Below, in pieces: positions 1 to 24,433 of a stretch of 24,433 bases of DNA. Every line of letters begins with the position of its first letter. The stretch's first letter is position 1. Below the pieces are notes generated by a model. That model was not told the DNA's origin. It saw only the letters and a list, made by a program, of their open reading frames with translations, and searched no databases. Made by a program: the position numbers and the translations under genes. Where the stretch lies: positions 324,606-349,038 of the forward strand of contig ML996709.1 of assembly GCA_010356995.1 (NCBI GenBank), given 5' to 3'. This DNA comes from Trichodelitschia bisporula. Lineage: Eukaryota.

Positions 1-1038
1 GAAGGTCTCTCTTTCGTACCCCTTTACATGTCCATCTCTCTTGTGTCTCTATAAACGTCACCTTCAAAGTCTCTGTAAACGCGCCCTGTCGAGCAGCTCC
101 GCCCGAGGCTTTGAATGAGCTTCTATGAGATTCACGTACCACATACATACCGACAAGTAAGACTTGGGTGTGGCGTTTATAAGTGTGCGAGGTGGATACT
201 CCATCGTCTTCCAATTGGCACTTACGACTCGGTTGTTTCTCACGGTACGTCAAAAACTGACCCAAAGTGTAGATCGACCCGGAGGCTGGAACCGGAAGCG
301 TCGCGCCGCGGACCGCAACAGGTAGAGGAGCCCCTTGCGGCCGAAGTTGGGGCGTCCGCTACTTCTGGAGTGGCACAAGTTCTAGACTGCTAAGGTTAAA
401 GTAGGAAAACGGATACCTGAGATTCTGTTCTATACATTGCCCTCCCTGTGACATTATTCGGTATTCGTTTGATTCCATACGTGGTGATGAGAGTAAGCGT
501 CCCAGAACCAGCCGTCGGAGATGCGGGGATGTTCCACAAAGCGGGGAACCTCCCGCCTCCCATGCAAAGCTTGTTTCCTACACACTTGGCGTAGCCCCGC
601 AGGAAGATGGCGGTAAAACCGCATGGGAGACAACCCGCCAGAGCGAGCCGATCTGGAGTTCTTGACATATGCAGCAACCGGCTTGGACGACTTTGTGTCG
701 GGCCTTCGCAGAAGACGGTCTTCGGAGGTAAGCGCATGGCACCCAGATGCTGTCAGTGACACCGAACAAGAAGAACGACAAGACTCTCTTCTCTGCTCAT
801 ACACCTAGTAAACAACGTCATCCTGCAGCACATCCGCTGCATCTTCCTCTCTCCAGGTCATTTCACACGGCAGTGTCTCAGATGGTGAGCGGTCAGTCGG
901 CGCTAAATCGAGCAACGTGCAGCACGAGTACGGTAGAACCCCGCACCTGGTTCCCCTCATAAAGTCAACAAACGCAGGCACCCAGCCTGTAGCTCTCCAC
1001 ATTCATCACCTTACCTCCACCGTTCAACCTCCATCATC

Positions 1039-2133
1039 ATGTGTCGCTGGTTTGCCTACATATCGCCAGAGGAGCCATGTCTCCTCAGCGACGTCCTCAT
1101 CGATCCCGCCAACTCCATCTCCAAGCAATGCTCCGAGCACTACCTTCCCAAGCTGCTGCCTCACGGCGAGGAAAAGGACCTGGACGACTCGAAAGACAAG
1201 CTGATCAGGATGCGCAACAGCCTGCTGAACATGGATGGGCTGGGTATCGCCTGGTGAGCCACATGCAAAGCCCACCCGACCGCGCTGACCACCAGGTTCA
1301 CCGACGCTGCGCAGGATTATATGCGGGACGTGAAGGGCCCCCGACCGGCTCTTTACAAGTCGCAGTCGCCCCCGATCAACGACTTCAACTTCCGCAGCCT
1401 CTGCATGAACACCGAGACCAAGTGTCTGTTCGCCCATATCCGTGCCTCGTCCGGCTCCGTCGTGACGCAGGTCAATAGCCATCCGTTCGTCTTCGGCCGC
1501 CATGTCTTCATGCATAACGGCGTCATCAGCAACTTCACCGACATACGTCGGGAGCTGCTGCGCGATATCAGCTACGATGCCTTTGCCAACATCTTTGGGA
1601 GTACCGATTCGGAGCACGCTGCAGCGCTGTACATGACCCATCTGACCGGGCACGGGAACCGGGAGTCATGGCAGCGCGAGTACACACTGGACGAGATGCT
1701 GAAGGCAATGATGAAGACGGTTGTCCAGATACTGGAACTGCAGCGCAAAGTGCTAGGCGACCGTGCGACTCCCAGCAGCCTCAATTTCTGCACCACCGAC
1801 GGCCGCCGCATGTTGGCCATCCGCTTCCGCAACCACGCCACGCAGCAGCCGCCCAGCCTGTACTGGAGTGAGTTCGCCGGCCGCACGCTGAACCACAAAT
1901 ATCCGGGGCACGCCGACGGACCGGGCTTGGTTAACGAGCAGGCCATCATGGGTGAGGAGGAGCGCATCGGCCGCCACACCATCATTGCGAGCGAGCCCAC
2001 GACGTACGACGAGAAGGAGTGGCATTTGATCAAACGCAACTGCGCGCTGACCGTGGACGAGTTTGGGACGGAGACGGAGGTGCCACTGACGTATGATGAA
2101 CGGTTGAACGCGGTGGACCGGGGCGATCCCTAA
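1039..2133 (+). CDS. Class II (Ntn) glutamine amidotransferase, DUG3-like; join(1039..1253,1296..2133)
   Basis: Starts MCRWFAY, with the N-terminal catalytic Cys typical of Ntn hydrolases. Motifs NMDGLGIAW, FAHIRAS, NSHPF, FMHNG, GSTDSEH and IIASEP are present. A 42-nt intron (GTGAGC...GCTGAC...CAG, 1254-1295) joins the two ORFs in frame (IAW-FTDAAQDYM). Confidence 0.92.
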
Positions 2134-2668
2134 GTTTGGTGTCCCAATGGCTAAATATTCGTCTAGCCAATGAAGTATTCCTTTGAATCACAAAACTGAC
2201 GTTCCTTCCGGACAACGGTGATGCTGTAAGCAAGCGCTCTCGGAACTACGTCCCGTCGGATTCTCGCACTGGAGTCTGACTGGCCGGACGCAATGCCAGA
2301 AGTCAAGGCGAGGACGAAATTAGTTCATTTGACACATGGACCAAACGGGCACTGCCAAGAATAGCCCTCGGGGGTTAGAACTGCGGCACCAGCCATGCCA
2401 TAGATTGCGCAATGATCTACGGCTGGGAGGCCGATCCTTCTCCTCTGGGTCCGTCGGATTCCGACACTACCGACAACCTCAACCCTCGAAGGATTCAATT
2501 CTCACTTGGCAAATAAGGGTATGGCACGCCAATTGGCAACTTGATTCTCAATTTATCTACCGTGACATGCTACTCCCCGACATCTCAACGTATTCCTACA
2601 GACCGCCGAACCTTGGACAGTGAACCCCCTCCAAAGCGGCTCCTCGAAAAACGCGGCGATAGCCGTTC

Positions 2669-3251
2669 TTAAGCGGAGGGCCCCATGGTCACGATCGGGC
2701 CCCATTCATCAAAGGAAGAAAGTACAAGCGTCGACGAGCTGGACGGCGAGGGCTTTTTGGCCGTTGAAAAAGTGACAGGCGTGGCCTTGGTGACCGGCGC
2801 GGCCCTCGTCTGGCTTTGGAACGAAGTGGCAATCACCTGCAGAGTGGACGTCGGCTGGGCAGCAGGGGCAGCTATGTTCCGCGTCAGCAACACGCACTAG
2901 CATCAATAGACTCTTTGACTGTGCATACCGCAGAGCTCGCCGTAGTACCAGTCGAGAACCTTGTCCTGCACGTCTCGGCCGCAACCTTGGATACTGCAGT
3001 CGCGGATGCCGAACTGGAAGTTCGGCTTCTCGCAGAGGCATGATGCTTGGGCGTCCGGGCAGCCCATACGGCTCTTGGCCTGGCGGACGAGGTCTTTGAT
3101 GCAGGATTGCTGGGGAAGGGTCAGCGGGTGTTGCCCGAGTCTCGTGTGCACTTACGCCGCAGGCGGGGATGGAGGCTGGGATTGGAGGGTCGGCGGCGAC
3201 CAGCTGGACGGCTGCCAGCAGAGCAGTGACGGTGGCGAGGAGAAGCTTCAT
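2669..3251 (-). CDS. Secreted CFEM-domain protein (~159 aa) with Ser/Thr/Pro-rich tail; complement(join(2669..2871,2929..3109,3156..3251))
   Basis: Signal peptide MKLLLATVTALLAAVQLVAA. After splicing, 8 Cys fall in CFEM spacing (PACG-QSCI...GC...SCLC...IRDCSIQGC...ELC). Introns 3110-3155 (GTAAGT..GCTGAC..CAG) and 2872-2928 (GTATGC..GCTGAC..TAG) restore the frame. Confidence 0.88.
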
Positions 3252-3266
3252 GATGCAAAGTGTTGG

Positions 3267-3364
3267 AAATTTGGAGTGAGCGAGGCTGAAAATTTGAAGT
3301 GAATGAGGCTGAGAATTTGGAGTGAATGAGGCTGAGAATTTGCAGTGAATGAGGCTGAAAATTC
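3267..3364. repeat. 23-bp tandem repeat, 4 full copies plus a partial one, directly upstream of the CFEM start codon
   Basis: Units at 3267, 3290, 3313 and 3336 with consensus RAATTTGGAGTGAATGAGGCTGA. Confidence 0.9.
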
Positions 3365-4586
3365 AAGCTGTTGCGGATGATGATGTACCGTTGAGGCTTC
3401 CGGAACGTCAAGATATAAGTTTCTTGCTCTGCAGTGGAGACTCCATGTTGTTCACTTGATCGTCTAAGTTCTGGCGCGGTGCTTGCGCACTGGGATCATT
3501 TCTGGCCCCCAAGTTCAACTCTCGAGCCCCCAAAGTATTTTCGAATTTGGGCTTCGCAATTCGTTTTTGGCCACATTCCCTCAACCCCAACGTGCTTCTG
3601 CGCATGGGTGGTGAGAGTACAACATATCAACGATAACGCGTGAGGCAGAATATTTTCGGCATATGTGCTGAAGGATTCGAGTGCTTGTCGAGCCGTTAGA
3701 GTATCCGCCAGATATCAGCGTTGCGCGTCAACCCTACGAAAGCGATATGGGAAGCCAGCACATCTTATCAAAACATCAGCCTTAGAGTGATCAGGATTCG
3801 GGAAGTTCTTGGCTATAAGGATGAAGGATCACAGGGGCATTGGGTCCGCGTTAAGATAAGCTTCGGAGCTCGAGGCAAGACCAGTCAAGCTCGTCAATCA
3901 TCTTACTGCATCCAGGACTGACTGCCGCTGTCGAACAATCGGGATTAACAACATGGATGAGCGCCTCGGGCCGGAGCATAGGATTGGACTCGCAATTTTC
4001 TGCTCGTCCCTGAATCCTACTCATTCGAGAAGGGTTCGCTGCCCGCCGTTCTCTGCCTGAAGGATTTCTGGAAGATTTTTGGAAGCTGGAAGGGGGCTAG
4101 AACTGAAAACGCGACTGGAAGAGCAGTCGCAGGCTCAGCAGAGCTACCAGCGGTAGAAGGCGAATGTTGTCGAGGGCTTTTGAGGGGCAAGGGATCAACT
4201 GCCGGACTTGGGAACGAGTGATCGGCATGTACAGGGTAAGGTACTGAAACAGGACGGATTGTGCCAGCTTGCCAGCCCTGACAGCATTTGCAACAGCCTT
4301 GCAACGGAGCTCCGAGGGGATGGCATCTTCAATTGATGGAAACAGACAATGGTGAACTCACGTTTCCAACAGACGCAGGCAACCTGTATCCATCGCTTTG
4401 AGTTGAGATGCGTTGCATGTTTCAGCAACAGGACACTCGAAGTACCTGCGAATTTATACTAGACGCACATGAGAAATCACATGTTGCAAGGCTGACCACG
4501 GTCGCTTTGAGGGAAGAGAAAACTCGATTTATGCTGGCGCTTGTAGCACTAACTGATAACTGGAGGGAACCCAAAATGCAGAAGGC

Positions 4587-5652
4587 TCATTTAATAGAAC
4601 ATGCGCCAATCGAGGCCTCGGTCGCCTGGACAGCCGTCATAACTCTTTGATGAGTTATGGTTGCTGGGGACTTCTCGAAATCCACTTCGAAAGTGCTTAG
4701 GGCATTTCGCAGGTTCTCCCGTTTCTCGCGCGTCTCTTTCTCTACCGCTGTCTCTTTGGCCTTCGTGGGAATTTTAGGCAACGAGTCCAAGAGCGCCTTC
4801 ATGTCCACAACTCTATGAGTAAGTGGACCTATTGGCCTTTCCACCATTGGTACTGCAACTCTCTCTCCCGCCTTGTTAAGGATACTTTTCAGTTCCGAAT
4901 TCACTGTTTTGGCGTAACTGTCCGCCCACCGGTTGGAGTGAACATACTCCAGGGCCTGCTTCGCGCGGTCCAAATCCTTAGAGAGAGCTGCTGGGTCCGA
5001 GGCCTTTGCCATGGATTGAGTGATGGTCTTTCCCGATTCCGTGAAGGAATCCATCCAGGCTTGGGCGCCCGCGTCGGTTAATTTACCGGCACCCGGGTCG
5101 ACCTTAACATTGGAGTTGATTCGTTTGTAATCTGCCGTCGTTGGAACCTTCGTGTTCGAGAACTTGACTCCCGAGTTTGCTTCGACCGAGGGATCGAAAG
5201 TCACCAAAGTCGCATGGTTCCAGCTGACCGGCATTCCCTTCGCCGCGCGACGCGCGGCCCGCCCGGCCCCCCCAACGTGCACCGGCTTCCCAGCCGCAGC
5301 TGCGGCTATCGCAGCGGCTTTCTTCGCCTCGGCCTCCGCGGCCCGCTCCTCAGGAGTGGGGGGCGGGGGTCGGGCAACTATGTCACCGGTCGTCACGAAT
5401 TGGACGAACTCGCCGAAATCCGCCATCCGTTTAAGACTGTCGGAGAGACCAGGTGCCATTGTCATTTCGACACCTCCAGTCACCTGTCGAGTCAGCGTTT
5501 GAAGTCACGCAAAGGGGGAAAATTACCTGGTACTCAATCTTGTAGGCGTAGTAGAAGAAGGTCATTTCGTATCCAAAAGCGCTATTTGAGAGTGCCCGGC
5601 CCAAGGCCGGCACCACCGCCATGCACAGCGCAAGGAGTACCAGAAGCTTCAT
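4587..5652 (-). CDS. Secreted protein of unknown function (340 aa), divergent partner of the GH55 gene; complement(join(4587..5483,5527..5652))
   Basis: Signal peptide MKLLVLLALCMAVVPALG. A 43-nt phase-0 intron (5484-5526, GTAATT..GCTGAC..CAG) joins ...YYAYKIEYQ to the 298-aa ORF VTGGVEMTMAPG... The protein ends ...IGACSIK. Confidence 0.85.
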
Positions 5653-6449
5653 GGTGCCGTGCAGCAAATGAGTGAGCCAAAACTACCAGAAACCGACAGA
5701 AAGGAATGATGTTCGACAGAAGTGACGGTGGAGGTGATGGTGGGCCGGCCGGGTATACGACATCTAATGGCCTTCAGCCGAACGGGAGTTTCTAGCCGAA
5801 TATACAGCCCTAATGGCAGGATGAGGGCGTACCTGCAGGATTATCGGCTGGGACCCAGGGGGCCGGATCCAGCGAAGGTAGATGGAAGGAATCCTTCGGG
5901 TAGATGCGCCAATCTAAATTCAGCCTCGCCAAAGAGATCAAGTCCACTTGGCGCAGTGCTTAACATGGCGACAATTGCGTGTCCATGAGCGACGTATGGA
6001 AGTCGACAAACCCTGGCCTCAAATTTTTGATTCACCGCTAAGGCTAAAATAGTTCGTCGGGATGCAGGTCGAGAACTCTGAAATTTCGAATCTAAATGCC
6101 AACCGGGAATGCGATCCTTCGGCGGTCTGGCCCTCACCGTTGCACCCACTGTGCGGGCCGTCGGTATGCACACAGACGAAAGATTGGGTCGAAAGATTGC
6201 CTGATAACAAAATATGCTAAGCTGGGACAACCACAATGAGCTTGATTGCGCTGAACATGAGGGATGTCGTATGCGCTCAATATCGACTCATCCGCATCCC
6301 AGCGAGGGAGTGGGGTCCGCTGGTTCCAGCAGCCATGGTTATCAACTACCCTTCTATTTGACTTGTAGTCCATTCAGCTTGAGGTTTTTGCATTCCGTTG
6401 TCATTCATTCGCTTTTTACGCCGTGAAAGCAGCACACCTCATTGCCATC
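5653..6449. promoter_or_regulatory. Probable shared bidirectional promoter (~800 bp)
   Basis: Lies between the head-to-head ATGs at 5652 (-) and 6450 (+) and contains no convincing coding sequence. Confidence 0.6.
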
Positions 6450-9400
6450 ATGCTTTTCCACCAAGCGCGGAGGGGCTCAAGCTCCCCGCTGCTCACTTTG
6501 GCCATTTGGCTCATGTGCCTTCCAGAGCAATGTTTTGGAAGCTACATGTTTGTGGGGCCTCCGGGCGCTCCGGTAGCCCATGATATGAACAGTGCAGCTG
6601 AGGGGATTGCGGAGTTTGCGAGCATGAACGGCTCTACAGCTGACGCGAGTGGCATCGGCGCGGGCTCGCGGAGCTGGAATGCCTCAGAGCCGCCGTGGCA
6701 CAGTCGATATCGAAATCTGTCTGCAGAAGCGGCCACCAACTTCTCATCATCCGACGTTGAGGGAGGACCGCCTGTTTTGAGGTATTGGTTCCTGACCGAC
6801 CCTAGCTTCAAGCATCAGGTAAGCGAATCCAGGCGCGCAGTACTGAGCTGACCACGCAGCAACCTTATGCGGGGGAGAATCCCTATGTCGCCTTTCGTAA
6901 CGTCAAGTCCTATGGTGCAAAGGGCGATGGCGTCAGTGACGATTCTGATGCAATCAACAATGCTGTCAGGGCCAGCAATAGGTGCGGAGAGGGTTGCAGT
7001 GCAACCTCAACCAAGGGCGCTATTGTGTACTTTCCGCCCGGCACATATGTGGTGAAAAAGCCGATCATTCAGTACTACTACACTTCTTTTATTGGCAATC
7101 CCGAGCCGGGTCTGCGGCCGGTTATCAAGGGCCACAAGGAATTCGAAGGCATTGCGCTGATTGACACGGACGTCTACATTGAGCAGGGCAATGGCGCAAC
7201 ATGGTAGGTCTCCCGCTGTGCACCCCTGACGAAGCTGACGATATAGGTGGATCAACCAGAACAACTTTTACCGCCAGATCCGCAACTTCGTCATTGACCT
7301 GACCGATATGCCTAATTATGTCAAAAAAGGTCCTAAAGACCGATTGCCGGTCGGGATTCATTGGCAAGTCTCGCAAGCCTGCACGATGCAGAACGTCCAC
7401 TTCGCCATGCCAGTGGCCGCGGAGGGTGGCGAGGTCCGGCATACCGGCATTTACATGGAAAACGGCAGTGGAGGTGTGTTGAAATCCGTGACATTGCGCT
7501 TGCGATTTTGCCCGGAGCGGGACTCACTCAAGCAGGTTTTGTGAGCGACCTCACATTCTTGGGCGGGCGCGTCGGTTTCATGGCTGGGAATCAACAATAT
7601 ACCGGGCGCAACTTGCGCTTCAAGGGATGCCAGTAAGTCTAGCGTGATTATCTTTGAACGAGTAGCGCTGACAGACAGAACGGCAATCGAAATGATTTGG
7701 GACTGGGGTTTCAGCTGGAAGAGCCTGTCTGTCGTCGATTGCAAGATAGGTATCAATGCAACAGGTGTTGCGCAAGAGGGCGGTGGTAAAGCGCAAGGAA
7801 CAGCGGTAAGTGCTACATCCGCACGCTAGACTGAGCTGACCGCCAGTCTCTTACTCTGATGGACTCGGTATTCCAAAACGTCGACCAGGTTCTTCTCACA
7901 GCCCAGGTGCCTAATTACAAGCCCAATATTGTTCTGGACAACGTGAAACTGCAGGGAAACATCGGAACCGTGGTGTCAGACGGCGAGAGCGTGCTCCTGG
8001 GGCATGAGGGAGACACCGTCGAGTCCTGGGCAATTGGCAACCGGTTTACAAAGGACGAGGAGACGGGGAACAACCGCGTCGGTCCGATGGAGCCGCCCCG
8101 CAAAGACCCAAGCCTACTCACAGCCGGAGGCAAGTTCTTTGAACGTGAGAAGCCGCAATATAACAACTTGCCGGCGGGGTCCTTCTTCAACATCCTTGAC
8201 TTTAACGTGCGCAACGACGGCGTGTATCCCAACCAGAACGCTGTAGGCATCAACCGGGCGCTGAAGCTAGCGGCCGGTCAGAATAAGGTGGTCGTATTTC
8301 CGGCGGGGGTCTACAAGGTTGACGATACAATTTTTATTCCGCCGGGCAGCCGGATCGTCGGGGTGCTGTGGTCGCAACTCATGGCAGTGGGCGAGGCGTT
8401 CCAGAGCGAAGTCGACCTCAAGGTGCTAGCAAAGTACGTTGAGGTGTTGAGCACGAAATGACGCAGCTGACATGTATAGGGTCGGTAACCCCGGCGACAA
8501 AGGCGTAATTGAAATTTCTGACATGATGTTCACCGGCTCTGGACCTACCCGCGGCGCCATCTTCATGGAGTGGAACATCAAGGAGTCCCATCAGGGGTCT
8601 GCTGCAATGTGGGACACCATTTTCCGCGTCGGTGGTGCCCAAGGAACGGACCTGCTCGAAAAGCAGTGTCACCAGTTCCAGTTGACAATCATGGACGAGT
8701 GAGTCGGCCGAAGGAGAACGGGGGAGCGCGGCCACTAACTCTTGCAGCTGCATGGCATCGAGCATGATGCTCCACGTCACAAAGGAGGCCTCGATATACA
8801 TGGAGAATATGTGGCTCTGGGTTGCCGGTAAGCTTTCGTTGAAAGGGTTCGACGAGCAACGCTGAGTAGCAGACCACGACATCGAGTCCAAGAACCAGCA
8901 GCGCATCAACGTGTATGGCGGTCGCGGCGTGCTGATCGAGTCACAAGGGCCGTCATGGGTGCACAGCGTGAGCAACGAACATTCCACCCTATACAATTGT
9001 AAGCTTCCGACATCTCATTCTGGGACCGGCTGACGGACAGGGCAACTTGCGGGGGCAAAAAACATTTACCTTGGGGCCATACAATCGGAGACGCCGTATT
9101 TTCAGGCGGGCCAGACCGACTCGCTGGAGCCGTACGACCCGTACATCCAATTCCCCGAGGATCCGGACTTTCTCGACTGCCCAACCAACTCTACCGCACT
9201 CGACACCTGCCGCGAGGCATGGGCACTGCGCATTATTGACAGCCGAAACGTGTATCTCTACGGCGGCGGCTTCTACAGCTTCTTCCAAAATTACAACGAC
9301 CGCTGCGCAACGCGGCCTGGTATTTGCCAGGACCGGCTGGTCGACACGGACCGGTCTGAGAACGTCTGGATGTACAATCTTTACACCGTCGGTGCCAAGG

Positions 9401-10772
9401 AGGTTATCAGTCCACAGAGGTATGTTGACTGGTTTACTTATGCGACGCGTGCTGACGAGGCAGCTTCACCGCCATCGAACGCGCAGGCCAAGTGAACGGC
9501 TTCTCGACGGCGACGTCCGCCTGGCTCGTCCTCGCGGACCAGGGTGGCAAGAGGGGCGGAAGGATGCCCCTCGACGCAGGTGGAGATGACAATCAGTTTG
9601 ATGCTAGCAAAGTACCACCCATTTGCGATTGGAACCTACAATTTGCCAGTCTTGAAGCTCTGGAAAAGGCCAAGGACGGTTTTCCGCAGTTCTGTGCAGT
9701 GGTGTACTCGCTCATCGTCCTGCACAAAGAGCTCGACAAAGCGGTAACTGGGTATCGCAAGGAGCAGAAGGATTATGACGCTAAGTTCAAATATTACGAA
9801 CACCTGTTCCGCGAAAACTTGGATGAAGCGTGGCGGGTGTTCATAACCTACCCGCGGGGTGAGTGAGCGGTGACGGCTATGGCGACAGGCTGACCCTCTC
9901 TAGGCAAGGGCCTGGAACATCTCCTCTGCAATGACCCTAAAGGTTGGGTCAGCTGCAGTAAAACGCCATTGTTTAACAGTGGAGTGTGGGATGACACTAC
10001 CGTCACTTACAAACTGGACGACCGTGCTGGTTTCTTCCAAGCGCTTATGAACGCCACCGGCATACCGGAAGACTGGATTGAATTCGGCACGGTTGTGACA
10101 AACATGCAAATCGTGGAAGAGGTGGGCACGGGCAAAAGCATTAGCACAAAGTTTGCGCTCACCGAAATAAACCGCCCCAAACTTAAGGACAACTGGCAAG
10201 TGCCAAACCCGAAGGTTGTATTCGACAGCATGGACGTAACGAACTTGCAGAATGCGATACTAGCGGCCATTTTCGATATCAAGACAGGCATGTACGTGGG
10301 CGACGCCGCCGATGTCGCCGAGGTACTGTCCCTGCCGACGTTGATGGCCATTGAGGCGTTCGATGCAATGCACAAAGTGAAGGAAACCGCAGAGAAGGCG
10401 GAAAAGGAAGAGAAGAAGGAAAAGCTGCTGATGATTTTGACTATAGTCTTTCTGGTCGTCCCACTGGCAGGGGAGGCCGGCGCGACGTTCATGGGCTTCT
10501 CGACAATTGCAAAGATCTTTTCCGGCGCCGGCATTGCGGCGGGCGTAGGACTCACGGCGTTGGACGGCGTAGAGAATCCGGATGCGGTGCCCTTTGACAT
10601 TGTGGTCGGTGTCGTAACTTTTGGCATAGGCCGTGCGGTGGAGAAGGGCGTGGACATTTCGAAGATGGCGCGCAACCGGCGTTTGTTTATGGCGGCAGCG
10701 ACGGGGCTACCGGGGGGCCTGAAGACACGAGACGCGGTACTGATGAATATCCTCCGGGCGTGTCGGAAGTAG
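6450..10772 (+). CDS. Secreted GH55 exo-beta-1,3-glucanase fused to a ~390-aa hydrophobic C-terminal module (~1272 aa, 12 exons): join(6450..6818,6860..7203,7247..7473,7536..7632,7679..7805,7847..8433,8480..8698,8748..8827,8873..8998,9041..9419,9464..9858,9904..10772)
   Basis: GH55 motifs after splicing: FRNVKSYGAKGDGVSDD, VYFPPGTY, NQNNFYRQIRNF, GIHWQVSQA, GIYMENGSGG, WDWGFSW, VVFPAGVY, MWDTIFRVGG, YMENMWLWVADHD, YGGRGVLIES and catalytic-region IQSETPYFQ. All 11 introns are GT..AG with branch sites and give one continuous 3819-nt frame. Confidence 0.92.
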
Positions 10773-11632
10773 GCGAAAGCGGTGATATGGGATGGTGATG
10801 GGAGGTAGGGTAGATGGAGAACAGCATGGCGAAGAAGGGTTCCAAATGCCTGATCCGAAAGAGATGTGTGAAGGCTGAGGTCAATGCAATAGGCGTCAGA
10901 AGCCGTCTACACGGGAGGGGGGCGGAGTCGTTGGAGTGTGTTAGACATGTGGGAGTGTGGTGCAGGAATCAACGAAGCCGCGATGTTCTCTCCAGCATTC
11001 CGCTCACGTGCTTCGCGCCCCACATTTCAGCTCATCAATGAGCAACGTTCAAGAGGCATTGCCGCCCGGCATGCGTGCTAGAACTAGTTTTGGTAGCATG
11101 ATATCGAAGCCCCCTACAGCCTTCATTACATCAGACGTCAGGAATCGCAGCGCGCCAACACGCGCTGATGCGCATGGGCGGTTCCTCATATAGGTAAACA
11201 GCAACTCGCCTGCATTTGACGCATTTCATCTCCGCTGCAGCGGTCGCGTCGCGTCCCTCGACAGCTTTCCCCATCGACATCCGACTTCAGCTTCTCCCGC
11301 ACAATATCTTTATCAGCCATGGCACTGCGGCGAAACTCCCATCTCCTGTGGACCTCCACCCGCCATCTGTATTCAGATTCACCGCAATATCGGTGGATTG
11401 CCGTTTCCTTGGCTCGATAGCACTCTCACCCGCGGCGTCACCATCGGTCAAATCCTGCAATATGCTGTCACAACCGAGCCCATCAGCATAATCCTCAGCA
11501 TGCCGAGACTCGCGCCGCAATATAGAAATCCACGTCGATTGACCATATGGCGTGCTCCACTGGATTTCTCCGTCCGCATATAAGTATGGCTCGCGCGATC
11601 AGGTGGACGCGTGAACCAACTGTCGTTTCACA

Positions 11633-13273
11633 ATGCTTTTCGCTGTTGCTTTCATCGCGTGTGCACTGGCCTCTGCCGCACCCGTCGAGGATGCCGAGGC
11701 AGCTTGGCCGCAGTCCGCTTTGCCATACTGGCGCAAGCCTTTCGTGAGCTCGGTGAGTGCGTCCCGCGAGGTCACGGCTCCGCTGACCGTCCAGTTTGCT
11801 CTGCAGGGACGCATCCGGACCAGTGCGCTTGTCGCTGGCGCGAAAACACTCGAGACCATTGCATACTCAACCCCAGCGCGCAATCGCCTCATGGGCACCA
11901 AAGGGCACAACGACACCGTCACCTACCTGTACAACCAGCTGACGGCCCTCAATTACTACAACGTGACGCTGCAGCCGTGGCAGGGGTTGATCCAGCTGAG
12001 CGGAACCGCCGCCCTCTTCGTTAACACATGGAACATCTCGACGATCGTGGCGCAGTTTTCACCAAGCGGCAACATCTCGGCGCCGCTCACGGCTGTCGCA
12101 AACTTGGGCTGCAATGCGGTACGTAGTGGATCGCACCCACGTGGCGACGCCGCTGACCGATAGACCGACTATCCGCCGGCAGTGCGCGGCAACATTGCCC
12201 TCGTTTCACGCGGCAGCTGTACCTTTGCTTCCAAATCGGCGCTCGCCGGCGCTGCCGGTGCCCAGGGAGCTGTGATATACAACAACATCCCGGGCGGCAT
12301 TCCAGGTATGACCTTGGGTACAGAGCCGTCGCCGTTTGGCCCGACCGTACCCACGCTTGGAATCTCGCGCGAGAATGGAACCGACCTCGTCAGCCGTCTG
12401 GCTTCCGGCCCGGTGGTCGGCAACCTGTACGTCAAGACCGACATTGCGAACGCCACAACCTACAACGTACTTGCCGAGACTGAGCATGGCGATGATGAGA
12501 ACGTACTGGTTCTTGGCGCCCACAGTGACTCCGTCGACGCCGGCCCTGGCATCAACGACAATGGCAGCGGCTCCATTGGAATTCTGGAGGTGGCAAAGCA
12601 GCTTGCGGCGTTTCGTGTACGCAACTCTGTACGCTTTGCGTGGTGGTCCGGCGAGGAGGAGGGCCTGCTCGGGTCGACGTACTACGTCGAGCATCTGTCT
12701 GAAGAGGAACGCGCCAAGATCCGATTGTACCTCAACTTTGACATGATTGCCAGCCCCAATTACATCTACGGCATCTTTGACGGCGACGGCAGCAGTTTCA
12801 ACCAATCGGGCCCGACCGGCTCCGCCGACATTCAGAGCTTTTTTCAGCGCTTCTTCAAGTGGCGGCGCCTCAACCACACCGCCATTCCCTTCAATGGTCG
12901 GTCCGACTACGCGCCCTTCACCGCGGCGGGTATCCCAGCGGGTGGTATTGAGACCGGCGCCGAGGAGATCAAAACACCGGCGCAGGCTGCGCAGTTCGGC
13001 GGGCAGGCCGGCATTGCACTCGACGCGAACTACCACGGCCCCGGAGACAATTTTACGAATCTGGCGTTGGTTCCGTTCACTGTTAACGCCCGCGCAATTG
13101 CCCACGGCGTAGCAACGTTTGCGCGCAGCTTTGCCGGTATCCACTTCAATACGACGGATGATGACGATGACGATGACGAGAAGCGCCGGCACGTACGACG
13201 TACGCCGGTCATCAACTACGGTGGGCGGATTGCGCGCGCGCGAGATGTACCGGCTCGACAGTATGTAGTGTAG
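11633..13273 (+). CDS. Secreted/vacuolar M28 aminopeptidase with PA domain (aminopeptidase Y/Lap2-like, ~531 aa); join(11633..12118,12164..13273)
   Basis: Signal peptide MLFAVAFIACALASA. PA domain GNIALVSRGSCTFASK...GAVIYNN. Zn-ligand motifs GAHSDSV, GINDNGSG, WWSGEEEGLLGS, LNFDMIASPNY and NYHGPGD. A 45-nt intron lies at 12119-12163 (GTACGT..GCTGAC..TAG). Confidence 0.93.
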
Positions 13274-13474
13274 AGTTCACGAGGAAGTCATGGATTTTTG
13301 ATGACCATGACCTGCAAATATTAATTCAGTCAGCGCTGGCTGATAGTGGTAGTGATTGAAGGCTGTAAATATTTTAACCGCCCGGATCTTCGTCCCAACG
13401 TGCTACTGCTGGGCTCATACTGGAGTATTTCTAGGTCGTCTACATAGTTCTACTCGTCCACGTCGCAATTGTCC

Positions 13475-13665
13475 TCATCGTCCGCACCGTCCGCGCTGTC
13501 GGCGTCGCCGGTATCGTTCCCATCTCCCGCATCGTTCGCGCGATCTCCATCGCCGGTATCGTTCGCGCTATCCGCGCCACCCGCATCGTCCCCATCGCCC
13601 GTATCGTCCCCATCGCCCGTATCGTCCCCATCGCCCGCAGTATGCACGCTGTCCCCATCGTCCGC
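13475..13665. repeat. Degenerate 9/18-bp periodic repeat with three near-perfect 18-bp units
   Basis: ATCGTCCCCATCGCCCG(T/C) at 13585, 13603 and 13621 within a longer CGC/ATC-rich periodic tract. The minus strand reads GDGDDT repeats. Confidence 0.75.
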
Positions 13666-14292
13666 ATTGTCAGCATAATGTATATATGTCACCGTGAACA
13701 ATCACGCATGCACGATCAAGATGTGGGTAAGACGTAGATTGTAAAGCTACGGAGCAAAGATGTCAGGGACTGCGGGTAAGTAGGCCTGGTGAGTGTGAGT
13801 GTGGCGGCTTGGCACAGCGCCAAGCGCCATACAAACCCGGTAATGGTGCGAGCCCATGGAGCAGCAGAAACCGGGTGTCATACCGTGACATCTCCTGGCG
13901 AGGTATATAGCCAGCTCACTTCCCACTGCTAGTCAATTAAGCAACTCAGTCATGTTCACACTTCGTTTTAGCATAATACGTAGGCGACATCCCACTACCA
14001 TCCCTTCCAAGGTTCCATAAGTTTTTACAGCTGCCACTAATGTACTCCGTACGTTAGGGGTCCAAGGACCCAGCCCGGAAAAGTAATGACACCCCCACGG
14101 CGTTTTGTGAGGCATGGCCAGTGAACCGGGAGAGGAATCATTACTTTTCTGGGTGGACTTTGAACCCCTAGCATATATTCGGCCTGGTACCGTAGTACTA
14201 CGTACCATGCTGACGTACGCAACGCATGTGGCTTCTGCAGTGCACTCTGTTTGATTTAGGACTCTTGAACCAACTGTCCCTGCGACCACAGG

Positions 14293-14300
14293 TATATAAA
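14293..14300 (+). promoter_or_regulatory. TATA box of small ORF 14388..14594
   Basis: TATATAAA about 95 bp upstream of an ATG, followed by a C/A-rich leader (CATCACAATCCATCAACCTCAAC...) typical of fungal 5' UTRs. Confidence 0.6.
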
Positions 14301-14387
14301 TGCTACGCCCCAGTCAAAGTCTACAGTCATTCATCACAGCCCATCACAATCCATCAACCTCAACTCGAATAATCACACCTCGAAAAA

Positions 14388-14594
14388 ATGGCAAAGGACA
14401 TGTCTGATTCCGCCTCCAGGTGGTCCATGGTGGCCTTAGACATGATCATCAAATATCTCAATTCCTCGAAAGAGAGGCAATCGCGCCTGACCCAATCGCG
14501 CCCGACCCCAAAAGCAGTCGACAGCGACGAGCTTCGCGCTGAAAGGCTGAAGGAGCAGGAGGAAATCTTCGAGTACCTTTGGACGAGGGGATAG
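14388..14594 (+). CDS. Small orphan protein (68 aa), no signal peptide
   Basis: ATG in AAAAATGG context downstream of a TATA box and a CA-rich leader. The sequence looks helical and charged. No family was recognised. Confidence 0.5.
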   Translation: MAKDMSDSASRWSMVALDMIIKYLNSSKERQSRLTQSRPTPKAVDSDELRAERLKEQEEIFEYLWTRG

Positions 14595-15675
14595 GTAGGA
14601 TGAGAACCCAATATGCTTTAGAATCACGACTATTTCGTGGTAGACTGGCTGATGTAAAGACGGGGCGTAAGGCACAAAGGCACCAAGCAAGTACTGTTAA
14701 GGCACTCATGAGTATGGAAGGCATCGTTTGTATTCTGGAAGGGACCCATCTGTGAGTTGGTCAGGGAGTGACGATCAACACTAGGCTTAGGGGCAGGTAT
14801 TGACCAGGACAGTGGAAGGCGATATGGGACTACTGTTTTGCATACTGCTGAGGGCCCCGCGACGCTGCTGTCTTCTTTGCCCTTTTCCAACCTTTTGAAA
14901 AGCTTACTTGCGCTTTGCCTATGACTGAGCGTTGCCTGCATCACCTACCCTCCATCAATGCTTTCGCCCACTCAAGCCGCCATCAACAGTTGCAGGTTCC
15001 AGCATTGGGTCCTAAACTCCAGCGGACCGCGAACCATCCTCCAAATGCCGAGGCATTCAAGCTATGCACAGCTAGCCTCAAACAAGGAAAGCACCGGACG
15101 GGTTCGTAGGTGCTTAGATCTACTCAGCGTCGTCTAACAATGCTGATCGCTGGTGGTGTCCAGTCTGGAGTGGTGGGGCAGATGAAAGTGGGGCTCGCGC
15201 AAGCGCAGGCGCAAGCGCGACCCGTCAAACCCCTGCATACCGATCCCATCCTACTCAGTTTTGACATCAAGCCTTCAACTGCTAACCTCAGTTTTCAGAG
15301 CGATATGATGCTCCACGTTTACACTCATTTTTGCTTGCCATGTTAGTACCCTCCCTCCGCTTCTCGCCCAGCGAGTTCCCACTGGTCCTCCTCCTGGGTT
15401 TGGGGGACAGCGTGTCCCTCGAGATAGGCCGTAGGTGGTCAGGCTGCGCCCCCCGGTGCTGGTACCAACTGCAGCTGTTACTGGACAGACCGAGAATATC
15501 TTGACGCTGTTGCCACAGCGCCCACACGGGACGGAGAGCGCCGAGCCCCCCTGCACTGAGTAATCCCACAGCTGAGGGCGAGTCACTCGCGGACCTGGTT
15601 CATTTTCCAACAGCTTTTCGCCTCTCCAGCATCTCGAAACTGAGCAACGAAGCGTCTTGACAGCTCTGAACCATC

Positions 15676-18600
15676 ATGGTACGTATTCCCCTTCGCTACG
15701 ACTGCCCTTGCTCCTTAAGGCCAATGTATGCCGTTTTCACTCCCATTTGTGGTGCAGTTGTATTCACTGTATCTGAGCTCTTTCCACCATTGCTTTTGGT
15801 CCTTACTAACTGTGCTCAAGAGAAAATTTCGGAACATACTAAAGCCTAAAGCTGGCAAGAAACGCGATCAAGCCAGTGACGGGACCGAGTCTGGCGCAGC
15901 TGATAATCATGTTGTACTCCGTCCCTCCGTCGGCCAGCCCTCCACCGAACCCAGCGAGCAGCGCCTGCCACCGCCATCTTCGAGTCTCGGCACCGTAAGC
16001 CGTGAGGCCGCAGATCCCGAACCGCTACCATGTTTGCTGGATCTGACCCTCATCGCGCGGCCAAGTGGTACTCCCGCTGTGGATATCATATTCGTCCACG
16101 GACTCGGTGGATCAAGCCATGCAACCTGGGCCAAAGAGCGCAAACCGGAACTCTTCTGGCCAGGTAAATGGCTTCCATATGAGTCGGGTATGGAAAAGGC
16201 TAGGATTTTTACCTACGGATACAACGCGAATTGGTCGTCGACCGAATCCAACGTCCTGAACATTGGGGATTTCGCCATGGACTTATTAGGCCTGATGGAG
16301 TTTATGCGAGATCCTGTAACGCGCGAAAGCCTCAAAATTGGGACTGTTCCTATCATGTTTGTCGCCCACTCGATGGGAGGGTTGGTTGTGAAGAGGGCGT
16401 ATCTCAATGCCCTGAACAACCCAAGATTCCGCCAAATCGGTACCGCTGTCAGGTCCATGATTTTTCTGTCGACCCCTCATACCGGTGCTGACTCGGCCTC
16501 ATCGCTCAAAAACCTCATGTCAGTGTCTTTCTTCATCTCAGAGAAGCAGTTTGTCAACAGCCTGCAACGAAACTCGGAGACCTTGGAAACCATCAACCAA
16601 GATTTCCGCCACTTTACGCACAAGCTTTTTATTGCATCTTTCTACGAGACTCGGGAGACGCCCATTTTTCCTCACCTCGGCCACATAAATCCGACCAAGG
16701 TTCGGGTTGTGGAGAAAGATTCCAGTAGGCTTATGTGGCCCGGAGTAGTCCACATGTCATTGGATGCCGACCACCATGGTGTCTGCAAATACACCAGCAG
16801 GCAAGATCCCAATTACGGGAAGGTCCTAAACATGATCCTCGAGGCAGTACAGGCCAATGACGTAAGCCCCTAAATTCGTTGCAACGTCGAATACTTACTT
16901 GGCCCGGTTGCTTGAAAATGGTCTTCGGCAGTCGGACGAGCCTCGACTAGCCATTTATGGCTCATCCAAAGGTACCCATTGCGTCTATGTTACTTTGCAG
17001 CCTGACTAACGCCTAAGATTGTGCCCCCAAAGTTACCCATCACATTCCCTTTCCGTCAAACGACGGCTTCGTCGGGAGGAGCGCCGAGCTCGCGCAGGTT
17101 CAAGACCTCTTCGCAGACAAAACCAACCGAATGTTGGCAATTCACGGCCTCGGCGGCACTGGGAAGACGCAAATCGCCTTGCAGTTCGCTTACTGGGTGA
17201 AAAAGAATCATCCTCAGTGCTCTGTATTTTGGGTTTCCGCTGTGAGCGCGGCAACCTTTACTCAAGACTGCTCCCGTATCGCAAGGGAGTTGTCGATCCC
17301 TTCAGAGAACGAAAAGGACAAGGACGTGAAGGAGTTGGTGAAGGAGTACCTAAGTGGCGAAATGGCAGGGCCCTGGCTTTTGATTGTTGATAACGTCGAC
17401 GACGCGAATATCTTTTCTCTATCCGCCGATCCGTCCATGCATATTGCCTATTTTCTTCCGAAAAGCGCGAACGGCTTTATCCTTTGCACAACACGTCTAA
17501 GGCAAATTGCAGAGGACCTGGGGCGTGAGAGAACCATTCCACTGGGTGAAATGAGCAAGAGAGACTCGCTTGACTTTTTGGCAAATTCCTTGCTTGACAA
17601 AGCCTTGCTTTCCAACCCTTTGATCACGGACGAGCTCTTGACTGAACTGGCATTCCTCCCTTTGGCGATCGCACAAGCAGCAGCCTACCTCAACAGAAAC
17701 AAGCTGCCCATTTCCGAATATTTGGATCTCCTGAGGAATACCCACGAAGACATGTCCGAGCTTATGAGCGCCGAGTTCACCGACCTTACACGACCCCAGA
17801 GCACTTCGAACGCCATTGCAAACACATGGATACTGTCGTTCGAAAAAATTCGTCAGACGGATCAAACTGCCGCCGATCTCCTCGCCTTCGTGTCTTACGT
17901 CGAGCCAAAGGCGATTCCTAGGTCGATCCTGCCTCCAGTGCCGACGAAAACACGCTTGGTGAGCGCCATTGGTACCCTTCTTGGATACGCTTTCTTCACC
18001 AAACGGGACGATAACATGTACGACATGCACAGACTCGTGCAAAAGGCAACCAAGATTTGGCTTGACAAGCATCCCNNNNNNNNNNNNNNNNNNNNNNNNN
18101 NNNNNNNNNNNNNNNNNNNNNNNNNNNNNNNNNNNNNNNNNNNNNNNNNNNNNNNNNNNNNNNNNNNNNNNNNNNNNNNNNNNNNNNNNNNNNNNNNNNN
18201 NNNNNNNNNNNNNNNNNNNNNNNNNNNNNNNNNNNNNNNNNNNNNNNNNNNNNNNNNNNNNNNNNNNNNNNNNNNNNNNNNNNNNNNNNNNNNNNNNNNN
18301 NNNNNNNNNNNNNNNNNNNNNNNNNNNNNNNNNNNNNNNNNNNNNNNNNNNNNNNNNNNNNNNNNNNNNNNNNNNNNNNNNNNNNNNNNNNNNNNNNNNN
18401 NNNNNNNNNNNNNNNNNNNNNNNNNNNNNNNNNNNNNNNNNNNNNNNNNNNNNNNNNNNNNNNNNNNNNNNNNNNNNNNNNNNNNNNNNNNNNNNNNNNN
18501 NNNNNNNNNNNNNNNNNNNNNNNNNNNNNNNNNNNNNNNNNNNNNNNNNNNNNNNNNNNNNNNNNNNNNNNNNNNNNNNNNNNNNNNNNNNNNNNNNNNN

Positions 18601-19430
18601 NNNNNNNNNNNNNNNNNNNNNNNNNNNNNNNNNNNNNNNNNNNNNNNNNNNNNNNNNNNNNNNNNNNNNNNNNNNNNNNNNNNNNNNNNNNNNNNNNNNN
18701 NNNNNNNNNNNNNNNNNNNNNNNNNNNNNNNNNNNNNNNNNNNNNNNNNNNNNNNNNNNNNNNNNNNNNNNNNNNNNNNNNNNNNNNNNNNNNNNNNNNN
18801 NNNNNNNNNNNNNNNNNNNNNNNNNNTGCAATCCGATCGCAAGTGCTACGGGAAGATCATTCACACCGTCTATCATCGCAGCACGAACTCGCGCGCGCAT
18901 ACCTTGAAGACGGGCGAATAGGCGAGGCGATCGAGGTTTTCGAGCGCGTCGTTGCAATCGAATCGAAAGTGCTACGGGAAGATGATCCAAGCCGTCTAGC
19001 ATCGCAGCACGAACTTGCGAGCGCATACCTTGACGACGGGCGAATAGGCGAGGCGATCGAGCTATTCGAGCGCATCGTTGCAATCCGATCGAAAGTGCTA
19101 CGGGAAGACCATTCAGACCGTCTAACATCGCAGCACGCACTTGCGAGCGCATACCTTGCAGACGGGCGAATAGGCGAGGCGATCAAGCTTTTCGCGCAAG
19201 TCGTTGCAATCGAATCGAAAGTGCTACGGGAAGATGATCCAAGCCGTCTATTATCGCAGCACGTACTCGCCACTGCATACTTCAAGGACGGCCGGGTTGA
19301 TGAAGCGATCGAATTGATGGACCACGTTGTCTCGATACGACGAACGTCCCTTCCAAGCGGTCACCATGATCGAGAGCGGTCAGAAGCGTGGCTCGCCCAT
19401 ATGCGCTCAGGAGCCGGCATCACTACATAG
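15676..19430 (+). CDS. Fungal NLR (STAND): SesB-like alpha/beta hydrolase, NB-ARC, TPR repeats; join(15676..15678,15821..16861,16932..16971,17018..gap..19430)
   Basis: Hydrolase motifs IIFVHGLGG, IFTYGYNA, FVAHSMGGLVVK, FLSTPHTG and DADHHGVCKY. NB-ARC motifs FVGR, P-loop GLGGTGKTQIA, Walker B WLLIVDNVDD, LCTTR, FLPLAIAQAAAY and YDMHRLVQ. TPRs follow the gap. Introns 15679-15820, 16862-16931 and 16972-17017 join the domains in frame through a 40-nt exon. Continuity across the 751-N gap is assumed. Confidence 0.85.
18827..19345 (+). repeat. 126-bp (42-aa) TPR-coding tandem repeats with high internal conservation, about 4 copies visible
   Basis: Units begin TGCAATC at 18827, 18953, 19079 and 19205. 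Consensus LREDxxxRLxSQHxLAxAYLxDGRIGEAIxxFxxVVAIxSKV. Confidence 0.93.
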
Positions 19431-19580
19431 CCTCCATGGTACGTAGCTACTCCGCAACGCTACACCATCAGCTAATCCGCAGCAGACACGATGAGATGTC
19501 GTCTTCGTTCTCGTCCCTGATCACGTTCTCGCCGTCGCCGTCGCCGTCGCCGTCTCCCGCGTCCCCGCCCTCTCCGCCCC

Positions 19581-19650
19581 CTCTCCGCCTTGACAAAGGT
19601 ACATTCCCCCTCTCCGCCTTGATGAAGGTACATTCCCCATCCCCTCTCCG
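19581..19650. repeat. 29-bp tandem repeat running into the second assembly gap
   Basis: CTCTCCGCCTTGA(CA/TG)AAGGTACATTCCCC at 19581 and 19610, with a third copy starting at the gap edge. Preceded by a (TCGCCG)n microsatellite. Confidence 0.7.
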
Positions 19651-20341
19651 NNNNNNNNNNNNNNNNNNNNNNNNNNNNNNNNNNNNNNNNNNNNNNNNNN
19701 NNNNNNNNNNNNNNNNNNNNNNNNNNNNNNNNNNNNNNNNNNNNNNNNNNNNNNNNNNNNNNNNNNNNNNNNNNNNNNNNNNNNNNNNNNNNNNNNNNNN
19801 NNNNNNNNNNNNNNNNNNNNNNNNNNNNNNNNNNNNNNNNNNNNNNNNNNNNNNNNNNNNNNNNNNNNNNNNNNNNNNNNNNNNNNNNNNNNNNNNNNNN
19901 NNNNNNNNNNNNNNNNNNNNNNNNNNNNNNNNNNNNNNNNNNNNNNNNNNNNNNNNNNNNNNNNNNNNNNNNNNNNNNNNNNNNNNNNNNNNNNNNNNNN
20001 NNNNNNNNNNNNNNNNNNNNNNNNNNNNNNNNNNNNNNNNNNNNNNNNNNNNNNNNNNNNNNNNNNNNNNNNNNNNNNNNNNNNNNNNNNNNNNNNNNNN
20101 NNNNNNNNNNNNNNNNNNNNNNNNNNNNNNNNNNNNNNNNNNNNNNNNNNNNNNNNNNNNNNNNNNNNNNNNNNNNNNNNNNNNNNNNNNNNNNNNNNNN
20201 NNNNNNNNNNNNNNNNNNNNNNNNNNNNNNNNNNNNNNNNNNNNNNNNNNNNNNNNNNNNNNNNNNNNNNNNNNNNNNNNNNNNNNNNNNNNNNNNNNNN
20301 NNNNNCGTATACATCACCACACAAGCCAGCGCAACGAACGC

Positions 20342-21678
20342 TCATTTTAACTCTCCAAGTCCCGCTACCTCCTCCCCCAAATCCGGAAAAAGCTTTCTCC
20401 TCATCCATCTCCTCCTCCCCCGCTCCTCCTCCCACCCCACCTGCTGCCCCCCCCGCATCCGGCGCACTCTGCGCATGATCACAACCAAAAAAAAGTCTCC
20501 TTGCAATAAACCACATTCTCCCCATACACCCACTCCCCACCCCCCCCAGAATGCCCATCCTCCGCAAGATCTCTAACACCTACATTCTCTCGCTACGGCT
20601 GCAGCATGGAGGGCTGAACCGTCGTTTCATCAGCCAGCAGGTAATCGCACCACTCCGCCTCTAGCGTGCCGGCGAAGCCCATGAAGGACATTTGAGTCGG
20701 CGCCGGGCGCGCCGCGAAGACTTCGTTGCGCGCGCCCCGCCTGTATCCGTTTGGGTTGACGAGGATGTGGATACCGTCGGCCACGATTTGCGCGACGAGC
20801 TGCTCGACGGGCCAGAGCGTCGCGTCGCGGAATACGGGCGCCTCGCGCTCGATTCCGCGCGCGGTGCACGGAGCCGTCGCTCGCGGTTGTCGCATAGCAG
20901 AACGCGCGTACGCGGGTCGGGTCGTGCAGGCCGAAGTCAGATTGCATGAGGTGCGCTAACGGGTGGTTATTAAAATCGCTGCTCATGTAGCCGACGTTGA
21001 GGTGTGGGGCGCGGGGCGGGGGGCGGGGGCGGGCGGTGCACGGTCGGTGGGAGCCAGAGGGATTTGAGCGCGGAGGTTGAGATGCGCAGACCGTTGCGCT
21101 GCCAGAAAGACCGGAATTGCGCTGTGAGATAGACCGGACTTGCGCGGCGGACATTGGGGCGGTGAAGGTGTGGAACGGCAGCACGGTAGGCGCGGGCGGA
21201 GCGGCGAGGCTAGCCGGCAGTTGGGGGCGCGTGTACGCAGACAGCGGGCGCTGACGGGGCCGCACGTACAAGTCCTGATACCACTGCCAGACGAGGCGCT
21301 TAACGATGCGCTCCACCAGCCTTACCACGCGCGCGCCCTCCCACTTGCGCCCCGCCTAGGTGCGCAGCATATCAACCACGAACTTCTCCAGGCCCTTCCT
21401 CTCGCCGTCCTCAGCGATAACGGGTAGCGTGCGCGCGATCTGCTCCACCAGCGCGGAGTTGATGCATTCGATCCCCCACTCCTCGCCGTCGGCCAGCTGC
21501 TTCCGGACGAGGTCGACGACGCGCTTGATCCACCCGCTGCTCTGCGCGCCGGGCTGCAGGCTGTCAACTAGTCCGCTGGCTTCGTCGACGTGCCAGCGGT
21601 CGCGCTTGCCGTCGGGGGTTGCGATGCCGCCTCTGCCCTTCCAGTTACACACGCTGTTACGCGCGTTGGCGAGCCCGC
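20342..21678 (-). pseudogene. ogt: Decayed fragment of UDP-GlcNAc:protein O-GlcNAc transferase (GT41) catalytic region
   Basis: Motifs GLANA.NSVCNWKGRGG, PTVLPFHTFT, VGYMSSDFNNHPLAHLMQS, DGIHILVN.NGY.RGARNEVFAARPAP.QMSFMGFAGTL.AEWCDYLLAD, WVYGENVVY.KETFF..DHAQSAPD and MRRKLFPDL. In-frame TAG stops occur at ~21356 and ~20593, plus several frameshifts. The 5' end is cut exactly by the LTR at 21679. Confidence 0.88.
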
Positions 21679-23295
21679 TGATAAAAGGAGATGTGTGGTC
21701 AATGGAAACATCACAGCATCACAAGTTAGACCGAAGGTCTGTCCATGAACAAGTTGCTTAATTGTCAAAGAGGTGGGGATCCCGAGTCTACTTATACTCG
21801 AGCCCTGTGGCTGAAACTGGGTGAGGCTGAACAGAGCCACCGCTTTCCAACACTCCCCCTCAGACGAAACCCAGTGAAAAAGCCAGGGGTACGCTCACAA
21901 AGACACGAAACTCCCACATGGACAGACGGCCAGGCCTCGTTAAAGCCCTCTGTGAGGGAAAGAGTGCCTGGACTTACACAAGGAGGGGCGGCAGACAGAT
22001 CGAGCCTCATGGTTCCCTTCCCCCCTCACCTGGTGCGAGCCCATTCAAGACCCAATGCCTCCCTGAACTGTTCGAAGCGATCCTTTGGCGAGGTTTTTGT
22101 AAGGCCATCAACAACCTGCTTCTCTGTCGGGATGTACTGGAGGTCAATCTCTCCAGATGCCTGCTTCTCCCTGACGTAGTGGTGCTGAATGCCAATGTGC
22201 TTTGTTCTCGGGTGAAACTGCGGGTTCTTGGCCAGGGCGATTGCTCCTTGGTTGTCGCCGTAGATGACCGTGGTGGTGAGGTCGTCCCTTGCTTGGAGTT
22301 CGCCGAGGAGTGCCTGGAGCCAGATTGCTTCCTTTGTGGCCTGAGTTTGCCCCATGCACTCAGCTTCGCAGGATGAAAGTGCAACGGTGGCCTGTCGCTT
22401 CGAAGACCAGCTGATTGCTCCGCTTCCGATGTTGAAGACGTAGCCTCCCGTTGAACGCCGAGTCCCCAAGTCCCCGGCCCAGTCGCTGTCCGTGTAGCCG
22501 ACAAGGGGTTTGAGGCTTCCCTTGTACACGAGAGCCAAGTCGATGGGGCCTCTGGGGTATCGCATGATCCGCTTCACAGCCTAGATGTGTGCCTTGGTTG
22601 GGTTTGACGCGTACCGGCTACACGCGGACACAGCAAAGGCGATGTCGGGTCTGGTGCCGAGCATGGCGTACATCAGCGAGCCGATGGCTTTGGCGTACCC
22701 GGTTTTCGCAACCTCCGTAGACTGAAAGGCTTCCGGTGCTGGTTCCATTTTCTCTTGCATCGGCGTCAGGACTGGCTTTGACTCCCACATCCCAAATCCT
22801 TCAGGACCTTTTCCAGATAGCCGTGCTGGGAAAGGTGGATGGCGCGCTTGCTCCTGTCCCGCCTGATAGACATGCCCAGGGAGTATGAGCAGGGTCCAAG
22901 GTCCGACATCTCGAAGCGGCTGTTCAGAGCCTCCTTCAGCTTTCCGATGTTTTCCGAGCTGACACCGGCAATCAACAGGTCGTCGACGTACACGACAATG
23001 TACACGTTGTCCTTCACGAAGATGCCCAGGTCAGAGGAAAGGGGAGTGAACCCCAGGTCTTTGTTCATTTTGTAGGAATACTTAGCTGGTTGTGTAGATT
23101 AAGCATTCCGGGCTCATAACCTGTTGAAAGGTGATGCGTGATCAACAGAAACGTCAATGCATCACAAGTTGGACCGAAGGTCTGTCCATGAACAAGTTGC
23201 TTAATTGTCAAAGAGGTGGGGATCCCGAGTCTACTTGTACTCGAGCCCTGTGGCTGAACCTGGGTAAGGCTGAACATAGCCACCGAATTCCAACA
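21679..23295 (-). mobile_element. Internally deleted Ty1/Copia LTR retrotransposon (1.6 kb): 5' LTR 23122-23295, PBS, partial RT-RNase H, PPT, 3' LTR 21679-21852
   Basis: Two 174-bp TG...CA direct repeats, about 90% identical by manual count. On the minus strand, PBS GGTTATGAGCCC lies at 23121-23110 and PPT GAGGGGGAG at 21861-21853. No gag, protease or integrase is present. Confidence 0.9.
22026..23068 (-). pseudogene. pol: Copia pol remnant (C-terminal RT plus RNase H) with a frameshift and a stop
   Basis: Motifs [89 protein letters not shown] and RTKHI. Frameshift near 22790 and a TAG stop at 22581. Confidence 0.92.
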
Positions 23296-23486
23296 GGGAG
23301 GGATACTACAATTGAGCGATGCGCATCGTTAAGTGAGCCCTCATGCCCATTGCTCATCGTTTTACCCATCTCGTCGTTATACGCATCTCGTCGTCATGCC
23401 ATTGCTCCTCGGGTTCTCATGCTACTGCTCTTCGAGCTCTCGCCTATCACTCCTCGAGCTATCTAAGCATCGCTAGTGTGTGCAAT

Positions 23487-23661
23487 TGTTGGAATGCGGT
23501 GGCTGTGTTCAGCCTCACCCAGTTTCAGCCACAGGGCGCGAGTACAAGTAGACTCGGGGTCCCCACCTCTTTGACAATACAAGCAACTTGTTCATGTACA
23601 GACCTTCGGTCCAACTTATGATGCTGTGATGTTTCCATTTATCACACATCACCTTTTAACA
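23487..23661 (+). mobile_element. Third copy of the same LTR family (175 bp), in inverted orientation
   Basis: TGTTGGAATGCGGTGGC...CCTTTTAACA is a diverged reverse complement of the LTRs at 21679-21852 and 23122-23295. Confidence 0.9.
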
Positions 23662-24242
23662 CTACCAAGCAGAAAACCGTCACAACCTCAAGCACCGAAG
23701 CAGAACTTCTTGCTCTCACGCATGCATCGAAGGAAGTTCTCTGGTGGAAACGACTCTTTGCAAACATCGGTCTCAGTTTAGGCCATGACATCGAAATTGC
23801 AAACGACAACAGACAGACGCTTGGGCTCTTGACAAAGGAGGTACCTTTGCTCAACACCAAGCTCAAGCATGTCAGCATCCACAACCACTGGTTGCCCCAG
23901 GAAGTTCAAGCCGGAAGGGTCCGACTGAAATGGACACCCACCAAGGAGATGGAGGCAGACGGATTGACCAAAGTTCTTCCCCGTCAACGCTATGAGACAT
24001 TTTTCCAGCGAATTGGCCTTGTTGACATTGAAGCTCAATACCTTCAGGCTGGGGGGGTGTGTTAGACGGATTCCCATTTGTTACAGCCTTCTGATATTGT
24101 TGTTGGCGGAAGGTATCCAAGAGACTTGTATGAGAAAGGATTGACTTGATTGATTTTCTATCTACGAGAGAGACTGTGATTGTATATCCAAGTGATTGTC
24201 CTTTGGAATCTTCCAGCCTGTTCCCTTTTGCCACTTATTACA
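23662..24242 (+). mobile_element. 3' end of a second Copia family: RNase H fragment, PPT and probable 3' LTR (24060-~24242)
   Basis: Translation TKQKTVTTSSTEAELLAL...NDNRQT...TKLKHVSIHNHWL.QEV...MEADGLTK to the stop at 24065. G-rich tract GGCTGGGGGGTG precedes TGTTAG at 24060. The LTR end ...TTATTACA at 24242 is inferred. Confidence 0.8.
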
Positions 24243-24433
24243 AATCAAGAGCCACAGTCAGCTTCTGCTTGCCGACGCAACTGTTGATCGCGCAATGATG
24301 TGGCGAGGTTGTCGTATGCCACCGCCATCAATTGTAAGTTCCTGTATCACTTCGCGCTCAGTATCTTTGTTGCCGGTATCTGTTAGCGCTCGGGATTGCT
24401 TACTTCAGTTGTCTTGTTTCATCGTATCTTTGG

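Follow-up and report, generated by a model that had tools for sequence, protein, structure and literature searches.

We identified, in nuclear DNA of Trichodelitschia bisporula, two genes (A and B) that stand about an even chance of forming a chromosomal killer-toxin locus of the zymocin type (alpha/beta plus gamma), in which the alpha part would be a GH55 exo-beta-1,3-glucanase and not a GH18 chitinase. Zymocin-like toxins encoded in nuclear genomes of filamentous fungi were first described in 2024, as clusters tied to C-II GH18 chitinases in Pezizomycotina, according to the accessible parts of the preprint (Heneghan, Salzberg and Wolfe; bioRxiv 10.1101/2024.10.25.620242). Positions given here refer to the window, the whole stretch of 24,433 nucleotides that was analysed (Table 1). 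Script-built gene models agreed with the layout proposed in a sequence-only reading of this DNA, which had described head-to-head genes about 800 bp apart and a gene A running from GH55 through a KR site into a module of about 390 aa with five cysteines and the C-terminus ILRACRK. The other open reading frames in the window contained GATase, CFEM, M28 peptidase, DUF676, NB-ARC and GT41 domains only, and no immunity-gene candidate was recognised among them in these Pfam scans.

Table 1. Features of the gene A/gene B locus, in window positions
Feature	Positions	Strand	Details and basis
Gene A	6450..10772	+	1272 aa; putative signal peptide, then GH55, a KR linker and the C-terminal module; script-built model
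Gene A start and stop codons	ATG 6450; stop 10770-10772	+	
Gene A introns (11)	6819-6859, 7204-7246, 7474-7535, 7633-7678, 7806-7846, 8434-8479, 8699-8747, 8828-8872, 8999-9040, 9420-9463, 9859-9903	+	GT..AG, 41-62 nt
GH55 beta-1,3-glucanase catalytic region	6860..9419	+	Two beta-helix domains; PF12708, 5m5z, 3eqn
Lys881-Arg882, candidate Kex2-type site	9549..9554	+	Gly-rich linker QGGKRGGRM at the GH55/module border
C-terminal 390-aa module, beta-like	9555..10772	+	447 representative relatives, alignments, AF2
Hydrophobic stretch of the module	10413..10643	+	Residues ~1154-1230, LLMILTIVFLVVPLAGEAG...GAGIAAGVGLTAL...IVVGVVTFGIG; Kyte-Doolittle
Codon of Cys1270, terminal Cys of the module	10761..10763	+	RACRK then stop, 3 residues from end; alignments
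Gene B, candidate gamma-like cargo	4587..5652	-	340 aa; script-built model
Gene B start and stop codons	ATG 5652-5650; stop 4587-4589	-	
Gene B exon 1	5527-5652	-	Putative signal peptide
Gene B intron	5484-5526	-	43 nt
Gene B exon 2	4587-5483	-	Includes stop
Codon of Cys337, only mature Cys of gene B	4599..4601	-	IGACSIK then stop, 4 residues from C-terminus
Divergent intergenic region	5653..6449	.	797 bp between start codons, head to head
Intron of a spliced transcript antisense to the module-coding region	9937..10010	-	74 nt, GTAAGT...CTGAC...TTTAG; CT..AC joint, both runs, depth 23 and 21
Second, weaker antisense intron	8989..9038	-	50 nt, GTCCGT...TATAG; CT..AC joint, run X2 only, depth 2.7, 29 letters on shorter side

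The GH55 enzyme and its C-terminal module

The N-terminus of gene A (MLFHQARRGSSSPLLTLAIWLMCLPEQCFG), with a basic n-region and the hydrophobic segment LLTLAIWLMCL followed by CFG, is signal-peptide-like as judged by eye. Pfam searches placed PF12708 in two separate exons (E 1e-32 at 6860-7201 and 1e-07 at 7847-8431), GH55 chains in the PDB matched strongly (5m5z, E 2e-39; 3eqn, E 2.6e-33), and ten GH55-type homologues aligned along 6860-9420. The likeness to free-standing fungal GH55 enzymes (Phanerochaete Lam55A, 3eqn, and the 5m5z glucanase) thus covers the two PF12708 beta-helix domains, and it extends to the glutamate of the SEH motif, encoded within 8875-8997, where VSNEHSTLYN aligned to TASEH of 3eqn and SSEHS of 5m5z. 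In Lam55A the catalytic acid glutamate is Glu633. In contrast to gene A, which adds the 390-aa module, the solved free-standing enzymes comprise about 757 residues and stop after the second beta-helix. GH18, LysM and Chitin_bind_1 were absent from gene A in the Pfam and PDB sequence searches and GH55 was present, placing the gene outside the C-II chitinase family. The dibasic pair at the border between enzyme and module, a candidate Kex2-type cleavage site by its sequence, is the sole KR of gene A past the signal region; the aligned place reads GGTR or GGKR in the closest homologues, and the site is missing from more distant GH55-type ones.

An N-terminal part with paired cysteines leads the module; an alpha/beta subdomain and long helices follow, then a hydrophobic stretch rich in Gly and Ala, then helices at the C-terminus. 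The AF2 model has a mean pLDDT of 76, with values below 50 confined to the hydrophobic stretch (residues 171-230 of the modelled sequence). Atlas clusters bear the Pfam 38.1 family PF26794 (LysM11_ab). Searches at E<=1e-3 recovered 447 representative relatives, with the module C-terminal in every case. Among the 37 listed matches of at least 600 aa, 16 contained GH18 (12 of them also LysM and/or Chitin_bind_1), nine GH71 and four PF12708 of GH55 type, and eight contained no Pfam domain, three of which proved to be GH55 by tblastn to the window. The expectation that the module would be found fused to GH55, GH18 or GH71 was thus borne out among the long matches listed. Of the named long relatives, a GH18 protein of Periconia macrospinosa is the closest, matching 91% of the query at 35% identity. 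Annotated fusions of GH55 to the module were identified in Colletotrichum chrysophilum, Myriangium duriaei, Arthrobotrys entomopaga and Orbilia ellipsospora, and shorter models joining the C-terminal part of GH55 to the module in Claviceps maximensis, Acrodontium crateriforme and Lecanicillium saksenae.

These comparisons point firmly to a widespread, conserved fungal module family, common to GH18, GH71 and GH55 enzymes. On a quick tree of the module (51 labelled rows) the GH18, GH71 and GH55 labels interleave, with 11 changes needed and starred branches forcing at least four for GH55; the module has therefore changed partners repeatedly. A profile search of longer proteins, weak in that candidates were crowded out, gave no match between the module and yeast plasmid alpha/beta proteins.

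The five cysteines of the module lie at residues 906, 929, 992, 1001 and 1270. The terminal cysteine is near-invariant: its column holds Cys in 39/39 rows of one alignment and 97/107 rows of another, and 132 of 150 module matches have a Cys among their final 12 residues. All 14 GH55-type modules have an odd number of cysteines (5, 7, 9 or 15), as do 56 of the 64 alignment rows with full coverage; since an odd count leaves one over, the terminal Cys is probably unpaired within the module.

The hydrophobic stretch could also be read as a transmembrane segment. Gene A would then be a GH55 enzyme for remodelling of the fungus's own wall or for nutrition, the module a membrane anchor or regulatory tail with its terminal Cys serving, for example, as an acylation site, and B an unrelated orphan neighbour. 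Kyte-Doolittle profiles (19-aa window) give one strong peak (2.23, residues 1163-1174) and two weaker ones (residues ~1194-1197 and ~1220), and the terminal Cys is followed by K or R in most module homologues, both of which fit an anchor. Fold matches to the module were weak (Foldseek best E 0.15, VIA best Z 6.0) and assigned it no toxin function, and neither the homology searches nor the RNA contigs lent support to B. We nonetheless consider an anchor unlikely. The odd Cys count fits an unpaired cysteine on the lumenal or extracellular side, and a secreted-looking neighbour with a single mature Cys four residues from its end would be rare by chance (well under 1 in 100 neighbours, as a rough, uncomputed estimate). 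The same module, moreover, ends LysM/CBM18-GH18 chitinases among its long matches, and chitinases of that type pair with secreted, Cys-ended toxins in the accessible parts of the preprint (bioRxiv 10.1101/2024.10.25.620242).

Splicing and transcription of gene A

Transcript evidence came from RNA contigs, which drop minor isoforms, assembled from two runs of one sample in one condition. Introns 1 to 9 of gene A were confirmed as GT..AG joints, and a contig over 6164-6589 indicates that the 5' UTR extends to at least 6164. For introns 10 and 11, both runs cover 9041-9935 or 9041-9687 unspliced, with these introns retained, so that GH55 would end at a stop near 9493. As neither intron is confirmed by RNA, the fused reading rests on homology and on canonical splice signals. 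Ten of 13 GH55-type homologues run from the end of GH55 (frame 1, to ~9417) into the module (frame 3, from ~9471), exactly across intron 10.

The retained introns could mean that the module is not made with GH55 in T. bisporula and that its open reading frame is a recent relic or an alternative isoform repressed by the antisense transcript. A and B would then not work as a pair at present. In line with this, the dominant RNA species over 9660-10900 bears a minus-strand intron (Table 1), and exon 12 of gene A was found in no deposited protein model, module searches giving a best identity of 37% and no self match. Against this, both module exons are open, and the sense frame scores best of the six in each (log-likelihood ratio of coding against off-frame per codon, 0.18 in exon 11 and 0.24 in exon 12). 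They also retain all the residues that are near-invariant across the family, the terminal Cys included. Introns 10 and 11 are canonical, at 44 and 45 nt with CTGAC branch sites, and a minor spliced isoform could escape contigs drawn from one sample and condition. We therefore regard the loss of the fused product as rather unlikely.

Gene B and the proposed mechanism

Gene B begins with a hydrophobic N-terminus (MKLLVLLALCMAVVPALG; Kyte-Doolittle 2.33), secreted-looking as judged by eye, and contains cysteines only at residue 10, in the signal region, and at residue 337. The mature protein would have about 320 aa, a mass of about 34.5 kDa and a pI of about 9.1, with no N-glycosylation sites and with an Ala/Pro-rich low-complexity stretch; a Kex2-type protease might cut it at its internal dibasic sites (three KR and one RR). 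Among 5.8 billion protein clusters, a word-seeded search matched only the NCBI model of the same gene (EJ06DRAFT_525068), identical to ours save for an extra predicted in-frame intron of 135 nt (4813-4947). No relatives were found in Pfam, NCBIfam, PDB sequences (best E 0.19) or the ESM Atlas. Model and searches alike thus uphold the earlier description of B as a 340-aa orphan with one mature Cys, at IGACSIK. Its single-sequence AF2 model was unusable (pLDDT 44), precluding a fold comparison with known gamma-toxins. B does have the generic traits of a gamma subunit, being secreted-looking, basic and without relatives, with its one mature Cys close to the C-terminus, and we judge the case for B as the toxic cargo of the gene A carrier to be evenly balanced.

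The module may instead carry a disulfide-linked partner other than B, with the true cargo encoded elsewhere, or B may be no toxin (a chaperone, another effector or a mis-called ORF). B scores low as coding sequence (0.04-0.08 per codon, where the module reaches 0.24), part of it is low-complexity, and when the window was shuffled 100 times by mononucleotides, stop-free runs of at least 305 codons, the length of its ORF, arose twice; no RNA contigs lay over 4400-5484 (exon 2) in the two runs of the one sample. Some C-II chitinases also have no toxin gene beside them, according to the accessible parts of the preprint (bioRxiv 10.1101/2024.10.25.620242). Against this, the B frame is the best of six, a separate signal-peptide exon is joined through a canonical 43-nt intron, the gene was annotated independently in NCBI, and its single terminal Cys matches the unpaired Cys of the module. 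Taken as a whole, this alternative appears very unlikely.

Under the preferred reading of the pair as a zymocin-type locus, a Kex2-type protease in the secretory pathway would cut at KR881-882, releasing a GH55 chain of ~94 kDa and a hydrophobic chain of ~43 kDa, and Cys1270 of the latter would form a disulfide with Cys337 of B. The complex would dock on, or open, the wall beta-1,3-glucan of a competing fungus or oomycete, and the hydrophobic module would aid the passage of B across the membrane, so that B acts inside the cell. By analogy to zymocin alone, B might be a nuclease acting on tRNA or rRNA.

A broader version of this proposal, which we think quite unlikely, would make the Cys-tipped module a general, portable delivery platform of filamentous fungi, re-coupled several times to GH18 (chitin), GH71 (alpha-1,3-glucan) and GH55 (beta-1,3-glucan) so that the wall targeting of disulfide-linked cargo is swappable. 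B would then belong to a class of toxins not seen before and without relation to anticodon nucleases, and intron 10 splicing and the antisense transcript would switch between the fused carrier and a plain GH55 enzyme.

A GH55 carrier, if real, would free the system from dependence on recognising chitin and, taken with the module's fusions to GH71 and GH18 and with the interleaving on its tree, would point to a modular carrier with an exchangeable targeting domain. It could aim at beta-1,3-glucan, possibly in oomycetes or chitin-masked fungi; zymocin-like loci would likewise extend to the Dothideomycetes, where none were reported before. The module may also offer a handle on new fungal toxins, found by looking beside any gene that ends in it, and candidate antifungal proteins for biocontrol research; the value of both depends on B being cargo.

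Comparison with known killer-toxin systems

The beta subunit of zymocin is hydrophobic, as is the C-terminal part of gene A, and known gamma subunits have about 230 aa, smaller than mature B. The locus resembles Kluyveromyces lactis zymocin (pGKL1) in encoding one apparently secreted precursor, in which a wall-polysaccharide hydrolase and a C-terminal part that carries a Cys close to its end are separated by a dibasic site, and a separately encoded, basic secreted protein with a Cys near its C-terminus, as far as the accessible parts of the sources describe that system (PMC11848437, PMC13442484, bioRxiv 10.1101/2024.10.25.620242). In contrast, gene A encodes a GH55 beta-1,3-glucanase where zymocin has a LysM/CBM18/GH18 chitinase, A and B are nuclear and intron-rich whereas the zymocin genes lie on a cytoplasmic linear plasmid, and no immunity gene was recognised in the window. 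B is without similarity to any gamma-toxin and falls in none of the groups compared.

A further comparison is with the clusters of Pezizomycotina. In the accessible parts of the preprint (bioRxiv 10.1101/2024.10.25.620242), C-II chitinases with a terminal Cys adjoin genes for secreted, fast-evolving gamma-toxins, which likewise have a C-terminal Cys. The terminal Cys, present in 29 of 31 C-II chitinases adjoining a gamma gene, is treated there as the disulfide partner, and Figure S3 aligns the carriers of Pezizomycotina with those of yeasts at their C-termini. The gamma candidates form nine mutually unrelated sequence groups, with a C-terminal Cys in 45/50 and Glu-8 of the mature protein in 46/50, and two of three tested stopped yeast growth (same source). 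Glu29 of the B precursor would be mature position 11 (cut after PALG) or 9 (after LGRA), both cleavage sites being guessed.

Gene A and B resemble these clusters, as described in that source, in being nuclear, intron-bearing genes in which a terminal-Cys hydrolase adjoins a secreted protein with a C-terminal Cys, and the immunity gene is often missing there as well. Proteins built of LysM, Chitin_bind_1 and GH18 carry the same module as gene A. The chitinases of the published clusters are all GH18 C-II enzymes, unlike the GH55 of gene A. The same parts of the preprint report no GH55 locus, and no clusters in Dothideomycetes or Leotiomycetes. They do describe two non-chitinase loci beside a putative toxin gene, a GH71 in Aspergillus flavus and a xylanase in Xylaria arbuscula. 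The sequence-only reading thus describes the locus correctly in placing a GH55 enzyme where a chitinase would stand, but with such carriers already in print the idea is less new than it had supposed. The present locus resembles those two in having a non-chitinase wall hydrolase next to a candidate toxin, here with GH55 as the enzyme.

Architecture and transcription of the gene pair

Trichodelitschia bisporula belongs to the Dothideomycetes (Phaeotrichales), and the window is nuclear DNA. The sequence-only reading had described two head-to-head genes about 800 bp apart, and our models agree, with start codons that point away from each other and 797 bp between them. The front of gene A was confirmed as GH55 from PF12708 matches in two separate exons and from similarity to PDB entries 5m5z (E 2e-39) and 3eqn (E 2.6e-33), the SEH glutamate being kept. 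The KR site lies at residues 881-882 (QGGKRGGRM) and is the sole KR past the signal region; the 390 residues beyond it contain 5 Cys, the last in a terminal RACRK, and peak in hydrophobicity near 1163-1174, 1195 and 1220, all in line with the earlier description. Both proteins carry a putative signal peptide, as judged by eye alone. Across both genes, all 12 modelled introns are unusually small at 41-62 nt, with nine in the range 41-46 nt, and most carry a CTGAC branch-site motif (in one case CTAAC) near the 3' end.

Coordinates of the gene pair, its transcript features and neighbouring genes in the window
Feature	Positions	Strand	Description
Gene A	6450-10772	+	Script model; 11 GT..AG introns; 1272 aa
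Gene A intron 7	8699-8747	+	
Gene A intron 10	9420-9463	+	44 nt
Gene A intron 11	9859-9903	+	
Antisense intron	9937-10010	-	74 nt; GTAAGT...CTGAC...TTTAG
Second antisense joint	8989-9038	-	50 nt
Gene B	5652-4587	-	Script model; one 43-nt intron (5484-5526); 340 aa
Gene B exon 2	4587-5483	-	
NCBI-predicted intron in gene B	4813-4947	-	135 nt; GTATGT...CATAG
CFEM-domain small secreted protein gene	about 2700-3260	-	CFEM E 2e-10
Secreted-looking peptidase gene	11633-13273	+	PA and M28 domains
NLR-like gene	15719-19430	+	DUF676/PGAP1 lipase-like N-terminus, NB-ARC, then repeated TPR-like units
N run	18076-18826		751 bases
N run	19651-20305		655 bases
Class-II glutamine amidotransferase gene fragments	1258-2133	+	Flank region
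GT41 (O-GlcNAc-transferase-like) gene fragments	20633-21355	-	Flank region

Ten of the 13 GH55-type homologues align to the C-terminal part of GH55 in frame 1 up to ~9417, and the same ten resume in frame 3 from ~9471 and continue to the stop, with a gap of a few residues in the closest homologues (3 in the homologous protein P0039). This frame switch is exactly what excision of intron 10 yields, and the homologues also align across the intron 11 junction without insertion. When scored with a codon model for which exons confirmed by RNA served as training set, exon 11 reached 0.18 and exon 12 reached 0.24 per codon, the sense frame being best and the antisense frames reaching at most 0.04, and both exons retain all the near-invariant residues of the module family. 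From the homologue alignment across introns 10 and 11, the codon scores and the kept residues, we read gene A as a predicted GH55-module fusion. Exon 12 occurs in no deposited protein (best identity 37% among 1.84 billion representatives), and therefore the module is unannotated in this species; a search among longer proteins likewise returned no self match for the module.

We additionally examined two public runs from one sample (X1 and X2), which we take to be RNA because the contigs of this locus in them are spliced. Introns 1 to 9 of gene A were found exactly as predicted in contigs from the two runs, with intron 7 retained in the main X1 contig and spliced in X2 only. For introns 10 and 11 the RNA contigs contained no spliced form, running unbroken over 9041-9935. 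The main RNA species over 9660-10900 (depth 21-23) lacks, in both runs, a segment that reads as a canonical intron on the minus strand; a second minus-strand joint is weak and specific to run X2. Thus, the minus-strand introns indicate that a spliced antisense transcript was present over the module-coding region in that sample.

A main rival reading is a locus whose fused GH55-module form is not currently expressed, which is compatible with the unbroken contigs across introns 10 and 11 and has to be weighed with the coding signal and conserved residues of exons 11 and 12. If intron 10 were kept, the product would be GH55 alone, ending at a stop near 9493, so alternative splicing of this intron could select between free GH55 and the fusion, and the antisense transcript may act as a regulator of the fused form. 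RNA contigs leave 4400-5484, and with it exon 2 of gene B, uncovered, a blank that has no bearing on its expression.

The antisense transcript covers the 3' third of gene A and starts in the space between this gene and the peptidase gene 860 bp downstream, the contigs ending near 10945. A protein-coding role for it was considered and set aside; its longest ORF is a 227-aa, Ser/Thr/Pro/Ala-rich low-complexity shadow of the module frame. Among the other neighbours, the CFEM-domain gene, which lies downstream of gene B and encodes the signal peptide MKLLLATVTALLAAVQLVAA, is interrupted by one intron or more, and the NLR-like gene is broken by the two N runs.

The C-terminal module and its partner domains

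Searching exhaustively by HMMER, with exon 12 of gene A (288 aa) as the query, we identified 447 representative proteins at E<=1e-3, 206 of them at E<=1e-10; nearly all of the 150 relatives listed carry the matching part at their C-terminus or close to it. The expectation that the module would be fused to GH55, GH18 or GH71 across fungi was borne out, with all three partners found. Among the matches listed, 37 relatives are at least 600 aa long, and of these 16 carry GH18, nine GH71 and four PF12708, while eight have no Pfam match, three of which were recognised as GH55 when compared with the window by tblastn. LysM and/or Chitin_bind_1 domains were present in 12 of the 16 GH18 proteins, an architecture that is the same as that of the C-II "killer-toxin-like" chitinases. 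The 51 listed relatives of 400-599 aa included 11 GH18 fragments and six more of GH55 type. GH55-module fusions were identified in Colletotrichum chrysophilum, Myriangium duriaei, Arthrobotrys entomopaga and Orbilia ellipsospora, and shorter models with the C-terminal part of GH55 plus the module in Claviceps maximensis, Acrodontium crateriforme and Lecanicillium saksenae. Accessions of GH55-type genes with the module at their end include KAF2153724.1, XP_053041241.1, KAF3908275.1, KAK6523242.1, KAG6009923.1, WPH01347.1 and KAJ3497840.1. One representative, P0131 (1003 aa), joins GH18, an internal module and an MFS transporter, and is probably a prediction that ran two adjacent genes together.

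The module has no Pfam model in the release searched. In the ESM Atlas it falls with Ascomycota clusters at scores of 0.97 and 0.96, in which PF26794 ("LysM11_ab", Pfam 38.1), a family absent from the release searched, is found on 55% and 19% of members, respectively. A profile search among longer proteins toward the yeast plasmid carriers (alignment A1) gave no match, candidates being crowded out. For the genomic context of homologues, metagenome contigs were scanned with the protein P0126 and with alignment A4, and no relative was detected.

We placed 51 modules whose partner domain is known in a quick maximum-likelihood tree (short search, midpoint root, many weak forks), on which the GH18, GH71 and GH55 labels interleave, needing 11 label changes against a possible minimum of 2. 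Branches with SH-aLRT of at least 95 force at least four changes for GH55, four for GH18 and two for GH71. The gene A module forms a pair, at support 99, with P0008, which is a GH55-type fragment from a metagenome. The tree shows a module repeatedly re-coupled among hydrolases, and gives no order of events.

An AF2 model of the module built on 107 aligned sequences (mean pLDDT 76) shows an alpha/beta subdomain predicted with confidence, along with long helices and, at the C-terminus, a pair of helices running up to the cysteine; pLDDT falls below 50 between residues 171 and 230 of exon 12, where the sequence is hydrophobic and rich in Gly and Ala. We found no usable match among solved structures by Foldseek (best E 0.15), and VIA-align reached a best Z of 6.0, on generic helical bundles.

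The terminal cysteine and gene B as candidate cargo

The last cysteine of the module, which the sequence-only reading expected to be kept among homologues, proved to be conserved in all 39 rows of one alignment and in 97 of 107 rows of a larger one (8 gaps, 2 Ser). A Cys lies within the last 12 residues of 132 of the 150 listed relatives, most of the others stopping before the module end. Counts from the linker to the end are odd in 14/14 GH55-type proteins (5, 7, 9 or 15 Cys), and so are those that start at the first conserved Cys in 56 of 64 fully covered rows, these being related sequences and not independent trials. Cysteine number varies but parity holds, the pattern to be expected if internal pairing leaves a single Cys over. 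We consider it well supported, and very likely correct, that the module is rightly assigned and that its terminal Cys is conserved and unpaired.

Gene B has Cys only at positions 10, in the signal region, and 337 (a terminal IGACSIK), leaving, as was claimed, one in the mature form. Its exon 2 is identical to NCBI EJ06DRAFT_525068 save for 45 residues that the NCBI model (295 aa) splices out as an in-frame, stop-free intron, two to three times the length of the 12 other introns of the locus. The excised segment has a codon score of -0.15, against 0.06-0.08 in its flanks, and lies outside RNA contig cover; therefore, gene B encodes either 340 or 295 aa. The mature protein (~34.5 kDa) has a pI of 9.1, compared with 5.2-5.4 for both parts of gene A. 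We identified no match to gene B in Pfam or NCBIfam, the best E among PDB sequences was 0.19, and the best ESM Atlas score, 0.84, gave no lead; such absence of relatives is typical of the zymocin-like toxin class. Modelled by AF2 without an alignment, gene B reached a pLDDT of 44, and complex prediction of exon 2 with the module scored 0.00 in two runs, in which the alignment was unused and the partner fold uncertain, so that this is not evidence either way.

The position, secreted look, basic pI, mature size, absence of relatives and lone Cys four residues from the end of gene B would favour a role as cargo. Against this stand a weak codon signal, a stretch rich in Ala and Pro, internal dibasic sites (three KR, one RR), and a first Glu at mature position 9 or 11, not 8 (the cleavage site being guessed). 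The other main rival is a self-directed, membrane-tethered GH55 with gene B as an unrelated neighbour, a reading to be set against the conserved terminal Cys of the module and the lone Cys of gene B. That genes A and B form a working three-chain toxin is plausible, and we would put the chances at about even.

Comparison with known zymocin-like clusters

Heneghan, Salzberg and Wolfe (bioRxiv 10.1101/2024.10.25.620242) described nuclear clusters in Pezizomycotina that pair a C-II chitinase, homologous to the alpha/beta chains, with a secreted gamma-toxin; the toxins make up nine sequence groups with no relationship to one another. In the same preprint, Glu-8 was found in 46 of 50 toxin candidates and a C-terminal Cys in 45 of 50, a terminal Cys was present in 29 of 31 chitinases adjoining a toxin gene, and two of three tested toxins stopped yeast growth. 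It also describes the replacement of the chitinase by a GH71 enzyme at one locus and by a xylanase at another, and zero clusters in Dothideomycetes or Leotiomycetes. GH55 is unmentioned in the available part of that text; neither "GH55" nor "glucanase" occurs in PMC13348850 or PMC13556262 (0 occurrences), and the literature searched on killer toxins, C-II chitinases and zymocin in filamentous fungi contained no GH55-based locus.

Gene A falls outside the C-II chitinase family. The T. bisporula locus probably acts like the clusters of Heneghan et al. and belongs with them. It would be the first GH55-based zymocin-like locus, and the first in Dothideomycetes.
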